This document shows, one piece after another, positions 1-64,000 of a stretch of 64,000 nucleotides of DNA. The notes under the pieces were generated by a model. That model ran no database searches. It was given only the letters and a program-made list of their open reading frames with translations, and was not told the origin of the DNA. This DNA comes from Microcoleus sp. Lineage in GTDB: Bacteria > Cyanobacteriota > Cyanobacteriia > Cyanobacteriales > Microcoleaceae. The number at the start of each line of letters is the position of its first letter. Position 1 is the stretch's first letter. The position numbers were made by a program, and so were the translations under genes. The DNA lies in the NCBI GenBank assembly GCA_042408215.1, contig JAYFMW010000014.1:1-64000 (forward strand), in the 5' to 3' direction.

Positions 1-441
1 ATCAAAGAGTGAGGTATCCTGTTGTGGAAGTTCTGCTGTTTGTCCAGAGATAGGAATTACCTGTTCCGTCAATGTGTTCTCTGGCGATGGATTGGAAACT
101 AGGGAATTTTCCTTGGCTGGCTCAGATCCTGTGTCCTGATTTAGACTTAGATCTTGATTGAAATCTTCGGCTTTCTGCGTTGGTATTTCTTGGTTAGTAG
201 TGGTTGGGAGCAACACGCCGTTGAGGGAATTATCCCCAACATTTTCAGCGCTAATTACTGACTCTGGGAGTGCCTCTGCTTGTACATTTATTTGAGGCTC
301 GGTTTCCTCGCTGTTGGTTGGTGAAGCAGTTGGTTGTTCTGTAATTGGGGAATCGACTGCTTGGGCGATCGCAGCCGGCATCAGTCCACTACCTAAAACA
401 GTTAGCGTAACTACTAAAGTTTTGTAAACAAGTGTATTCAT
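1..441 (-). CDS. Secreted/exported protein, N-terminal part (runs off window start)
   Basis: ATG at 441. Read by eye as MNTLVYKTLVVTLTVLGSGLMPAAIAQA (signal-peptide-like), then an acidic S/T/E/P-rich linker open to base 1. Not in the ORF track. Confidence 0.6.
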   Translation of the reverse strand, partial: MNTLVYKTLVVTLTVLGSGLMPAAIAQAVDSPITEQPTASPTNSEETEPQINVQAEALPESVISAENVGDNSLNGVLLPTTTNQEIPTQKAEDFNQDLSLNQDTGSEPAKENSLVSNPSPENTLTEQVIPISGQTAELPQQDTSLFD

Positions 442-518
442 AGTTGATACTCACCCTCACATCTTCGTTTCAAAAACAATATCACACGTTCCCCACTCAC
501 TACTCACTAACTTTTTAT

Positions 519-2049
519 AAGAAATACCCTGAAAACCCTGTGACTTTAGTCCAGGGATGAAAGGGCGTTGCAGGATTTATCCTGCCTACTCTCAAAGAGG
601 TTCAATGTAACGCTTAACTGTTTCTGTACAGATATTCCCCGCAGTAGAGACCAAGTAGGTAGGTGTCCACAGGTAGGCAATTGCTGTATACTAAACCTAT
701 GACAACAAACTGTAAATTAAATGTACGCAGTACAAAAAGATGTTTGGCATTTAACTGGATTAGACAAAAATATAATTGAGCAACTCCTGAGATGGTCAAA
801 CAACCTGTTTAATGTCGGGACTTACGAGAGTCGGCAACGGTACTTTAAGGACAAAGGCGCAATCAAATATCCCGACCTGTACAAGATTGCCAAAACCCAC
901 GAAAATTACGGGTTGATTTACTCTCAAGTTGCTCAACAATCCTTAAAATCTGTTGCTGAATCTTTTAGCTATTTCCGAGCCTTAGAAAAGTTAGCCAAGA
1001 AAGGGGAACTTAATCAAAAACCGAGATTGCCAAAGTACAGAACTCCAGGCGGTATGTACCAGATTTCCTATCCGGGACAAGCCTTGAAAATAGTCGGCAA
1101 TCAGGTGAGACTGCCTCTAGGAAACAAAGGTAAAGAACACTTCGGGACAGATGCTCTCTGGATTCCCTTACCGGAAAGACTCAAAGATTGCCAGATTAAA
1201 GAACTCAGGTTAATTCCTAGGAATGGTAAGGTATGGGTCGAATACGTCCACAAATCTCTAACCGAGCAAGCCCCTAGTTGTAGTCTCGAAGTAACAGGGG
1301 TTTTGGGCATCGACCACGGCATCAACAACTGGTTAACTTGTGTTTCTAGTAATGGTAAACCTTTCCTCATTGATGGTCAAAAATTGAAGTCTTGGAACCA
1401 AGGGTTTAACAAAGAAAAGGCGCGAGTCCAATCGGAACACGCTCGACATAAATTACCCAAAGGTTTCTCATCGACCAGGCTGCAACAGTTGTCAGAAACT
1501 CGTGCAAGAAGAATGAGAGATGCTGTCAACAAAGCAGTTAGAGCCATCGTGGATTATTGCGAAAAGTCCCAAATTAATGTCATGGTTTTTGGCTGGAATA
1601 AAGGACAGAAGCAAGAAGTCAATATGGGGGGAGTGACTAACCAAAATTTTGTCCAAATACCCACAGCTAAAGTCAAGGAGAGACTACAAGAAGAATGCGA
1701 ATTAAGGGGATGGCGATTGGTCGAACAAGACGAATCCTACACATCAAAAGCTAGTTTTTTAGACCAAGATTTGTAGCCCGTGAAAGTCGGTGAAAAACCC
1801 GACAATTGGCAGCCATCGGGTAAGCGAATCAAGCGAGGTTTGTACCGTTCTAGCACTGGGTTGTTAATTAATGCAGACGTTAATGGTGCAGCTAATATCA
1901 TCCGCAAATCAAAAGTAGCCACAGACTCAATAATTCAGCGAGTGGGTAGGGGGTTGCTGACTAACCCTTTAAGAATTAAACTTTGGGTGGATTCATCCCC
2001 CAAAGTTTGTCCTTAAGAATCCCCGCGTCTTCAGACCGGGGAGTGTCAA
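519..2049 (+). mobile_element. IS200/IS605-family element carrying tnpB, no tnpA
   Basis: TTTAT then left end with hairpin CCCTGTGACTTTAGTCCAGGG. Right end AAGAATCCCCGCGTCTTCAGACCGGGGAGTGTCAA. Both ends recur at 10600-10898. Confidence 0.85.
721..2016 (+). pseudogene. tnpB: TnpB RNA-guided nuclease interrupted by one in-frame TAG (1774-1776)
   Basis: GIDHG, ESYTSKAS and INADVNGAANI motifs. ORFs 721..1776 and 1780..2016 are in the same frame. Confidence 0.85.
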
Positions 2050-2129
2050 TTCGTTGTTTGTTGTGAGCTAGAAATATCCAACCTTGATGTTTCATCAATA
2101 AAAAGTTAGCCCAAGAGATACAGCTTGCG

Positions 2130-2909
2130 ATGAAAAAAGTAATTTGGGGTTTTTGTCTAGTTTTAGCTTTACTTGTTTGGAGTGGTGATGCGAGTGCGGG
2201 GGTTTTGGGCGATCGCCTATCCAGTTTTCCCAATTGGGAAAGCAAACCTCCTGTATCTGTAGCCAAGGGAGATTTGGTTTATCCAGATTGGATGGCTGGA
2301 AATTGGGATGTTGCGAGCACTTTGGTGGATTTAGCAGCGCCTTTAGCCCCAAATATTGTCACTCCTGGCTTTGAGGGAAACCGACAGTATTTGCAGCAGC
2401 CAGTATTATTTAAAGTGCGGTTTCAACCTGAGAGAAATATTGGCTTATTTTTAAATTTCCAATCTAAGATAGCTCAGAAAATTGTAGCCGATCGCAGTTT
2501 TAATGGTTTCAATATCGCTAAGGCTTATTTGGGCGATCGGGCTGTACTTTCGGTGAAAGTCGATCCGAACAATCCCAACCGCCAAGTTACTTTTTTGAAA
2601 GGGGAACGACAACTGGTTTCAATTGTGACAGGCCGGGGAACTGAGACACCGCATCCTCGCCAGTTTGTATCTACAGAGATTTCTCAACAGGTGTTTCGGG
2701 GAGAGTCCAATATTTATTTAAATGAGGTGGAAACAACAACGAGTTATCGAGTTGTTGGAGGCGAGGAAAATAGCGATTCCGTCATTAGAAAGATTGAGGC
2801 GGATCAGGTGACAGCGATTTATTTGTCGCCACAAGACCCCGATTATTTTGCTGCTGGGGGGCATCCTGTGGCTTTGTACCGATATCGGTTGGAGTTGGTG
2901 CCGGCATAG
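2130..2909 (+). CDS. Conserved cyanobacterial hypothetical protein with signal peptide
   Basis: 259-aa ORF with a hydrophobic N-terminus ending ASA. Confidence 0.75.
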   Translation: MKKVIWGFCLVLALLVWSGDASAGVLGDRLSSFPNWESKPPVSVAKGDLVYPDWMAGNWDVASTLVDLAAPLAPNIVTPGFEGNRQYLQQPVLFKVRFQPERNIGLFLNFQSKIAQKIVADRSFNGFNIAKAYLGDRAVLSVKVDPNNPNRQVTFLKGERQLVSIVTGRGTETPHPRQFVSTEISQQVFRGESNIYLNEVETTTSYRVVGGEENSDSVIRKIEADQVTAIYLSPQDPDYFAAGGHPVALYRYRLELVPA

Positions 2910-2961
2910 TATTGTAAAACTTCATTAAAATTGTAAGCATCAATAGACAATGGTAGTATCA

Positions 2962-3075
2962 TATAGTCAGAAGGGTCGATTGATTAACGCCGATGTTAAC
3001 GGGTCTTACAATATTTTGAGAAAAGCAATCCCAAATGCGTTTAGCACTCTTGATAGAGAGCTGCGTAGTTCAGCT
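2962..3075 (+). pseudogene. 3' remnant of a tnpB gene
   Basis: Translates as GRLINADVNGSYNILRKAIPNAFS, the TnpB RuvC-III C-terminus. Confidence 0.65.
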
Positions 3076-3274
3076 TTAGAAGGGTTAATCCGCTCGAAGT
3101 GAAAGCGAAAGGGGAGGGACTCAACGCCTCCCATGGCACTGTAATAGATGACTATACTTTTACCAGCTATATAAGTTGCCATCTCGATCGACCTAGCAGC
3201 GATCGACGTGCCTAGAAACTTCCTTTGATAAGCTTTCCTGATAACCGTCATCAGTTTAACTGTCGCCAAACCCC

Positions 3275-3304
3275 TTTACAAACCAGAGTGATTACCGTAA
3301 TAAT
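3275..3304 (+). promoter_or_regulatory. Putative psbA promoter (duplicated at 4631-4660)
   Basis: TTTACA, 17-18 nt spacer, TAATAA/AATAAT, about 50 nt upstream of the ATG. Confidence 0.45.
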
Positions 3305-3352
3305 AGAGACATCATCCGAACATTGACAACCAAATACAGCAATCATAAACAA

Positions 3353-4436
<1,084 letters not shown>

Positions 4437-4452
4437 GTTTTAGCTTTTGATT

Positions 4453-4490
4453 AACAAAAAGCGCTCCTAGAAATAGGGGCGCTTTTTGTT
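4453..4490 (+). terminator. Rho-independent terminator of psbA copy 1
   Basis: AACAAAAAGCGCTCCTAGAAATAGGGGCGCTTTTTGTT hairpin with U-tract. Confidence 0.8.
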
Positions 4491-4708
4491 TGGGAAAAAA
4501 GATTTTTCTAACGTTCTTTGTGGCTGAGTTTCTTATTTATTTAAACTACGTTTCTTCAGACACAGCAAGCAATCCAACGTCCGATAACCAAAACTTATCA
4601 CCGTCATCAGTTTAACTGTCGCCAAACCCCTTTACAAACCAGAGTGATTACCGTAATAATAGAGACATCATCCGAACATTGACAACCAAATACAGCAATC
4701 ATAAACAA

Positions 4709-5791
4709 ATGACAACAACCTTACAACAACGCGAAAGCGCCAATGTCTGGGAACGCTTCTGCGAGTGGGTCACAAGCACAGACAACCGGATTTATATCGG
4801 TTGGTTCGGCGTCTTGATGATTCCTACCCTCTTAAGCGCCACCATCTGCTACATCGTCGCCTTCATTGGTGCACCTCCTGTAGACATCGACGGCATCCGC
4901 GAACCAGTGGCTGGTTCCTTGATGTTCGGTAACAACATCATCACAGGTGCTGTTGTTCCTTCTTCTAACGCGATCGGTCTTCACTTCTACCCAATCTGGG
5001 AAGCTGCTTCCCTCGATGAGTGGTTGTACAACGGCGGCCCTTACCAATTGGTAATTTTCCACTTCCTGATCGGTGTATTTTGCTACATGGGTCGTGAATG
5101 GGAACTGTCCTACCGCTTAGGAATGCGCCCTTGGATTTGCGTAGCCTACTCTGCACCAGTTGCAGCAGCTACCGCAGTATTCTTGATCTACCCGATCGGA
5201 CAAGGCTCATTCTCAGACGGTATGCCTTTGGGTATCTCCGGTACATTCAACTTCATGATCGTGTTCCAAGCTGAGCACAACATCCTGATGCACCCCTTCC
5301 ACATGTTGGGAGTTGCTGGTGTCTTCGGTGGTTCTTTGTTCTCCGCCATGCACGGTTCTTTGGTAACATCTTCCTTGGTTCGTGAAACAACCGAAACCGA
5401 ATCGCAAAACTACGGTTACAAATTCGGTCAAGAAGAAGAAACCTACAACATCGTTGCAGCCCACGGCTACTTCGGTCGTTTGATTTTCCAATACGCTTCT
5501 TTCAACAACAGCCGTTCTTTGCACTTCTTCTTGGGTGCATGGCCAGTTGTCGGTATCTGGTTCACAGCACTGGGTATCTCCACAATGGCTTTCAACTTGA
5601 ACGGTTTCAACTTCAACCAATCGATTATCGACTCTCAAGGTCGTGTCATCAACACTTGGGCTGATGTCATCAACCGCGCTAACTTGGGTATGGAAGTCAT
5701 GCACGAGCGCAATGCTCACAACTTCCCTCTCGACTTGGCCGCTGGTGAAACAACTCCTGTGGCTTTGGTTGCTCCTTCTATCAACGGCTAA
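4709..5791 (+). CDS. psbA: Photosystem II D1 protein, copy 2 (intact, Gln130 form)
   Basis: Full 360-aa D1 with PYQLVIFHF and the HNFPLDLA C-terminal extension. Confidence 0.98.
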
Positions 5792-5807
5792 GTTTTAGCT
5801 TTTGATT

Positions 5808-5845
5808 AACAAAAAGCGCTCCTAGAAATAGGGGCGCTTTTTGTT
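5808..5845 (+). terminator. Rho-independent terminator of psbA copy 2
   Basis: Same hairpin as 4453-4490. Confidence 0.8.
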
Positions 5846-6081
5846 TGGGAAAAAAGATTTTTCTAACGTTCTTTGTTGCTGTTAACAAACTAAGTGATAT
5901 CAAGTCCGCTTGAGTAGTTGTCATTCTGAGTCCTGAGTCCTGAAGGAACTGAAGGAACTGAAGAATCTCGTCCGATGCAACGCGGTTACTATGTTGCGCT
6001 TGATTCTATGACAAGTAAGCGTTTTGAGTCAAGCGATCGCCCGGACATGATATGAGCAATGGCTAAAAAAACAGAATAGCC

Positions 6082-6116
6082 AGAACCCCGCAGCACTTAA
6101 AGTGCTGCGGGGTTCT
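6082..6116. terminator. Perfect hairpin, probable terminator downstream of fabF
   Basis: AGAACCCCGCAGCACT-TAA-AGTGCTGCGGGGTTCT between convergent genes. Confidence 0.6.
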
Positions 6117-6258
6117 AACGCGCGATCGGATTTTACGTTGAATTAGGTTGACCTACTTAATAGCCGATCGCCCAATCTAAAATTAATCTAAAAAATTAAA
6201 AGGTGAAAAATTCATTTTTCACCTTTTAACTCTCGACTCTCGACTCTCAAATTGTCTG

Positions 6259-7512
6259 TTACTGCACAAACTTCTTGAAGGCCAGCGTCACGTTGTGGCC
6301 GCCAAATCCAAAAGAATTAGACAGGGCTACATCAACTTTTAGATCGCGACTGTGATGCGGAACATAGTCCAAATCGCACTCTGGATCGGGATTTTCCAGA
6401 TTGATTGTCGGCGGGATTTTGTCGTTGGCGATCGCCATTACCGCAGCCACCGCCTCAATTCCCCCAGAACCGCCCAAAAGATGACCGGTCATTGACTTGG
6501 TAGAACTAATCGCCACTTTGTAAGCATGATCTCCCAAAGTCTTTTTAATCGCTTTCGTTTCCGTAGAATCGTTGGGAAGTGTACTCGTGCCGTGAGCATT
6601 GATATAGCTCACCAGATCCGGCGTCAAACCCGCATCCTTGAGCGCTAAAGCTATTGCCCGCGCCGCACCGTCCCCCCCCGGTACTGGGGAAGTCATGTGG
6701 TAGGCATCGCAAGTTAAGCCGTAGCCGACGATTTCTGCGTAGATCCGGGCTCCACGGGCGATCGCATATTCCATTTCTTCGAGAATCAGAATGCCAGCAC
6801 CTTCGCCCACCACAAAACCGTCGCGATCGCGATCGAACGGACGGCAAGCATGAGTCGGGTCATCATTGCGAGTCGAAAGCGCCCTCGCCGCAGCAAAACC
6901 CGCCACGCACAAAGGCGTCACCGCCGCTTCCGTACCGCCACAAATCATTGCTTGGGCGTAACCTCCCTGCACTAGGCGAAACGCATCGCCCACCGCATTT
7001 GACCCCGCAGCACAAGCCGTCACTGTACAAGAGTTCGGCCCCTTAGCGCCCGTTTGAATTGCTGTCAGGCCTGCCGCCATATTCGCAATCATCATCGGAA
7101 TCATAAACGGACTGCATCGTGAGGGGCCACGATTCAGATAAATCTCTTGCTGGTCTTCCAAAACCTTCAAGCCGCCAATACCAGTGCCCAGAATGACGCC
7201 GACCTGTTCTGCGTTCAGGTCGTTAATCTCAAACTTGGCATCAGCCAGAGCCTGTTTGCTAGCTGACACCCCAAACTGAGCAAAGCGATCCATCCGCTTT
7301 GCCTCTTTGCGCTCTAAATAGTCGTGTGGGTCGTAACCCTTCACCTCTCCGGCAATGCGACAGTCGTGTCGCGACGGGTCGAATAAGGTGATCGGGCCTA
7401 TACCATTCTTCCCGGCAAGCAACCCGTCCCAATATTCGGATAAGGTATTACCGATCGGTGTAATCGCGCCGAGACCAGTAATAACAACGCGCTTACGCTC
7501 TAAATTTGTCAT
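6259..7512 (-). CDS. fabF: 3-oxoacyl-ACP synthase II
   Basis: TACAAG, NAHGTST and SNSFGFGGHN motifs; adjacent to acpP. Confidence 0.97.
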   Translation of the reverse strand: MTNLERKRVVITGLGAITPIGNTLSEYWDGLLAGKNGIGPITLFDPSRHDCRIAGEVKGYDPHDYLERKEAKRMDRFAQFGVSASKQALADAKFEINDLNAEQVGVILGTGIGGLKVLEDQQEIYLNRGPSRCSPFMIPMMIANMAAGLTAIQTGAKGPNSCTVTACAAGSNAVGDAFRLVQGGYAQAMICGGTEAAVTPLCVAGFAAARALSTRNDDPTHACRPFDRDRDGFVVGEGAGILILEEMEYAIARGARIYAEIVGYGLTCDAYHMTSPVPGGDGAARAIALALKDAGLTPDLVSYINAHGTSTLPNDSTETKAIKKTLGDHAYKVAISSTKSMTGHLLGGSGGIEAVAAVMAIANDKIPPTINLENPDPECDLDYVPHHSRDLKVDVALSNSFGFGGHNVTLAFKKFVQ

Positions 7513-7615
7513 GATTTCAAGTTAAACCAAAAAAGTTAAACACCCAGAACGCAGAACATGCATTGGAGTTTTCAGTTTTCTAACTTCTCTCCAAGACGGG
7601 GAAAAGGCAGGTATT

Positions 7616-7870
7616 TTATGCTTTTGGAGCTGCAAGTTGGCTGCTGATGAAATCTACAGAGGCTTGAACCGTGGTAATTTTTTCGGCTGCTTCGTCTGGA
7701 ATTTCAATATCAAACTCTTCTTCCAAGGCCATGACCAACTCTACTGTATCTAAGGAGTCTGCTCCTAAGTCGTTAGCAAAGTTGGCTTCGGGCTTGACTG
7801 CATCCTCATCGACTTCCAGTTGCTCTATCACGATTTTCTTGACTCTATCAAAAATGTTGCCTTGGCTCAT
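7616..7870 (-). CDS. acpP: Acyl carrier protein
   Basis: [19 protein letters not shown]. Confidence 0.97.
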
Positions 7871-7958
7871 AACATCCTGTCCTTATTGGTTGCTGCGTAT
7901 CTAATCTTATCCGAAAGGGGGATCTTCGGGAAAAAGGCTTGCCGCTTTTCTAATTGAC

Positions 7959-8144
7959 CAAAAAACTGGGATACAAGCCCCGTCATAAGCTTGACGGCTT
8001 TTTGCTAGAATACAGATAGTCGCCTCGCGGGCATTGGGAGACTCGCTTCACGGACGTGGAGCGACGGTAAGACTACCGCTTGCGGAGCGCGTTGCTATGA
8101 AGCGTCAAGGAATCCCCGCACCTTTAGGTCGGGGAGTATGTCAA
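7959..8144 (+). mobile_element. Non-autonomous IS200/IS605 mini-element (left end + omega-RNA-like right end)
   Basis: TTGAC|CAAAAAACTGGGATACAAGCCCCGTCATAAGCTTGACGGCTTT ... GAATCCCCGCACCTTTAGGTCGGGGAGTATGTCAA; homologous to 9651-9939. Confidence 0.75.
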
Positions 8145-8667
8145 AATTAGCCACTAGCTAAGGGGCTTAAAGCAGTAGCCGAAATATCTAGGTTTACCGA
8201 GGATAAGTCCGATCTAATTCTCGGTATTTTTGCTCTTAGGGCAGATGTTGGAGAATTAACGTATAATTTGAGTACGCTGGATTAATGCGGGTTGTTACGG
8301 CTCTTACGGCGTGAAAGCCGTAAAACACCTAGCACAAATTAATCACCCAACTACAACTGAATAACTTACCCCCTCAAGGTCGCAAACTTTAACTAGGGAA
8401 TCGTGGTCATGCTTAAAGTTGAGCGCAAGCGGAGCAATAAGCAAGCAGTAATGCACTACTTTTTACCTTGAGGAAGTTATACCGTGGACTTGGACTTCTG
8501 TTGCATCTTGTTCTTCAAGAAGAGATTTACATAGGTTTTTAGAAGCGGTTACGCTAATTATGGAGAGGAAAACACAGCGGAAAGCATCCCAACTTCGTTA
8601 GCGCAGCCCTCGAAGAGGATCGCTCTCCTGTCTTGTCCCTTGCCTTTTCTCCCCAGCAGAAACGACC

Positions 8668-9573
8668 ATGCCATCCCAAAATCTCAGATATGCTTACTTT
8701 CCCGGTTGCGTGGCCCAAGGGGCCGCCCGTGAACTTTACCTGTCTACCCAAGCACTGACTCAAGCCTTGGGCATTGAACTGGTGGAACTCAAAAAAGCTT
8801 CTTGCTGCGGTTCTGGCACTTTTAAGGAAGATTCGCAGTTGCTCGAAGATACTGTCAATGCTCGCAATATTGCTTTGGCTGAGGAATTGAATCTGCCTTT
8901 ACTCACACATTGCAGCACTTGTCAAGGGGTCATCGGTCATGTGGACGATCGCCTCAAGGATTGCCAAAAAACCGATCCCAACTACATAGAAAAAGTCAAC
9001 GGTTTACTGGAAAAACAAGGCTGTTCGCCTTATCAGGGCAGTACCGAAGTGAAACATCTCCTGTGGGCGATCGTTGCCGATTACGGTTTGGAGGAAGTTC
9101 AAAAGCGAGTTACCCGCAAGCTTTCCGGTTTGAAGTGCGCGGCTTTTTACGGGTGCTATCTCCTGCGAACTCAGGAGCATTTGGTCTACGATGACCCGCA
9201 CCAGCCGGAATCTATGGAAAATGTGTTTCGGGCGATCGGGGCAACTCCGGTTTATTATCGAGGACGGACGCAGTGCTGTGGCTGGCCCCTTTCGAGTTAT
9301 GCCACTAACCAATCTTTTCAGATGGCGGGCAAACATCTTGTAGATGCTCTTGACAATGGTGCTGATTGTATGGTAACGCCTTGTCCTCTGTGTCACTTGA
9401 ATTTGGATTCGCGACAGCCGGAGGTGGAGGGAGTAATTGGGCGTAAGTTGGGTTTGCCGGTGTTGCATTTACCGCAATTGGTGGCTTTGGCTTTGGGTGT
9501 TGATCCGAAAAAACTGGGACTCGAACGACATATTGTTTCCACAAAGCCCCTGTTGGAAAAGTTAGGCTTTTAG
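8668..9573 (+). CDS. Heterodisulfide reductase subunit B-like (CCG-domain) protein
   Basis: YFPGC, two CCG motifs, CSTC and TPCPLC. Confidence 0.9.
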   Translation: MPSQNLRYAYFPGCVAQGAARELYLSTQALTQALGIELVELKKASCCGSGTFKEDSQLLEDTVNARNIALAEELNLPLLTHCSTCQGVIGHVDDRLKDCQKTDPNYIEKVNGLLEKQGCSPYQGSTEVKHLLWAIVADYGLEEVQKRVTRKLSGLKCAAFYGCYLLRTQEHLVYDDPHQPESMENVFRAIGATPVYYRGRTQCCGWPLSSYATNQSFQMAGKHLVDALDNGADCMVTPCPLCHLNLDSRQPEVEGVIGRKLGLPVLHLPQLVALALGVDPKKLGLERHIVSTKPLLEKLGF

Positions 9574-9650
9574 GAGGATTTCGGAATGATTTAACCGCAG
9601 AGATCGCAGAGAACACAGAGGAAGAGATCTCAGAGATGAATAATTCTGAC

Positions 9651-9939
9651 CAAGGAACTGGGATACAAGCCCCGTCATAAGCTTGACGGCTTTGTGCGAT
9701 CGTATTCAGATACTCAGAGGATCTCTAGGCTCAAGACACGTTGAAACAGCTACGATGAGAGCAAACTTAGGGACAGCCAAAAGGGCAATGGTTAACTCCA
9801 ACCCGGAAGCAAGAGTACAAAGTCGCCCTAGGGCATTGGGAGACTTTAAACGGACAAGGAGGGAAGGTCAGACTACTTCGGTAGCACGTCCCGATGAACT
9901 GTCAAGAATCACTGCACTTTAGGGCAGTGAGTATGTCAA
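9651..9939 (+). mobile_element. Non-autonomous IS200/IS605 mini-element
   Basis: CTGAC|CAAGGAACTGGGATACAAGCCCCGTCATAAGCTTGACGGCTTT ... AAGAATCACTGCACTTTAGGGCAGTGAGTATGTCAA. Confidence 0.75.
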
Positions 9940-10033
9940 AGGGCTGTATTTGTCAAAAACCAACTTCAGGGCGATCGACTGTGAAGTTTTGTCGCTTTTT
10001 GGCTAAGTGCTTCCAGCCACTGCGGTAGACTAA

Positions 10034-10381
<348 letters not shown>

Positions 10382-10599
10382 AATTCGATCGACAGGCGAT
10401 CGAATTACAGACAGACGAGAGGGGGCGATTACATTGCTCCCTCTCTTTTGCTGCGGCATCTGCATTCTGCGACACTCAGAAGCTAAAAATCCTAGAACTT
10501 GCCCTCAAAAAACCGTTTTCTGCCTAAAATAGTCTGTTGAGTCGCCAAAGGCAAACCCAGAAACCGGGTTTTTGGCATATAGTGCATAAGTCCTGAATA

Positions 10600-10898
10600 T
10601 TGACACTTCCCGGTCTAAAGACACGGGGATTCTTAAGGACAAACTTTGGGGGATGAATCCACCCAAATCTTGATTCTTAAAGGGTTTGTCAATAACCCAC
10701 TACCCACTCGCCCATTGCTGAGTCTATGGCTACTTGTGGTAGGCATTTGCTGGTATAGACCTGCGTCTGTGTATCCATCCCACATTTTTCTGGTAACAGA
10801 ATGTGGTTTGTGTCTTGCATAAAGAGGGCTGGCTGGATCAATCCTGCAACGCCCTTTCATCCCTGGACTAAAGTCACAGGGTTTTCAGGGTATTCTTT
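10600..10898 (-). mobile_element. Internally deleted derivative of the 519-2049 tnpB element
   Basis: Same left end after TTTAT. Keeps the last ~25 tnpB codons (LLTNPLRIKIWVDSSPKVCP*) and the right end ...GTGTCAA. Confidence 0.85.
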
Positions 10899-10945
10899 AT
10901 AAAACTTAGATTTATTACGATCGCGAAGCAGGAGTAGTACCTTAA

Positions 10946-12868
10946 ATGTGCGGAATCGTTGGCTATATCGGCACGCAAGCAGCAAGCGAGATTTTGCTAG
11001 CAGGATTAGAGAAACTGGAATACCGGGGTTACGATTCAGCGGGCCTCGCTACCATCTGGGAAGGAGAAATTACCTGCATCCGCGCCAAGGGCAAATTGCA
11101 CAACCTGCGGGAAAAATTAGCTGAAATAGAAAATCTAGCTTCCATTGGAATCGGACACACCCGCTGGGCAACTCACGGCAAGCCAGAGGAATATAACGCT
11201 CACCCTCATCTCGATAATAGCGGGCGAATTGCAGTAGTTCAAAATGGCATTGTCGAAAACTATCGCGAATTGCGGGAAGAATTGAAAGCCAAGGGACATA
11301 AATTTGTCTCGGATACGGACACTGAAGTTATTCCTCATTTAATTGCTGACTTTTTGGCAGAAGTCAGAGGGAAGAAGTCAGAGGGAAAAGGCAAGAGAGC
11401 AGAGGAAATTGCCGATTTTTCATTTTTAGAAGTGGTTTTAAAGGCGGTAAATAGATTAGAAGGAGCTTTTGCGATCGCCGTTATTTGTGCCGATTTTCCC
11501 GACGAATTAATTGTCGCCAGACAGCAAGCTCCTTTGGTGATTGGCTTTGGTGCTGGGGAATTTTTCTGCGCTTCCGACACCCCGGCCTTAATATCTCACA
11601 CCCGCGCTGTTTTGTCTCTAGAAAATGGGGAAGTAGCAAGGCTAACTCCGATGGGAGTTGAAGTTTACAGCTTTGCAGGGCAAAGGCTGAAAAAAAGCCC
11701 GCGCCTCCTCGGCTGGAGTCCGGTTTCCGTCGAGAAACAGGGCTTTAAGCACTTCATGCACAAGGAAATTTACGAACAGCCCGCCGTAGTCAGAGCTTGT
11801 TTGGAGGCTTATTTAGACAACGACTGGAATCCAGAAAGTACAGAATCTCCTATTAATCTAAACTTGCCAAAAGAACTTTGTGCTGATGTCGAACAAATTT
11901 CAATTCTTGCCTGTGGTACTAGCTGGCACGCCTCGCTAATTGGCAAATATCTTTTAGAACAATTAGCCAACATCCCAACAGCAGTGCAGTACGCTTCAGA
12001 ATACCGATACGCACCGGCACCGCTGACAGGAAATACTTTAATTATTGGGGTAACACAGTCTGGAGAAACGGCGGACACACTGGCTGCTTTGGGTATGGAA
12101 CAGCAGCGCCGCGCGGGTTTTACCGATAAATTCCGGGCGAGAATGTTAGGCATTACTAACAGGACTGAAAGTTCTATCGCCCACATGATGCCGCACATTA
12201 TTCACACCCACGCTGGCATAGAAATTGGCGTTGCTGCAACGAAAAGTTTTGTGACTCAGTTGATGGCATTCTATTTCTTGGCTTTGGATTTAGCACACCA
12301 GCGGCAAACTATCAGTAACGGGAGATTGGCAGAAATCCTTGCTGGTTTGCGCCAGTTGCCGGCAGAAATTGAAAAGTTTTTTGAGATTCAAGAACAGTAT
12401 GTGGAGGAATTGTCCAACCAGTTTACCGAAACCCAAGATTTTATTTTTGTGGGGCGGGGAATTAACTTTCCCATTGCGTTAGAAGGGGCTTTGAAACTAA
12501 AGGAAATCAGCTACATTCACGCTGAAGGATATCCCGCCGGAGAGATGAAACATGGCCCGATCGCCCTTTTGGACGCGAAAGTGCCTGTAGTGGCGATCGC
12601 CATGCCCGGTAGCGTTTACGAAAAGGTGCTTTCCAACGCTCAAGAAGCCAAAGCGCGGGATGCTCGTTTAATTGGCGTTACTCCGCAGCAAGGTGTGGCG
12701 GAAGCCGATATTTTTGACCACATTTTGCCGGTGCCTTTGGTGGATGAATTATTGTCGCCAATTGTGACAGTAATTCCGCTGCAATTGTTGGCTTATCACA
12801 TTGCCGCGCGACGGGGTTTGGATGTGGATCAACCTCGGAATTTGGCGAAGTCGGTGACGGTGGAATAA
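10946..12868 (+). CDS. glmS: Glutamine--fructose-6-phosphate aminotransferase
   Basis: MCGIVG, GHTRWATHG and PRNLAKSVTVE. Confidence 0.98.
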   Translation: MCGIVGYIGTQAASEILLAGLEKLEYRGYDSAGLATIWEGEITCIRAKGKLHNLREKLAEIENLASIGIGHTRWATHGKPEEYNAHPHLDNSGRIAVVQNGIVENYRELREELKAKGHKFVSDTDTEVIPHLIADFLAEVRGKKSEGKGKRAEEIADFSFLEVVLKAVNRLEGAFAIAVICADFPDELIVARQQAPLVIGFGAGEFFCASDTPALISHTRAVLSLENGEVARLTPMGVEVYSFAGQRLKKSPRLLGWSPVSVEKQGFKHFMHKEIYEQPAVVRACLEAYLDNDWNPESTESPINLNLPKELCADVEQISILACGTSWHASLIGKYLLEQLANIPTAVQYASEYRYAPAPLTGNTLIIGVTQSGETADTLAALGMEQQRRAGFTDKFRARMLGITNRTESSIAHMMPHIIHTHAGIEIGVAATKSFVTQLMAFYFLALDLAHQRQTISNGRLAEILAGLRQLPAEIEKFFEIQEQYVEELSNQFTETQDFIFVGRGINFPIALEGALKLKEISYIHAEGYPAGEMKHGPIALLDAKVPVVAIAMPGSVYEKVLSNAQEAKARDARLIGVTPQQGVAEADIFDHILPVPLVDELLSPIVTVIPLQLLAYHIAARRGLDVDQPRNLAKSVTVE

Positions 12869-12872
12869 AGGA

Positions 12873-13115
12873 AGTCATTAGTCATTAGTCATTAGTCATT
12901 AGTCATTGGTCATTAGTCATTAGTCATTAGTCATTAGTCATTAGTCATTAGTCATTAGTCATTAGTCATTAGTTGGTTGTTGGTTGTTCTAATAACCAAT
13001 AACCAATAACCTATGCCCTATGCCCTATGCCCAATTCCCTATGCCCTATGCCCTATGCCCTATGCCCTATGCCCTATGCCCTATGCCCTATGCCCTATGC
13101 CCTATGCCCTATGCC
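12873..13115. repeat. Heptamer STRR tracts (AGTCATT)n and (CCTATGC)n
   Basis: Directly visible tandem heptamers between convergent genes. Confidence 0.9.
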
Positions 13116-14789
13116 CTCTTTGCACACCCCGCAAATTGCGGCTAACAGCAGCCAGCTTATGGTATTCACTCGAAAATCAAACAGCGTTACATCTACGGTG
13201 TTAAATAGGGTGCAGGCGGCGAAAGCTAATAAATAACTGAAGAAAATTAGGCGATCGCCTGAATTTGTGTCTTGACAAATTACCCGATTTGTGATATGAG
13301 ATATCGCATTTTTCTCTGTGGCCTGTGCGGCTATTTGCTCCTGTTCAATATCCACAGGAAAATGCGATCGCCAATTCACCAACAGCAAAACACCCCTAGC
13401 CAAAACCCAGCCCACTAAACCCAAAAAGAACAGCGTTGCCGGTATTCCCGTTTCCGCAGTCAGCATCAGTATCAAACTGTGAGGATGACCAAGCCATTCG
13501 TGCATTTGAGCTTCATAAAGAGGCGTAAAATTTCGCAGTCCCCAACCAGTCCAAGGACGCTGCTGAGTCATCGACCACGCAAATTGCCACTGAGTAGTTC
13601 TCAAAGTAGCTGTCGGCCGATTGGGAAACATCTCATCTGTCAGTCTGGCCCAGAAAAAAGATGGGATAATTACTCGTAAATATTGCCGCAGCGGTGGCGG
13701 GCCAAAAGCCGACAAAAAAACTGCCCCAACAGCACTAAAAACCACAGCTAAGAATTTTTTATAACCCCTATAAAATGCAAAAGCCAAAACTGCCAAAACT
13801 GCCAGTCCCCAAGCATTGCGAGAATTAGTGAAAATTAAAGCAACAGCATTTCCCACCACTGCAAAACTTAAAAATAGAAATTGGTAATTGGGCCTTGGGC
13901 CTTGGGAATTGGGAATTGGGAATTGGGAATCGGGAATTGGGAATTGGGAATTGGGAATTGGGAATTCATTAATTGTTTCCCTCTTCCCTCTTCCCTCGGA
14001 CTTCTTCCCTCGGACTTCTTCCCTCAACATCCATCCGTTAAATCCTTTAAATCCGTTAAATTCGTTGCCGAACTTCCCTCTTTCCTCTGCCTTATGCCTT
14101 ATGCCTTCTGCCTTCTGCCTTCTATCCGTTAAATCCGTTACACAATCCGTTGCCGAACTTCCTTCTTCCCACAATCCCAAAGCTAAAATAAACACAATTG
14201 TCAGATAACAAGCTAAAATATTAGCATACATAAATACAGAAGCCATCCTACCCGGAGGATTTCCCGTAGGTTCGAGTACCCAACCCAAAACTGGCTGCAA
14301 TTGAACAATGCCACTCCAACCTAAAAATTGCTGTCCAAAACCTAAAATTATGACGGGAATTGAACTAATTACTATCATCCAAGACAATTGCCGCAATTGA
14401 GCCGGAGTTTGAATTAAACTGCTGAATGCCGCAAAAAATATAAAAAACGGCAAGAAATTGCCCAACCCTAAAAAAGCCTCGATGGGGTTGTTAGCAAAAA
14501 CCGCCGCGATCGCTAGCAATACACTGAGAATAACTAATCCTCGATTGACCGGGCGGCGACTAATTTGGCTAAATTTTTGTTTCCAAGTGCCGATTAATCC
14601 CAGGAATAGACCTAAAGCTCCCAAAATGGGAATCAAAGGAAAAATCAGCATCCCCAATTGAGCGAAATTCCAAGGTAATTGTAGGCTGCGATCGGGATGT
14701 TTTTGGATTCCAGACTTCAGATTTTCAACAGTCAGTTTGACCGATAATTTCAACTGATTTTTGATATTCACCCACACTCCTAATCTCAA
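13095..14789 (-). CDS. O-antigen ligase/IctB-like membrane protein with repeat-derived insertion (start uncertain)
   Basis: Multi-TM protein with [14 protein letters not shown] and HPHSL motifs. Confidence 0.85.
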
Positions 14790-14814
14790 ATCTAAAATCT
14801 ACAATCTCAAATCT

Positions 14815-15660
14815 TTAGGCTAATTCCCAAGTGCATTCCGATCGCGTTAATCGAATTTGAGCTAAGGCAAAAATGGTCGGAATAATCCGAGCATAATTAG
14901 TTGAAATCGATCGCCAGCCCAAATCAGCTAAAAACCACGTCCACAGCACCGGGCCGAGAAACGAAAACACACTCCGCGTCGCACCGTAACGAGCGGCACT
15001 TGTCGCCAGAGAGCGCCGCGCTGTCTGAATTGCGACATAATTTTGAAACTGGGTTGCTGCGGCTCCTCCTCCTGTAATCACTGCTTGTTTGGCCATTTGA
15101 TATGTGGCAAAGTGCAGCGCAAATTGATGGGCCATTAGTTTGAGCAACACTGGTTTGACGATCGAACTAACAGCTAAAGCGCTCCCACCTTTGAAGAGTA
15201 AACCCAAGGGGTCTTTTTCCGCAGAAATCGGCAGAGGTTCGGAGAATTTAGACTCGACAATTGCTCGCTTTACTCGTACCGTCAATGCTTTTTTTTCTGC
15301 GGAAGGTAACTGCTTCCATGCGCGGCCCATTAAGTGCAAAAATACTTCTGCTTCTAAGTCTGTGGTTGACAACTGTTTGGGATAGGGAATTTTGAGATAG
15401 CGACAAACTTGAATTAGGGCTTGTCTATAAGTTACTTGTTCGGTTCGTCCTCTGAGTACCGTCAATCCGTCTGCTGCTAGATAACGAAACCGCTGTTCTA
15501 CGGCGTCTAGCCAAGCTTCGCGATCGCGACTTTGTACATCTATCGGTGCGGGGGTTTGCACGTAATCTAAAGGATTAAACCTGCGGCTGAACAGGAGTTC
15601 TGTTAGTTGTTGCAATTCTTCTTCTGTTGCTAATTCTAGCGCTGCTCTGAGTTCGTCCAA
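14815..15660 (-). CDS. YaaW/UPF0174-like conserved protein
   Basis: MDELRAALELATEEEL...IIPTIFALAQIRL, a recognisable conserved cyanobacterial family. Confidence 0.75.
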   Translation of the reverse strand: MDELRAALELATEEELQQLTELLFSRRFNPLDYVQTPAPIDVQSRDREAWLDAVEQRFRYLAADGLTVLRGRTEQVTYRQALIQVCRYLKIPYPKQLSTTDLEAEVFLHLMGRAWKQLPSAEKKALTVRVKRAIVESKFSEPLPISAEKDPLGLLFKGGSALAVSSIVKPVLLKLMAHQFALHFATYQMAKQAVITGGGAAATQFQNYVAIQTARRSLATSAARYGATRSVFSFLGPVLWTWFLADLGWRSISTNYARIIPTIFALAQIRLTRSECTWELA

Positions 15661-16163
15661 GATTTTGCCCTCCCTTATACCATTTGAGATTTGAGATTTG
15701 AGATTTGAGATTGCTGCTGCTTGACAACCATCGGGTTTGGGAATTTGCCTACAGTGGCTTTTTTTTTGTTGGTTTTTTTTGTTGTTTATTTTTTTTGTGT
15801 GGTCTTAATCACGGATTCGTGCTGTCCCCTATTCTACTACTTGGTGCGGGGCGATCGACAGGCTTTGCACAGAAGCTCCGACTACTAGAAGCCATAACCT
15901 CAGCAGCACCTCCCAGCGGACATCTAAATTTTACAGTCAAGTTTGGGGTGTCCCCCCCGCCCTAAAAATACAATTTAGATGCTCAACAGCTTACCAGGAA
16001 ACCCCTGGGTACGCCTGCAACCCCGCAGCTTGAGGAGTCAAACCGTCTCCCTGAACCCCCACTATGTTATTGGTTATCAACAAAGGAAAAATAATTTAGT
16101 CTACTTCTGTTCAAAAAGGTCATTTAATCCTATAATGGTTTTGGATTTATTTGAACAAACTAA

Positions 16164-16925
16164 ATGATGTCTTCTTCTGTCGCACCGTCTTTTTTGCAGG
16201 GATACTGGCAAGATGCTTTCAATCTCAAGCAGCATCTACAGGAATTTTTAAACTTAGATTTAGAAACAATTGAAAAAGAGCTGGCCCTCGGTCAACAATC
16301 CCTAAAAGAAATAGGTCATCGGGATTTTGATTGGGAAAAAGCCACTGAATTTTATCGCGATCGAGTCGGACAAGCTTACCTATTTGAACTGGGAGCTTGG
16401 CATTTGTCCAGTCAGGATTATATAGGAGGCACTTTAACATTAATATCAGATATGGCGATCGGTCGAGTTTTAGATTTTGGCGGCGGTATTGGCACTCATG
16501 CTATTGCAGCAGCTCTTTGTCCTCAAGTAGAACAAGTAGTCTATTGCGATCTTAACCCCATAAATTGCAATTTTGTTCAAAGCCGAGCTGCTAAGTTAGG
16601 ATTGAGTAACAAAATTTCCTGTTGTCTGGAAGTATCTCCGACGGAAGTTTTCGAGACGATTATTTGTTTGGATGTGATGGAACATTTACTAAATCCCAGT
16701 CAGCAATTGATGGAATTCCACAAAATGCTGACTCCATCAGGGAAGATTATCCTTAACTGGTATTTCTTTAAAGGTTTTAATCAAGAATTTCCTTTTCACC
16801 TAGAAGACGAGGCTGAAATAAACAGATTTTTCTATCAACTTCAGTCTCAGTTTATCGAAGTTTTTCACCCTCATTTAATTACGGCTCGTTGCTATCGCAA
16901 ATTACAGCGTATTCCAGGTTTATGA
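16164..16925 (+). CDS. Class I SAM-dependent methyltransferase
   Basis: VLDFGGGIG and CLDVMEH motifs. Confidence 0.9.
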   Translation: MMSSSVAPSFLQGYWQDAFNLKQHLQEFLNLDLETIEKELALGQQSLKEIGHRDFDWEKATEFYRDRVGQAYLFELGAWHLSSQDYIGGTLTLISDMAIGRVLDFGGGIGTHAIAAALCPQVEQVVYCDLNPINCNFVQSRAAKLGLSNKISCCLEVSPTEVFETIICLDVMEHLLNPSQQLMEFHKMLTPSGKIILNWYFFKGFNQEFPFHLEDEAEINRFFYQLQSQFIEVFHPHLITARCYRKLQRIPGL

Positions 16926-17096
16926 AGTGTAGTAGGTGACCAGGCCTTCGTGTCCCTACGGGGATCGAACGATCTGGGGTGTACTTCATAAACGTGGAAT
17001 CTGCTGTAACTCCAAGTTGAGAGATTCATGATTGTTGCATCTTCCATCTTCCATCTTCCATCTTCCATCTTCCATCTTCCATCTTCCTTCTTTTAT

Positions 17097-18158
17097 ATGT
17101 TCGATGTTGCGGTGATTGGTGCGGGTATGGCGGGGCTGAGTTGCGCTCAACGGTTGCGCCTCGCTGGTTATTCTGTGGCGGTTGTTGAAAAATCTCGCGG
17201 TGTGGGCGGAAGAGTCGCTACTCGCCGCGTTAATGGTACTAGGGCCGATCATGGGGCTCCCTATCTGGAACCCCAGGGGGATGCGGTGCAGGGGTTAATT
17301 GATGTTTTGGTCGATCGCCATCTCCTTAAACTCTGGACTGATACTGTCTGGGAATTCAGACAGGGAGAACTTTTTTCTAGCCCTAATTCCTGCTATGTTG
17401 CACCGGCTGGAATGAATGCTGTTGGTAAGTATTTGGCTGAGGATTTAGAGATTTGGTTTGGCCGCCGTGTACAAGCTATTTCTACTACAGATAACCAAAT
17501 GTGGCATCTTTCCCTAGAAGTTACTGATGACAATTTAGAGAGGCCTCAAGAATTGATTGCTAAGGCGATCGTAGTAGCAATTCCTGCGACCCAAGCTTTA
17601 ATGTTTTTGAACTCTGAAATCGGTTTGCTGCCTGATTTTATTGACAAATTGCGCTCGGTTGAGTATGACCCTTGCATTACTGTTATGGCTGGCTATTCTG
17701 CGGCAAAACAGCAAGATTTGAGTCATCTAAATCCGCAGTGGACAACTGTTACTTTTCGAGATGATGCTGATTTAGCTTGGGTTGGTTTAGATAGTAGCAA
17801 GCGGCTTGAGTCCCAGCAGCCTGTGTTTGTGGTTCACAGTAGTGCAAATTTTGCCGATCGCTATTTGGAATCTGTTGATTTGCAAACAGTCGGTCAGCAA
17901 TTGCTCGATCGCACTTCTGAACATTTGATGCCTTGGCTAAAAGAGCCTGAATGGTTACAGGTTCACCGCTGGCGCTATGCTTTTTGTCGAAATCCTTTGC
18001 CTGTTTCTTGTTTGGCTGCTGCGGGAACTTTGCCGCTGGTTTGTGCGGGGGATTTGTGCGGGGGAAATCAAATAGAGGGTGCTTTGCGATCGGGTTTGGC
18101 GGCGGCTAATTGGGTGAACTCCCAATTGGATGATTTGCCTTTGAACGCAATCATATAG
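17097..18158 (+). CDS. FAD/NAD(P)-dependent oxidoreductase (renalase-like)
   Basis: GAGMAG, EKSRGVGGR, DHGA and HRWRYA. The ORF-track extension upstream of 17097 is STRR-derived. Confidence 0.9.
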   Translation: MFDVAVIGAGMAGLSCAQRLRLAGYSVAVVEKSRGVGGRVATRRVNGTRADHGAPYLEPQGDAVQGLIDVLVDRHLLKLWTDTVWEFRQGELFSSPNSCYVAPAGMNAVGKYLAEDLEIWFGRRVQAISTTDNQMWHLSLEVTDDNLERPQELIAKAIVVAIPATQALMFLNSEIGLLPDFIDKLRSVEYDPCITVMAGYSAAKQQDLSHLNPQWTTVTFRDDADLAWVGLDSSKRLESQQPVFVVHSSANFADRYLESVDLQTVGQQLLDRTSEHLMPWLKEPEWLQVHRWRYAFCRNPLPVSCLAAAGTLPLVCAGDLCGGNQIEGALRSGLAAANWVNSQLDDLPLNAII

Positions 18159-18304
18159 AAGAAGAAGCAAGAAGCAAGAAGCAAGAAGCAAGAAGCAAGA
18201 AGGAAGAAGTAGTTAAGCTCTCCACCCATCACCCCGACTTTTTTAAGCATTCGGGGCGATCGCAAAGAGTGTTCGCCGAACTAATATGCTAATTTCCCAA
18301 TTGG

Positions 18305-19270
18305 TTATTTCTGTGCTGTTTCCTGCTGTTTTAAATCTTGTTCCTGCATCTTTAATAATTCGGGAACTGTTACGAATGTATACCCTTCTTTTCTGAATTT
18401 AGCAATAATATCGGGCAAAGCTTCTACAGTCCTCGATCGATTGCCTCCGCCGTCGTGCATCAGCACGATACCGCCGGAATTTGCCTGTCGCATCACATTT
18501 TCCATCAACGATTGCGTAGCAGTCCGCCAATCTAAAGAATCAGCAGACCACATCACAACTGTATAATTTCTTTTTTGAGCATAAGCTGCTAATCCATTGT
18601 TTAAAATGCCGCCTGGGGGGCGGAAAATAGATGTTCTGATGCCTGTTAATTCCTCAATTAAGGATGTCGTGCGATCGATCTCGCGAGCAGCGCCCTCTTC
18701 GTTGTACTTAAAGTATTCGTGGTGCCAAGTGTGGTTGCCGATCGCGTGACCCGCAGCGGCGACTTGCTTGCCCAGTTCTGGATAAGTTTGCAGGTATCTT
18801 CCCACCCAGAAGAAGGTAGCCTTAATATTGTTTTTCTTGAGAAGATCGAGGATTTGTACAGTTGTTGTGGGCCAGGGGCCGTCGTCAAATGTCAGGGCGA
18901 TCGCCTTGTGCCGGGAGTCGAGTTTAACCTGACTAAGGGTTGTACCCTGAAACTGGGATGGTATTGAAGACACAAAGCGACTCTCCTGCAATTGGACGAT
19001 CGCCTTTTGGGAAAATTCTACTCTGTCTCCGATCGCCTGTTTCACCCGATTAAAATTTGAACTCGGCTGGTTTTCTGCCGACTGGGATATGTTGACGACT
19101 TGCGCCTGCGACGCCGCCCCTGGCACGATCGCCCGGAAGTTGATCGGTAGCGTCACGCCCACTACAAAACTGCCCACAGCAGCTATGAAAGCAACGATGA
19201 AAATTTTTCGTCGCCTCCACAGCCGTTTCAAGTTTGTCACTCTCTTTGATAACACTATGATCTCCTTCAC
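18305..19270 (-). CDS. Polysaccharide deacetylase (NodB/CE4)
   Basis: TFDDGP, HTWHH, FRPPGG and VLMHD motifs; N-terminal TM helix. Confidence 0.93.
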   Translation of the reverse strand: MKEIIVLSKRVTNLKRLWRRRKIFIVAFIAAVGSFVVGVTLPINFRAIVPGAASQAQVVNISQSAENQPSSNFNRVKQAIGDRVEFSQKAIVQLQESRFVSSIPSQFQGTTLSQVKLDSRHKAIALTFDDGPWPTTTVQILDLLKKNNIKATFFWVGRYLQTYPELGKQVAAAGHAIGNHTWHHEYFKYNEEGAAREIDRTTSLIEELTGIRTSIFRPPGGILNNGLAAYAQKRNYTVVMWSADSLDWRTATQSLMENVMRQANSGGIVLMHDGGGNRSRTVEALPDIIAKFRKEGYTFVTVPELLKMQEQDLKQQETAQK

Positions 19271-19344
19271 ACCTTGCAGAGTTAATTCTAGATCTTAATC
19301 GGAATTGAGAATTCAGAATTGGGAAAATGACTACTGACAACTAA

Positions 19345-19391
19345 CCGATGAACCAAGCATTCCCGTGGCTTTAGCTCTGGGGAGTTGTCAA
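19345..19391 (+). mobile_element. Isolated IS200/IS605 right-end stub
   Basis: CGATGAACCAAGCATTCCCGTGGCTTTAGCTCTGGGGAGTTGTCAA resembles the other right ends in the window. Confidence 0.5.
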
Positions 19392-19405
19392 TATTCTCTC
19401 TTTGT

Positions 19406-19855
19406 TTGACACTCCCGGGCCTGAACGCGCGGGGATTCTTGGTTCACTGACACACCTTTAAACTTTCGGCAATATTTAAACCCAAAACCCGTCGAATTCA
19501 ACGAAGTTTCGAGCCTAATTTGAATAGCCCCAGAGGGCTTGTCTCCCCAAGCGTTAAGGGCTCACTCCCTTTGTTCCCGTAGGCCCTACGGTACATCTAA
19601 CTACTAAGATTTTGAGTTTTCTGGTATGGGTGCGCGATGGCGACCCTAGCTATGTTTTTGTGGTTTTCGCCACCCACGAGACATTATTGTTTCCTAGCCA
19701 GTCGTTTTGGGGTTGGTTATCCATTCGATGCTCGCGGTTATTCTACCTGTATCTATTTGTAGTATACCGTACTACTTGGGAAACTTTTAGAACTTTTAGA
19801 ACTTTTTGGAAATAAAGCCGTCCTTGTAGGACGGGGTTTTAAACCCAATTTTCTG
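19406..19855 (-). mobile_element. Non-autonomous IS605-type mini-element inserted in the 3' end of panC/cmk
   Basis: Minus strand CTTAT|CAGAAAATTGGGTTTAAAACCCCGTCCTACAAGGACGGCTTT ... AAGAATCCCCGCGCGTTCAGGCCCGGGAGTGTCAA; left end like 60846. Confidence 0.8.
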
Positions 19856-21420
19856 ATAAGCCGACAATCCGATCGATCACTTCGGCAATAGTCAGACCAT
19901 CTGTTTGGATTTCTACAGCATCGGCAGCTTTGCGTAAAGGTGCAACCTCGCGGGTACTATCCTTTTCGTCCCGCTCTTCGATGTCTTGTTCCAACTGTTC
20001 CAAACTGATGTCGGCCCGGCCGCTGTTTTTAAGTTCTAACAACCGCCTGCGCGATCGCTCTTTTACCGAAGCTGTCAAAAAAATCTTGAGTTCCGCATCC
20101 GGGAACACGTTAGTGCCAATATCACGGCCTTCTGCCACAATTCCGCCTTTGATGCCACAACGCCGCTGCTGTGAAACCAAAAACTTACGCACGACGGGAT
20201 GAGCCGCCATTTCCGAGACGCGGGCTGTCACTTCCAAACTGCGAATTGCTTCGGTGACATCTTCGCCGTTAATCTTCAGCATCAAACCCGAGGTCGGGTC
20301 GAGATTGTATTCCAAATAGCTCGAATTGACTAATTCGGCGATCGCGCATTCGTCGGAAATCGGCGTGTTTGTTGTCATCGCCAGCCACGTCACAGCTCGA
20401 TACATCGCCCCCGTATCGAGATAACACAGACCCAGAGCTTGGGCGACTTGTCTCGTGACTGTAGATTTCCCAGCTCCCGCCGGGCCGTCGATCGCCACAA
20501 TTGGCCGACGATTCCTCAGAATTATATTGTCAATCAACCGAGTCGAACCGATTCTGGCAGCCACGGCTAACAGTCCCGCTGTTTCCACAACGTCCAATGG
20601 TGCCAGAGTGTTGGGATCGACGAGTTCTGCGTACTCAAGCTCGACTGCGGTTGAGGCCACTTCTGCTTTGACAGCAGCGAGTATGGCCGCCGCCGTGCGA
20701 TCGCCTGAAGAAAAAGTTTTCAAGGCGATGCTGTAGAGCGCGGTAGAGTACCGAGGCTTGCTGTTTTTGCTCTTGTGTTAAATATTGATTGCGAGAACTC
20801 ATTGCCAATCCCGAAGCTTCGCGGACGATCGGACAAGCAACAATCTCTACAGGCCAGTTAAAATCCGCCACCAGTTTACGGATAATTGCTACCTGCTGCG
20901 CGTCCTTCTGACCGAAATAAGCTCTTGTCGGCTGCACCAAACTCAAAAGTTTAGTGACGATCGCAGCTACGCCCTGAAAATGACCGGGCCTGGATTTGCC
21001 GCACAGAACCGATGTCATCGCCGGCGGTGGCACAACTTGAGTCAAGGATGAAGGGTGAATCAGTTTTCGGGTCGGAATCTCAGCTACTGAGTTGGCTACA
21101 TCGACGGCCGACTTCCCAAACATTTCCTGTTCTGAGGGAGCAAAAATTGCATCGACTCCTGCTTGTTCGCACAGCAGCCGGTCTTGCTCCAAGTTGCGGG
21201 GATAATCTTGAAAATCTTCTTTGGGCCCAAATTGCAGCGGGTTGACAAAAATGCTGACCACGACGATCGCATTTTCTTGCCTGGCCCGCTGGATTAAGCT
21301 CAAATGTCCGGCGTGCAAAGCTCCCATCGTCGGCACTAAACCGATTTCTTTTTTAGGTGCTGCAGATTTTTGTGAATTTAAGTAGCAGCCTAGGGCTGCA
21401 ATGGTAGTAAACAGGCGCAC
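19839..21420 (-). CDS. panC/cmk: Bifunctional pantoate--beta-alanine ligase/cytidylate kinase (frameshift near 20730)
   Basis: PTMGALHAGH, FGQKD and MSSRN, then IDGPAGAGKST; split over two frames. Confidence 0.9.
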
Positions 21421-21471
21421 CGATACACTCCTGAAGGCATTCGTCTGTTGTATTGTGCCTCACAGTAGGGT

Positions 21472-22578
21472 TTACCGTCCAACATTTTCTGGCGACTTTG
21501 GTGCGATGACTTCGATTTCCACCGGAGCAACGCCGCTGCTCATCATTCCGAGCACGCTGGCGGCGCCTAAGGACAAGTCAATTAGCCGATCGCCCACGTA
21601 GGGGCCGCGGTCATTGATGCGGACGACGACCGATCGGCCGTTATCTAAATTTCTCACCAATACTAGAGTTCCGAAAGGCAAGAAGCGGTGGGCTGCTGTC
21701 AAAGCATATTGGTTAAACGGTTCGCCACTGGCGCTGAGGTTGCCGTCAAAGCCGGGGCCGTACCAGGAAGCCCAGCCACTGATCCGCACTTGCATCGGGC
21801 CAAAAGAGAGCGCAGGCGGTTCTGCTTGTGGCTGACCTGCGACTGCTTCCAGGGGTGGGGCGTTGCCCAGGAGTCGGCGCAGCCGATTGGTTACTTGCAG
21901 GGCGTCTAGGCGGTCGTCGCTGGTGGTGTCGGGGAGAATTGTTTTGGCGTTGATGTCTACCAAGTCCTCGCCGTTGGCCTGGATCATGTAGCGATCGCCT
22001 GTTTCCCACTTGACGGTAATCCTGTTTGGGTCAACGTTGTTGCGCGCCAACTGATTGAGTCTTGCTGCTAAGCTTGATGCCCGCCACACTGGGTCGGTTT
22101 CTTGGTCGCGGTCATAGCTGGACTTTTTCCGGTCTGAGGGATTTTCTCCCTCGCCAGCTATTTTCAACTCACTGCTGGCTTTTGATGCGTTGGCATCAGT
22201 TTTTCCTTCTTGAGTGTTTGTTGACCGACTCCCGTCTAGAAACGTGATCACTGGAATGTTCCGCACGTAGACTGTCGCTGCTTGTCGCCCTTCCCATGCG
22301 TGGGACTGAATTTTGGCGATCGAGTCGGATTCAATGTCAGCCCTTGCTTGGTACTGATATTGTCCGACTTTTTGTGCTTCGACCCTAGTCGCGTTTAACT
22401 GCGGGGACGTTTGACTGGAAACTACTTGCTTTTTGCCCTGATAGTTTTGTCCGGCGGCAGCAGTGGCTTCTGCGTGACAAGATGATGCCGTTCCTACCAC
22501 AGGAACTAAGAGGACAGCTAGTAGACCACCAACAAATTTTTCCTTCATATGTCCATTTTTGTGAAGAGCCATTGCCAA
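21472..22578 (-). CDS. rlpA: Septal ring lytic transglycosylase RlpA family protein
   Basis: GWASWYGPGF, TAAHR and RINDRGP. Confidence 0.9.
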   Translation of the reverse strand: MAMALHKNGHMKEKFVGGLLAVLLVPVVGTASSCHAEATAAAGQNYQGKKQVVSSQTSPQLNATRVEAQKVGQYQYQARADIESDSIAKIQSHAWEGRQAATVYVRNIPVITFLDGSRSTNTQEGKTDANASKASSELKIAGEGENPSDRKKSSYDRDQETDPVWRASSLAARLNQLARNNVDPNRITVKWETGDRYMIQANGEDLVDINAKTILPDTTSDDRLDALQVTNRLRRLLGNAPPLEAVAGQPQAEPPALSFGPMQVRISGWASWYGPGFDGNLSASGEPFNQYALTAAHRFLPFGTLVLVRNLDNGRSVVVRINDRGPYVGDRLIDLSLGAASVLGMMSSGVAPVEIEVIAPKSPENVGR

Positions 22579-23047
22579 CCGAGGTTAGGGGATTGGCCAG
22601 CTTGGTGATCTGCAAAAGTGAGAATTTTCACCTCTGCCCTTCGCTATTCCCCTTCGAGTCGAAACAAACAGTCCGGGTGCATTTTTGCTGTAATGCTTCA
22701 GCAAATAAAAACCTTGCGTGAAACTTCCCTGACACTTGACAACTCATACTCGATCGGCAATTTGTGTTTTGTTAACGAACTGCCACAGACTACCATAAAC
22801 TTTTGAGCTTGGGGATCGGTAAGACCACGGAATTTGCCAAAAATCCATCGCATCTTCACAGTTCTCGCTCTCAGAAAATGCTGTAATGGCAGTGCTTGCA
22901 GAGTTTTTAGTAAGGGCAAAAATTTTACAAAACTTCACAAAACTTTACAAAAACAGAGAGTATTTTGCGATCAAATCTCAAATCTCAAATCTCAAATCGC
23001 TAGACTTGGCAATAAACTAAACACTAGAAATCGACGCAGGCGGATTT

Positions 23048-24070
23048 ATGGACTATCGAACAGCAGGTGTGGATGTTGAGGCGGGCAGAGCTTTTGTCGA
23101 TCGCATCGGCAGTATGGTCAAAAGCACCCATCGATCGGGTGTTTTAGGCGGATTCGGCGGGTTTAGTGGCTTTTTTAGCGTCCCAGAGGGTTTAAAAGAG
23201 CCGATTATGGTTTCGGGCACTGATGGGGTTGGCACTAAGTTGAAATTGGCCCACGAGCTCGATCGCCACGATACGGTAGGTATCGACTTGGTGGCGATGT
23301 GCGTTAACGATGTGCTCACATCCGGGGCGGAACCGCTATTTTTTCTCGATTATTTGGCGACGGGAAAGTTAAATCCTGAACAATTAGCTGCTGTGGTTGC
23401 TGGCATCGTTGATGGTTGCAAGCAAGCTGGCTGTGCTTTGTTGGGCGGGGAAACAGCCGAGATGCCCGGTTTTTACCAGTCGGGAGAGTACGATTTGGCT
23501 GGGTTTTGTGTGGGTATTGTCGAAAAGAGCAAATTGTTGGACGGTTCGCGGGTTAAAGTCGGAGATGTGGCGATCGGCCTGGCTAGTTCGGGGGTCCACA
23601 GCAACGGTTTTAGTTTGGTCAGAAAAATTGCGGGCGATTTGGGTTTTGACTGGCATTCCCAACCGGAAAAGTTAGGCGGCAAAAGTTTAGGAGAAGTCCT
23701 ATTAACTCCCACTACAATTTATGTGCAGCCAGTCCTCGCAGCAATTAAGAGTGGTTTGGATATTCACGGCATGGCCCACATTACTGGCGGCGGTTTGCCG
23801 GAGAATTTGCCTCGCTGTTTAGCAGCCAATCAATCTGTGAAAATTGATCCTCATAGTTGGCCAAAGTTGCCGATTTTTGAGTGGATTGCTGAGACTGGCG
23901 ATGTGGCTACCGCAGATATGTTCCATACTTTTAATATGGGCATTGGTTTTGTCCTGTTGGTCGATCGCACCGCAGTCGATCGCACAATTCAATGGTTTCA
24001 ATCTCAGGATATTCCTGCTTTTGAAATTGGCGCAGTAATTGACGGTAAAGGAGAATTACTGATGGGGTAG
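23048..24070 (+). CDS. purM: Phosphoribosylformylglycinamidine cyclo-ligase
   Basis: [23 protein letters not shown] and FNMGIG. Confidence 0.97.
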
Positions 24071-24071
24071 A

Positions 24072-24938
24072 TTAATTTTAATTGATTGAATTTAAAAAAA
24101 ATCGCCGTTTTTTTTAGGGTAAAAGGCTTGACTTTCGCCGCTGAATCAATTACAATCTAATAATGGGAGTGGCGGCAATTTTAAAACTTTTGCCACCACT
24201 CCCATTATCTAAAATATACCACAAGAATCCCAGCAAAGTCAATAGGTAATCCCTCTTTTTTAAGGCGGAGCAGTTATAGATGTTGAAGGAATCAGGAATC
24301 AGGAATCAGCAATTCCGGGCAATGGTTTCAGCGATTAAGAACGTCCTCACCGCCGCTCAGGTTGCTATATTGACGGTAACGGACAATTAGTCATGGACTC
24401 ACTTAATTTTAATTGATTGAATTAAAAAAAATCGCCGTTTTTTTTAGGGTAAAAGGCTTGACTTTCGCCGCTCAATCAAGTACAATCTGATAATGGGAGT
24501 GGTGGCAATTTTAAAACTTTTGCCCGCACTCCCATTATCTAAAATATACCACAAGAATCCCAGCAAAGTCAATAGGTAATCCCTCTTTTTTAAGGCGGAG
24601 CAGTTATAGATGTTGAAGGAATCAGGAATCAGGAATCAGCAATTCCGGGCAATGGTTTCAGCGATTAAGAACGTCCTCACCGCCGCTCAGGTTGCTATAT
24701 TGACGGTAACGGACAATTAGTCATGAACTCACTTAATTTTAATTGATTGAATTAAAAAAAATCGCCGTTTTTTTTAGGGTTAAAGGCTTGACTTTCGCCG
24801 CTCAATCAAGTACAATCTAATAATGGGAGTGGTGGCAATTTTAAAACTTTTGCCTACACTCCCATTATCTAAAATATACCATGACAAGTCCAGCAAAGTC
24901 AATAGGTAATCCCTCTTTTTTAAGGCGAATTTTTTTTA
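24072..24938. repeat. 330-bp-period tandem repeat: three palindromic ~190-bp cores and two identical ~135-bp linkers
   Basis: ATGGGAGTG starts at 24163, 24493 and 24823. Confidence 0.9.
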
Positions 24939-25078
24939 ACAAGATTGTCAGAAAGGGCGATCGATATAATAAGTAAGTAGGGTGCGTCGCTCCCAGATTT
25001 TCGATGATAATTACAGATGGTTGATGGCGACGCACCCTACAGTATCTACAATCAAGATAACCTAAAGGAGGCAATACT

Positions 25079-25720
25079 ATGTTGACAAGCGATCTCAATG
25101 CTCTACTTGACCAACAAGCACTCCAACGCCAAGATCCCGAATGCCGCTATATTACCGATCGCGTTAACTGGGAGCAATATGAAACCTTACTCACCAGAAA
25201 TGGGGATACTTCGGCATATCGAGTCACGTATTTAGATGGAGTCTTAGAAATTATGTCACCTTCCCGTCGCCATGAAAACAGAAAAACGCGGATTGGAGAT
25301 CTTTTAGTCATTTACTTTTTAGAAGCAGATATCGACTATTTTCCCTTTGGTTCTACAACTCTGCGACGAGAGGAGAAAAGTGGCGGGACCGAACCCGATG
25401 AAGCTTACTGCATTGGTACAGACAAAGAATTTCCCGATTTGGCAATTGAGGTTGTTGTTACCAGTGGTGGCCTGAATAAACTGGAAGTTTACAGAAGGTT
25501 AAATGTTAAAGAGGTTTGGTTTTGGCAAAATGAACGTTTTAGCCTCTACTACCTCCGAGAAGAAATCCCAGTTCAATTTGTCCAAACCTGCGGTTATCAG
25601 CAAATCGATCGCAGCGAGATTCTCCCTAATTTAGATATAGAATTGCTGGCGGAATATGTCCGATATCCGAATTCGCTCGCAGCAGTTAAGGAATTTCGAC
25701 AACGACTGATTTCTGGTTAA
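25079..25720 (+). CDS. Uma2 family (PDDEXK) endonuclease
   Basis: LEIMSPS..HE, EPDE and PDLAIEV. Confidence 0.9.
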   Translation: MLTSDLNALLDQQALQRQDPECRYITDRVNWEQYETLLTRNGDTSAYRVTYLDGVLEIMSPSRRHENRKTRIGDLLVIYFLEADIDYFPFGSTTLRREEKSGGTEPDEAYCIGTDKEFPDLAIEVVVTSGGLNKLEVYRRLNVKEVWFWQNERFSLYYLREEIPVQFVQTCGYQQIDRSEILPNLDIELLAEYVRYPNSLAAVKEFRQRLISG

Positions 25721-25771
25721 AACCAGATTCGAAACCTGAAAATTGAATTTTAGCTAAAAGGAGATGAAATA

Positions 25772-26146
25772 ATGTTAGATTTGTATGATTTGCTAGGAAA
25801 AATTAAGCAAAGATCGTCTTTATACTTGGGAAAGCGATCGCTTAGTCATCTCCATGTTTTCTTAGATGGCTATACCTTTGCCCGCCGTCAACTTGGCATC
25901 CCTCTAACAGAACAAGAAATGAATTTTGAGGATTTTCAAGAATGGATAGAGAATCGATTTAACCAAGCAGATACTCAATCTTGGAGTCGGATTATTCTTT
26001 TTTATTCTGAGGATGAAGCAGATGCACTGAAGCGCTTTTTTGATTTATTTGAAGAATTATTCAATAGTGAACAGTTACCAAAAATTGATGAAACAAATAA
26101 TTCCGAAATGTCTGATGAGTTGAGTGTTGTAGGTGTAAATGGTTGA
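25772..26146 (+). CDS. Hypothetical protein
   Basis: 124-aa ORF with AGGAG SD, directly after Uma2. Confidence 0.75.
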   Translation: MLDLYDLLGKIKQRSSLYLGKRSLSHLHVFLDGYTFARRQLGIPLTEQEMNFEDFQEWIENRFNQADTQSWSRIILFYSEDEADALKRFFDLFEELFNSEQLPKIDETNNSEMSDELSVVGVNG

Positions 26147-26268
26147 GTCTCATATTGATAGGGATGGGAGATGGGCGATCGCACTTTGGGATTCGGCATG
26201 GGAAAAGCGATCGCACTTTTTGTTGTTTGAGGAAAAGGGCGATCGCACTTTCGGAAAAATGAAAAATG

Positions 26269-28257
26269 CTACATCTGAGCAACTTGTCTCATCAATTCAT
26301 TCAATTGCCCATCAATAGCATTTAATTGATCTGTGAGTGATGCTAACTCCCGAATCTTTTGGTCAACATTAGCTTGACCTTTTTGCTTTTCAGCCAGAAT
26401 AGACTTAACTTGAGTCCGAACACTTTGAATCTCGTTACCAAGTCCTCCATCTACACCGTCCTCAATTTCTTTAATCTTAGCTGCAACAGCATTAGCTACT
26501 TCATCGGGCTGGTTTGATGCTTGAAATTGAATTTTGTATTCTTTCCCTACTTGTTGTTTAACCTTATCGTTAATCCCGTTAACCTTAATGAAGGCTTGTA
26601 GTGAACCACTAGCAAATATTGCTGGAATTAATATCCAAGGGTTGAGTCCAACGAGCAAGTAAGTTACGCCAACGGTAGCAAGTTGAGGAATCAGACTTTT
26701 GAGCATTTCCTTGTAGCCAAATAACCCTCCTATCGCGGCAGAACCATAGTCCATCAATACAAAACCAGCAATCCCAGAAAGAATGCGATTAATCGGAGAA
26801 ATTTTAGTATCTTCTACCGGTACATCTAGTTTTGATACCTTAGTTCCAGAAATCTCAACACGCACTCGATCTAAATCGGAGAAAAAGTTGCCTGCTTTGT
26901 CTTCTAATTCCTTGAATAGATCATCCAATCGACTTCCTAAAAAGGGCTGTAACTCCTGACGTTGCCATTGGGTAAACTCTTTCTCTACTTTGCTGGAAAG
27001 ATATTGAGTCACCTCTTCAACAACTCTTTTAGCCGCCTTTTCCATGTTGACGATATCTTTTGAGAATAGTTTTACACCTTCTTGGATCGTATATTCCTTC
27101 ACCCAGCCATCGATTTTGTCACCGACTTGATTGAGAAGCTGGCGAGATTTTCCTCTAACTAGCTCTTTAATATCTTCACGGAAGTTCGATATCCGTCTCA
27201 CTATGCTTTCACGCTCCTTCTCCAATAGTCGCAGTGACTCCTGAGCATCAGCATAGCGTTTTTCCAAAGTTTGCAAATCAGTTCTCAGCATTGATTCTCG
27301 CTGAGGAATAATTTTTCGTGACTCCTCAATAGACATTCGGAAAACTTTTTCTGATCGGACAATTTTCACCCGCCCTCGTTCCTTAGCTAAAAATGTTGCT
27401 AGTGCTTGCTCGACAAGTTCTATACCAGAATTTTTAATTCGGTTCACATCCTGATCTAAATAACCTTCCAAAGCATCTACAGCCGTGATAAAAAAGATCC
27501 CCTGGGTTCCTTGTTTGGTTAGATTTCCAAACTGAGATAAGCCATGTTGTCTGACTCGCTCTTGCTCTTCTTTTTTCCGAATATCATTGAAGCGATTGCA
27601 GATAAAAAAGATATCCTCGTGACCGCAATTACTCAACAGTTCGATCATCTTCTGTTCAGAAATTGACGGGCCGAGTTGTTCGCAAGACAGAACAAAAAGC
27701 ACGGCATCGACTCTTGACAAGTAATCCACCGTGACTTGCTGGCGTACTTCGTTTTCATTCAACCCTGGAGAATCAATAATTTCTACACCATTGCGACAGA
27801 GTTCTAATGGCCAGAATAATTCTACCTTTTCATAAGGACTTTCTTCTCCTTCTTTTTTGCCAGAGTTTTTAATAACAACATATTCCTCAATTTTGTCCGC
27901 AGGTATTTCCTGGGGTGATCGCGGTGAACCAGAAGCAGACCTTTTGTAATATAGAATGGCTTTTGATTTATCACCCCATTTAACTTCATTAATAATTGCA
28001 GTAGTTGGAGTTGAATAGGCAGGTAACACTTCTTGTCGCAATAAAGCATTAATAAAAGTGCTTTTTCCCCGGTTGAACTCGCCTATCACAAGCACTTTGA
28101 AGTTATCTGTCAAGATCCGGTCTTGCAATTGGCGAATAGTAGATTCTGTTTCTTTCATATTTAGAGAATGCAACACTTCTATTTGCTGCTTCACTAAAAC
28201 AGCTAGGGCATTACGTTTTTGTTGAAATAACTGATATTGTCTATCGTTAGAGTTCAT
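26269..28257 (-). CDS. Bacterial dynamin-like GTPase
   Basis: G1 GEFNRGKST, G2 PTT, G3 DSPG, G4 NRFND, helical stalk and C-terminal hydrophobic paddle. Confidence 0.9.
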   Translation of the reverse strand: MNSNDRQYQLFQQKRNALAVLVKQQIEVLHSLNMKETESTIRQLQDRILTDNFKVLVIGEFNRGKSTFINALLRQEVLPAYSTPTTAIINEVKWGDKSKAILYYKRSASGSPRSPQEIPADKIEEYVVIKNSGKKEGEESPYEKVELFWPLELCRNGVEIIDSPGLNENEVRQQVTVDYLSRVDAVLFVLSCEQLGPSISEQKMIELLSNCGHEDIFFICNRFNDIRKKEEQERVRQHGLSQFGNLTKQGTQGIFFITAVDALEGYLDQDVNRIKNSGIELVEQALATFLAKERGRVKIVRSEKVFRMSIEESRKIIPQRESMLRTDLQTLEKRYADAQESLRLLEKERESIVRRISNFREDIKELVRGKSRQLLNQVGDKIDGWVKEYTIQEGVKLFSKDIVNMEKAAKRVVEEVTQYLSSKVEKEFTQWQRQELQPFLGSRLDDLFKELEDKAGNFFSDLDRVRVEISGTKVSKLDVPVEDTKISPINRILSGIAGFVLMDYGSAAIGGLFGYKEMLKSLIPQLATVGVTYLLVGLNPWILIPAIFASGSLQAFIKVNGINDKVKQQVGKEYKIQFQASNQPDEVANAVAAKIKEIEDGVDGGLGNEIQSVRTQVKSILAEKQKGQANVDQKIRELASLTDQLNAIDGQLNELMRQVAQM

Positions 28258-28434
28258 GGTAGTCTCCTTTTGACTATTAGATAAGGTTGAATTAGCGAGA
28301 TCAGAGAGTCAAGTAACTGATTTAAGAGTTTAATTTGAGTTGACTCTTATTTGCATTCGCCTTCGTTCGATCTCGGCTAAGTCAGATTGAATGGTTGCTT
28401 GCAATTGTGTTAATCGCTGCAATTCCATTTTTTG

Positions 28435-30264
28435 TTAGTTTAACATACCATCAACAACGGATTTGTAGTGAGTAATGTAAGCATTAATCCGCTGATTGAT
28501 AGCTGTTTTGATATGATCTGCATCTTTTTTGACTGTTGGTTGTACCTGTGTTTTAATTCCAGTAAAACAACTATATAACTTAGGCCGAATTTCATTCCAA
28601 ATCTTTTCCTTACGACCGTCAAGCAAGCCACGAAATGCACGAGAAAAAAAGCCTGACATCGCATTACCAAAATTTGAACTGTTGAGTTCTTGGGCAGAAG
28701 CAATAACTGAATAAGTGTTGATAGAAATACTACTACTTGAAAATACCGAATTAGTTTCAACACGCCCACCCAGTGCTTGCAAGCTCCGATACACTTCCGT
28801 AAATTTTTTATCAAAATATTGCCCTGCTTCTTGTGCAGATTGAAAAAGGTTACGGCATTCGCTTTGAATATTGTCACTCAGTAAGCTTTGTTGTTCTCGT
28901 AAAATTGTGGCGACTTTAGTATTAACAACGTATTTGAGTTCGTCCCAATCACTTGCACCAAAAACAGCATCTCGTACTTTAGAGATAGTTCGATCTCTAT
29001 AGCTTTCAATATAATCATTGATTTTATTTTCGGCTCGATTAATAGCTCTATCGATCATGCTGATACACTCTCTGTATTGCTGATTTTTAAACGATTCCAA
29101 GTCTTGTATAGTTTCTCTTTGAATTTGTGCTTCTTTTTCTCTATATTGATTCCATTGACCCTGTAAAGGGCTTTTAATTTGATTAAATAGCTGACCAAAT
29201 AAACCTTGGATATTTTCACTAATAATCGCCCTTCGTTCCGAGTGTAAACGCTCTATTATTTCAACTTGCATTTGCGTGAATTGCTCGATCCAAAAATCCG
29301 GGTTATTTACTCGATGCTGCTCCACTGCGACATCATCCATAATAACCTGAGCAGAACACCAATATAATTTAGCGGGGTTAATTTCTAGCTGATCTACCAA
29401 TCTCTCTCTCACATTGGCCAACATCCTATTATGTTCTCTCTGGCGAATTTGATCCATGCGACTAACAACAAATATACAGCGATGTAGATCAGGACGTATT
29501 GTCGCCATGATAAATTCGGCTAAACTATCAGTTAAAGGCTGTGTAGCAGGAATTATAATAATAGCAAGATCAGCTTCTTTTTCCACAACTTCTCGTGTAA
29601 CTTGTGCGTGTCTGATATTGGGAGCATTAGTACCTGGTAAGTCAATAATAACAATGTTATTTTGTAAAAAATTTGCGGGATGAGTAATCTCGATTTTTTC
29701 TACTTCTTTAGCAATTTCTTCTTCCGAGGTAACTTTGTTAATAAACTCCCTAATCTCCATACCACTAGCCACAATATCCTTAGATGTAACTATGTTTTCC
29801 AGATTAGCTGGCTTGTAAGAAAACATTGCTATTGATATAAAAGTCATTAAAAAAAGGAGAATAATTGTGAGTATAGCAGGTGGCTGAAATAGCAAAGTAA
29901 TAACTAACCAGGTTATAAAGCTGATCAAAATACTCCATCCAGTATTAGTTGTTTTGTTAATAATGCTTGGTACATTCGCAAAATGTACCTTGGCGTCAAT
30001 GTTTTTACCGTAGATCAATCTGGTAGCCGCCGCCGTTGTCACTAAGGCTGATGTTTTCAGCAAATTATCACGGATTAGTGCATTAACAAAGGTACTTTTA
30101 CCACTAGAAAATTCTCCAATCACTGCTAAGTAAAGATTAGGATCGTTTTGTCTTTGTTGAATGCGCTGGATTAGCTGGTGTAACTCACCTCTTTGGGATC
30201 GGGGAAGTTGCGATCGAGCGATTACATTTTCAGCAAATTGTATATGGTCATCATAATTATTCAT
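28435..30264 (-). CDS. Second dynamin-like GTPase, with TM hairpin in the G domain; frame continues past TAA to 28330
   Basis: GEFSSGKST, DLPG and SRMD motifs; probable start MNNYDD at 30264. Confidence 0.85.
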   Translation of the reverse strand: MNNYDDHIQFAENVIARSQLPRSQRGELHQLIQRIQQRQNDPNLYLAVIGEFSSGKSTFVNALIRDNLLKTSALVTTAAATRLIYGKNIDAKVHFANVPSIINKTTNTGWSILISFITWLVITLLFQPPAILTIILLFLMTFISIAMFSYKPANLENIVTSKDIVASGMEIREFINKVTSEEEIAKEVEKIEITHPANFLQNNIVIIDLPGTNAPNIRHAQVTREVVEKEADLAIIIIPATQPLTDSLAEFIMATIRPDLHRCIFVVSRMDQIRQREHNRMLANVRERLVDQLEINPAKLYWCSAQVIMDDVAVEQHRVNNPDFWIEQFTQMQVEIIERLHSERRAIISENIQGLFGQLFNQIKSPLQGQWNQYREKEAQIQRETIQDLESFKNQQYRECISMIDRAINRAENKINDYIESYRDRTISKVRDAVFGASDWDELKYVVNTKVATILREQQSLLSDNIQSECRNLFQSAQEAGQYFDKKFTEVYRSLQALGGRVETNSVFSSSSISINTYSVIASAQELNSSNFGNAMSGFFSRAFRGLLDGRKEKIWNEIRPKLYSCFTGIKTQVQPTVKKDADHIKTAINQRINAYITHYKSVVDGMLN

Positions 30265-30648
30265 ATTACTATCCGTTAAATTTTGGGTACAAAAAAGCGG
30301 TATTGCCCGATCGCACGCACGCACGCACCCCAAACAGATACCGCAATGCCTAAGCATCCAGTACCAACTCGGTTCCGCACCAAGCAACGTCTTCCTCCTA
30401 TATATGTATTCGGTTTTAATCCCGAATTTTTACGCAGAATTTGCCGTTTTGTTACAAAACTTTACACTAGCCCACCAACCGCTGCTGTATCTCCACCCTA
30501 AGCTCTTTACAAACACCGCTATTTTTTTAAATTAGAGCGATCGCCGCATTGGTTTCTGAAATGATAAACTAAGTATACTCAGATAGCAACTAGCCAAAGC
30601 TATAACTTTAGTTAGGCTCTAGCTATCAACTAAGCGAGACATACTGCG

Positions 30649-31161
30649 ATGACATCCAATGACGAGATGTTTGCCGAGGCTGCGAATAACTGGGACTTGG
30701 AAAGGCTCTACAAAGCTATGGCAGAAGCCAAATGGCAAGTATCTCCCCGTGCCAGAAAGGGACTTACAGAACGGGAAAAGCTGTTTCTCCGAGGTTTGCT
30801 CTGCGGCCACAGTCCTGCGGAAATAGCTAGCCAACTCCATCAAAGTCGTAAAGGTGTTGAGGTTTATGTATCTAAAACTTTATATCAATACTTTAAAAAA
30901 ATTACAGATGTACCTAATGAAAAGGTAAGCAACTGGAGAAATATTCACAACTCCCTAGAAGAAGCTGGATATAAAACTATGCCGTCTGTTAAATCTCACT
31001 CAAATAATTATTTACCCCAATCTCCATTAGTAAATATAGTTAATATAAGTTTAAACAATCAAAGTCATTCAATAACAATTGACATTCACCTCCAACTAAC
31101 ATTACCTTCGCTTTCAGAGGCAACAATGACAGAAGACATGGATGGAAAAGATCGCCCGTAA
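30649..31161 (+). CDS. HTH-domain protein, divergent from the dynamin operon
   Basis: LTEREKLFLRGLLCGHSPAEIASQL, an HTH like the N-termini of cyanobacterial NTPase proteins. Confidence 0.75.
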   Translation: MTSNDEMFAEAANNWDLERLYKAMAEAKWQVSPRARKGLTEREKLFLRGLLCGHSPAEIASQLHQSRKGVEVYVSKTLYQYFKKITDVPNEKVSNWRNIHNSLEEAGYKTMPSVKSHSNNYLPQSPLVNIVNISLNNQSHSITIDIHLQLTLPSLSEATMTEDMDGKDRP

Positions 31162-31361
31162 ACTAACTAATCTAACTCAAGTGCGATCGGCCTAATAAGA
31201 CTTACGATGGGGCCCAGAAACCGGGTTTTTTCCGAGATACTTCGTTGTTACCCGCAAATAAGGTAAAAAACCCGGTTTCTTTGTCGGAGTCCATAAGTCC
31301 TGTTATTGATGATTTTAGCCGATCGCCTACAATAGAATCAACACTCATATTCTCAAACACC

Positions 31362-31623
31362 ATGCAAATTGTTTTGCCTCCTGAAGTCGAAGCCCTCGTG
31401 CAGCGCTTTCCTCACCAGCGGCAAATACAACAGTGCGATCGACGTTATCCTTGCAGCCATTAAACTACTCGAACAACAGCAAGACATTTATCAAGGACGA
31501 CTGCAAGAACTCCAACGAGACGCACTCATTGGACATCTTGCATCCCAACGCGGTGAAGTCAAGGACGGTGCAACCGCAATGGCACAAATTCGAGCTGATT
31601 TGCGATCGCGCGATCGAGAGTAA
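31362..31623 (+). pseudogene. ParD-like ribbon-helix-helix antitoxin, frameshifted near 31405
   Basis: MQIVLPPEVEALVQR in one frame, LTSGKYNSAIDVILAAIKLLE...RGEV.DG in another; no ParE follows. Confidence 0.65.
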
Positions 31624-31629
31624 AACTGA

Positions 31630-31977
31630 CTAAAAAGGAATATACTCAACAGCATTCATCCATTCATCAGATTCCGAAGCTAAAGCAATCAGTTCCAAAT
31701 CCTTAACAAACTGTCCGATTGTACCGCCTAGCTGATGTCCAAATATCAAGCCAGAAAACTGTTTTTCCTGACGCTGCCAATCTTGAGCCATTGCCTTAAA
31801 AAGGATATCATGAGTAAACAATACTCTGCCTAACTGAGTGGCACGTTCCAAAAGTTCGTCATCCGGCAATTCTGTCGCATCATCTTCCATCGCAGTCAAA
31901 ACATCCACACCACGACGACGCAACTGCTCGGTAATTGCTTGCGGAATATGAACGTCCATGTATAGAGAAATTGCCAC
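31630..31977 (-). CDS. DUF5615 PIN-like toxin
   Basis: LYMDVHIP, D.ELLERA and VLFTHD. Confidence 0.85.
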   Translation of the reverse strand: MAISLYMDVHIPQAITEQLRRRGVDVLTAMEDDATELPDDELLERATQLGRVLFTHDILFKAMAQDWQRQEKQFSGLIFGHQLGGTIGQFVKDLELIALASESDEWMNAVEYIPF

Positions 31978-32289
31978 TTACAACAACCCCTTAGCTCGCA
32001 TTTTCACGAAAAATGGTGAAGGCGAAAGCAGAGATTTTTCCTGTTGTACCTGCTCCCATTCTGCACGAATCTCCTGCTCAATTTCAGCTTGAAAGTCGAA
32101 GTAATAAGCCATCGCTGCATGAGCCTCCGACTGCATCAAATAAGGATGCTGGCGGCACATTTCTTCCACTGACCAACCATAAGCTAGATAATCCATCACA
32201 ATCTGAGCAACCCGCACGCGGGGTATCCGCTGCAACCGTGCGGGTTGACCCGCTACTTTCTCGATATGAGGATAAATTATTGATAGCAT
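31978..32289 (-). CDS. DUF433 antitoxin-like protein
   Basis: RVRVAQIV...EAHAAMAYY; abuts the PIN gene. Confidence 0.85.
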   Translation of the reverse strand: MLSIIYPHIEKVAGQPARLQRIPRVRVAQIVMDYLAYGWSVEEMCRQHPYLMQSEAHAAMAYYFDFQAEIEQEIRAEWEQVQQEKSLLSPSPFFVKMRAKGLL

Positions 32290-32475
32290 AATGATATCCC
32301 AAACTAAAATCGCTCAATAGTTAAGTACAATCTTGTTTGATTATAGCCTAAGAAATTAGGAGACTGCACGGTGCCTTAGTCCCTACAATCTTATTTTGGA
32401 GTAGGGACGCGGCAATGCCGTGTCCTCTATCCTGACGGTGCAACCGGAATTGATATCATTCACCATCCACCGCCC

Positions 32476-33522
32476 CTACATAAGCCGATCGCGCTGCCGA
32501 TCGAGCTTAACTAAAAATGCACCGGAAACATCGGCCAGAATACTGATAATCCGATACAAAGCCACCGCACTCAGAATTATACCCGTAGAAAATCGATCGT
32601 CCAGGAGGGCGATCGCCGTTGCTTCAAATACTCCCATTCCCCCCGGTGCTCCCGGTACAACTAAACCCACGACAAATGCAAAACAAAAAGCACCAAACAA
32701 GTTGGGAATTTGGCTAAAAGGGACGGTGGTTAAAGCCATCACAGTTAGCACAAAACCGCTGCCCCGCAATCCGATAAAACACATTTGTCCAATTAACGGC
32801 ACTAAAGGATAACGTTTAATTGGTAAATTTATTTTCCGTTTAGACTTGACAGTCGATGTTATTTTTGTTAGATTGGAGGTAGACTCTGTACTAAATTGAA
32901 ATCTATCGATCGCAGTATCGCCAGTATTTAAATTTTTCCCATCCTTCTTCTCTAACTTCAACTTCTCTACAAATAGGACGATCGGATTTAAAGTTTGCGG
33001 ACGAATCATCATCAAAATAGCAGTAAAACCGAAAATCCGCAACAACAAATTTATTTTCCCAAAACTGATCGACCCAATCAGCAAACCTGCTCCGGCCATC
33101 AGTAGCGGTTCCAGCAAGACGCTGAGAGTCGCAACTTTCGGCGAAATGCCGGCCTTTTTTGCGTCTAAGATTCTACCCCAAAAATGCCAAATATTCCCCG
33201 GTAAATACTTGGCAATATTAGTTTTGAGAAAAACTTGAATCGCCCAAGCCGCATTTACACGTTGGCGAAATTCCCGCAAAATCAACATCCACACCCAGCC
33301 GGCAAAAATTAAAGACAATAAAGTGACGCCTTGGGCGATCGCCAATAAAGGAAAACTTTCGGCGGCAATTCGGATATTCGCGACTTCTCGCCAGTGAGTT
33401 ACAAAGGCTTGGGCAATAAATAAAAACGTCCCGCCCAAAATACAATAGCGCAAATAAGGCTGGAGACGCGATTTCGCAAGCTTGAATAAATTCTGAATTC
33501 GAGGTAAATGTTGGTTTCCCAT
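32476..33522 (-). CDS. Lysylphosphatidylglycerol synthase-like (UPF0104) membrane protein
   Basis: AKYLPGNIW and PGAPGGMGVFEA; multi-TM. Confidence 0.8.
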   Translation of the reverse strand: MGNQHLPRIQNLFKLAKSRLQPYLRYCILGGTFLFIAQAFVTHWREVANIRIAAESFPLLAIAQGVTLLSLIFAGWVWMLILREFRQRVNAAWAIQVFLKTNIAKYLPGNIWHFWGRILDAKKAGISPKVATLSVLLEPLLMAGAGLLIGSISFGKINLLLRIFGFTAILMMIRPQTLNPIVLFVEKLKLEKKDGKNLNTGDTAIDRFQFSTESTSNLTKITSTVKSKRKINLPIKRYPLVPLIGQMCFIGLRGSGFVLTVMALTTVPFSQIPNLFGAFCFAFVVGLVVPGAPGGMGVFEATAIALLDDRFSTGIILSAVALYRIISILADVSGAFLVKLDRQRDRLM

Positions 33523-33555
33523 TTTCCGATACCGATTTTGAATTTGGGATGAAGT

Positions 33556-33712
33556 AATTGGGAATTGGGATGAAGTAATTGGGAATTGGGAATTGGGAAT
33601 TGGGCCTGGTTATTTGTTATTTGTTATTTGTTATTTGTTATTTGTTATTTGTTACTTCATAATTGATCCTTCTTCCTTCTTCCTTCTTGCTTCTTCCTTC
33701 TTCCTTCTTCCT
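33556..33712. repeat. Mixed STRR tracts (AATTGGG, TTATTTG, TTCTTCC)
   Basis: Directly visible. Confidence 0.8.
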
Positions 33713-33928
33713 TCAAGATCCGGCTATAATTGGTTTTTCAGTTATTATAGATCCGCAGGGCGGGTTTTGTACCAAGATGGCGCTAAGGAGATCTTGTACG
33801 GCGCGCTAAACCCGCCCCTACTTCTGATAAATTGTTTGTTACACGCACCTATTTATCGCTTTCTTAACCACAATCTCATCTTGAAAATCTCAAATTTAAG
33901 TCAATTACCTCGCTAGGAGTATGTTTCT

Positions 33929-35984
33929 ATGGCTGGCCCGAGTCCTGACGGTCGTTCCTATCTTTTAGACAATGGCCCCAACAGTTTCACTTTAACACCG
34001 GGTTTTTTAACTCCTTACCCAAACGGACTTTTTGCTCTGGGGGGCAACGATTTTATTGTCGGCGCCTCGGATGCCGATCGAATTAGCGGTGATGACGGTA
34101 ACGACAGACTCCTTGGTGGTGGCAATTCCGATACTCTGTTCGGCGGTATCGAAAATGACTTACTCAACGGCGGTATCGGTAACGATATCCTCTTCGGCGA
34201 CTCCGGTAATGATACCTTGCAGGGAGGAAAGGGAGGTGACTTACTCAACGGTGGTAAGGGTGCCGACGTTCTAATCGGCGATGGCGGCAAAGATACTTTG
34301 ACAGGAGGTTTGGGCCCCGATACATTTGTCCTCCGCACCGATTCAGCAGTCATCGATCCGGCTGCGGCTGACATTATTACTGACTTTAACAGTTTTGTGG
34401 ATGCGATCGGGCTAACTGACAATCTTACCGAAACTGACTTAATTTTCGAAGAAATCTCGATCGCCCCTGGTATTTCCAATACATTAATTAAAATTCGCCA
34501 GTCCGGTGCTATTCTAGGCTTAGTTGCCAACGCATCTCCAAAAGACCTCAGCGGTAGATTCATCTCTGCAACTGCCGTATTGGGCAACCAACTCAGCCAA
34601 GCCCGCGACCTCGGCATTCTCAACAGCACTCAAACAATTGTAGACTCGGTTAGCAACGCTATACCCGACGATATCTACCGTTTTACATTATCAGTAACTA
34701 GCGACTTCAGCTTAAATCTCAGCGGTTTGAGTACCGATGTTGGTGTTGCTGTGATTAAAGATATTAACGGCGATAATTCTATTGACTTCACCGATATTAT
34801 TGCTTCTTCTCAAGAGTCTAGTTTATCGCCAAAATCCATCGAAATCAACGCTTTGACACCTGGAACTTACTACGTCCGGGTTTCTCAGTACCAAGGCAGT
34901 ACAAATTTTACCCTAAATTTGTCGGCAATTCCCACAACAGTTGCCGCTAATAATGTTAGCAACTTAGACGGTTTTGATTCTCGTTTTGGCTATGGTTTGG
35001 TGAATGCGGCTGCGGCAGTTGCTAAAGCTGAGGGTGCTGCAACTTTTCCTGACGTTCCCGACTTGGGCGGCGACGAGTGGGGCCAAGATTTAGTTAAAGC
35101 TCCAGAAGTTTGGGCCCAGGGGTTGACTGGAGACGGAATTGTGATTGCAGTTATTGACAGCGGGGTTGACTATAACCACCCTGATTTGACCGGGAATATT
35201 TGGAGTAATAGCGGGGAAAACGGCGTTGACGCGCAGGGTCGAAATAAAGCTAACAACGGCCTTGATGATGATGGGAATGGCTTTGTTGACGATTTCCACG
35301 GATGGGATTTTGTCAACAATGATAATGACCCGATGGATGACAATAATCACGGCACTCATATATCGGGTTTAGTAGCGGCGAAAAGGGATGGCGTGGGGAT
35401 TACTGGTGTGGCTCCCACTGCCAAGATTATGGCTTTGAAAATACTCGATCGAGGAGGATTAGGAAAAATTCGGGATGAAATTAATGCGATTAATTATGCA
35501 GTTGCGAATGGGGCGAATATAGTTAATGTGAGTTTGGGTGGCTTACAGTTGAACAACGACGAATTGAATGCTATTCGAGCGGCTGAAGCTAAGGGCGTAA
35601 TTGTGATTTCCGCTGGGGGAAATGATGCTCGCCCCCAGGTAGATTATCCGGCTCGGTTTGCTGCGGAGGTAGGAATTGCTGTCGGTTCGATTCAGCGGAA
35701 CAACCAGTTTTCAAGTTTTTCTAACCTGGCTGGAACTGAAGTCATCGATTATTTTATTGCGCCCTGGAGGTGACGGTGGCAGGGCGGATTCTGGGGATAT
35801 CTATTCAACTGTACCCCTGTCCGTACCGGGTGTTCCTTATCGGTATTTCGCGGGTACTTCGATGGCTGTGCCGCAAATCGCTGGCGTGATAGCTTTGATG
35901 TTGCATGCTAATCGGAATCTGACTCCGGCCCAAATTAAGAGGATTCTTGCAGAAACTGCCAATCGATCGGACATCATAGTTTGA
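33929..35984 (+). CDS. S8 subtilase with RTX Ca-binding repeats and PPC domain (frameshift near 35763)
   Basis: GGxGxDxL repeats, IDSG and HGTH; GTSMA lies in the shifted frame. Confidence 0.88.
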
Positions 35985-36238
35985 ATTAATTGGTAATGGG
36001 TAATTGGTAATAGGCTTGACTGTTACCAAATTTTGTAGGGGCGGGTTTTACAAACAATATATAACGATTATCAACAATCTATATAAACCCGCCCTCGCAC
36101 CACAAACAATCTACATCAACCTTGATTTGTATCGAATGCGAAAAATGTACAAGGGGTTTACCGTGGGATGGGGGCGGGTTTTAGAGATGGTAGGTTTACC
36201 CTCAATATTTCTCGTGAAACCCGCCCCTACAAGTTCCC

Positions 36239-36718
36239 TTAAAAGTTGGCGGCGTAAGTTAATTCAAATTGGCGACACAGGGTGATGCAGCAATAGTTGG
36301 GTCGATCGAATACTAAGTTGTAATTCATCTCCCCGTCTATTTTGGTTATGGGTTGCTTTAATGGAATGCCGTGTATGTTATATTGGCGGCGTTCTAAGGC
36401 ACTCCAGTCGATAATTTTGATATCGATTTGGTTCTGCAACTCAGCAACTAACAAACACAATTCCATCTTGTCTTGGACTTGCCCAGTCAGCGGGAATTTC
36501 ATCAAAACTAACTGCGTGACGAGGGGTTTTTGTTCGTTGGGAAGCTTGTAGGTGTGGCAATGTCCGAGTTCTAGATCGTAAGGTTCTAGCTTGAATTTTT
36601 CTCCGGTGGCGATCGCAGATGAGTGCAAGTCTTTGAGGCACTTCTCTAGGTGAGGGATCAACCCCAAGTCTGGATCGCACAGCAGTTTGCGAATATTGGA
36701 GGTTTCGGTGACTGTCAT
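36239..36718 (-). CDS. Hypothetical protein
   Basis: 159-aa ORF filling the intergenic gap; no motif recognised. Confidence 0.6.
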   Translation of the reverse strand: MTVTETSNIRKLLCDPDLGLIPHLEKCLKDLHSSAIATGEKFKLEPYDLELGHCHTYKLPNEQKPLVTQLVLMKFPLTGQVQDKMELCLLVAELQNQIDIKIIDWSALERRQYNIHGIPLKQPITKIDGEMNYNLVFDRPNYCCITLCRQFELTYAANF

Positions 36719-36788
36719 TTGAGATTTTTTATGTTATTTTTTGGATTCTTACTTCTAGTTTACCGCTAAAAGTACCTCGGTCTAAAAT

Positions 36789-38465
36789 CTATTTTTTGGT
36801 GAGTTTCCAGAGATTCAGCTCGACGGTACCGATAACGGAGTCTATTTTATAATTTTGCTGCTGGATTCCCGATCGCAAAGCTGAGGATGGTTTGTATAAA
36901 AACACTTCACTAAAACCGTTAGGAATTCTAGGTATTTTTGGTTTGGCAAGTGCCAAGTCGCGATTTTTGTAGCAAGAAGTGTAGCAGCGGGGTTCGATTA
37001 GTAGTTTGACTTTTGGTTCGAGGCGATAACTTAAAGGCATGATATATGCTATATTGGCATCGCTCACTATTAGGGGCTTGCTGGCTTGATTGACAGCGCT
37101 AGCTACTTCTAATTCTGCGCGCAGCCAACCGCTGCCTTTGTTCCACCAAATATCGGCTTGGGAACTAATTACACCAGATACTATGCCAAGCGAAAATAGT
37201 GCAACTATAAATATTTTCCACATCTTTTTATGGGTAAAATTAGCGAAATTGCTGCTAATTTTTACCGACAGCAGGTAAGCAACTGCTAGCTGAATTCCCA
37301 CATAACAAGGAACTAGATATCGCGGATTTGTCGATCGCCTTCCACCTTTCATTATATCAGGTACTGCTAAAAACAAAGCAGTTGTTGCAATTGTTAACAA
37401 TATCAATAACCAAACCCGTTTTGGTGTATGTTGGCACAGGAAATAAATTGCCGATCCAACTAAAGCTAGGATGATGATACTCAGGGGAATTAGTAAGGCT
37501 AATTGTGTTGCAGATGCAGTTCCATCAATGCCAAAATCAAAAAATGCGATGCTGACGGCACCCACCCACCTGGTAACTAATCTCAAGAGATTTGTCTGTT
37601 GGGCCCATACTGTTGTGCTTCTAATTTGATTGAAGTTTTCTACAACATTTACTAGAGAAGGCATGAAGGCAATTAAGGCTAGTAAAGCTGCTACATAATA
37701 GGCAATAAATGTTTTAACATCGCGCCAGTTGGCAATGATTGCGACGTAGATTGCATGGGCGGCGGCGACGCAGACAAATAACAAGTGGGTGTAAAATCCG
37801 AGGGTTGTCATGATTGCGTAAATTGTCCAGTGATAAACCAGCCAAATTGGGTTTTGATTTGCGTCGGTAGCGCGCATTGATCGCAGCAAGGCGGCCGTTG
37901 ATAAAATAGTAGTGACAGTCCACAAACTGTACTGTCTTGCTTCTTGGGAAAACAGAATATGGTAGGGAGAAATTGCGAAAATTGCGATCGCCATCCACGC
38001 AACATTGGCAGATTCAAATAACTCCCAAGCTAGCCAATAAATGCTGGGAAATACTAGCAAGCTAATCACAGCGGCTAAACTTCTCATTGCTGTTACAGAA
38101 CTGCCGAACCACTGGGCCCAATATCGCGCTAGTATGTAATACAGTGGCGGGTGCTGGGGGTCTTCTGTTGCTAAAGAATTCAGGGTATCAGTTAAAGTTT
38201 TTTCGGAATTGATCTGCTGATATTTTTGTAAATCCGAGGGCGAGGTTATTTGCTGGTAAGAAATTTGTTTGAGCATTTCGGCTTCGGTGTAGCCAGAAAC
38301 TCTCAGGGAAGTATAGGTTTCATCAATCCAGTAAAATTTGCGATCGAGATTTGCGAAACGAAAAAATATACCGATTATTAATACAACTACAATTAAAAAT
38401 CGCAGCCACTTGTCAAGTGGAGGATTCTGAGAATTTAGTCCATCGCAATTTTTCGGAAATTCCAT
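36789..38465 (-). CDS. GT39/PMT-like membrane glycosyltransferase
   Basis: YWIDE, HPPLYY and SQEARQYSL; multi-TM. Confidence 0.88.
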   Translation of the reverse strand: MEFPKNCDGLNSQNPPLDKWLRFLIVVVLIIGIFFRFANLDRKFYWIDETYTSLRVSGYTEAEMLKQISYQQITSPSDLQKYQQINSEKTLTDTLNSLATEDPQHPPLYYILARYWAQWFGSSVTAMRSLAAVISLLVFPSIYWLAWELFESANVAWMAIAIFAISPYHILFSQEARQYSLWTVTTILSTAALLRSMRATDANQNPIWLVYHWTIYAIMTTLGFYTHLLFVCVAAAHAIYVAIIANWRDVKTFIAYYVAALLALIAFMPSLVNVVENFNQIRSTTVWAQQTNLLRLVTRWVGAVSIAFFDFGIDGTASATQLALLIPLSIIILALVGSAIYFLCQHTPKRVWLLILLTIATTALFLAVPDIMKGGRRSTNPRYLVPCYVGIQLAVAYLLSVKISSNFANFTHKKMWKIFIVALFSLGIVSGVISSQADIWWNKGSGWLRAELEVASAVNQASKPLIVSDANIAYIMPLSYRLEPKVKLLIEPRCYTSCYKNRDLALAKPKIPRIPNGFSEVFLYKPSSALRSGIQQQNYKIDSVIGTVELNLWKLTKK

Positions 38466-38501
38466 TTTAAACAAACTCACCTGCGGTGGCTATATAAAAC
38501 A

Positions 38502-40116
38502 TCATTTATTGACTATTTTCCCTAGAATCATTTCGTCATTGTCAGCATAGATTGTTTGTATTTTATATCGATTACTTTTAGCAATTTGTGTCTTTAATTC
38601 TGGGGAAATACTGTACAAAAATATCTCGTTAAAATTTACCGGAATTTCCACATTTTTAGGTGACATTAGTAATAATTTAGTTTTGGGATATATTTGGTGA
38701 CTCATACCAAGTAAATTGCCTATCTTATCTACATTATACACCGAAAAGTCTGTTATGATTAATGGCTTAGAAGCTGAGTTGACTGTGCGGGCGATCGAAA
38801 CGTTAATAAAAGATCGGTCTTTGTTCCACCAATGATCTGCTGACACATAGAGGCAGCAGGACGCAATTCCCATTGATATCAGAACAACTAGAGCTACTCT
38901 CCACAGCTTTTGTAATTGGGTTGTCACTTGAACTTTAGTAAAAAGATAAGCAACAGATATCTGTATTCCTAAATAACAGGGAATCATGTAACGAGCGTTG
39001 ACAGATCGAATCCCTCCCTTAATTAAGTCCGCTGGTAAGAAAATTCCTAATATCACGCACGTCAATGTCACAACAAACAACCAAACTCGCATTTCGGCTT
39101 GACTTACCAGCAAATAAAAAGAATACCCGACCGTGATTAAAATCATTAAAATAACTGGCAGACTAGATATCAAATACGGTCGTGGCAAATCCCAGTAAAA
39201 TCCCACGTCAACAAATTGATTGCTAATGTTCAACACCCAATTTTTCATCAATTCTGACAACAGGCCTTCTCAGGGACAGCCACGATGTTTTATCACCGGC
39301 ATTGTTCGAGTTTTTTAGGAAAACTATAATCCAAGGAGACAGAGCAATCAATCCTGCTATTGATGCTAGCAAATAGCCAATTACAGTCTTGTTAAAACGG
39401 TATTTTTCGACAATTAATACATAGATTCCATGTCCTATGGCAACCATTCCAAATAAGAGGTGAGCATAAAATCCCACTGCTAGTGTTACAGCATAAATTG
39501 CCCAACTACTATTAGTTTTTAGGCGCATTCCTCGTAGCAAGACCGCGCTTGACAGTAAAATTATCATTACAAACAAACTGTAAGGTCGAGCTTCCTGAGC
39601 GTAAACTATCTGAAAAGGCGATACAGCTAGTATGGCAACTGCTAACCAAGCTGTCAGCGATGACTCAAATAATTCTAAGCACAGCCAATACATACAAGGT
39701 AATGCCAGCACGCTAAAAACCGCCGATAAACTTCTAGTTACTGCTATTGAATCTCCAAACAGTTGCACCCAAAATCTCGCTGCTACAAAATACAAGGGAG
39801 CAAGTTGAGGTTCTTCTAATGCCAATCCTTTTACGGTGTCAAAAACGCTTTTTTCTGCATTGATATGCTGATACTTTTGTAAACTTTTTATTCCCCGGAT
39901 TTTACCGTCACCAAGCTCTTGAATAAATTCAGATTCTGTATAGCCGGAAATCCGCAGAGAAGTGTAACTTTCGTCTATCCAGTAAACTTTATTTTCGAGA
40001 TTTGCGAACCTAAAAAATATACCCATGACTAATAGAACTACAATTAAAAATCGCAGCCACTTGTCAAGTGGAGGATTCTGAGAATTTAGTCGATCGCCAT
40101 TTTTTGTAAATTCCAT
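38502..40116 (-). CDS. GT39/PMT-like paralogue (frameshift near 39260)
   Basis: YWIDE and AQEARPYSL; split between 39223..40116 and 38502..39260. Confidence 0.82.
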
Positions 40117-40238
40117 TTAAAGTAAACTCACCTACAACAACAGCATAGCATATCCCCGACTTCTTTAAGAACCAGGATAGCATATACCCGACTTCTTTGA
40201 GAAGTCGGGTATACAATCTTAATCAACCAAATTTGAGA

Positions 40239-43214
40239 TTAATCATCCACTCCTTCAATCGGAGCAAAACCTTGCCGCTGGATATTTTCGGTTATGGTGC
40301 GGGGTTCAAGGAATTGTAGCAAATAATCCGGGCCGCCGGCTTTGGAACCAACTCCCGAAAGTTTGAATCCTCCGAAAGGTTGACGCGATACCACTGCGCC
40401 TGTAATTCCGCGATTTATGTACAGGTTTCCGACTTCAAAATCGGAGGCGGCGCGATCGATATGGGAAGGTGTGCGAGAATACAATCCGCCAGTTAAAGCA
40501 AAATTGGTGCCGTTAGCAATCGCAATCGCTTCATTAAAATTATTTGCCCGAATCACCGACAAAACTGGGCCAAAAATTTCTTCTTGAGCAAGAGTTGCTG
40601 TTGGCGATACTTCCGTGACAATGACTGGGCCGACAAAATAGCCGGTTTCCGGTGCCGACATTTCTAAAGCTATTGTAGCTTCGGCGCGGCCTTTTTCGAT
40701 GTATTCACGGATGCGCGATTGGGCGGTGATATCGATGACTGGGCCGACTTGAGTACCGGGATTTTCCGCTGAACCAACATTGAGCGATCGCGTGGCTTCT
40801 ACCAACCTTTCCACAAAATTATCATACACCGATTCGACCACAATTACTCGCGAACAAGCGGAACATTTTTGGCCACTATATCCAAATGCCGAATAAACAA
40901 CGCCCGCTACAGCTTGGTCTAAATCTGCACTTTCATCGACAATAATTGCATTCTTGCCGCCCATTTCTGCAATTACTCGTTTCAGGTGTTTTTGTCCTGG
41001 CTGCAAAATAGCAGCATCGGCGTAAATGCGGCAACCAACCTCTTGAGAACCGGTGAAAGTAATCATGTGAACATCGGGATGTTTCACCATGTAAGCACCC
41101 ACCGTTGAACCTTTGCACGGGACGTATTGAAATACGCCTTTGGGGATGCCTGCTTCTAGCAAGATCTCGGTGATTTTAGCGGCAATTACTGAGGAAAATT
41201 CCGCAGGTTTGAGTAAAGTACAATTCCCTGCAACTAGGGATGCAACGGTCATTCCCACAGGAATTGCTAGGGGAAAATTCCAAGGTGAAATAATCAAAGA
41301 AATGCCGCGCGGCTGATAGCTATAGCGGTTGTTTTCTCCAGCAATGTCGTAATTTTGCCCTTGTTCTAACCGTTCCATTTCGTCGGCGTAGTAGCGACAA
41401 AAATCAATGGCTTCGGAAACTTCGGCATCGCATTCTCTGACTGGTTTCCCGACTTCAAATACCATCCAAGCTGACAGTTCGTGCCGTCTTTTTTCCATCA
41501 ATTCTGCGGCTTTGCGTAAAACGCCGGCGCGTTGTCTGACGGGGGTTTTCCGCCAACCGAGAGAGGCTTCTTTGGCTGCTTGCAGGGCTTTCTGGGCTTG
41601 TGATTCTGAAAGCAATCCGATTTTGCCAACTATTTCTGTGGGGTTGGAAGGGTTGAGGGAATTGACTGTGGTTTCAGTGTTTTGATATTCGCCATTAATT
41701 AGGGGTAAATAGGTTTGTCCTAGGATTCCCCGCACTGATTTGATGGCTGTTTCTGCTTGTTTTCGGAGTTCGGTATTGGCGTAGTCTGTATCTGCTACAT
41801 TGGGAAATACTTTGGTGTAAACTAGCTGGTCATTTCCACTAGCAACTGGTGCGGCTAACAATTGTTCGATCGGCATTTCTTCGGAACTTTGCCGAATGAA
41901 GGAACTATTGGCGGTATTTTCCAACAAACGGCGGATTAAATAGGCCATTCCTGGGAGTAAATCGCCGTAGGGACAATAGACTCGGACGCGATAACCGCGA
42001 TCGACTAAAAGCTTAGCCAATTTGTCGCCCATGCCGTACAATACTTGCATTTCAAAGCGGCGGCGTGGTATATTGAGAGTTTCGGCAATGGCGATCGCCC
42101 TGGCTTGCGATCGCACATTATGACTGCCAATCGCTGCATACAAATATTCATGATTTTCCAGCAGCAACTGAGTCATCTCCTCAAAGTTGGCATCCGTAGC
42201 AACTTTGTCATTGTAGACAGGCTGCGGCCAATCTTTCTGCATAGCTTTGATTGTTTCCTGATCCCAGTAAGCGCCTTTTACCAACCGCACTGTTACGGGA
42301 TTTCCGCGTTTTTTCGCCCAAGCAACTAAGCCTTGCAAATCTTGTTTGCTATCGCGCAAATAGGCTTGTAATGTGATACCGATATCTGTGCGTCCGCGAA
42401 ACTCATCCTCTAACAATAAGTCTTTGAGAATGCTGAGAGTTAAACCTTTATAAACATACTGTTCCATGTCGAAATGGACAGCAGCGCCCAACTCTTGAGC
42501 GCGACGTAGTAACAGGCGAATGCGATCGCTGACTTTGGCCTCACTACCTTTAGCATCCAGCGGGTCAAACTGAGAATAAAACGCGGTTAACTTGACAGAT
42601 ACTTGTACTCGTGGTAAGGTTTCACCATCAGCTTTATCGATCGCATCTACCTGGGACCAATTTTTGGCGGCGATGCTCAATTCCTGCATCAATTCCAAAT
42701 AGCGATCGAGATACTTTTGCGCCTCAGTTTCAGTAATTACAGCTTCCCCCAAAAGGTCAACTGTAAAACCCATTTTATCCTTGCGAAGTCGCTCTAAAGT
42801 TTTAACTACCTGCTTGATATTTTCCCCAGAAATATACTTGTGCGCCAAAGTTTCCACCGCCGGCGCAACTGTTGTCGCCGCCAATTGTCCAGGAATCGAA
42901 TCAGCGTTAGTAAAATTGAGCAATTTTTTCAAAGCTTCCGGCAATTCTACCTCTTCCGCAGTCAGGTATTCTTGCAGGTGGCGGGCAATTTCCGGCTTGC
43001 TGCGAAGGGCGGGCAAACAGTCAATAAATCGAAACAATTGTACCCGCAATCCGGGGCTAGCCATTGCCCAGTCTAGCAGTTTGTCGTCCCAGCGCATTTG
43101 GTCTTGCAGTTGACCGAGAAAGGAGCGTTTTTTGTCTTGAGTTGCCTTCAGGATTTCTTTCGCAATTTCCTGAGTTTTTGCTTCGTAGATGCTTGGAGAT
43201 ACTTGTGCGATCAT
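40239..43214 (-). CDS. putA: Bifunctional proline dehydrogenase/P5C dehydrogenase
   Basis: RLVKGAYWD, YLIRRLLEN, EMGGKN, GQKCSAC and EEIFGP. Confidence 0.97.
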   Translation of the reverse strand: MIAQVSPSIYEAKTQEIAKEILKATQDKKRSFLGQLQDQMRWDDKLLDWAMASPGLRVQLFRFIDCLPALRSKPEIARHLQEYLTAEEVELPEALKKLLNFTNADSIPGQLAATTVAPAVETLAHKYISGENIKQVVKTLERLRKDKMGFTVDLLGEAVITETEAQKYLDRYLELMQELSIAAKNWSQVDAIDKADGETLPRVQVSVKLTAFYSQFDPLDAKGSEAKVSDRIRLLLRRAQELGAAVHFDMEQYVYKGLTLSILKDLLLEDEFRGRTDIGITLQAYLRDSKQDLQGLVAWAKKRGNPVTVRLVKGAYWDQETIKAMQKDWPQPVYNDKVATDANFEEMTQLLLENHEYLYAAIGSHNVRSQARAIAIAETLNIPRRRFEMQVLYGMGDKLAKLLVDRGYRVRVYCPYGDLLPGMAYLIRRLLENTANSSFIRQSSEEMPIEQLLAAPVASGNDQLVYTKVFPNVADTDYANTELRKQAETAIKSVRGILGQTYLPLINGEYQNTETTVNSLNPSNPTEIVGKIGLLSESQAQKALQAAKEASLGWRKTPVRQRAGVLRKAAELMEKRRHELSAWMVFEVGKPVRECDAEVSEAIDFCRYYADEMERLEQGQNYDIAGENNRYSYQPRGISLIISPWNFPLAIPVGMTVASLVAGNCTLLKPAEFSSVIAAKITEILLEAGIPKGVFQYVPCKGSTVGAYMVKHPDVHMITFTGSQEVGCRIYADAAILQPGQKHLKRVIAEMGGKNAIIVDESADLDQAVAGVVYSAFGYSGQKCSACSRVIVVESVYDNFVERLVEATRSLNVGSAENPGTQVGPVIDITAQSRIREYIEKGRAEATIALEMSAPETGYFVGPVIVTEVSPTATLAQEEIFGPVLSVIRANNFNEAIAIANGTNFALTGGLYSRTPSHIDRAASDFEVGNLYINRGITGAVVSRQPFGGFKLSGVGSKAGGPDYLLQFLEPRTITENIQRQGFAPIEGVDD

Positions 43215-43300
43215 TGGTAATTAGTTATGGGTAATTGGTAATTGGCAATCAAGGAGAGTTTAGGTATCTTGTAACTACCAGACTTCTACAATTATACTTG

Positions 43301-45734
43301 CTATTTTACTTCAATTTTAACTCCGTAGTTTGCTTTGTTGTCGCCAGAAATTTCAATACTATAGTCGCCGCTGCTGGGGAGTTGACCTTGCCACTGACTT
43401 GTGCTATTTGCAGTGCCTATTTTTTCACCGTTAGGAGCAATAATTGCGGCGCTAACTTGACCTTCTTGAACCTTTAATGTCATGGTTTGGCCGCTATTGC
43501 ACTCAAGTAAGTAGCGCTTTGATTTGTTGTCTGGCAAATTATTCCTGACAGTAACTCCGATCGCACCTGGTTCAAAGCTAACTCGCTCAGTGACAGCGGT
43601 TTGGGCCGCAGGAGAGGGCGATGGCGAGGGCAAGGGCGAGGGCAAGGGCGAGGGCAAGGGCGAGGGCAAGGGCGACGGCGATGGCAGTTGCGGAGCCCCT
43701 GACAGGGATGGTATGACAGTGGGAGTGGGCGACGGCAGGCTGTTTGGTGGCTGTGCGGTTCCGGGTGCTGGGGGAATCGCGAGCAGTCGATTAGCGGGCG
43801 CGGCCCGAACAGGGGAAGGGCTTGGAGGAAGTGGTACGTCTGAGGGTAACTTGATTTGAAGGTTGACTCTTTCCTGATACATTCTCCACGCTACCAAAGT
43901 GCCGAGACTCAGCACAGAACCGACTAACATTCCGCTGAGAAAAACTGCCAAAACTTGCCAAATTGGAGTTGTTTTGGGTGAGGGAATCGCAGTTTGATTT
44001 AGTTGAGTTGGGTAATTTTCATTGTCAATAGTTTCCGGTGCGATGTCGGCGACTATTGGAAGGGTTTCTGGTTCATTTATTGTATTTAAAATCTCTTCTG
44101 TTGCGGCATTTTTCCTGGGCGTTTCTGTTTCGGAATTCGCAGTTAAATTAGCTTCGGATGTGGCATTTTTCCTGGGCGTTTCTGTTTCATAATTGGTCGT
44201 TAGATTAGATTCTTTTGCGGCATTTTTCCTGGGCGTTTCTGTTTCGGAATTGGCAGTTAAAGTATCTTCGGTTGTGGTATTTTCAGTGGGCGTTTCTGTT
44301 TCGGAATTGGCAGTTAAATTAGCTGTAGCAATTTCAAGCGGAGTTTCTGTTTCGTAATTGGCAGTTGAATCATCTTCGGTTGTGGCATTTTCCAGCGGGA
44401 GTTTCTGCTGTTCGTAATTGGCAGTTGAATCATCTTCGGTTGCTGGAATTTCAATCGGAGTTTCTGCTAGTTCGTAATTGGCAGTTGAATCATCTTCGGT
44501 TGCTGGAATTTCAATCGGACTTTCTGCTAGTTCGTAATTGGCAGTTGAATCATCTTCGGTTGTAGCAATTTCAATCGGAGTTTCTGCTAGTTCGTAATTG
44601 GCAGTTGAATCAGCTTCGGTTGTGGCAATTTCAATCGGAGTTTCTGCTAGTTCGTAATTGGCAGTTGAATCAGCTTCGGTTGTAGCAATTTCCAGCGGAG
44701 TTTCTGTTTCGTAATTGGCATTTGAATCATCTTCGATTGTGGCAATTTCCGTGGGAGTTTCTGTTTCGTAATTGGCATTTGAATCATCTTCGGTTGCTGC
44801 AATTTCCAGCGGAGTTTCTGTTTCGTAATTGGCAGTTGAATCAGCTTCGGTTGTAGCAATTTCAATCGGAGTTTCTGCTAGTTCGTAATTGGCAGTTGAA
44901 TCAGCTTCGGTTGTAGCAATTTCAATCGGAGTTTCTGCTAGTTCGTAATTGGCAGTTGAATCAGCTTCGGTTGTGGCAATTTCCAGCGGAGTTTCTGCTA
45001 GTTCGTAATTGGCAGTTGAATCATCTTCGGTTGCTGGAATTTCCAGCGGAGTTTCTGCTAGTTCGTAATTGGCAGTTGAATCATCTTCGGTTGTGGCAAT
45101 TTCAAGCGGAGTTTCTGCTAGTTCGTAATTGGCAGTTGAATCAGCTTCGGTTGTAGCAATTTCCGTGGGAGTTTCTGTTTCGTAATTGGCAGTTGAATCA
45201 GCTTCGGTTGTAGCAATTTCAATCGGAGTTTCTGCTAGTTCGTAATTGGCAGTTGAATCATCTTCGGTTGTGGCATTTTCAAGCGGAGTTTCTGCTAGTT
45301 CGTAATTGGCAGTTGAATCATCTTCGGTTGCTGGAATTTTCAAGCGGAGTTTCTGCTAGTTCGTAATTGGCAGTTGAATCATCTTCGGTTGCTGCAATTT
45401 CCAGCGGAGTTTCTGCTAGTTCGTAATTGGCAGTTGAATCATCTTCGGTTGTGGCATTTTCAAGCGGACTTTCTGCTGTTTCGTAATTAGCAGTTAAAGT
45501 ATCTTCGGTTGTGGCAATTTCCAGCGGAGTTTCTGTTTCGTAATTGGCCGTTGAATCAGCTTCGGTTGTGGATTTTTCAAGCGGAGTTTCTGCTAGTTCG
45601 TAATTAGCAGTTAAAGTATCTTCGGTTGTGGCAATTTCCATCGGAGTTTCTGCTGCTTCGGAAGGTGCATCGAAACTGGCAAGTGTTTCCGGTTGCTGAG
45701 TCAAAATTTGATTTTTTTCTTGTTCGTCACTCAT
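43301..45734 (-). CDS. Membrane-anchored protein with acidic 19/20-aa tandem repeats (frameshift near 45340)
   Basis: (ETPLEIATTEDDSTANYELA)n, one TM helix, Pro/Ser linker and C-terminal beta domain. Confidence 0.75.
44100..45650 (-). repeat. 57/60-bp coding tandem repeat (roughly 25 units)
   Basis: Recurring TTCGTAATTGGCAGTTGAATCATCTTCGGTTG. Confidence 0.9.
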
Positions 45735-45817
45735 GGGGATAAAATTCTAGTATAAAGACTGCTTTTAAGCATTTTACGTTATTTGTGCGATCGGCGGCAC
45801 TGAAACGTGCCATGATA

Positions 45818-46144
45818 TTAGTCTAGATCGTTCAACTTAATGGCTGCTTCAATTTCGTCAGAAAATGCCTCAGCATAAGCCCAAGCATTTTTCAATTCGC
45901 TAGCACTAAGATGCGGATAATCTTCTAAAAGTTGAGTATCAGTTGCACCTAATCGACGAGATTCTACCAAGCCCCAAACAGAAATTATAGTCCCTGCAAT
46001 CCTGGCATTACCGCCAACTACACCGGGAGTTTTTTCAATTCCCTGCCTGGTGTGGGCTAAACTTTGAGCTAATATCTGTATTGCTTGAGCTTTTTCAGGC
46101 GGAGTCAGGGAAAGCAGTTGCGGTTCTAATTCTTTTAGTGTCAT
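45818..46144 (-). CDS. DUF433 domain protein
   Basis: KTPGVVGGNARIAGT...LLEDYPHLS. Confidence 0.85.
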   Translation of the reverse strand: MTLKELEPQLLSLTPPEKAQAIQILAQSLAHTRQGIEKTPGVVGGNARIAGTIISVWGLVESRRLGATDTQLLEDYPHLSASELKNAWAYAEAFSDEIEAAIKLNDLD

Positions 46145-46462
46145 AGTCGATCGGGTTGGGCTGCTGGGATTGTCGTATCTATATTATAGCGATCGAGCTT
46201 TTTACTGGCAAGAATAAACAAGTTACCGATTTACTGTTGGGTGGGGGCGGGTTTATGAGATTGTTCGTTACAGGCGAGTATTGTTGGTGAACCCGCCCCT
46301 ACAAATTATATCGTTTACGGTTGTTTCTGAATGATTTAACCTTTCTAGGACGCAGAGAACGCAGAGGAAGAGAAGAGAGAGATGAGTCATTCTGATACAA
46401 TGCCAACGGATTTGATATTACCAATTCCCCATGCCCGATTCCCCATGTCCCATACCCAATCA

Positions 46463-49040
46463 TTAATTATTAGGCAAAGACTGCCAAAAAGGTCGTTCTT
46501 CTCCCTTCCTGACAGTGTTCGTAGCCGACTGCACGTTTCCTCTCAGTTCTTGATAATATCTATCGTCAAGGAAACTAATATTGACACCAAAAGGAAGCAG
46601 CAGTTGGCGCAATTTTTCCTGAGTGTAATCCTTACCGTCAATAATTGCCCCGCGCGGATTTGAAACTAACAAATTGCCATTGACAGGCACTGAATTGACC
46701 ATATTCGGCCACCAAGCATAACCGCTGTAGCCAAACATCGCCGGCACTTGAATAATTTGGTCATCTGTGAGTGAAAACTCTCTTTTCAACTTCTCTATAA
46801 TCGGATTCAGTTTCTGCTTTTGCAAATTGAGATTGTGCTTAATTAAAGCTGGATTTTTCAAAGCAGCGCTGACTGTAATTTCATTGCTCAAACCGCGATT
46901 GATAGTCACATCACCGTAACCTTTTCCTGCCAATTCTTCCAACAGCTTAACTCCTGCTTCTGGACTGGCGATCGCCATTATATACTTTCCGGGAGTTGGA
47001 CTGGGAATAAAATTGATAATTTCATCGACTTGGCGAGTCAAAAGCCAAGAAGTATCAATATCCACCGCAGGCCCTTGAATTTGCTGAGCTTGAATAAAAT
47101 CAAGTACCTCTGGATTAAAACTAGCATTCCCCGAATTGCCGTAATAAACTCGACCCATTGGGTGTCCGGGAATCGGCGGCGTCACCTGCAAATTGCCATA
47201 GCCATTAGACCACTGACTTACAGGGTCTTCATAGCGAGGACTGGCTGATTTTAAAGACGCTCAAATCCTGCTCTTGAGTTGATTTAGCAGGCTTGTTGAT
47301 AGCTGGATTGCTATTGCTTTTGACAGCTACATTAAAATTGCGGAGTTGGGATTTTCCGGGAAATTGAACATAGCCATTTTTCTGGATATTCTGCATCCAA
47401 GCGCGCTCTCCCTGGATAATTTTTACCTGAGCTCCTGTTGGTTCTACTGCTTGTTTTAGTTGGGAGATAAATTCACTGTTTCCTGAGCCTCGGTCACTAA
47501 CTTGAACTTCTTTTACTGGTGCGGTATTGGACGGCATGATCCAAGGAGTAACGCCCATTTGAATTATATTGGCAGCGATTTCTTGGCCGTTATTTGTAGC
47601 AGTTGCTCTGAGATTAACTAGGCCGTTCCAGTTGCGATCGGCAAATTGTTTTGCTTCTACACCTAACACAATATTGCTGCTGAAAACTAGCGGTTTAGCA
47701 CCGGATATATCTACAGCTTGCCAGCCGTTGCTAGTCTTCTGAAAAACGCTGATGTGAGGGCTAGCAACGCTGTCAGCAGTGATAAATACTTGAGAACCGT
47801 TGAAGTTTTCAGGTAGTTTTAAGTGAACTTGAGAGAGCATTGCTGGGCGGCGGGGGGTGCTAACTTTGGTTTCTTGCCAAACCGGTATTTTCGGGCGATC
47901 GCTCGATTTATCATTAAATAGAACTAGGGCTCCACTGGACAAAGACCATTGTTCTTTACCCAGTTCGTCTTGCTGATTAATTTCGCCGTCTCTGTTAGTA
48001 TCTCCCGCAAAGAAAAAGCTAGACGGCGACAGGGCGGGCAAAAGTTGGCTGGGAGTTGGTGTTAGAGTTTCTTGAGTAGTTGGTTGGGGAGTAGTTGGTT
48101 GATTTCTCTCTAATTCTTGGCGGGCTAATTCTTGGCGGGCTAATTCTTGGCGGGCTAGTTCTTGGCGGGCTAGTTCTTGGCGGGCTAGTTCTTGGCGGGC
48201 TAATTCTTGGCGGGCTAATTCTTGGCGGGCTAATTCTTGCTTTTCTAGTTTTTTCCTATCTAATTCTTGGCGGGCTAGTTCTTCTTTCTCTAACTCTTTT
48301 CTGACCAGTTCTTTTTTCTCAAACTCTTGTCTTTCTAACTCTTTTCTGACCAGTTCTTTTCTCTCAAATTCTTGTATTTCTAGCTCTTTGCGGGCTTGTT
48401 CTTTTTTCTTTAGCTCTTGTCTCTGTAACTCTTTTTTCTGTTGTTGTTCTTCTAAATTTTTTTGAAGAGAACGTGAGATTTGCAGTTCATAGGTAGCGAC
48501 AGTTAGGTTTCCTTGATATTCGATGGTTTTGTCGATCGCCCGATTAGCCAAAAAAGAACCGTGAGGAATTTGGCGGAGTGTATTGATCGCCAAATTCCAC
48601 AGGTATTGCGACTGTTCCCAAGTAGCAGGATCAGCCTTAGCGGTGCGTCCGATTACGACAGCTTGAGTGGCTAATTTAGCAGATTCATCCCAAGTATTTT
48701 TAGCTCTTTCTTCGATTTGAATGCGAATTGTCACATTTTCGAGCTGCTGTAGGAGAGTTTGTGATTTCTGCTGCTCGATTTGCGGTTTCCAGGGTTCTGA
48801 GAAAGACGGGGTATCGGGATTTTTGGCAAGTTGGTCTAATTCTAGTTTAAGGCGATCGCGCAATTTGTAGAGTTCCGAAAGTGATTGGGGAGTTTCGCCC
48901 TCTGGCTGTCGCTGAGAGATTTGGAGTTGGTAGTTGAGGGAAGGTTGGGCCAGCGTTTGGGGCACAGCCACCCAGATGATACCGATGACGACACCGAAAG
49001 CATTGACAATGGCGATCGCAATATATTTAACCAAGCGCAT
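46463..49040 (-). CDS. Protein-arginine deiminase (PAD)-family protein with coiled-coil N-terminus, catalytic residues substituted (frameshift near 47245)
   Basis: TPWIM, GNLQVTPP, DTSWLL..VDE, PNMVN and GNV..ATN motifs; (RQELA)n repeats. Confidence 0.78.
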
Positions 49041-49432
49041 ATAGTTTATCCTCAGATACCCAAATAATTTTACCTAATATTGGGTTCAATGGGAAATTTA
49101 ATTATGGGGACTTACGCATGGGGCCCAGAAACCGGGTTTTTCCGAAAATATTTCGTTGCTGTTGATAGATTAGGTAAAAGTGAGTCCACAAAATCTCGAT
49201 CCCCCCTAGCCTCCCTTAAGAAGGGGAGTAGGGGAGTAGGGGGTGTGGGACAAGAGTGCAGTCAAAGTCCCCCTTCTTAAGGGGGATTTAGGGGGATCTA
49301 GACTTGGCTACCAGCGAGATATTAGCATCGCGCACCAGCCCAGAAACCGGGGGTTTTACGAAATACTTCGTTGCTGTTCATAGATTAGGTGAAAAACCCG
49401 GTTTCTTTGTCGGAGTCCGTAAATCCTAAACT

Positions 49433-52400
49433 TTACTCAATGGGGAAACCAGGAATCAGTTGATCGATTTCTACCATCAGTTGCATAGTTTCTTTGAGCG
49501 CAACCACCACCTTTTGATAATGCAATACATCATCAAAAGATAAAGTGCGTTTGGCTTTCTTACGGTCTTTGAGCCATTTGTCCAACACCTGATAACCGCC
49601 AATTTTAAACTCCCAAACGACCGGGGCGATGCCTTCAAAATAGCGATTTTTGTTGATATAAACTCGTTGTTCTGCGGGTTTATAGGTAACTTCGGTAACG
49701 GCATTGTCACCATCGCCATTCATTTTAGTAATCAGCTTATTCAGCTTTTTCGATTTCATCAGGTGCAGGTCTACTAATGCCTGACCTTTTGCACCCAAGT
49801 CTTTGAATAGCTGATCGTTACTGGTCAATGGAACGCGGGGAAAGTCGATTTTGAGAAACTCGGCGTAGCGTTGGCGATAGGTAGGGCTATGGAAGATGGC
49901 GTAGATGTAGTAAAAGATGGCTTCTGGAGTGGGAATGTAGCCAAGTTTTTTTTGAATTGTGTCAAGAAAAGTCTGAGAAAGATTCGGTCATTTTTGCTTA
50001 AATAAATAACCTTGTTGATCTGCAGTATCGGGATAAAGATAAAGAGGAAATAAGACTAATTAGCGCTCTTTTGGCAAATCGTATGATTATTTTCGTGATA
50101 ATACAACTTGGTAGCCAAAAACCTTCCTTTATCTTCAACCTGCGATATGTTAAATTCCTAGTTTTTTCTTGTAGCATATGTCTCATCACATCTCCACTGG
50201 AGTAATCGACTCCATCTTCATGATGTGTAGTAAGATCTCCAAGTCAAAAGGTCGATATAAGCATTGGTAATATATTTTCACAATCATGTTTGCTTTGACT
50301 ATCGTCGTCTTTGGCTTTGAATTTCCAATCTCTAGTATCTTGAATCTCATAGTCTTCTATTTCTTGATCTGAAATGCTCAGACTCTAAATTTTTCATATG
50401 CGTTTTCGGAGTTGCCATTGGTAAAGTCAATACATGATCGCTGTGCAGTCTCGATCCCTGTTGAGTTAACAGGCATAATTTCGGTAATTTTCCAACCTCT
50501 CATTATATTCTGCTCAGAGAGTCGGTGTTTTGAGGACAGAATAAATAAAACGGTAATTGAGGTGCGATCGCTTTCCAATCAACATCGTCAATACAACTTT
50601 GATTCAAAATCTCATATTTAGTCGCTCGATTTCCCCAAAGTCAGCATGATGAACATTAGCTGCACCTGTCTTTCCAGGCTCTTTAATAAAAATTCCAATA
50701 CTAACACCCTGCTGAATATCAAAGACATTTTGATCGGGTGAACCGTCAGGAGAAATTTCTTTTTTCTTAGAATTACCGTGTAAATCCAAGAGATAGATAT
50801 CTGTAAATGTTTGCATCAAGTTCTGACGCATTCCTCTAAACGTTGGATTATCCAGATAACCATGATTGGTAATGAACGCTAAAACGCCATAACCGGTTTC
50901 GCTGACTCGCCACTGCCCAAACCGAATGAATTTTACATAATCATCTTGCAAATACTTAGGATTTTGTTCTCCTAGCGGTAAACCGTTCACATAGTAGTAA
51001 TCGCGAACTAAACCAGCAATCCACTCGCTTTTATTTGCCGAATGTCCTGAATAAGGCGGATTGCCCAACACCACCATCACAGGTGTATCTCGTTTTACCG
51101 TCGAAGCTTCATTTGCTTCCTGTGCGACAAACTGACCAAACAAAATCTCTGACTTTTTCAGTGCCTCATCTAGCGTATTGGTGAGGTAAATGCCTAATCG
51201 TTGTTTGCCCTTAAATTTGTAACCAAGTTCTTGAAGTTCTAGCCCTAGCTTAAGATGAGCAATGGCATAGGGAGCCATCAATAACTCAAAGCCAAACAAT
51301 CGATTCAGCAAATTATCTCGCACATAGCTATCCCACTGATTCGCCATGCCAATTTCTTCTAAATTGCGGTAAATTTGCTTTACTACTTCATACAAAAACG
51401 TACCTGTACCCGTTGCAGGATCGAGAATTTGCACTTTCGGCTTTTGTGTTATTGGATCTTTGGCATTATCAGCTAATCCCAATGGCAAATCGAAGCGGTC
51501 TTTGAGAATAGCATCAACCGATCGCACAATAAACGACACCACAGGTTCCGGTGTATAATAAACGCCTCGACTCTTTCGCAAAGCCGCATTATACGCCGCC
51601 AAAAACGTTTCATAAAAATGCACCACCGGGTCTTCTTGACGAGTGCGCTGCCCAAAGTTTTCGAGAATGCTGCCCATATCAACCTGAGACAGCAATTGCA
51701 CCAGATCGTCGATCGCCCAATCGATCTGACTGACTGCATCCGTTTCGACGATCGTATTAAACAATCGCTTCAAAAATGGGTTTGTTGCCGGAATATACGT
51801 GCCCGCCGTGCGCCGAGTAAACGGTTCACACCCTGGATTTTGAGCATGACCAACTCTTGCCGCAAATAACCCATAAGAAATCGTCTGAGCATACATATCA
51901 GCAAAATCAGCATCATTCAAATCGGGCAACAAAACCTCACTAAAGCCCTGTTTCAGTTGATGCAATTCACCGTCTTTCCTTTCTCCCTCCAGCGCAGTTG
52001 TTGTTGCTAACCGAATTGCCTTCGTCAACCTCGCCATCTGTCGCGCCAGGTCTTCAGGACTGCTGATAATCTCGCCAGTATAGTTGATAAACTGATCTAG
52101 CAGAGCCGCAATCTTTTCTGTAGCCCTTACTTGCAGCTTATTCTCATTACGATCTGCTAAAATTTCCTTCTGTCTGCGCTTCCCATTCACATACCAACGA
52201 AACTCTAAATAATTGGTCAATACTAGATTCGGAAACGCTTCTATATACCGCTGCAATTGCTCCGATTTTTCTATCTGATCCAAATCTAGCCCAACGTCTT
52301 TGGCTTCTACATAACCCACCAATAGTTCCCGCCGCCGCACGGTAAAGTCTGGAATCCCTGCCTTATTGCCTTTTTCTTCAATGACGGCATCAATGCCCTT

Positions 52401-52511
52401 GTCTGAGTCATCCAGCAAATCTTTCAACGCTGGATAATGGCTGCGCTCGCTACCTTTTTGCAGGTTATTTTGAATCGACTTGAGGTAAGCATCAAAAGAT
52501 ATAGATGGCAT
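49433..52511 (-). pseudogene. N6-adenine methylase/type ISP-like restriction-modification enzyme, multiply frameshifted in 49980-50640
   Basis: PD..VEAK nuclease, GVYYTP, DPATGTG and GNPPY motifs; C-terminal WEFKIGGYQVLDKWLKDRK. Confidence 0.85.
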
Positions 52512-52585
52512 TGAATCAGTTCCCTGGTTTAGTTTGGTTTTCGCGCCTCTGCCATTGTTAGTTTACCCGTAAAGGGCTCAACCTG

Positions 52586-53065
52586 CTAGCTATATACTCT
52601 GGTCTCATGCAATTCCTCTTCTTGGCTAAACTCAGCTAATTCCTTGAGAATTTCACGGCGCTTAACAGTACGCTGCTGTTTATAGGCGATCGCACTTACC
52701 AAACTAATCCGCCGCTGGTTTCCTACTTTTCCATAGGCAATTTCCCCATCATCGAGTAATTTGACCACAAATTCTGGCGACACATTCAGCAAACTAGCAG
52801 TTTCTTCAACAGTCATATCTGGCTCAATTGGCACTAAAGATACTGCTTTACCAGCCGCCATTAAATGTGCGGCTTGACACAACAATTGATAGAGCGATTC
52901 AGGAAGTGCGATTTCTTCCCCGCCAACTTCCACAAGTTTTACTTGTAATGTCTCAGAATTACCATTTTCTATCTTGAGACATAGCATTTTATCCAACAAT
53001 TTGATAGCTTTTGTTTCTTCTTCTGTCGGTAAAACCGGATCTAGGAGTATTTTTTGCCTGTTCAT
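52586..53065 (-). CDS. Excisionase-family HTH DNA-binding protein
   Basis: MTVEETASLLNVSPEFVVKLLDDGEI..KVGNQRRI. Confidence 0.85.
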   Translation of the reverse strand: MNRQKILLDPVLPTEEETKAIKLLDKMLCLKIENGNSETLQVKLVEVGGEEIALPESLYQLLCQAAHLMAAGKAVSLVPIEPDMTVEETASLLNVSPEFVVKLLDDGEIAYGKVGNQRRISLVSAIAYKQQRTVKRREILKELAEFSQEEELHETRVYS

Positions 53066-53104
53066 GGAAATGTTTCCTGAATTCGTTTAATGCTATTATA
53101 CCTT

Positions 53105-54094
53105 ATAAGATGCGGCGATTGAAATCGCTTCTACACAAACAAAGTCGGCCTCCGCCGACTGAAGAATATTGATACCAAATCAGACTTAAATACCCGCTCA
53201 TTTTCTTAGATAAGATGCGGCGATTGAAATCGCTTCTACACAAACGAAGTCGGCCTCCGCCGACTGAAGAATATTGATCTCAAATCAGACTTAAATACCC
53301 GCTCATTTTCTTAGATAAGATGCGGCGATTGAAATCGCTTCTACACAAACGAAGTCGGCCTCCGCCGACTGAAGAATATTGATCTCAAATCAGACTTAAA
53401 TACCCGCTCATTTTCTTAGATAAGATGCGGCGATTGAAATCGCTTCTACACAAACGAAGTCGGCCTCCGCCGACTGAAGAATATTGATCTCAAATCAGAC
53501 TTAAATACCCGCTCATTTTCTTAGATAAGATGCGGCGATTGAAATCGCTTCTACACAAACGAAGTCGGCCTCCGCCGACTGAAGAATATTGATCTCAAAT
53601 CAGACTTAAATACCCGCTCATTTTCTCAGATAAGATGCGGCGATTGAAATCGCTTCTACACAAACAAAGTCGGCCTCCGCCGACTGAAGAATATTGATAT
53701 TAAATCAGACTTAAATACCCGCTCATTTTCTCAGATAAGATGCGGCGATTGAAATCGCTTCTACACAAACAAAGTCGGCCTCCGCCGACTGAAGAATATT
53801 GATCTCAAATCAGACTTAAATACCCGCTCATTTTCTTAGATAAGATGCGGCGATTGAAATCGCTTCTACACAAACGAAGTCGGCCTCCGCCGACTGAAGA
53901 ATATTGATCTCAAATCAGACTTAAATACCCGCTCATTTTCTCAGATAAGATGCGGCGATTGAAATCGCTTCTACACAAACGAAGTCGGCCTCCGCCGACT
54001 GAAGAATATTGATCTCAAATCAGACTTAAATACCCGCTCATTTTCTTAGTCCGCGAAGGCGGACTTTGTTTGTGTAGACGCGGTTTCAACCGCC
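53105..54094. repeat. Nine tandem 105-bp hairpin-bearing units plus one inverted arm
   Basis: Units start every 105 bp from 53105 to 53945. 54048-54094 is an imperfect reverse complement of the unit's first half. Confidence 0.95.
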
Positions 54095-54185
54095 GGGTTT
54101 CTCCAAAGAAACCGGGTTTTTTACCAAATCTATCGACTACAACGAAATATTGTCGTAAAAAACCCGGTTTCTCGGCCTCGCAATC

Positions 54186-55595
54186 CTACAACTGCTTCAC
54201 CTCAGCAACCAATTTGGCAACCACATCCTTAGCGCTACCAAACAACATCATCGTCTTATCCTTATAAAACAACTCATTGTCAACACCCGAAAAACCAGCA
54301 CTCATCCCGCGCTTAATTACGATCGTATGCTTAGCCTTATCAACCTCCAAAATCGGCATCCCATAAATCGGGCTCGCCGTATCGTGACGCGCCGCCGGAT
54401 TCACCACATCATTCGCACCAATCACCAACGCCACATCCGTCTCTTCAAACTGCGGATTGATATCGTCCATATCGTACAACTGCGGATAAGGCACGTTTGC
54501 TTCTGCTAGCAACACATTCATGTGCCCCGGCATCCGCCCAGCCACCGGGTGAATCGCGTATTTGACGTCAACTCCCATTTTTTCCAAACCGTCGGCTAAC
54601 TCGCGCACGGCGTGTTGTGCTTGCGCTACAGCCATCCCGTAGCCCGGAACGATCACAACCGATCGCGCATAACCCAACATCATCGCACTTTCTTCAATAT
54701 CAATGCTGTGAACAGTTTTGTCGATCGCCCCAGCAGCAGCCCCAGCAGCCCCAGCACTAGCACCACCGCTACCAAAGGCGCTAAACAACACGCTAGAAAG
54801 CGATCGATTCATCGCCTTACACATGATTTGCGTCAAAATAATCCCCGACGCGCCAACAAGTGCACCAGCGATAATCAGCATATTGTTCATCAAAATGAAC
54901 CCAGCCACACTCGCCGCAATCCCCGAATAGGAGTTAAGCAGCGACACCACCACCGGCATATCGCCGCCCCCAATCGGGAGCACAAACATGATTCCCAGAA
55001 TATTGGAAATCGCCACCAAAGCCAGGAATACCGGCACATTCTCCGGATTCGTCAGCATATAACCGCTGCCCGCTAAAAGCGCGATCGCCAGTAAAGCATT
55101 AAACGGCTGTTGTAGCGGAAACGTGACAGGAGCACCAGGTAGCAATTCTTGCAGCTTCGCAAACGCCACAACGCTACCAGTGAAAGTAATCCCGCCAATC
55201 AACACACCCAAAAGGATCGTGATTGTCGCGTCTGGAGTCGGCGATTCCGGGATGCTGAGATAGCGCCAGAATTCGCCCACAGCAACGAGTGCAGAAGCCG
55301 CGCCCCCAAAACCGTTAAGCAAACCCACCATCTGCGGCATATCCGTCATCGCCACGGTTTTCGCCATAATTGTTCCCAAAATGGAACCGATGATAATTCC
55401 GACAGCAATCAATTCGTAGCTGACTACTTGTTTTTCCAGCAACGTACCGACGATCGCAATCAACATCCCGATCGCAGCTAACACATTTCCTTGACGGGCG
55501 GTTGCGGGCGATCCCAACTGTTTCAAACCGACAATAAACAAAGATGCGGCAACTAAATAACCTAGTTGAATGGCACTTGGCAGAAAATCACTCAC
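54186..55595 (-). CDS. pntB: NAD(P) transhydrogenase beta subunit
   Basis: GGDMPVV, VPGYGMAVAQAQ and HPVAGRMPGHMNVLLAEA. Confidence 0.97.
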   Translation of the reverse strand: MSDFLPSAIQLGYLVAASLFIVGLKQLGSPATARQGNVLAAIGMLIAIVGTLLEKQVVSYELIAVGIIIGSILGTIMAKTVAMTDMPQMVGLLNGFGGAASALVAVGEFWRYLSIPESPTPDATITILLGVLIGGITFTGSVVAFAKLQELLPGAPVTFPLQQPFNALLAIALLAGSGYMLTNPENVPVFLALVAISNILGIMFVLPIGGGDMPVVVSLLNSYSGIAASVAGFILMNNMLIIAGALVGASGIILTQIMCKAMNRSLSSVLFSAFGSGGASAGAAGAAAGAIDKTVHSIDIEESAMMLGYARSVVIVPGYGMAVAQAQHAVRELADGLEKMGVDVKYAIHPVAGRMPGHMNVLLAEANVPYPQLYDMDDINPQFEETDVALVIGANDVVNPAARHDTASPIYGMPILEVDKAKHTIVIKRGMSAGFSGVDNELFYKDKTMMLFGSAKDVVAKLVAEVKQL

Positions 55596-55637
55596 GCTTT
55601 AACCTCTAACTCTTTTCTCAGACATTTCTTGAAAATT

Positions 55638-56927
55638 TCATACAAACGAGTAGTTGTATCCATCGTTTCGTTGAACAGGCTTAATTTGATTCCGAGAAAC
55701 GCTAATCACAGTAGTGTCGTTTACTCGAATATCAAAATTTCCTTTAAACCTTGTGGTTTTAATTCGCTTGCATTTAACCCCCTCATACTTGCCGTCAATT
55801 ACAGAGACAATATCTCCAGTTTTCCAACCTTTGACCTTTTTTTTGGGCTGATAACCCTTGCGAGGAAAACCATATTTATCAGTCTGTACAACTTGGCGAC
55901 TCCCCCAACCCATAGCTTTAATTAGCAAAGGTTGATTGATTGCCAAAGTTAAACCCTGACTCACATCTCCGCAGCAAGCAGCATCTATCCAATGAGCCTT
56001 TGGTAAACCAAGTTTAGTCCGATTGAACTTAGTTAAAGAACCACGTCCTACATATATATGCTCGAGTTTTGTAGCCTTTAAAACTTCGAGCAAAGCAGAT
56101 TTAGTAGCATTGACCGCCGCCGCATCCTTTAATGGTGCTTTAGCTTGACTCATTATTCTTTTAAGAAGATCAGGCTGGCTTTTCAGAAAGTCTTTGATGT
56201 CTTCAGTCCCCTTTTTGATATTGCATTTTTTACAAGCCAAGCACAGGTTAGAAACACGATTGCTACCACCTTTAGCGCGTGGGTTCATATGCTCTACCTG
56301 TAACGGTAAATTTTCAGCACTACAGTAAGCACATTTGCGATTCCACTTTTCAAGCAGGTATTCTCTAACCTCATAACCTTGCAGTTCCCCTTGTTGATAT
56401 TCAATACCATAAACTTCAGGGCTTTGCATTTTTTGAGTATCAAACTTTACCAACTCAAAAGCTATTGATTTAATTGGTGCTAACTTACAAAGGCGATTCA
56501 CCCAGGTAATTGTAGTTAATACTCGATGCTGCAAACTTGGAGGTAGCCAACCTTTCCGACGAATACGATTAAAAAATCGCAGCTGACGATAACGAGTCTT
56601 ACGATTACGGCGGTTGCGTCGGATGGCACGGCGAGTTTCCAGTCGCGATTTGATAGCTTGCCCCCGATGGGTAAGTTCAGCACCCCAAATTACTTGGGTT
56701 AAGAACACCAAAGCTATACCAGTAGTTTTACTACCAGGATCGATGCGAATTTCTATTGGTTGTGGTTGTTCCTCTACTGATTTGTTGAGGATGATTGCAA
56801 ATGGGTACAGTCTGAAAACTTTTGCTTTGCCTGCATTTAATAGCTTTCTAGCTATCACTGGCAGGCACGGGGTTAAAGGTTTCTTCCTGCTATCGAGTAC
56901 GAATACTTGATTGGGATTTTTAGACAT
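55638..56927 (-). CDS. iscB: IscB RNA-guided endonuclease (Cas9 ancestor)
   Basis: PLTP, IDPG (RuvC-I), Arg-rich bridge helix, ELVKFD, CAYC..EH..N..CKKCN (HNH) and HWIDA. Confidence 0.95.
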   Translation of the reverse strand: MSKNPNQVFVLDSRKKPLTPCLPVIARKLLNAGKAKVFRLYPFAIILNKSVEEQPQPIEIRIDPGSKTTGIALVFLTQVIWGAELTHRGQAIKSRLETRRAIRRNRRNRKTRYRQLRFFNRIRRKGWLPPSLQHRVLTTITWVNRLCKLAPIKSIAFELVKFDTQKMQSPEVYGIEYQQGELQGYEVREYLLEKWNRKCAYCSAENLPLQVEHMNPRAKGGSNRVSNLCLACKKCNIKKGTEDIKDFLKSQPDLLKRIMSQAKAPLKDAAAVNATKSALLEVLKATKLEHIYVGRGSLTKFNRTKLGLPKAHWIDAACCGDVSQGLTLAINQPLLIKAMGWGSRQVVQTDKYGFPRKGYQPKKKVKGWKTGDIVSVIDGKYEGVKCKRIKTTRFKGNFDIRVNDTTVISVSRNQIKPVQRNDGYNYSFV

Positions 56928-57125
56928 GGTTGCGTCTATTCCTAATTAGTAAAGGTTGCCTTGGCATTGTTATTGGTCGGTATGATCTCAACAGCACTGG
57001 CTTTACAAAATCCTTGCCTGTTTAACTGCCGAGTTATAGAGCTTGGGGCTGGCACGTACTCCAAGGTATGAACTTGAACGCTTGCCAATAACGAAAGCCT
57101 GGACTTACTTAGAATTTTCTGGGTT
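56928..57125 (-). ncRNA. IscB omega-RNA (HEARO-like) scaffold
   Basis: Directly upstream of iscB; CGTTAT..CATACCTTGGAGTACGTGCCAGCCCCAAGCTCTAT..GTTAAACAG..CAGTG..ATAACAATGCCAAGGCAAC. Boundaries approximate. Confidence 0.75.
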
Positions 57126-57138
57126 TATTCAGAAATGT

Positions 57139-57435
57139 CTAGGATTTGAGTAAGTCTTTTTTCTTGAACATTTGTAGCATTCGATCGGTGACTAAGAAAC
57201 CGCCGACAACGTTAATTGTGGCAAGGGCGATCGCGATCGTCCCCAAAATCGAAGTAACAGTCACATTACCTTGGCCTGAAATTAGAATTGCGCCTAAAAC
57301 CGCAATTCCTGAAATCGCATTGGAACCCGACATCAAAGGTGTGTGTAGCGTCGGTGGGACTTTGTTAATTACTTCAAATCCCACAAACGATGCTAGAGTA
57401 AACACCACTAAACCTGCAATCAATCCTTCTGCCAT
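57139..57435 (-). CDS. pntA: NAD(P) transhydrogenase alpha subunit, part 2
   Basis: LHTPLMSGSNAISG and GGFLVTDRML. Confidence 0.95.
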   Translation of the reverse strand: MAEGLIAGLVVFTLASFVGFEVINKVPPTLHTPLMSGSNAISGIAVLGAILISGQGNVTVTSILGTIAIALATINVVGGFLVTDRMLQMFKKKDLLKS

Positions 57436-57441
57436 AATACT

Positions 57442-57615
57442 TGGTAATTGGTAATTGGTTATTTGTCATTAGTCATTAGTTGTTAGTCATTAGTCATTAG
57501 TTGTTAGTCATTAGTTGTTAGTCATTAGTTGTTATTTTCAATGACTCCCGACTCCCGACTACCGACTACTAACTACTAACTAATGACTACTAACTAATGA
57601 CTAATGACTACTGAC
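57442..57615. repeat. STRR tracts (AGTCATT / TAATGAC)
   Basis: Directly visible, with inverted orientation. Confidence 0.8.
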
Positions 57616-58763
57616 TAATGACTGCTGACTGCGGAAGCAGCCAAAGCATCCCGCACTCGCTGGTTACTAATTTCACCATCACGAGCCACACAGGAACCAG
57701 CGATGATATCGTCTTCAAAATTCAGATTTAGCTCCTTATCTTTCAGCATCAACTGAAGCAAAGACGAGACATTCTTCGAGTAAGTTTCACTAGCATGAAC
57801 AGGCATTGAGGATGGTAAATTAATCGGGCCAATCACATTAACACCGTTCCATTCAACATCTTTTCCTGCTTCCGTGCACTCGCAATTGCCGCCTTGCTCG
57901 GCCGCGAGGTCAACAATTACTGCTCCCGGTTTCATTTGAGAAACCATTTCTCTAGTCACTAAAATCGGTGCTTTTCTACCAGGAACTTGAGCCGTTGTAA
58001 TCACCGCATCGGAAGCACCGACGTGCTGGGTGAGCACTTGACGGGTGTGTTCTTTAGCGGCTTCTGATAATTCTTTAGCATAGCCGCCTGCTGCTACAGT
58101 TTCTTCTTTGAGTTCGACATCAATAAATTTAGCACCCAAACTTTGCACTTGTTCTTTTGTTTCTGGGCGGATGTCAAATGCTTCGACTACTGCGCCCAAA
58201 CGACGCGCCGTGGCGATCGCCTGTAAGCCCGCAACGCCCACACCCATTACCAAAACTTTCGCGGGGCGAATCGTACCCGCCGCCGTTGTCAGCATCGGAA
58301 AATACTTCGGTAAAGCCGCTGCTGCGATCAATACCGCTTTGTAACCGGCGACGTTAGCCTGAGATGACAGCGCATCCATGCTTTGAGCGCGGCTGGTGCG
58401 CGGGATCATTTCCATACTGAATGCAGTCACTTGGCGATCGGCTAAACGCTGTACCAAAGCCGGATTTCCCAAAGGATTCAAAAATCCGATGAAAACTGCT
58501 CCTTCCCGCAGTTGATGAACTTCTGACTCTTGCAATTCCCCGATTTTGACGACGACATCAGCTTCGCCCCACAGCGTAGCGGTATCGGCGACAATCTGAG
58601 CTCCGGCTTCTTCGTAAGCCAGATCCGAGAAAAAGGATTTTGCTCCGGCACCGGCCTCAACCCAAACTTGGACGCCTTGTTTTACCAATTTGGCCACAGC
58701 GTCGGGTACTAAAGCCACCCGGCGCTCGCCTGCTGCTATTTCTTTTGCGATCGCTAATTTCAT
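57615..58763 (-). CDS. pntA: NAD(P) transhydrogenase alpha subunit, part 1
   Basis: ERRVALVP, SMDALSSQ and GVGVAGLQA; ATG at 58763. Confidence 0.97.
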   Translation of the reverse strand: MKLAIAKEIAAGERRVALVPDAVAKLVKQGVQVWVEAGAGAKSFFSDLAYEEAGAQIVADTATLWGEADVVVKIGELQESEVHQLREGAVFIGFLNPLGNPALVQRLADRQVTAFSMEMIPRTSRAQSMDALSSQANVAGYKAVLIAAAALPKYFPMLTTAAGTIRPAKVLVMGVGVAGLQAIATARRLGAVVEAFDIRPETKEQVQSLGAKFIDVELKEETVAAGGYAKELSEAAKEHTRQVLTQHVGASDAVITTAQVPGRKAPILVTREMVSQMKPGAVIVDLAAEQGGNCECTEAGKDVEWNGVNVIGPINLPSSMPVHASETYSKNVSSLLQLMLKDKELNLNFEDDIIAGSCVARDGEISNQRVRDALAASAVSSH

Positions 58764-59230
58764 AAACAAACTCGGTAAGTGGGAAACTCAGTGGCTTTAG
58801 CCCGCTCGTGGGAAACGACCCTTCGACTGCGCTCAGGGCGACGCACGAGCGGTTTTAACCGCTTTGAATAACTTGTTTTATTACCGCCTTGGAGTTGTTC
58901 AATTCGGTGTGCTTTTGTGATGCACTTTCAATGGGACAGTTACCATTTCAAATTTCACAACCCTGTACGCATAATAGTTTTGCTCGATTGACAAGCCTCC
59001 CATTTCTGGGGTAATGTTAGCTTCGACCTGTTATAAGAGCTTGTTGGGCTTGCAACACTGTTCCAGTGACCTTAGAACTGTTTAATCACAAGCGACAGAG
59101 CGGGGAACTAGCTACGCATTCGCCCGGTGTCGTGACTCAAATAACGGCTCCTCTTACGAGGGGTCTGGTCAATACGGCTTGCGAGAGATTTCTCTTACAA
59201 GCTCAGTCCCTTTAGGGCTGGGTTACTGAC
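58764..59230 (-). mobile_element. Protein-less IscB-type element carrying a stand-alone omega/HEARO RNA
   Basis: Minus strand GTCAGTAACCCAGCCCTAAAGGGACTGAGCTTG..TTGACCAGACC..CGTTAT..GACACC..GAATGCGTAGCTAGTTCC..TTAAACAG..ATAACAGGTCGAAGCTAACATTACC; parallels 56928-57125. Confidence 0.75.
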
Positions 59231-59547
59231 GAACTCTCCTTTACTCTCGTTGATAGTAAAGCCGATCGCCCAAATTCGAGCCGTATCTTTAACTTGTCTT
59301 ATAGATTCAGATTCGCTAAATTGTTAAATTTGTTACGTCCCATGATATACTAACGTGCTGACTAATTCTGTAGCTTGAATATCAGCCTGGGATATGGCAT
59401 CAAAAAATTCACCTATATTGTTAAGCGATCGCCCTCATCAAATTTCTCAGAGAGTCGGTAATATTGGAGAGCTAATAGCAAATTGTCAGCACTAAATATT
59501 TGCTAAATATTCAAGGTTCGATCGTAATTTTATTTAGAGGAGTTGTT

Positions 59548-60060
59548 ATGCGACGATTATTTTCAGCACTAGCGGTTACAAGTTGCTTGCTGACTGGCTT
59601 ACCCGCCATCAGTTTAGCCCAAGGAATGCCTGGATTCACAATTTTCGGCGGCCCGGAGCGTAGCAATCAGTTAAACTACCGCTTAGATTACGGCAAATCT
59701 GGGATGAGTGGCGACAGATACCGACTGCGAATTCCTTCTAAGAAAGTAACTTTGGCGATCGCCCAACTAAACATTTCCTATCCAGACTACTACAAAGGCG
59801 AATTCGATCAAAAAGACATTAAAGTGCGCGTCAAAGACAAAACAATCGAATTGCAAGAAGTAATCTGGGACAAAGAAAATCGTTTCATAGAAATTTATCC
59901 CAAAGAGCCAATTCCTGCCGGCAACAATGTTGAGGTTGTACTCTCCAACGTCAAAAACCCATCGCCTGGGGGAATGTATCATTTCAACGTCCGCATCCGC
60001 ACCCCCGGAGACGTTCCCTTGCTGCGTTACCTCGGCACTTGGCTATTGAGCATTGATTAG
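59548..60060 (+). CDS. DUF2808-like secreted protein
   Basis: GAGGAG SD, signal peptide, VVLSNVKNP..GG.Y.F..YLGTW. Confidence 0.8.
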   Translation: MRRLFSALAVTSCLLTGLPAISLAQGMPGFTIFGGPERSNQLNYRLDYGKSGMSGDRYRLRIPSKKVTLAIAQLNISYPDYYKGEFDQKDIKVRVKDKTIELQEVIWDKENRFIEIYPKEPIPAGNNVEVVLSNVKNPSPGGMYHFNVRIRTPGDVPLLRYLGTWLLSID

Positions 60061-60452
60061 AAGCAAAGGAATCAGGTGGCGGGCAGAAATATCTCGTTTC
60101 CTGGTTTTCGGGAACCATAAAATAGAACCTCTGGCTGATACAGCAATCCTCAGCGATCGGTAAAATAAGTGTACGGGCAATCCCCGTACCATAGGTGTCA
60201 ACTTAAGATTGAAACCCATAATAAATGTCGCTTAAAGTCGAGTCTAGATCCCCCTCCCATCCCCCTTAAGAAGGGAGTAGGGTGTGAGCAGGGGTTGACG
60301 AAAGATCGTACTCTTGTCCCACCCCCTACCCCCCTTAATAAGGGGGGTTAGGGGGGATCGAGACTTCGAGAAAACTCTTGTCTCCGCTCTGATTAAGGGG
60401 GATGCGAGGGGGTTCTGGACTTGGTGAACCCTAGGAGATTTGTATTTCTTGA

Positions 60453-60614
60453 TTAGGCCCGATCGCACATAGCTTCAAACACACCCCCTGGAATAAACCG
60501 ACACAACGCCCTCCGCCGATCGTCCGCATCTTGGCGGTTGACAAAACGGGCGATCGTATAATGCTGAGCATTCGGTAAAATTCGGACGATCGCCCAAGAA
60601 TTGCGTAGGCGCAA
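60453..60614 (-). CDS. Small conserved cyanobacterial protein (start uncertain, possibly a remnant)
   Basis: WAIVRILPNAQHYTIARFVNRQDADDRRRALCRFIPGGVF resembles a small cyanobacterial family; below the ORF-track cutoff. Confidence 0.45.
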   Translation of the reverse strand: MRLRNSWAIVRILPNAQHYTIARFVNRQDADDRRRALCRFIPGGVFEAMCDRA

Positions 60615-60845
60615 GCCGGGGCGTAGCCATCGCCCTCCTTTGAGATTTCAGGTATTTTCGATCGCGGATTTGAGTTGAGTTCGATCGCGGGGCGATCGTC
60701 GGAGAATTCGCCTTTCTGAGAGTGTTGAGATAGCGGGCGATCGCACTTCCTTTCAGATTCGCCCCGACGCGCAGAATCAGAAACACCGCCAAGCTTTCGA
60801 GCTCTGGCTGAGTCATGCACGCGCGATCGGCCTCAAAGTCCTCAT

Positions 60846-62125
60846 CAGAGAATTGGGTAGAAACCCCGTCCTTTAGGACGGCTTTACATTTAATATGTTA
60901 GTATGTGAAGTATGGAAAAAGCTCACCGTTACCGATTTTACCCAACGCCTGAACAAGAGTCGCTATTGCGACGCACATTGGGCTGCGTAAGATTGGTTTA
61001 CAACAAGGCTCTCCACGAGAGAACCCAGGCTTGGTACGAGAGACAAGAAAGAGTTGGATACAACCAGACTTCTTCTATGCTGACTCAATGGAAAAAAGAG
61101 GAAGATCTTGATTTTCTGAATGAGGTTAGCTGCGTACCATTGCAACAAGGGCTTAGACATCTTCAAACTGCTTTCACTAATTTTTTCGCAGTCAGGACTA
61201 AATATCCCAACTTCAAGAAGAAACATCATGGTGGCAGTGCTGAGTTTACTAAATCGGCTTTTAAGTTCAAAAATAAAGAAATTTATCTTGCCAAAAACTC
61301 TGAGCCATTACCGATTAAATGGTCTAGACAAATTCCCAAAGGATGTGAACCGAGCAGTGTAACGGTTAGTCTCCATCCCTCTGGACGCTGGCAGATCTCG
61401 ATTAGGTTTGATGCTCCAACGATTCAACCTTTGCCCATTAGCGACAATTCTGTAGGAATAGATTTGGGAATAACGAGTTTGATTGCGACCAGTAATGGTG
61501 ACAAGATCGCTAATCCCAAGCATTTAAAAAAGCATCTAAAGCGTTTGAAGAAAGCGCAAAAGAATCTTTATCGTAAACAGAAAGGTTCCAAAAACAGAGA
61601 AAAGGCGAGAATTAAGGTTGCTAAAATTCACCTGAAAATCTCCGACGATCGCAAAAATTTATTGCATAAGTTGACAACTCAATTGGTCCGCGAAAATCAA
61701 ACAATTGCTGTTGAGTCGTTGGCGGTTAAGAATATGGTCAAAAACCCTAAACTCGCCTTGGCTATTTCTGATAGCGGATGGAGTGAATTGATTCGACAAC
61801 TGGATTACAAATGTCGTTGGTACGGAAGGAAATTGGTCGCAATTGACCGATGGTTTCCTAGTTCCAAGCGTTGTAGCCACTGTGGGCAGATTGTCGATAA
61901 AATGCCTCTTAATATTCGTGATTGGACTTGTCCGAGTTGTGGTTGTAACCACGCTCGGGATGTCAACGCAAGTAAAAACATTTTGGCCGCTGGACTAGCG
62001 GTGTCAGTCTGGGGAGCGAGTGTAAGACCAGAGCAGAGTAAATCTGTTAAGGCTTCTGCTATGAAACAGAAACTTAAATCGTGAGGTTTAGGAATCCTAG
62101 CCCTTTAGGGCGGGGAGGATGTCAA
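60846..62125 (+). mobile_element. IS605-family element with tnpB, no tnpA
   Basis: CTCAT|CAGAGAATTGGGTAGAAACCCCGTCCTTTAGGACGGCTTT left end; GGAATCCTAGCCCTTTAGGGCGGGGAGGATGTCAA right end. Confidence 0.88.
60912..62084 (+). CDS. tnpB: TnpB RNA-guided nuclease (intact)
   Basis: YRFYPTPEQ HTH, GIDLG, AVESL, CSHC/CPSC zinc finger and RDVNA. Confidence 0.95.
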   Translation: MEKAHRYRFYPTPEQESLLRRTLGCVRLVYNKALHERTQAWYERQERVGYNQTSSMLTQWKKEEDLDFLNEVSCVPLQQGLRHLQTAFTNFFAVRTKYPNFKKKHHGGSAEFTKSAFKFKNKEIYLAKNSEPLPIKWSRQIPKGCEPSSVTVSLHPSGRWQISIRFDAPTIQPLPISDNSVGIDLGITSLIATSNGDKIANPKHLKKHLKRLKKAQKNLYRKQKGSKNREKARIKVAKIHLKISDDRKNLLHKLTTQLVRENQTIAVESLAVKNMVKNPKLALAISDSGWSELIRQLDYKCRWYGRKLVAIDRWFPSSKRCSHCGQIVDKMPLNIRDWTCPSCGCNHARDVNASKNILAAGLAVSVWGASVRPEQSKSVKASAMKQKLKS

Positions 62126-62325
62126 TTTGGAACAAGCTGTCAGAGAACGCCAAAAACAAATGCAAAAACAGTCCCCACCATCCGATGAGAAACAAGATCA
62201 AAATTGAGTGGAGTTGAGGCGATCGATCTTTTACTCCTTTCCCGGTAGAAGATTATCTACTTCTTCCTGATTCTTCCTGAGTCTTCCTTCGTGTCATAAG
62301 CGTCTTCGCGGTTCAATAATACTAA

Positions 62326-63084
62326 ATGAAATTTATCGGCATAGACTTAGGTTGGAGTTCAGGAGCAAGCGGCTTGTGCTGCTTAAACTGGGAAAACAAT
62401 CAATTACAATTCCTAGAGTGCGATCGCCAACAATCCCTTAACGACATTCTCACCTGGATCGACACCCAAATCTCCCCAAGCGAAGCAGCAATAATCGCAG
62501 TAGACGCCCCCACAATCATCGCCAACCCTACGGGAATGCGCGACGCCGACAAACTCACCCACAAACACTTCGGGCGCTACCACGCAGGCTGCTATCCCGC
62601 CAACCTATCACGCCCCTTCGCCCAAAAAACCGTAGAATTTGGTCTCAGTTTAGAAAGCCGAGGATTTGTCCACGCACCAACTATTGAAGCTCAAAAATTA
62701 GGCAGATATCAAATAGAAGTATTTCCCCATCCAGCCACAATAAACTTATTTAAATTAGACAGAATACTTAAATATAAAAAAGGAAAACTGGCAGAACGTC
62801 AACTAGAATTGATGAAACTCTGCCAGTATATTAGAGATATTTTACCGACTCTTGAACCCTCTCTAAATCTGTCTTGTGGCACAGGCATCTTGCCTGTGAG
62901 CTGTGGCGGTTCAAAACTCCCCGAAATCCCCACCAGTGTTGCAACTCTCAAAGCCTTAGAAGACCAGCTAGATGCCTTGCTGTGCGCTTATATAGGCGCT
63001 CACTGGTGGTACTGGGGAATCGAGCGGAATTTGGTATTGGGCGATCGCACCACCGGCTACATCGTCATTCCCCAACTTCGATAA
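62326..63084 (+). CDS. DUF429 predicted nuclease (RNase H fold)
   Basis: FIGIDLGW, AVDAP, IEVFPHP and EDQLDALLCA. Confidence 0.85.
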   Translation: MKFIGIDLGWSSGASGLCCLNWENNQLQFLECDRQQSLNDILTWIDTQISPSEAAIIAVDAPTIIANPTGMRDADKLTHKHFGRYHAGCYPANLSRPFAQKTVEFGLSLESRGFVHAPTIEAQKLGRYQIEVFPHPATINLFKLDRILKYKKGKLAERQLELMKLCQYIRDILPTLEPSLNLSCGTGILPVSCGGSKLPEIPTSVATLKALEDQLDALLCAYIGAHWWYWGIERNLVLGDRTTGYIVIPQLR

Positions 63085-63184
63085 GGAGAGAAGGAGAGAA
63101 GGAGAATGGGAGAATTAGAAAAATCTCCCTTGATTGTTATTTCTCCTGACTGCTGACTAATGACTGCTGACTAATGACTACCTT

Positions 63185-64000
63185 CTAATGTGCCCAGAGA
63201 ATCACGCCAGCTTCATAGGGACTGCTGAGATTGTCGTGCTTCGGCAAAACCCGGAGCGACAAACCTTGCAAGCCGCTAGAAGTATAGGTAATGTCAGCGG
63301 TATAAAGACTAGCATTGTGAGCATCTTCTCCCAAATACTCCATTACCACCGGCACGCCACCGATAATATCGCCGTTAACATCGATCGAACCTTGATAAAG
63401 TTCGACTTGTACGTCAGCCGGCGTCAATCCCATGAGATTAATCCGAGCTTTCACATCGATCGACTGATTGACCTTAACTTCCTTATCCTGGGAAATATCC
63501 ACAGCCTCAATCTTAATATCGTGCCACTTAGCGAGCACCTGCTTCTTCCAGTGAGACAACTCCTTAGCCGGAGCACACTGCTCCGAAGTCATAGTGTGGA
63601 ATCGATCGCTGACTGGGAAATAAGCCCGCCGCGCGTAATCCTTCACCATCCGAGCCGTATTGAACAAAGGACAATTCAAGCGAATAGAATCCTTCATTTT
63701 CGCCGTCCAACCACGGGGAATTCCATCAGAATCCCGGTTGTAAAACAGCGGTACAACTTCCTTCTCCATCAACTCGTACAAAGCATTAGCTTCGACATCA
63801 TCCTGATACTTAGTATCTTCGTAAAACTCCCCATGTCCGATCGGCCAACCGGTGCGAACATAATCCGCCTCATCCCACCAGCCATCAAGAATACTCAGAT
63901 TCGGCAAACCATTCATCGAAGCCTTCATCCCCGAAGTACCCGAAGCCTCCCTAGGGCGGCGCGGCGTATTCAGCCACACATCACAGCCAGAAACCATCAT
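63185..64000 (-). CDS. glgP: Alpha-glucan (glycogen) phosphorylase, C-terminal part
   Basis: DVWLNTPRRPREASGTSGMK and LDGWWDE. Confidence 0.95.
   Translation of the reverse strand: MMVSGCDVWLNTPRRPREASGTSGMKASMNGLPNLSILDGWWDEADYVRTGWPIGHGEFYEDTKYQDDVEANALYELMEKEVVPLFYNRDSDGIPRGWTAKMKDSIRLNCPLFNTARMVKDYARRAYFPVSDRFHTMTSEQCAPAKELSHWKKQVLAKWHDIKIEAVDISQDKEVKVNQSIDVKARINLMGLTPADVQVELYQGSIDVNGDIIGGVPVVMEYLGEDAHNASLYTADITYTSSGLQGLSLRVLPKHDNLSSPYEAGVILWAH

Follow-up and report, generated by a model that had tools for sequence, protein, structure and literature searches.

Immediately downstream of purM in this Microcoleus genome, a short stretch of DNA is repeated three times, and each repeat carries two promoter-like sequences that face each other across a strong hairpin. 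The question raised by this locus is what such an arrangement makes. A preliminary description of the sequence had read it as a type I toxin-antitoxin-like locus, in which a small peptide is paired with an antisense RNA, and had offered a sense/antisense module or a promoter-carrying palindromic unit as its fallback. The window that we analyzed is the whole stretch of 64,000 nucleotides, and all coordinates below are positions within it. The purM gene, which encodes phosphoribosylformylglycinamidine cyclo-ligase, was identified as an open reading frame at 23048..24070 on the plus strand, and its product matches the NCBIfam family TIGR00878 with 456.7 bits (cut-off 236).

The triplication of a unit at 24072..24938 is borne out by two kinds of repeat search. 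Tandem Repeats Finder reports an array at 24038..24927 with a period of 330, 2.7 copies, 95% matches and a score of 1603, and a direct-repeat finder returns 3 copies with a spacing of 330; these searches divide the array into units at 24038-24368 and 24369-24698 and a partial unit at 24699-24927. Each 330-nt unit is a composite, made up of a copy of the purM 3' end, a core of approximately 200 nt, and a repeat of a second family that is unrelated to the core. Unit 1 begins with the final 33 nt of the real purM gene (24038-24070), and diverged copies of these 33 nt recur on the plus strand at 24369..24401 and 24699..24731 (direct-repeat family D2). Compared over the 86-nt repeat D2, the real gene end shares 77% identity with its copies in units 2 and 3, although the remainder of the 330-nt unit is 98% identical between copies. 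The three cores lie on the plus strand at 24072..24270, 24403..24600 and 24733..24927. They are matched by a covariance model of the core, R1, which was built from 77 distinct copies, at 24111-24258 (154.5 bits), 24441-24588 (150.5 bits) and 24771-24918 (152.4 bits), respectively. Members of the second repeat family, which we refer to as the tail, were located by genome BLAST and alignment at 24275..24369 and again at 24605..24699, both on the plus strand. The tail has the form TATAG...heptamer repeats...GGTTTCAGCGATTAAGAACGTCC...GGTTGCTATA, with TATAG and GCTATA as its ends, and genome BLAST gave 44 hits for this family.

Contigs from three public runs, belonging to three different studies, bridge the tandem junction from the right arm of one core through the tail and into the next left arm (X1, 24230-24453; X2, 24195-24513; X3, 24238-24436), indicating that the junction is no assembly artefact. 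A contig from one public run has the single-copy form, in which the sequence from 24071 to 24733 is skipped. Taken together, the bridging contigs and the single-copy contig indicate that the array is real and that it is polymorphic in nature. Contigs from RNA runs cover purM, the tail and the downstream gene and break at every hairpin, as is expected of a near-palindrome, which should break k-mer assembly; since these contigs are assembled, their starts, ends and strand are not readable from them, and they may include DNA. The right flank of core copy 3 is the ancestral single-copy flank found in relatives. The alignment from purM into the core is unbroken in 43 of the 78 other species, and those of the 43 that we examined have a single core whose right flank is that of copy 3 here, indicating that the triplication arose by recent local tandem amplification of an ancestral single copy behind purM. 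The close relative G005 has a second unit as well.

A consensus scan found both of the promoters that had been proposed for the core, and found them in all three copies. The predicted plus-strand promoter, TTGACT-17-TACAAT, lies at 24128-24156, 24458-24486 and 24788-24816, with a predicted start near 24163. The predicted minus-strand promoter, TTGACT-18-TATATT with an upstream TG, lies at 24213-24242, 24543-24572 and 24873-24902, with a predicted start near 24206. Each of the six sites matches the consensus at 10 of 12 positions, and the scan of the region returned 7 sites versus 3.4 ± 2.0 in shuffled sequences. Upstream of the plus promoter, on the same strand, is an A8-TCGCCG-T8-AGGGTAAAAGGC tract (24094..24127, 24424-24457 and 24754-24787). 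The column identity of this tract at orthologous loci is 0.87 and 0.79, and the tract resembles an UP element. We also considered this tract as a terminator and rejected it by reasoning, because it would form only A-U pairs; we read it instead as a putative upstream promoter element.

Both predicted promoters are features of the family as a whole. We accepted a promoter if each hexamer matched the consensus at 4 or more of its 6 positions and the two hexamers together at 9 or more of 12; by this rule, the plus promoter is present in 74 and the minus promoter in 77 of 80 distinct family copies. The -10 variants (TACAAT, TATAAT, TATTAT, TATCAT; TATATT, TATTAT) retain T1, A2 and T6. Of the 80 copies, 76 have a 17-nt spacer in the plus promoter, and all have a spacer of 17 or 18 nt in the minus promoter. 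Likewise, the distance from the -10 hexamer to the motif ATAATGG is 3 nt in 72/80 copies on the plus strand and 4 nt in 76/80 on the minus strand, which places both predicted starts inside the base of the hairpin stem, approximately 44 bp apart. Thus, both arms carry the hexamers of a predicted sigma-70-type promoter at a spacing of 16-18 nt, and these hexamers are more conserved than their surroundings. The stem-base sequence ATAATGGGA was also considered as a general promoter feature and was set aside: the pattern ATAATGG[GA]A has 121 occurrences versus approximately 112 expected, and only 40 of the 121 are in inverted pairs, these being the family members.

Between the two promoters lies a central hairpin with 19-bp arms, ATAATGGGAGTGGCGGCAA and TTGCCACCACTCCCATTAT, and an 11-nt A/T loop (24160..24208, and again 24490-24538 and 24820-24868). 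In copy 1 the arms, at 24160-24178 and 24190-24208, are 95% complementary. Each core had been described as one long imperfect palindrome. Mirror symmetry is confined to the central hairpin, the -35 boxes and part of the -10 regions; the palindrome is not continuous, since the promoter spacers are unrelated to each other. The hairpin-containing RNAs fold with predicted energies of -35.9 kcal/mol for the plus strand (z -5.2) and -47.8 kcal/mol for the minus strand (z -6.7), and no fold as good was obtained in 200 shuffles of either strand. A second stem suggested by the fold, AATTGATT/AATCAATT, was dropped, as by eye it is absent in other copies.

The covariation check that had been proposed gave a divided answer for the stem. 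Across the alignment, 88.2% of the 1462 cells of the 19-pair stem are paired, versus 35-57% when the partners are slid; changes on both sides are seen in 9 of the 19 pairs, and the observed covariation score was reached by 0 of 500 shuffles, although such shuffle controls overstate the significance because the aligned sequences are related. Remote copies have a perfect stem of other sequence, such as GGGAATATTGACA/TGTCAATATTCCC in L081 and GGGAGTGCTGACA/TGTCAGCACTCCC in L278, and one copy has a compensating deletion of one base pair, affecting both sides. On the other hand, RNAalifold without an imposed structure keeps only the 9 invariant lower pairs, with a covariation term of 0.06. Pairs of the upper stem are unpaired in 6 to 42 of the 77 copies, and the predicted folding energy of some array members is no better than -8 to -10 kcal/mol. 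The 9-nt base of the stem, ATAATGGGA/TCCCATTAT, is essentially invariant and shows no covariation. Judged from these alignments, the stem is clearly maintained, which does not in itself prove selection at the level of RNA. Compensating changes in a DNA palindrome can also come from template switching, without selection on an RNA, and homogenization of the palindrome at the DNA level may be a source of pair-keeping changes. Folding energy favors the plus-strand RNA in 37 and the minus-strand RNA in 35 of 72 usable hairpins, and at orthologous loci the plus-strand RNA in 18 versus the minus-strand RNA in 13 of 31; since neither RNA is systematically more stable, no functional strand can be named.

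The purM-adjacent locus allows the constraint on these parts to be compared with that on the neighboring gene. We measured mean column identity at 33 distinct orthologous loci. The first, second and third codon positions of purM have identities of 0.93, 0.95 and 0.74. In the core, the identity is 1.00 for the -35 and 0.85 for the -10 hexamer of the plus promoter, 0.91 for the 5' arm and 0.85 for the 3' arm of the stem, and 0.95 for the -10 and 0.91 for the -35 hexamer of the minus promoter. The plus and minus spacers have identities of 0.58 and 0.69, the loop 0.65, and the 3 nt between the plus -10 hexamer and the stem 0.51. Change is thus slower in the hexamers and stem arms than at synonymous sites, and as fast or faster in the parts between them. 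This pattern clearly points to purifying selection on both predicted promoters and on the hairpin.

These observations lead us to the explanation that we prefer, in which our confidence is about even: the core would be a self-contained, non-coding convergent transcription module that yields complementary hairpin RNAs and blocks read-through. From the sequence pattern we infer that both promoters fire. The two predicted sigma-70-type promoters point toward each other, both have an A/T-rich tract upstream, and their predicted starts are approximately 44 bp apart. Both would transcribe one palindrome, so that each RNA would begin with the same stable stem-loop and have its 5' end engaged in the lowest pairs of the stem; the two RNAs would be complementary over their full length. 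Because the GC-rich stem is flanked by AUAAU and AUUAU, it is probably a terminator in both directions. If so, the products of the module would be two hairpin RNAs of approximately 50 nt, and the module would stop read-through from neighbors such as purM. The fallback reading of the preliminary description, a sense/antisense module or promoter-carrying palindromic unit, agrees with what we find, namely conserved predicted promoters and a conserved hairpin in a multi-copy family.

The proposed role in termination has a parallel in the bidirectional intrinsic terminator, which like the core has a GC-rich stem with an A-rich 5' side and a U-rich 3' side and lies between genes. The core differs in its only partly U tail, its 11-nt loop, and its two predicted inward-facing promoters, which are absent from ordinary terminators. 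A terminator scan of the region returned 0 sites, which is explained by the 11-nt loop and by a tail that falls short of 5 U in 8 (the tails after the stem, AUUAUCUA and AUUAUUAG, have 4 U in 8). In the four core-less species that were inspected, a different hairpin with a U-rich tail directly follows purM, which fits the core acting as a terminator where it is present.

The toxin-antitoxin reading holds that the plus transcript is a leaderless mRNA for a small hydrophobic peptide, repressed by a fully complementary antisense RNA. The open reading frames on which it was built are there. The 28-codon micro-ORF at 24163..24249 recurs at 24493-24579 and 24823-24909 on the plus strand in the ORF list, although we judge it to be no gene, and the minus-strand frame from the ATG at 24205 was reproduced as an ORF of 19 aa, MGVVAKVLKLPPLPLLDCN. 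The repeated copies and tandem arrays also recall the LDR and SIB repeats of E. coli. In the LDR (ldr/rdl) and SIB/QUAD (ibs/sib) systems, repeated intergenic units of a few hundred bases, some of them in tandem, each hold a small ORF and an overlapping antisense RNA. The core, too, is a repeated intergenic unit of a few hundred bases that is sometimes tandem; however, the toxin ORF is conserved in those systems, whereas the ORF is the least conserved feature of the core.

The preliminary description had itself named homologues that freely break the 28-codon frame as the observation that would count against its peptide, and across 81 distinct family copies the frame is freely broken. It is kept in 29 of them, and lengths elsewhere range from 3 to 78 aa: 37 aa in 13 copies, 16 aa in 10, 17 aa in 8, 18 aa in 4 and 3-9 aa in 5, with twelve further plus-ORF lengths of 15 to 78 aa among the 81. 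The 37-aa reading results from a one-base change in the spacer. The ten 16-aa copies have a perfect hairpin with a loop one base longer and are read in another frame, the eight copies that end at 17 aa do so because a -10 variant creates TAA, and the five that end after 3-9 aa retain the promoters and the hairpin. The minus-strand ORF is 19 aa long in 18/81 copies and 5 aa long in 26/81. Over the 29 plus-strand columns that are otherwise unconstrained, the identities at the three codon positions are 0.68, 0.76 and 0.59, which is not clearly periodic, and the minus-strand values are flat.

The properties of the peptide point both ways. Its N-terminal half is hydrophobic and its tail basic, and the 29 + 13 of 81 copies that keep a frame of 28 or 37 aa are similar over their first 19 residues; truncated copies lose the basic tail. 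By eye, the hydrophobic run GVVAILKLLPPLPL has 14 residues, with one lysine and three prolines, and because of its prolines and lysines the peptide has no helix of transmembrane length. The start codon is buried in the 19-bp stem, at about -30 kcal/mol, no Shine-Dalgarno sequence was seen at the micro-ORF, and the three peptides matched 0 families in Pfam and PADLOC (E <= 10) and in NCBIfam (E <= 0.01). The common MGVV start is accounted for by the hairpin, since ATGGGAGTGGTG is the stem. We judge the micro-ORFs to be by-products of the stem sequence, on the evidence of these alignments. More generally, a palindromic stem placed after a promoter yields a plausible hydrophobic micro-ORF on both strands, and this should serve as a warning in the annotation of such loci.

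Among known systems, the closest architecture is that of par(pAD1)/Fst. Its convergent promoters produce transcripts that share a bidirectional stem-loop, and the antitoxin, RNA II, is only about 40 nt long (PMC7472228). Type I toxins have a hydrophobic transmembrane helix, and those of the Fst/Ldr group also have a charged C-terminus (PMC7472228). The core likewise has predicted convergent promoters sharing a stem-loop, the facing one conserved, and both of its RNAs would contain complementary hairpins. However, the toxin part is missing: the core has nothing but the hairpin between its promoters, leaving no room for par-type direct repeats (DRa/DRb), and it has no conserved toxin ORF, Shine-Dalgarno sequence, transmembrane helix or charged-tail signature. 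Since most copies break the frame while the promoters and hairpin stay, the toxin-antitoxin reading is unsupported, and we regard it as very improbable indeed.

The distribution of the core speaks to its nature as a repeat. Model R1 has matches in 78 of 78 genomes of the genus and in 96 of 144 genomes of the family, this genome counted, and in 27 of 144 sampled genomes of the order outside the genus, several of which have 8-18 matches; the check among relatives that had been called for thus found the family widely. Core holders include Microcoleus, M. vaginatus among them, and Tychonema bourrellyi, with remote copies in Floridaenema, a Geitlerinema MAG and an Oscillatoriaceae MAG. A pattern search of the genome collection gave 116 loci, 50 of which have a real core, all of them cyanobacterial. 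The remaining 66 lie in unrelated phyla and match by chance; one of them, in a Bacteroidales MAG, was a borderline hit to the profile. An Rfam search of positions 22000-27000 of the window at E <= 1 returned nothing in the cores and two chance-level hits outside them, SNORA4 and mir-290. As had been suspected, the element is undescribed in the literature searched and in Rfam, and as far as these show it is a widely conserved cyanobacterial family, universal in its genus and present in several other families.

The family is usually multi-copy, with 5 to about 25 copies per genome, and often forms tandem arrays that carry a piece of a neighboring gene. This genome has 26 core places (47 R1 matches, counting both strands), or 21 if contig C23, which repeats two arrays of contig C28 with identical scores, is an assembly duplicate. 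Twenty-two of the 26 lie within 1.4 kb of another copy in the same orientation, in groups with periods of 330, 357, 426, 533, 644 and 1386 nt. Relative L177 has an array of four 160-nt units, and arrays occur in other genera, too.

Such clustering, and the recurrence of tandem arrays in several genera, would be expected if the core were a selfish non-autonomous repeat, MITE-like or of the "mobile promoter" kind, that spreads for its own sake, uses its promoters and hairpin for propagation or has them tolerated, and serves no host function. The loci also vary by species, the hemA-adjacent copy being continuous in only 7 of 78 other species, and copies of the purM type are bounded by an inverted A8-TCGCC...GGCGA-T8; elsewhere, the copies have GGGCCGAGCAG at their ends and lack the T-run. 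Against such a repeat, no target-site duplication was seen by eye in the family alignment, and no parent element with a transposase was seen: all genome BLAST and model hits are core-sized, and, apart from a duplicated gene end, the arrays contain no ORF of at least 100 aa. Beyond the -35 boxes the two arms are unrelated, and 43 of 78 species have kept the copy behind purM, with its hexamers and stem more conserved than synonymous sites. The phage and plasmid collections contained no core match, and 0 of 27 pattern hits in viral contigs survived the profile check. The comparison of filled and empty hemA loci is uninformative on the ends of the element, because core-less species have the spacer wholly replaced by heptamer repeats.

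A match to a known MITE family, which the preliminary description had foreseen as evidence against its peptide module, was not found. Promoter-bearing MITEs, such as the Correia elements of Neisseria, are short palindromic repeats that lie between genes and have promoter boxes and RNA hairpins; Correia elements have terminal inverted repeats and target-site duplications and reach hundreds of copies. The core is likewise a short intergenic repeat with promoter boxes and a hairpin, but no duplication or parent element was found for it, it has 5 to about 25 copies, and its symmetry is greatest at the centre, not at the ends. We consider a purely selfish repeat unlikely, if still worth entertaining. 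It is compatible with a convergent transcription module, and the two explanations are not exclusive.

The same predicted promoters could instead be the whole point of the core. As a portable promoter cassette, it would use the hairpin as a 5' stabilizer, the plus promoter would drive the gene to the right, and the minus promoter would make an antisense RNA to the gene on the left, here purM. Both promoters are near consensus and conserved, no canonical U-tract follows the stem, and at the purM and hemA loci the next downstream gene is on the strand of the plus promoter, all of which would suit a cassette. At the 10 loci examined here, however, the orientation relative to the neighbors is inconsistent (convergent, divergent and co-directional), and where units are packed closely, as in the 4 x 160-nt array of L177, a read-through transcript would only enter the next module. 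A promoter cassette thus appears improbable.

A further alternative places the function in the DNA itself and makes the RNA irrelevant: the core could form a cruciform or bind a protein, or its face-to-face polymerases could act as a roadblock, a recombination hot spot or an R-loop/priming site. The essentially invariant stem base, which does not covary, and the lack of a strand bias in wobble pairs are in keeping with this, as are predicted starts whose 44-bp separation would let two open complexes abut. The arrays with pieces of neighboring genes also point to local errors of replication or recombination at these sites. Yet no protein gene associated with the copies was found in their vicinity, the A/T loop is free to vary, and conservation of the stem base could just as well reflect its being transcribed first from both promoters. 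We regard action at the DNA level as distinctly improbable. Selfish spread, a promoter cassette and a DNA-level element all overlap in part with the reading as a convergent module.

Returning to the convergent non-coding module that we favor, one further step can be taken only tentatively, as something rather unlikely: the core may represent a new class of cyanobacterial element, a minimal face-to-face promoter pair without a toxin, whose sole product would be two fully complementary hairpin RNAs, their 5'-triphosphate ends paired. Such an element would amount to a constitutive supply of dsRNA or to a site of polymerase collision, and its 5 to about 25 copies would be kept, and multiplied into arrays, because dosage matters, as it would for a sponge of RNase III or of an RNA-binding protein, a transcription insulator that works without Rho, or a trigger or decoy in phage defence. 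To our knowledge, these organisms lack the terminator factor Rho. If the promoters fire as predicted, the loci would be among the strongest transcription units of the cell, and they would be either a source of unusual RNA species or built-in insulators in bacteria without Rho. The regulatory RNAs of Microcoleus and other filamentous cyanobacteria, which build soil crusts and toxic river mats, are barely known.

Tandem arrays of short transcribed units have precedents in cyanobacteria. The NsiR1 array of the Nostocales consists of short tandem units, each with a promoter and a hairpin-ended small RNA. The core shares the tandem short units with promoter and hairpin, whereas each NsiR1 unit has a single regulated promoter and no facing one, and the core has no Rfam match (E <= 1). 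In Trichodesmium erythraeum IMS101, a tandem array of seven repeats makes the most abundant non-coding RNA (PMC4143802). Its units measure 736-973 bp and its transcript is approximately 260 nt (PMC4143802). Compared by description only, that locus resembles ours in belonging to a filamentous cyanobacterium and in having units with a gene fragment, as with the purM 3' end here; it differs in that the unit here is 330 nt rather than 736-973 bp, and convergent promoters are not described there. Tandem amplification with gene pieces mirrors this unexplained and most highly expressed Trichodesmium RNA locus and offers a route to study how such arrays originate. In the present genome, three arrays have a piece of a neighboring gene in every unit. 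In the array studied here this piece is the 3' end of purM; at C28:255536 it comes from the 3' end of the upstream gene, and at C3:466342 from the 5' end of an oxidoreductase gene.

Within units 2 and 3 of the array, purM 3'-end fragments are found at window 24369-24401 and 24699-24731, and approximately 8 positions of these fragments do not match the true end of the gene, while the rest of the surrounding unit is 98% identical. The fragments also resemble the purM ends of other species. Taken together, the differences and this likeness hint that the extra units of the array were not simply duplicated, but were acquired when the locus recombined with DNA of foreign or older origin.

The tail of the unit belongs to a second repeat family, whose members in the window lie at 24275-24369 and 24605-24699. 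Using BLAST, we observed 44 matches to this family across the genome. Its ends read TATAGC...GCTATA, and between them are a conserved block of approximately 50 nt, GGTTTCAGC.ATTAA.AACGTCC...GGTTGCTATA, and a run of GAAGGAA-type heptamers that varies in extent. At several other loci, the 3' end of the family (GGTTGCTATAG-like) lies directly upstream of a core, and the tail and core families may accordingly be linked to each other.

The array at G000:C3:464400-466264, in the genome of the window, contains five to six diverged cores with a period of approximately 357 nt, and every unit carries a decayed 5'-end copy of the adjacent oxidoreductase-like gene (starting MTYDYDLFVIGAGSGG). A-C mismatches break the plus-strand hairpin of these cores, and the same positions are predicted to form G-U pairs in the minus-strand RNA. 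In a relative's genome, positions 595-1235 of locus L177 (from G006:C6) contain a head-to-tail series of four units, each only 160 nt long, which retain both promoters but have a much weakened hairpin, predicted at -8 to -10 kcal/mol. Two core arrays of contig C28 of G000 recur in reverse orientation on C23 (32 kb) with identical model scores; C23 must have arisen either as a duplicate during assembly or through a large duplication of recent date. An additional, degenerate core-family member at G000:C10:153620 (minus strand) has TTGACT-17-TATGCT followed by ATAATGGGA, has a partner arm that is decayed, and was not picked up by the covariance model at E <= 0.01.

Downstream of the array, a perfect 14-bp inverted repeat (GTAGGGTGCGTCGC / GCGACGCACCCTAC, window 24977-24990 / 25027-25040) enclosing a loop of 36 nt is found a short distance upstream of a 213-aa ORF at 25079-25720, for which we found no NCBIfam family at E <= 0.01. 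A weak SNORA4 match on the inverted repeat is due to chance.

We also observed repeats in the corresponding spacers of species that lack the core there. Downstream of purM (L294-L297, from genomes G127, G128, G076 and G010), these consist of a 9-bp hairpin, GAAGCAATC/GATTGCTTC, with a U-rich tail, together with further repeat hairpins. The core-less spacers downstream of hemA (L242-L247) are filled with species-specific heptamer microsatellites of the TTAGTCA or TTATTGG type.

Follow-up and report, generated by a model that had tools for sequence, protein, structure and literature searches.

In the available text of Meers 2023 and of a 2026 review, tnpB but not iscB occurs with the IS607 serine resolvase, and iscB is placed only in Y1-type IS200/IS605 elements. 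Published surveys of iscB counted neighbouring genes, so non-autonomous elements that are recognisable only by their ends would be missed. In IS607 elements, according to the portion of PMC6188088 available, the inverted repeats are imperfect, subterminal and unequally distant from the ends, and they are accompanied by short direct motifs and a 2-bp core, with no target-site duplication. The locus described here is likely to be an IscB-omega-RNA element whose ends are of the IS607 type, which an IS607 serine transposase mobilises in trans and which is retained through RNA-guided homing. The findings suggest that iscB has a second mode of movement besides IS200/IS605.

An iscB element inserted in the pnt operon

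The element occupies 55607..57156 on the minus strand of the window (the whole 64-kb stretch of Microcoleus DNA that was analysed), is non-autonomous, and has empty alleles at pnt and at three other sites. Its iscB gene (55638..56927, minus strand), recognised by profile matches and an alignment of relatives, encodes an intact protein of 429 aa with RRXRR and HNH domains, matching NF040563 with 449 bits (cut-off 175), the Pfam RRXRR and HNH profiles, and IscB entries of the PDB. Residues D63, E158, H213, H312 and D315, which we take to be catalytic, are invariant across nine aligned relatives, and the protein is presumed to be an RNA-guided, TAM-dependent nuclease.

A HEARO-like omega-RNA scaffold (56949..57156, minus strand) lies directly upstream of iscB and is bounded by the element end. 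Positions 1-211 of the HEARO model align from 57156 with 70.8 bits (E 9e-14), which does not reach the gathering score of 83. Nucleotides 1-8 pair with nucleotides 48-55, forming a 5' stem (57149-57156 with 57102-57109) that is paired in 98.8% of cells over 11 aligned copies; a covariation analysis of this stem gave no signal, its pairs hardly varying. The initial annotation had described an omega-RNA without GTCA and without a hairpin: GTCA is absent, the RNA beginning with GACT, but a hairpin is present, as the 5' stem of the 11 copies shows. From IscB biology, the guide is predicted to derive from the 3' end of pntA2 (57157..57176, minus strand), and in a genome scan its sole match at 14-16 nt was its own site.

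The element was correctly annotated as co-oriented with the pnt operon, and a bias of iscB toward co-orientation with the upstream gene has already been described (Meers 2023). The first gene of the operon, pntA1 (57615..58769, minus strand), is the predicted candidate driver of read-through into the omega-RNA. The final five codons and stop (DLLKS*) of pntA2 (PNTB_4TM; 57139..57435, minus strand) come from the element, and pntB (54186..55595, minus strand) is intact, starting 42 nt past the iscB stop where it formerly overlapped the pntA2 stop. Among 25 pnt loci read, 22 were empty with the tail KKKEVKA* and three rows (G000 once, G020 twice) were filled with KKKDLLKS*. This comparison bears out the earlier claim that the insertion swaps EVKA for DLLKS and abolishes pntA2-pntB coupling, and the empty loci agree with the claim that removal of the element restores KKKEVKA* with its stop overlapping the pntB GTG. 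An assembled joint without the 1,550 nt was seen in two of four public runs, and no circle joint was present among the contigs of the four runs, from which rare forms drop out. Minus-strand terminator-like sites were absent between 55600 and 58200 in a promoter/terminator scan that performed at chance level, and a literature search on the PntA C-terminus returned nothing pertinent. The altered PntA2 tail and the uncoupling of the two genes are probably mild side effects of the insertion, because MFKKK and the GAGG ribosome-binding site of pntB are retained, and the effect on the operon is a minor side issue.

The element has defined boundaries of 1,550 bp and a GAG target, and it has been mobile recently. 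It is inserted between N and GAG, the latter being host-derived (55604..55606, minus strand), a predicted TAM, and part of the pntB ribosome-binding site. GAG follows the element in all 19 3'-end rows, and the empty alleles carry GAG at three of four sites; for the fourth site, the two relatives that could be used have GAA/GAT. The base preceding the GA core is variable, being A at 9 of 14 distinct sites, and the fourth position of the target is unconstrained, its commonest base occurring in 6 of 17. In the 12 nt to either side of the insertion sites (14 and 17 distinct flanks), nothing but GAG is conserved. The junctions display a 2-nt GA microhomology at all sites, with no duplication beyond GA. 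The boundary 55607..57156 can be slid 2 nt leftward over this common GA and is ambiguous to that extent.

Terminal boxes and likeness to IS607 ends

The imperfect inverted repeats at both ends and the TC on both outer flanks that had been noted initially were recovered: a repeat search returned inverted arms of 24 nt (55606-55629 and 57131-57154) with 75% complementarity, and TC occurs at 55605-55606 and 57155-57156. An exact 10-mer core is found twice in the window, once per end (55620-55629, plus strand; 57131-57140, minus strand), with a chance expectation of 0.17 per window and a count of two reached in 4 of 100 shuffles. The alignment of homologous copies proposed at the outset revealed the subterminal box in 16 of 16 5'-end rows and its inverted partner in 19 of 19 3'-end rows. 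The 5'-end box (GACATTTC; 57132..57139, minus strand) is located 15 nt from GA (57155..57156, minus strand), a dinucleotide that is common to the element start and the target and is a candidate crossover core; all 16 5'-end rows begin with GAC. Box 1 of the 3' end (GACATTTC; 55621..55628, plus strand), conserved in all copies, is located 14 nt from the GA/TC core, and box 2 (55631..55636, plus strand), 10 bp inward, is degenerate here and reads GACAAT in most other copies. The repeat is imperfect and subterminal; most copies have a pair of direct TGTC boxes at the 3' end, spaced by 10 bp, and there is a single box at the 5' end. The unequal 15/14 spacing is retained in relatives at 60-63% protein identity, the box word being altered at both ends in Okeania. 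Because the 5' box doubles as part of the first omega-RNA hairpin, its conservation does not count as independent evidence.

These ends were compared with 92 IS607 tnpA loci of the genus, sorted into 22 clusters, and with 290 IS607 end regions. The cores of the IS607 elements vary (GG, AG, TG, CC), and GACA/TGTC boxes occur in many of the 92 loci. At the level of sequence, the ends of the iscB element resemble IS607 ends in box word, spacing and GAG target, and cluster 4 is the best match. All 16 left ends located for this cluster (16 of 16) directly follow GAG, and its right end, TGTC-6-TGTC + 15 nt + AG, has the 3'-end layout of the iscB element. When a matrix made exclusively from 10 3' ends of iscB elements was applied, the top 12 of the 290 end regions all belonged to clusters 0 and 4 (genome tail 2e-7 to 1.8e-5), the matches to cluster 4 right ends falling exactly at the terminal AG and the cluster 0 match running in the opposite orientation; control matrices of canonical iscB ends reached 2.9e-6 and 3.7e-6 by chance. 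A 14-nt 5'-box matrix matched six of six cluster 4 left ends, and the 28-nt 5'-end matrix of the GAC/GAG iscB family reached 2.3e-5 at best. Cluster 2 likewise has a GAG target, with ends AG+25+GACA and TGTC+15+AG, its right end being weaker under the 3'-end matrix (1.4e-4). A second IscB family of the same genome, inserted at HIP1 sites, was matched by IS607 cluster 7 at both termini and in register, with 29-37 bits at one end and a tail of 1.3e-6 to 2.7e-6 at the other.

A common origin of the non-GTCA cyanobacterial IscBs was also considered and rejected: one quick tree supported it weakly (SH-aLRT 86), and a second tree did not recover it. Both trees carried end labels from crude patterns, some of them wrong (L046, L048, L043), and excluded rows that contained stops or had only short matches or flanks.

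Candidate partners and alternative vehicles

A serine transposase was found inside the element in none of 316 iscB loci, and no autonomous copy was seen among them; two serine and three Y1 matches near these loci all lie outside, 0.3-2.0 kb away, and the strong serine match near one locus is 1.6 kb past a canonical end. Since none of the 316 loci has a serine tnpA in cis, the element is classified as IS607-like and non-autonomous and not as a member of IS607. Judged by their ends, clusters 2, 4 and 0 are candidate partners, none of them proven. Cluster 2 co-occurs with the element, being present in 8 of the 13 carriers compared with 9 of 66 other genomes (p 6.5e-4, kin not being independent) and, among IS607-rich genomes, in 7 of 10 carriers versus 1 of 8 others (p 0.025); a cluster 2 tnpA without stops is present in the element's own genome. 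Cluster 4 does not occur in that genome and is missing in 9 of the 13 carriers (p 0.054), cluster 0 shows no co-occurrence (2/12 versus 7/49), and in five of the 13 carriers clusters 2 and 4 are both lacking. IS607 is abundant in carriers overall (median of 9 versus 3 matches).

An autonomous partner with the same ends, which the initial annotation had advised seeking, was not found. The own genome contained just two iscB copies when searched for elements or MITEs with these ends, and the 144 family genomes contained no other element with the same 3' end at <=1 mismatch. Across genome contigs the exact end pattern gave 13 matches, namely 12 Microcoleus/Oscillatoriales loci and one chance coding match. 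The contigs of these 12 loci also carry the iscB element (L196 was read), and the one-mismatch extras in the 144 genomes were coding or isolated, at control level. Inspection by eye for an IS607 partner with the altered box word covered Okeania, Prochloron, Paraprochloron and Dactylococcopsis, and no clear example was recognised in Okeania or Prochloron.

The lack of GTCA, the lack of a 3' DNA hairpin and the 3-nt target support the original view that the vehicle is not a canonical IS200/IS605 element. Its proposed TIR/MITE nature is less likely, given the imperfect, subterminal repeats, the 10-bp-phased direct boxes and the match to IS607. A DDE-type element would possess either imperfect TIRs of ~23 bp and a 2-bp GA duplication, or TIRs in register and a 1-bp A duplication (G-A-G). 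Such a register does exist: one base outward, both ends start with CT and have the GACATTTC box at positions 16-23, and whether a junction holds a crossover core or a short duplication cannot be told from its sequence alone. According to the available text of PMC13565253 and PMC10691335, TnpB is known within DDE elements bearing TIRs. However, the two ends agree poorly in the central part of the repeat, the phased second box occurs at one end only, and no DDE gene with matching ends was found in the own genome, the 144 family genomes or by the exact contig pattern; moreover, the parallel HIP1-site IscB family fits IS607 at both ends. We know of no DDE family that combines a fixed GAG target with a 1-bp duplication, and consider a DDE vehicle unlikely.

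It is quite improbable that the vehicle is a divergent member of IS200/IS605 (ISC) that Y1 TnpA mobilises and whose GAC/GAG ends deviate by one base from the canonical GTC/GTG. The difference between GAC and GAG parallels that between GTCA and GTGA of ISC elements (PMC4810608, as far as its text is available), and the absence of a duplication, the hairpin at the 5' end and 20 Y1 matches in the genome are all compatible with it. Y1 targets, however, comprise 4-5 nt read through guide pairing (Meers 2023), which argues against Y1 here, where only GAG is fixed and the fourth base is free. Folding of the terminal 60 nt gave -1.2 to -5.2 kcal/mol and no common fold for 12 distinct 3' ends, compared with -5.4 to -13.1 kcal/mol for 9 of 10 canonical iscB ends. 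An IS110/IS1111-type recombinase, whose subterminal inverted repeats and 2-bp core fit in outline, is very improbable: the sites are alike only in GAG over 12 nt per side, and RNA-guided IS110 targets are longer.

Proposed mechanism and comparison with known systems

In the preferred reading, in which an IS607 transposase acts in trans, TnpA(Ser) would bind the GACA/TGTC boxes, excise the element as a dsDNA circle and insert this circle at GAG. Strands would be exchanged over the common GA or over the AG core of the GAG-targeting IS607 subfamilies, in which case the left junction would end up with the AC of the circle; either exchange would result in GAC at the filled left junction and GAG in the empty allele. 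In the available portion of 10.1101/2023.11.20.567912, an IS607 TnpA inserted a donor with a GC core at its normal target, leaving the donor core on the left and G on the right, which is the same pattern as GAC/GAG of the iscB element. Excision in the CboIStron assay of that source was blocked by mismatched cores, which counts against the IS607 model. Read-through from the pnt operon would supply a guide transcribed from the pntA2 3' end. IscB would use it to cut empty alleles (guide + GAG) while sparing the junction of its own element (guide + GAC), and a filled chromosome copy would then serve as the repair template that restores the element at the cut allele.

On balance, we lean toward the view that cyanobacterial IscB-omega-RNA modules were placed onto IS607 serine-recombinase ends more than once, with the one-base junction difference serving the nuclease as a self/non-self signal; the clades concerned would be GAC/GAG, HIP1-site and, probably, Moorena. 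If so, IscB would resemble TnpB in having two transposase partners unrelated to each other, the account of how the Cas9 ancestor has moved would change, and part of the many iscB loci without a nearby tnpA would gain a vehicle. The candidate transposases named from the same genome make this idea directly testable, and the 429-aa IscB is predicted to use a TAM, GAG, that is short and G-rich.

The element shares with ISC2/IscB-HEARO (Kapitonov 2016, PMC4810608, in its available text; GstIscB, Meers 2023; OgeuIscB, PDB 7xht) a single iscB with RuvC and HNH, an upstream omega-RNA bounded by the element end, a 5'-flank guide, a 3'-flank target motif, the absence of a target-site duplication, and co-orientation with the upstream gene. 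It differs in starting with GACT instead of GTCA, in its 3-nt purine target GAG instead of an ATGA/GTGA-type target, in the missing 3'-end DNA hairpin, and in its subterminal inverted boxes with 10-bp-phased repeats. Imperfect subterminal inverted repeats with unequal end distances, short helically phased motifs, a short common core, a purine-rich target and the lack of a duplication are shared by the iscB element with IS607 elements (IS607, IS1535, ISC1926: PMC6188088; CboIStron: 10.1101/2023.11.20.567912; both in the text available), which differ in having a serine tnpA in cis, TnpB with a 3' RNA instead of IscB with a 5' omega-RNA, and GG instead of GA (or AC/AG) as the common dinucleotide. 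Clusters 2, 4 and 0 (e.g. L129, L282, L121) encode TnpA(Ser) and TnpB, unlike the iscB element, and their likeness outside the boxes is partial. They have the GACA/TGTC boxes and the right end TGTC+15 nt+core in common with it, their left end (core+24/25 nt+GACA) is one helical turn longer, and clusters 2 and 4 insert, like the iscB element, after GAG.

The iscB insertion in the pnt operon and its mobility

The pntA1-pntA2-pntB transhydrogenase operon (minus strand) is the host region of a 1,550-bp element (55607-57156, minus strand), which places between pntA2 and pntB a 429-aa iscB (55638-56927; NF040563, 449 bits), with closest named relatives in Microcoleus/Tychonema cyanobacteria, and a HEARO-like RNA (56949-57156; full model, 70.8 bits, under the gathering cutoff). 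Both the protein and the RNA are ordinary IscB/HEARO. The proposal in the initial annotation that the element alters the PntA2 tail was borne out across the 25 pnt loci of the genus: the 22 loci without the element encode KKKEVKA*, with the stop overlapping the pntB start, whereas the filled loci of this genome and G020 encode KKKDLLKS*. The cost of the insertion is probably small, since the filled allele leaves pntB its GAGG site and has been retained in two genomes. The G020 copy (C1:3374700-3377900) occupies the same position, and its iscB is split by a 1.6-kb insert that, judged by its sequence, resembles the remains of a group II intron. Neighboring features comprise 7-bp tandem repeats that lie between pntA1 and pntA2 and together make up a long inverted pair (57427-57630), a stand-alone canonical HEARO/omega-RNA element without iscB (58764-59230, minus strand; GTCA start, 135.9 bits), which has many relatives in the genome and seems to use the start codon of pntA1 as its ATGA target, and a stand-alone tnpB of IS200/IS605 type (60912-62084, plus strand; NF040570, 361 bits).

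Among 79 genomes of the genus, 13 carry the element; it has moved recently, as two 100% identical copies occupy unrelated sites. A second copy in this genome (C7:92385-93934) is 89% identical and lies about 10 nt past the stop of a co-oriented gene that reads as sigma-factor-like; one of seven relatives was close enough for reading the empty allele at this site. All 16 homologous 5' ends start with GAC, all 19 3' ends are followed by GAG, and empty alleles at three sites show that 1,550 nt were inserted at N|GAG; at a fourth site, the two usable relatives read GAA and GAT. Comparison of distinct flanks (14 upstream, 17 downstream) showed no conservation beyond GAG. Public sequencing runs X1 and X14 contain a joint that skips exactly 1,550 nt, corresponding to the empty allele, alongside filled junctions. 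Contigs from X14, an RNA library, bridge both element junctions, yet as contigs they are no proof of transcription.

Element ends and their likeness to IS607 termini

A repeat search confirmed the inverted repeat at the element ends. At one end, the box GACATTTC is set 15 nt inward from the shared GA; at the other, the distance to its inverted copy is 14 nt, and a second box follows 10 bp further in. Copies from Dactylococcopsis and Okeania keep the 15/14 spacing. In a quick tree, the GAC/GAG type groups with proteins of Okeania and Paraprochloron in a clade of 16 rows (SH-aLRT 100). Canonical ISC elements are described as starting with GTCA, ending before 4-nt targets and carrying subterminal hairpins (PMC4810608, in part). 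In contrast, no conserved hairpin was found at the 3' end of the element, and its target is fixed for GAG only, the fourth base being free; the vehicle is thus unlike canonical IS200/IS605, as first suggested. The omega-RNA had been described as lacking both GTCA and a hairpin: the GTCA word is indeed absent, but the GACT start forms an 8-bp 5' stem. While these observations stand, the reading of the vehicle as of TIR/MITE type gives way to another: the IscB element is quite likely mobilized by a serine transposase of the IS607 family.

IS607 ends have been described (PMC6188088) as having inverted repeats that are imperfect, subterminal and unequally spaced from the termini, together with short direct motifs and a 2-bp core, and as lacking a TSD. 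A set of 92 IS607 tnpA loci (23 from this genome, 29 best matches of a 61-genome search, and 40 hand-picked from about 330 matches, mainly in carrier genomes) was sorted into 22 clusters. Besides GG, the cores of these subfamilies (L121-L143, L236-L304) include AG (after G), TG and CC, and their targets include GAG, CTG and HIP1-like sites. Cluster 4 inserts after GAG (16/16 left ends located among 21 loci), and its right end, TGTC-6-TGTC+15 nt+AG, equals the 3' end of the element read through its GAG. When a matrix from 10 distinct iscB-element 3' ends was run across 45,270 positions in 290 IS607 end regions, the top 12 matches all belonged to clusters 0 and 4. Cluster 4 right ends matched at the terminal AG (5/5 available; tails 5.4e-7 to 3.6e-6); in cluster 0, the matches were to left ends in reverse orientation (2e-7) and lay one helical turn inward of the terminus. 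Counting against this likeness, control matrices from canonical iscB ends attain 2.9e-6 and 3.7e-6, by our reading away from IS607 termini, and a matrix of 28 nt from the 5' end attains just 2.3e-5. The 14-nt 5' box matrix alone matches six of six cluster 4 left ends. Six short non-coding IS607-type copies in this genome (C5:370575, C5:363613, C6:743728, C6:423293, C12:36482 and C30:227806) have boxes at 14, 24, 34 and 44 nt from a GG core.

Parallel IscB families and candidate IS607 partners

Another IscB family, inserted at HIP1-like GCGATCGC sites, matches IS607 cluster 7 at both ends. Its members in this genome, which also harbors cluster 7 (L140, L142), lie at C5:441800-443500 (L384), C21:56300-58000 (L385), C30:110300-112000 (L386) and C5:413300-415000 (L387). 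The 3' end corresponds to the cluster 7 left end in reverse complement (5/5 members, 29-37 bits), and the 5' end to the right end in register (three members, 1.3e-6 to 2.7e-6). This family gives the clearest indication that IS607 ends can occur on IscB elements. Scytonema relatives likewise occupy HIP1-like sites, and one empty allele was read (G007). A Moorena IscB family matches cluster 3 more weakly (8e-7). A third non-GTCA family (L059-L088; Moorena, Calothrix) has repeated GGTAA(A/T)T-type boxes at its ends, which look similar to IS607 cluster 3 and to the left ends of Okeania IS607 (L655, L657).

No autonomous iscB element was found among 316 loci. Cluster 2 has its GAG target and geometry in common with the element, and its tnpA is free of stops in this genome (L129). 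In co-occurrence tests, picked post hoc and ignoring kinship, cluster 2 was found in 8/13 carriers and 9/66 other genomes (p 6.5e-4) and, carriers being IS607-rich overall, in 7/10 carriers and 1/8 others within rich genomes (p 0.025); cluster 4, absent from this genome, was found in 4/13 and 6/66 (p 0.054). Cluster 0, present in this genome as four near-identical copies, had no association with the element (2/12 vs 7/49). Because the tests were chosen in this way, they only narrow the field of candidate IS607 partners.

Proposed mechanism and comparison with known systems

A serine TnpA acting in trans would bind the boxes and insert a circle at GAG. Exchange could occur across the GA common to both ends, or at an AG core as in clusters 2 and 4, in which case the AC of the circle would stay at the left junction. 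In CboIStron, a GC-core donor still reached the normal target, leaving non-matching GC and GG junctions, and mismatched cores blocked excision (10.1101/2023.11.20.567912, in part). Since the guide would derive from transcription upstream of the element (Meers 2023, in part), a position inside an operon would be expected; a rough ORF scan placed a co-oriented gene upstream of most, not all, of 14 copies.

According to the accessible part of Meers 2023, the IS607 serine resolvase accompanies tnpB but not iscB; in the available portion of a 2026 review (PMC13565253), IscB is placed solely under IS605, and the available parts of PMC10691335, PMC9755519 and 10.1101/2023.08.09.552727 hold nothing contrary. 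In the partly accessible literature searched, IscB was not found described together with ends of IS607 type. In either register, the filled junction would read GAC and the empty allele GAG, a one-base difference that would be what IscB needs to cut empty alleles only, and that has its counterpart in the GTCA/GTGA contrast of canonical elements.

Follow-up and report, generated by a model that had tools for sequence, protein, structure and literature searches.

Elements of the IS200/IS605 family are inserted and excised precisely by the Y1 transposase TnpA. The target of two cyanobacterial kinds, the ISC1-1_MA and IS605B elements, has been published as N|ATGA (in the part of PMC4810608 drawn on here), and the TAM of GstIscB is given as TTCAT, which is ATGAA on the opposite strand, in passages of a preprint (bioRxiv 10.1101/2023.03.14.532601) whose naming of the ends is also followed here: right end denotes the scaffold, and left end the side facing ATGA. 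According to these passages, IscB loaded with omega RNA cuts the empty site, recognized by guide and TAM, and recombination then restores the element (bioRxiv 10.1101/2023.03.14.532601). Because N|ATGA targets as well as guide-only elements are in print, the type of element described below is already known; ATGA-like TAMs, which the initial annotation of this locus had ascribed to some IscBs, are borne out by the N|ATGA and TTCAT of these two sources.

Orphan omega-RNA element at the pntA start codon

In the window (the whole 64,000-nucleotide stretch of Microcoleus sp. DNA that was analysed), a 467-bp element without ORF had been annotated at 58764..59230, exactly between the Shine-Dalgarno (SD) motif and the start codon of pntA, and both coordinates and length proved exact (Table 1). 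The presumed omega/HEARO-like scaffold was confirmed with Rfam: the match to RF02033 (59011-59230, minus strand) spans all 211 model positions, scores 135.9 bits against a gathering threshold of 83, and is the only one at gathering level in the 64-kb window. By covariance model the orphan is a HEARO or omega RNA, and it contains no iscB ORF; tblastn detected no IscB homology within the 467 bp, where the longest ATG-started frame has 34 codons. An iscB remnant or a small ORF was considered for the interior and rejected, as there is no homology and indels of 1–2 nt among the copies break the frame.

Table 1. Features of the pnt region in the window.
Feature	Position	Strand	Remarks
pntB (beta subunit)	54186..55595	-	
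Unrelated IscB element	55605..57154	-	1550 bp, ends uncertain by 3 bases; at the pntA2/pntB junction; iscB 55638-56927, omega 56949-57156; not of the ATGA family
pntA2 (4TM part)	57139..57435	-	Neighbouring IscB element has replaced the final codons, so that the end reads KKKDLLKS*, not KKKEVKA*
pntA (NAD(P) transhydrogenase alpha, part 1)	57615..58763	-	Intact
TAM ATGA	58760..58763	-	pntA bases 1-4
Orphan IS200/IS605 (ISC-type) element	58764..59230	-	467 bp, non-autonomous, without ORF, without target duplication; empty sites in congeners
Transposon left end	58764..58821	-	Subterminal hairpin, conserved core, U-rich tail; common to about 35 copies
Second structured RNA	58879..58976	-	~100 nt; long interrupted stem leading to a three-way junction, two hairpins (8-nt and 9-nt conserved loops), GAAA linker; no Rfam family
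HEARO/IscB omega-RNA scaffold (transposon right end)	59011..59230	-	Rfam RF02033, 135.9 bits
Predicted guide	59231..59250	-	Host pntA leader with displaced SD AAGGAG (59236-59241); predicted from its position 5′ of the scaffold and the rule published in bioRxiv 10.1101/2023.03.14.532601 (passages used)

The element is bordered by AAGGAG plus 5 nt on its 5′ side and by the pntA ATG (58763) on its 3′ side. This ATG is the true start, as residue 1 aligns to model position 1 of NF006942. The empty site that had been reconstructed by deleting the element occurs in relatives. Among 40 relatives searched, 24 of them of the same genus, 22 congener pntA loci (L002-L023) were returned, and in 21 of these the pntA start is an AGGAG-type site directly before ATG with no element; in one (G014/L002), the distance from anchor to ATG is 83 compared with 550 here, a difference of exactly 467. 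At the 22nd locus (G011/L020), a different element of the same kind sits at the identical base. Both junctions of the 467-bp element are also spanned by public contigs (X19/X20), which possibly represent source material and are, therefore, not independent. Among the joints listed from public RNA contigs, none skipped 58764-59230; public RNA contigs over the element are other copies or come from other strains. Each of 18 RNA runs contained <0.2 of the words, and the two examined (X1, X2) held relatives or paralogs only.

The orphan is a non-autonomous member of IS200/IS605 (ISC/PATE) with an IscB omega RNA, and neither a full HEARO locus nor an IStron. It shares with IS200/IS605 elements the precise insertion at a 4–5 nt motif without duplication, subterminal hairpins in left ends related to those of TnpA- and TnpB-coding elements, and the occurrence in multiple dispersed copies that are polymorphic among relatives. 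In total, the genome yielded 70 HEARO matches (64 over the cut-off), and about 43 elements are of the present kind. When the genome was searched with a left-end pattern that did not itself contain ATGA, nearly all true copies were followed by ATGA. In other genomes, ATGA lay within 5–14 nt after 109 of 111 exact left-end matches among the matches listed, the two misses being non-cyanobacterial records; most of the named records with this left end come from Microcoleus and its relatives. A further set contained as exceptions one GTGA and five unparsed ends (ATAC, ATAA, GTGA or interrupted). Thus, the copies have the common 3′ motif anticipated in the annotation. Of the TAM proposed there, ATGA(A), the first four bases stand and the fifth does not: it is an A in 29/54 elements versus 861/2143 ATGA starts and hence not fixed, which makes the TAM ATGA rather than ATGAA.

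The predicted guide was likewise placed in the 5′ flank containing the pntA SD, and its position 5′ of the scaffold supports this. Its last 8 nt followed by ATGA occur at no second site in the genome, nor do its 14 nt with ≤2 mismatches; three genomic sites appear for the 14 nt only at 3 mismatches. A role for the guide as regulator of the SD regions of other genes was rejected, given 0 sites at 8 nt plus ATGA. In the filled pntA allele, no TAM adjoins the target.

Several observations were made in passing. A short palindromic insert (58819-58838) adjoins the left end of the orphan, and similar inserts break loops of the internal RNA (see below) in paralogs. In one relative (L017, G001:C6:3501-3726, homologous to window position ~59540), an omega orphan precedes a divergent DUF2808 gene; GAGGA borders it on one side and, on the other, a GTGA target lying 6 nt ahead of the ATG. 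In two genomes (G000 C17:266820 and L097), an orphan is inserted in frame seven codons from the end of a gene of 438+ codons.

The pnt operon and candidate IscB partners

Through the insertion, the native SD of pntA was displaced by 467 nt to become the predicted guide, and the new initiation region is the U-rich tail of the left end, which has no SD. The predicted accessibility around the pntA AUG is 0.54 for the filled and 0.57 for the empty allele; across 28 sites, the modelled accessibility of the start did not change (0.51 versus 0.54, p=0.19). An SD-like motif is present at only 516 of the 2143 ATGA starts of the genome, genes bearing one are not preferred by the orphans (6/28), and the element end itself provides such a motif in just 3 of the 28 sites. 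Because accessibility appears unchanged and few ATGA starts have an SD, pntA translation probably continues despite the insertion. No sense-strand terminator was found inside the element, and a promoter scan of it gave 3 matches compared with 1.5 expected. As the annotation had proposed, the 467-nt insert would form a structured leader of the pnt mRNA; the MFE fold of the whole leader missed the HEARO pseudoknot and was left out of the analysis.

Such a structured leader of 467 nt could have been domesticated for regulation of the pnt operon, either riboswitch-like or controlled by IscB. The internal fold with its conserved loops would be in line with this, as would the fact that the pntA start is occupied by elements in three lineages, 467 nt long here, 377 nt in G011/L020, and 371 nt in L064. 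However, the site is devoid of an element in 21/22 congener loci, the three elements differ, and the same RNA stands ahead of unrelated genes; moreover, the cognate IscBs retain their catalytic residues, and the guide lacks any other close genomic target. Domestication is, therefore, highly improbable. The three elements are 61–80% identical to each other and the coding sequences 87.5–92.6%; a copy elsewhere in the present genome has 93% identity to the one in L064. Regardless of the elements, the pntA leader of most congeners (L003-L023) contains 40–300 extra small-repeat bases upstream of the SD, which are absent from this genome and G014. Between pntA and pntA2 (57440-57630) lies a short tandem-repeat tract with inverted arms that is highly multi-copy in public contigs.

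The operon harbors two independent omega elements, the second of which encodes the IscB that had been suggested as a partner in trans; its ORF (55638-56927) is indeed present, 1837 bp away. The 5′ end of the omega of this neighbouring element gives PntA2 a new C-terminus and stop and leaves GAGG before the GTG of pntB, which is uncoupled. Proximity and intact catalytic columns could argue for this IscB being the working partner, with both elements forming one local unit. In contrast, its omega scores 70.8 bits with RF02033, under the cut-off, and is 53.9% identical to the orphan scaffold, near the bottom among the 70. Left end and target context differ in both of its copies: the second one (on C7, 88.6% identical) also ends before GAG(G/T)TTA, and the ATGA at the stop codon of the neighbouring iscB is internal to the element and missing from the C7 copy. 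The protein has 60–61% identity to the two IscBs described below and a C-terminal region unlike that of ATGA-family IscBs, and the element is a separate insertion with its own empty site, found in relatives (KKKEVKA*) and in contigs of all four runs. The two are not a cognate pair with the same scaffold family and the same TAM. On account of scaffold identity, GAG(G/T)TTA context, distinct C-terminal region and different left end, the neighbouring IscB was dismissed as partner, and a local unit of this kind is most unlikely.

Judging from their sequences, two intact IscBs elsewhere in the genome (C8:38348 and C3:407065) are likelier partners. Both are 423-aa ORFs with the catalytic columns D/E/H/N/N/H/D and the CxxC pairs intact, their omegas are 77.7 and 76.1% identical to that of the orphan, respectively, and they have the same left end and ATGA. 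Two Y1 TnpA genes uninterrupted by stops, at C13:77171 and C30:360795, are accompanied by ATGA and a related left end. A further full-length IscB (427 aa; G000 C6:362004) has Ala at the RuvC-I Asp column and an intact HNH, and may be a natural nickase.

A second structured RNA inside the element

Neither the membership of the orphan in a family of ~43 nor the second structured RNA in its interior (Table 1) was recognised in the initial annotation. The region scores z=−2.27 when folded on the omega strand and only −0.83 on the opposite one. In an alignment of 23 copies, from which the structure was also derived, 99% of the cells are paired and 11 of the 27 pairs have changed on both sides, which 0 of 500 shuffles reached. 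On the tree of the adjacent scaffold (43 distinct copies), 39 partner changes occurred on the same branch, compared with a null mean of 10.6 and a maximum of 25 in 2000 permutations. Loops and linkers are conserved. By these comparisons, the internal RNA is under selection as RNA.

Rfam returned no match for it (best E 0.89, on the wrong strand) and none in five paralogs; identity with a known Rfam RNA was rejected, the three matches being at chance level and on the opposite strand only. The core of a hammerhead ribozyme is CUGANGA/GAAA/UH. The consensus of the internal RNA has GA and GAAA around one stem without CUGANGA or UH and no Rfam match, and a hammerhead was, hence, discarded. So was a glnA riboswitch, to which there was no match; the element does not match a group I intron model either. 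No description of the motif was found in the literature that is accessible without subscription, supplements apart.

A model built for the internal RNA detected it 22 times in this genome; of 150 further genomes from the phylum, 15 had matches, and these fall into three cyanobacterial families. In all 30 loci examined, it follows an omega scaffold immediately, and no iscB separates the two; within this genome, 20 of the 22 copies are behind a HEARO match, and the other two belong to split or relic elements. Mobility does not depend on it, since just 18 of 39 orphans contain it. In 19 of the 39, a hairpin module with an AACCA(T/G)A loop is found instead (e.g., G000 C30:473030 and C8:84300); this consists of one or two hairpins, is similar to the bases immediately ahead of the iscB start codon, and possibly acts as a protein-binding decoy. 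The internal RNA most likely serves the omega RNA as a 3′ boundary, stabiliser or processing signal within the host leader.

Excess of orphans at start codons and comparison with known systems

Genes were called with a home-made, self-trained model (6070 genes) that misses those <40 codons; orphans at start codons were counted by a fixed rule and again after corrections. Starts make up 2433 of 50012 ATGA sites in the genome (4.9%), or 2433 of 15755 (15.4%) of those where insertion breaks no gene. Both ends are defined in 39 orphans, of which the fixed rule places 27 at starts (p=7e-14); a further orphan was left out as it has no defined 5′ end. The corrected count is 32/43, after addition of four elements missed by the parser, three of them at starts, and with petL and petM (<40 codons) taken into account. 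Elements with omega and IscB are at starts in 7/14 cases. In other genomes and among the matches listed, 56 of 68 orphans open a coding frame (two more, cut by the end of the locus, were dropped), 38 of 46 pass the full start test, and 47 of 59 are at starts after merging repeats of one gene; a third set, picked by the internal motif, gave 17/23. The p-values are overstated because these genomes are kin and were scored with the gene model of the present one. In 12 of 16 proteins hand-picked as start-like, NCBIfam model positions 1–6 fall within residues 1–7. Thus, the excess of orphans at start codons is strong. Targets include pntA, rpsP, rplS, petM, and chlB, many being photosynthesis or translation genes. 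The supposition that such elements tend to land at translation starts holds insofar as they sit there in strong excess; preferential landing does not follow from it, as the data fit retention equally.

A tentative explanation is that retention depends on the guide: only copies transcribed from a host promoter produce it, so only these would be restored by IscB after excision. TnpA/TnpB-type elements, which need no outside promoter, have related left ends and ATGA and open a coding frame in 5/22 cases versus 84/108 for orphans among the matches listed (Fisher p=1.6e-6). One such control, a TnpB element at 60845-62084 of the window (ORF 60912-62084), resembles one subgroup of omega orphans in its left end and ATGA target (60845, minus strand) and lies away from a start codon. 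Retention is also consistent with the orientation bias published for IscB and not for TnpB (passages of bioRxiv 10.1101/2023.03.14.532601), with the scaffold of the orphan still scoring 135.9 bits and, weakly, with the downstream gene of omega copies away from starts being on the same strand in 11/16 cases compared with 6/14 for controls. However, the controls are mostly young, being 92–100% identical to a sister copy, and if only young copies are compared, those with omega and IscB (3/8) do not differ from those without omega (4/14; p=1.0). Of the older IscB copies of the E family, both are at starts, against 3/8 of the young ones. Within the orphans, age-dependence was not seen, since the 30 at starts and the 9 elsewhere do not differ in HEARO score (p=0.71) or in identity to the nearest neighbour (p=0.53).

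Somewhat more doubtful is trapping by the host, in which the left end has become the translation-initiation region, so that its deletion is selected against while intergenic copies erode. Relics consisting of the left end only, without omega, are at starts as well, in 8/11 cases here and in 11/16 elsewhere (among the matches listed); one of ~28 nt is kept at one gene in five genomes, and a hisG relic is common to another genome. Trapping requires that TnpA be rare, because precise excision would bring back the native SD, and it leaves the intact scaffold and internal fold of most orphans unexplained. Moreover, several relics begin with the 5′ end of omega and may, therefore, owe their place to guide-dependent retention. 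Irrespective of their origin, left-end-only relics down to about 28 nt directly before starts (L037, L080, L085, L096, L107, and G000 C6:923549; e.g., hisG) may have been exapted as translation-initiation regions.

A preference of TnpA for ATGA in an extended sequence context, or in exposed single-stranded DNA near strong promoters, is a rather unlikely cause. The same start was taken by different elements in different genomes five times (pntA, rplS, fusA, psb27, and one more) compared with 0.9 expected (p about 0.002), and, as mentioned, many targets are photosynthesis or translation genes. In contrast, no significant enrichment at starts is seen for young elements that have related ends and lack omega (4/14, p=0.16), and recurrence could also result from retention at strong promoters or from gene conversion replacing one element by another. 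The recurrent hits, thus, fit either targeting to, or retention at, strongly expressed genes. With controls that are young and old relics that are also at starts, the bias data fit guide-dependent retention, host trapping, and targeting.

Overall, the orphan is protein-less (PATE-like) and probably derives from an IscB transposon that targets ATGA; start-codon copies would persist longer than others and, therefore, accumulate with age. TnpA would be supplied in trans by the intact Y1 genes on C13 and C30, and IscB by members of the same family (C8:38348 and C3:407065) rather than by the neighbour. Transcription of the guide, which is not part of the element, has to come from a host promoter. 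Since ATGA is the target, the ORF is preserved when an insertion occurs at a start codon; such an insertion would place the element downstream of a host promoter in the sense suited to transcribing guide and scaffold, and exchange the SD for a U-rich end of similar accessibility. Copies at start codons may, in this way, outlast others. The three-way-junction RNA would have taken the place of the iscB ORF, most likely serving the RNA within the host leader. A more far-reaching version, which we consider unlikely, regards the orphans as RNA-only parasites of start codons: thanks to the ATGA target, they would have a fresh guide transcribed from a host promoter without harming the ORF, IscB acting in trans would keep only such copies, and a new class of structured RNA, a processing site or ribozyme, would have taken over from iscB and would release the guide RNA from the host mRNA or insulate it, so that core genes (pntA, rpsP, rplS, petM, and chlB) stay translated.

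These elements offer a natural, countable test of a published question, namely whether IscB elements prefer transcribed sites or merely persist there, for which each genome supplies dozens of copies and, as controls, TnpB elements with the same ends. They show how a mobile element has rewritten the ribosome-binding regions of about 30 genes in each genome, among them many core genes of photosynthesis or translation. They further yield an uncatalogued, strongly covarying RNA motif always coupled to omega RNA and name intact candidate cognate IscBs with a probable 4-nt TAM, ATGA.

The ATGA target, the need for an outside promoter, and protein-less elements used in trans are known. The accumulation at the exact start codon, the recurrent hits, and the internal RNA motif were not found in the literature outside subscription papers and supplements; the same holds for start-codon targeting by IscB elements, and the term start codon has 0 occurrences in the main text of PMC4810608, whose supplementary figures might depict ATGA at start codons. 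ISC1-1_MA and IS605B-1_MA of Microcystis aeruginosa resemble the orphan in the 5′-GTCA end, the insertion upstream of ATGA without duplication, the ends common to TnpB elements, and TnpA acting in trans (PMC4810608, part drawn on here). Unlike ISC1-1_MA, the orphan has no iscB ORF and contains a second RNA fold. It shares with Geobacillus ISGst5 and PATE-like elements the TAM TTCAT/ATGAA, a guide outside the element that needs an outside promoter, an orientation bias towards upstream genes, and a putative retention by cut-and-copy, and with PATE-like elements also the lack of proteins, which makes use of the omega RNA in trans necessary, in a passage that concerns omega RNAs of TnpB (bioRxiv 10.1101/2023.03.14.532601, passages used). 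Unlike ISGst5, it belongs to elements whose bias is towards the very start codon of the gene that follows, and its TAM has 4 nt. HEARO RNA (RF02033; parts of PMC9755519 and PMC13565253) is matched here by a full-length scaffold, in an orphan without ORF and with an RNA domain following outside the 211-position model. IStrons, in which a group I intron is joined to IS605 (PMC13565253, in part), are likewise IS200/IS605 elements with an extra structured RNA that possibly lessens harm to the host transcript. Unlike these, the orphan has no group I intron match and no evidence of splicing, and it sits outside the coding sequence. Stand-alone IscB omega RNAs, scaffolds without iscB that are loaded in trans, were reportedly described by Altae-Tran in 2021 as trans-acting. 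From these, the orphan is set apart by both of its transposon ends, its many copies, and its mobility.
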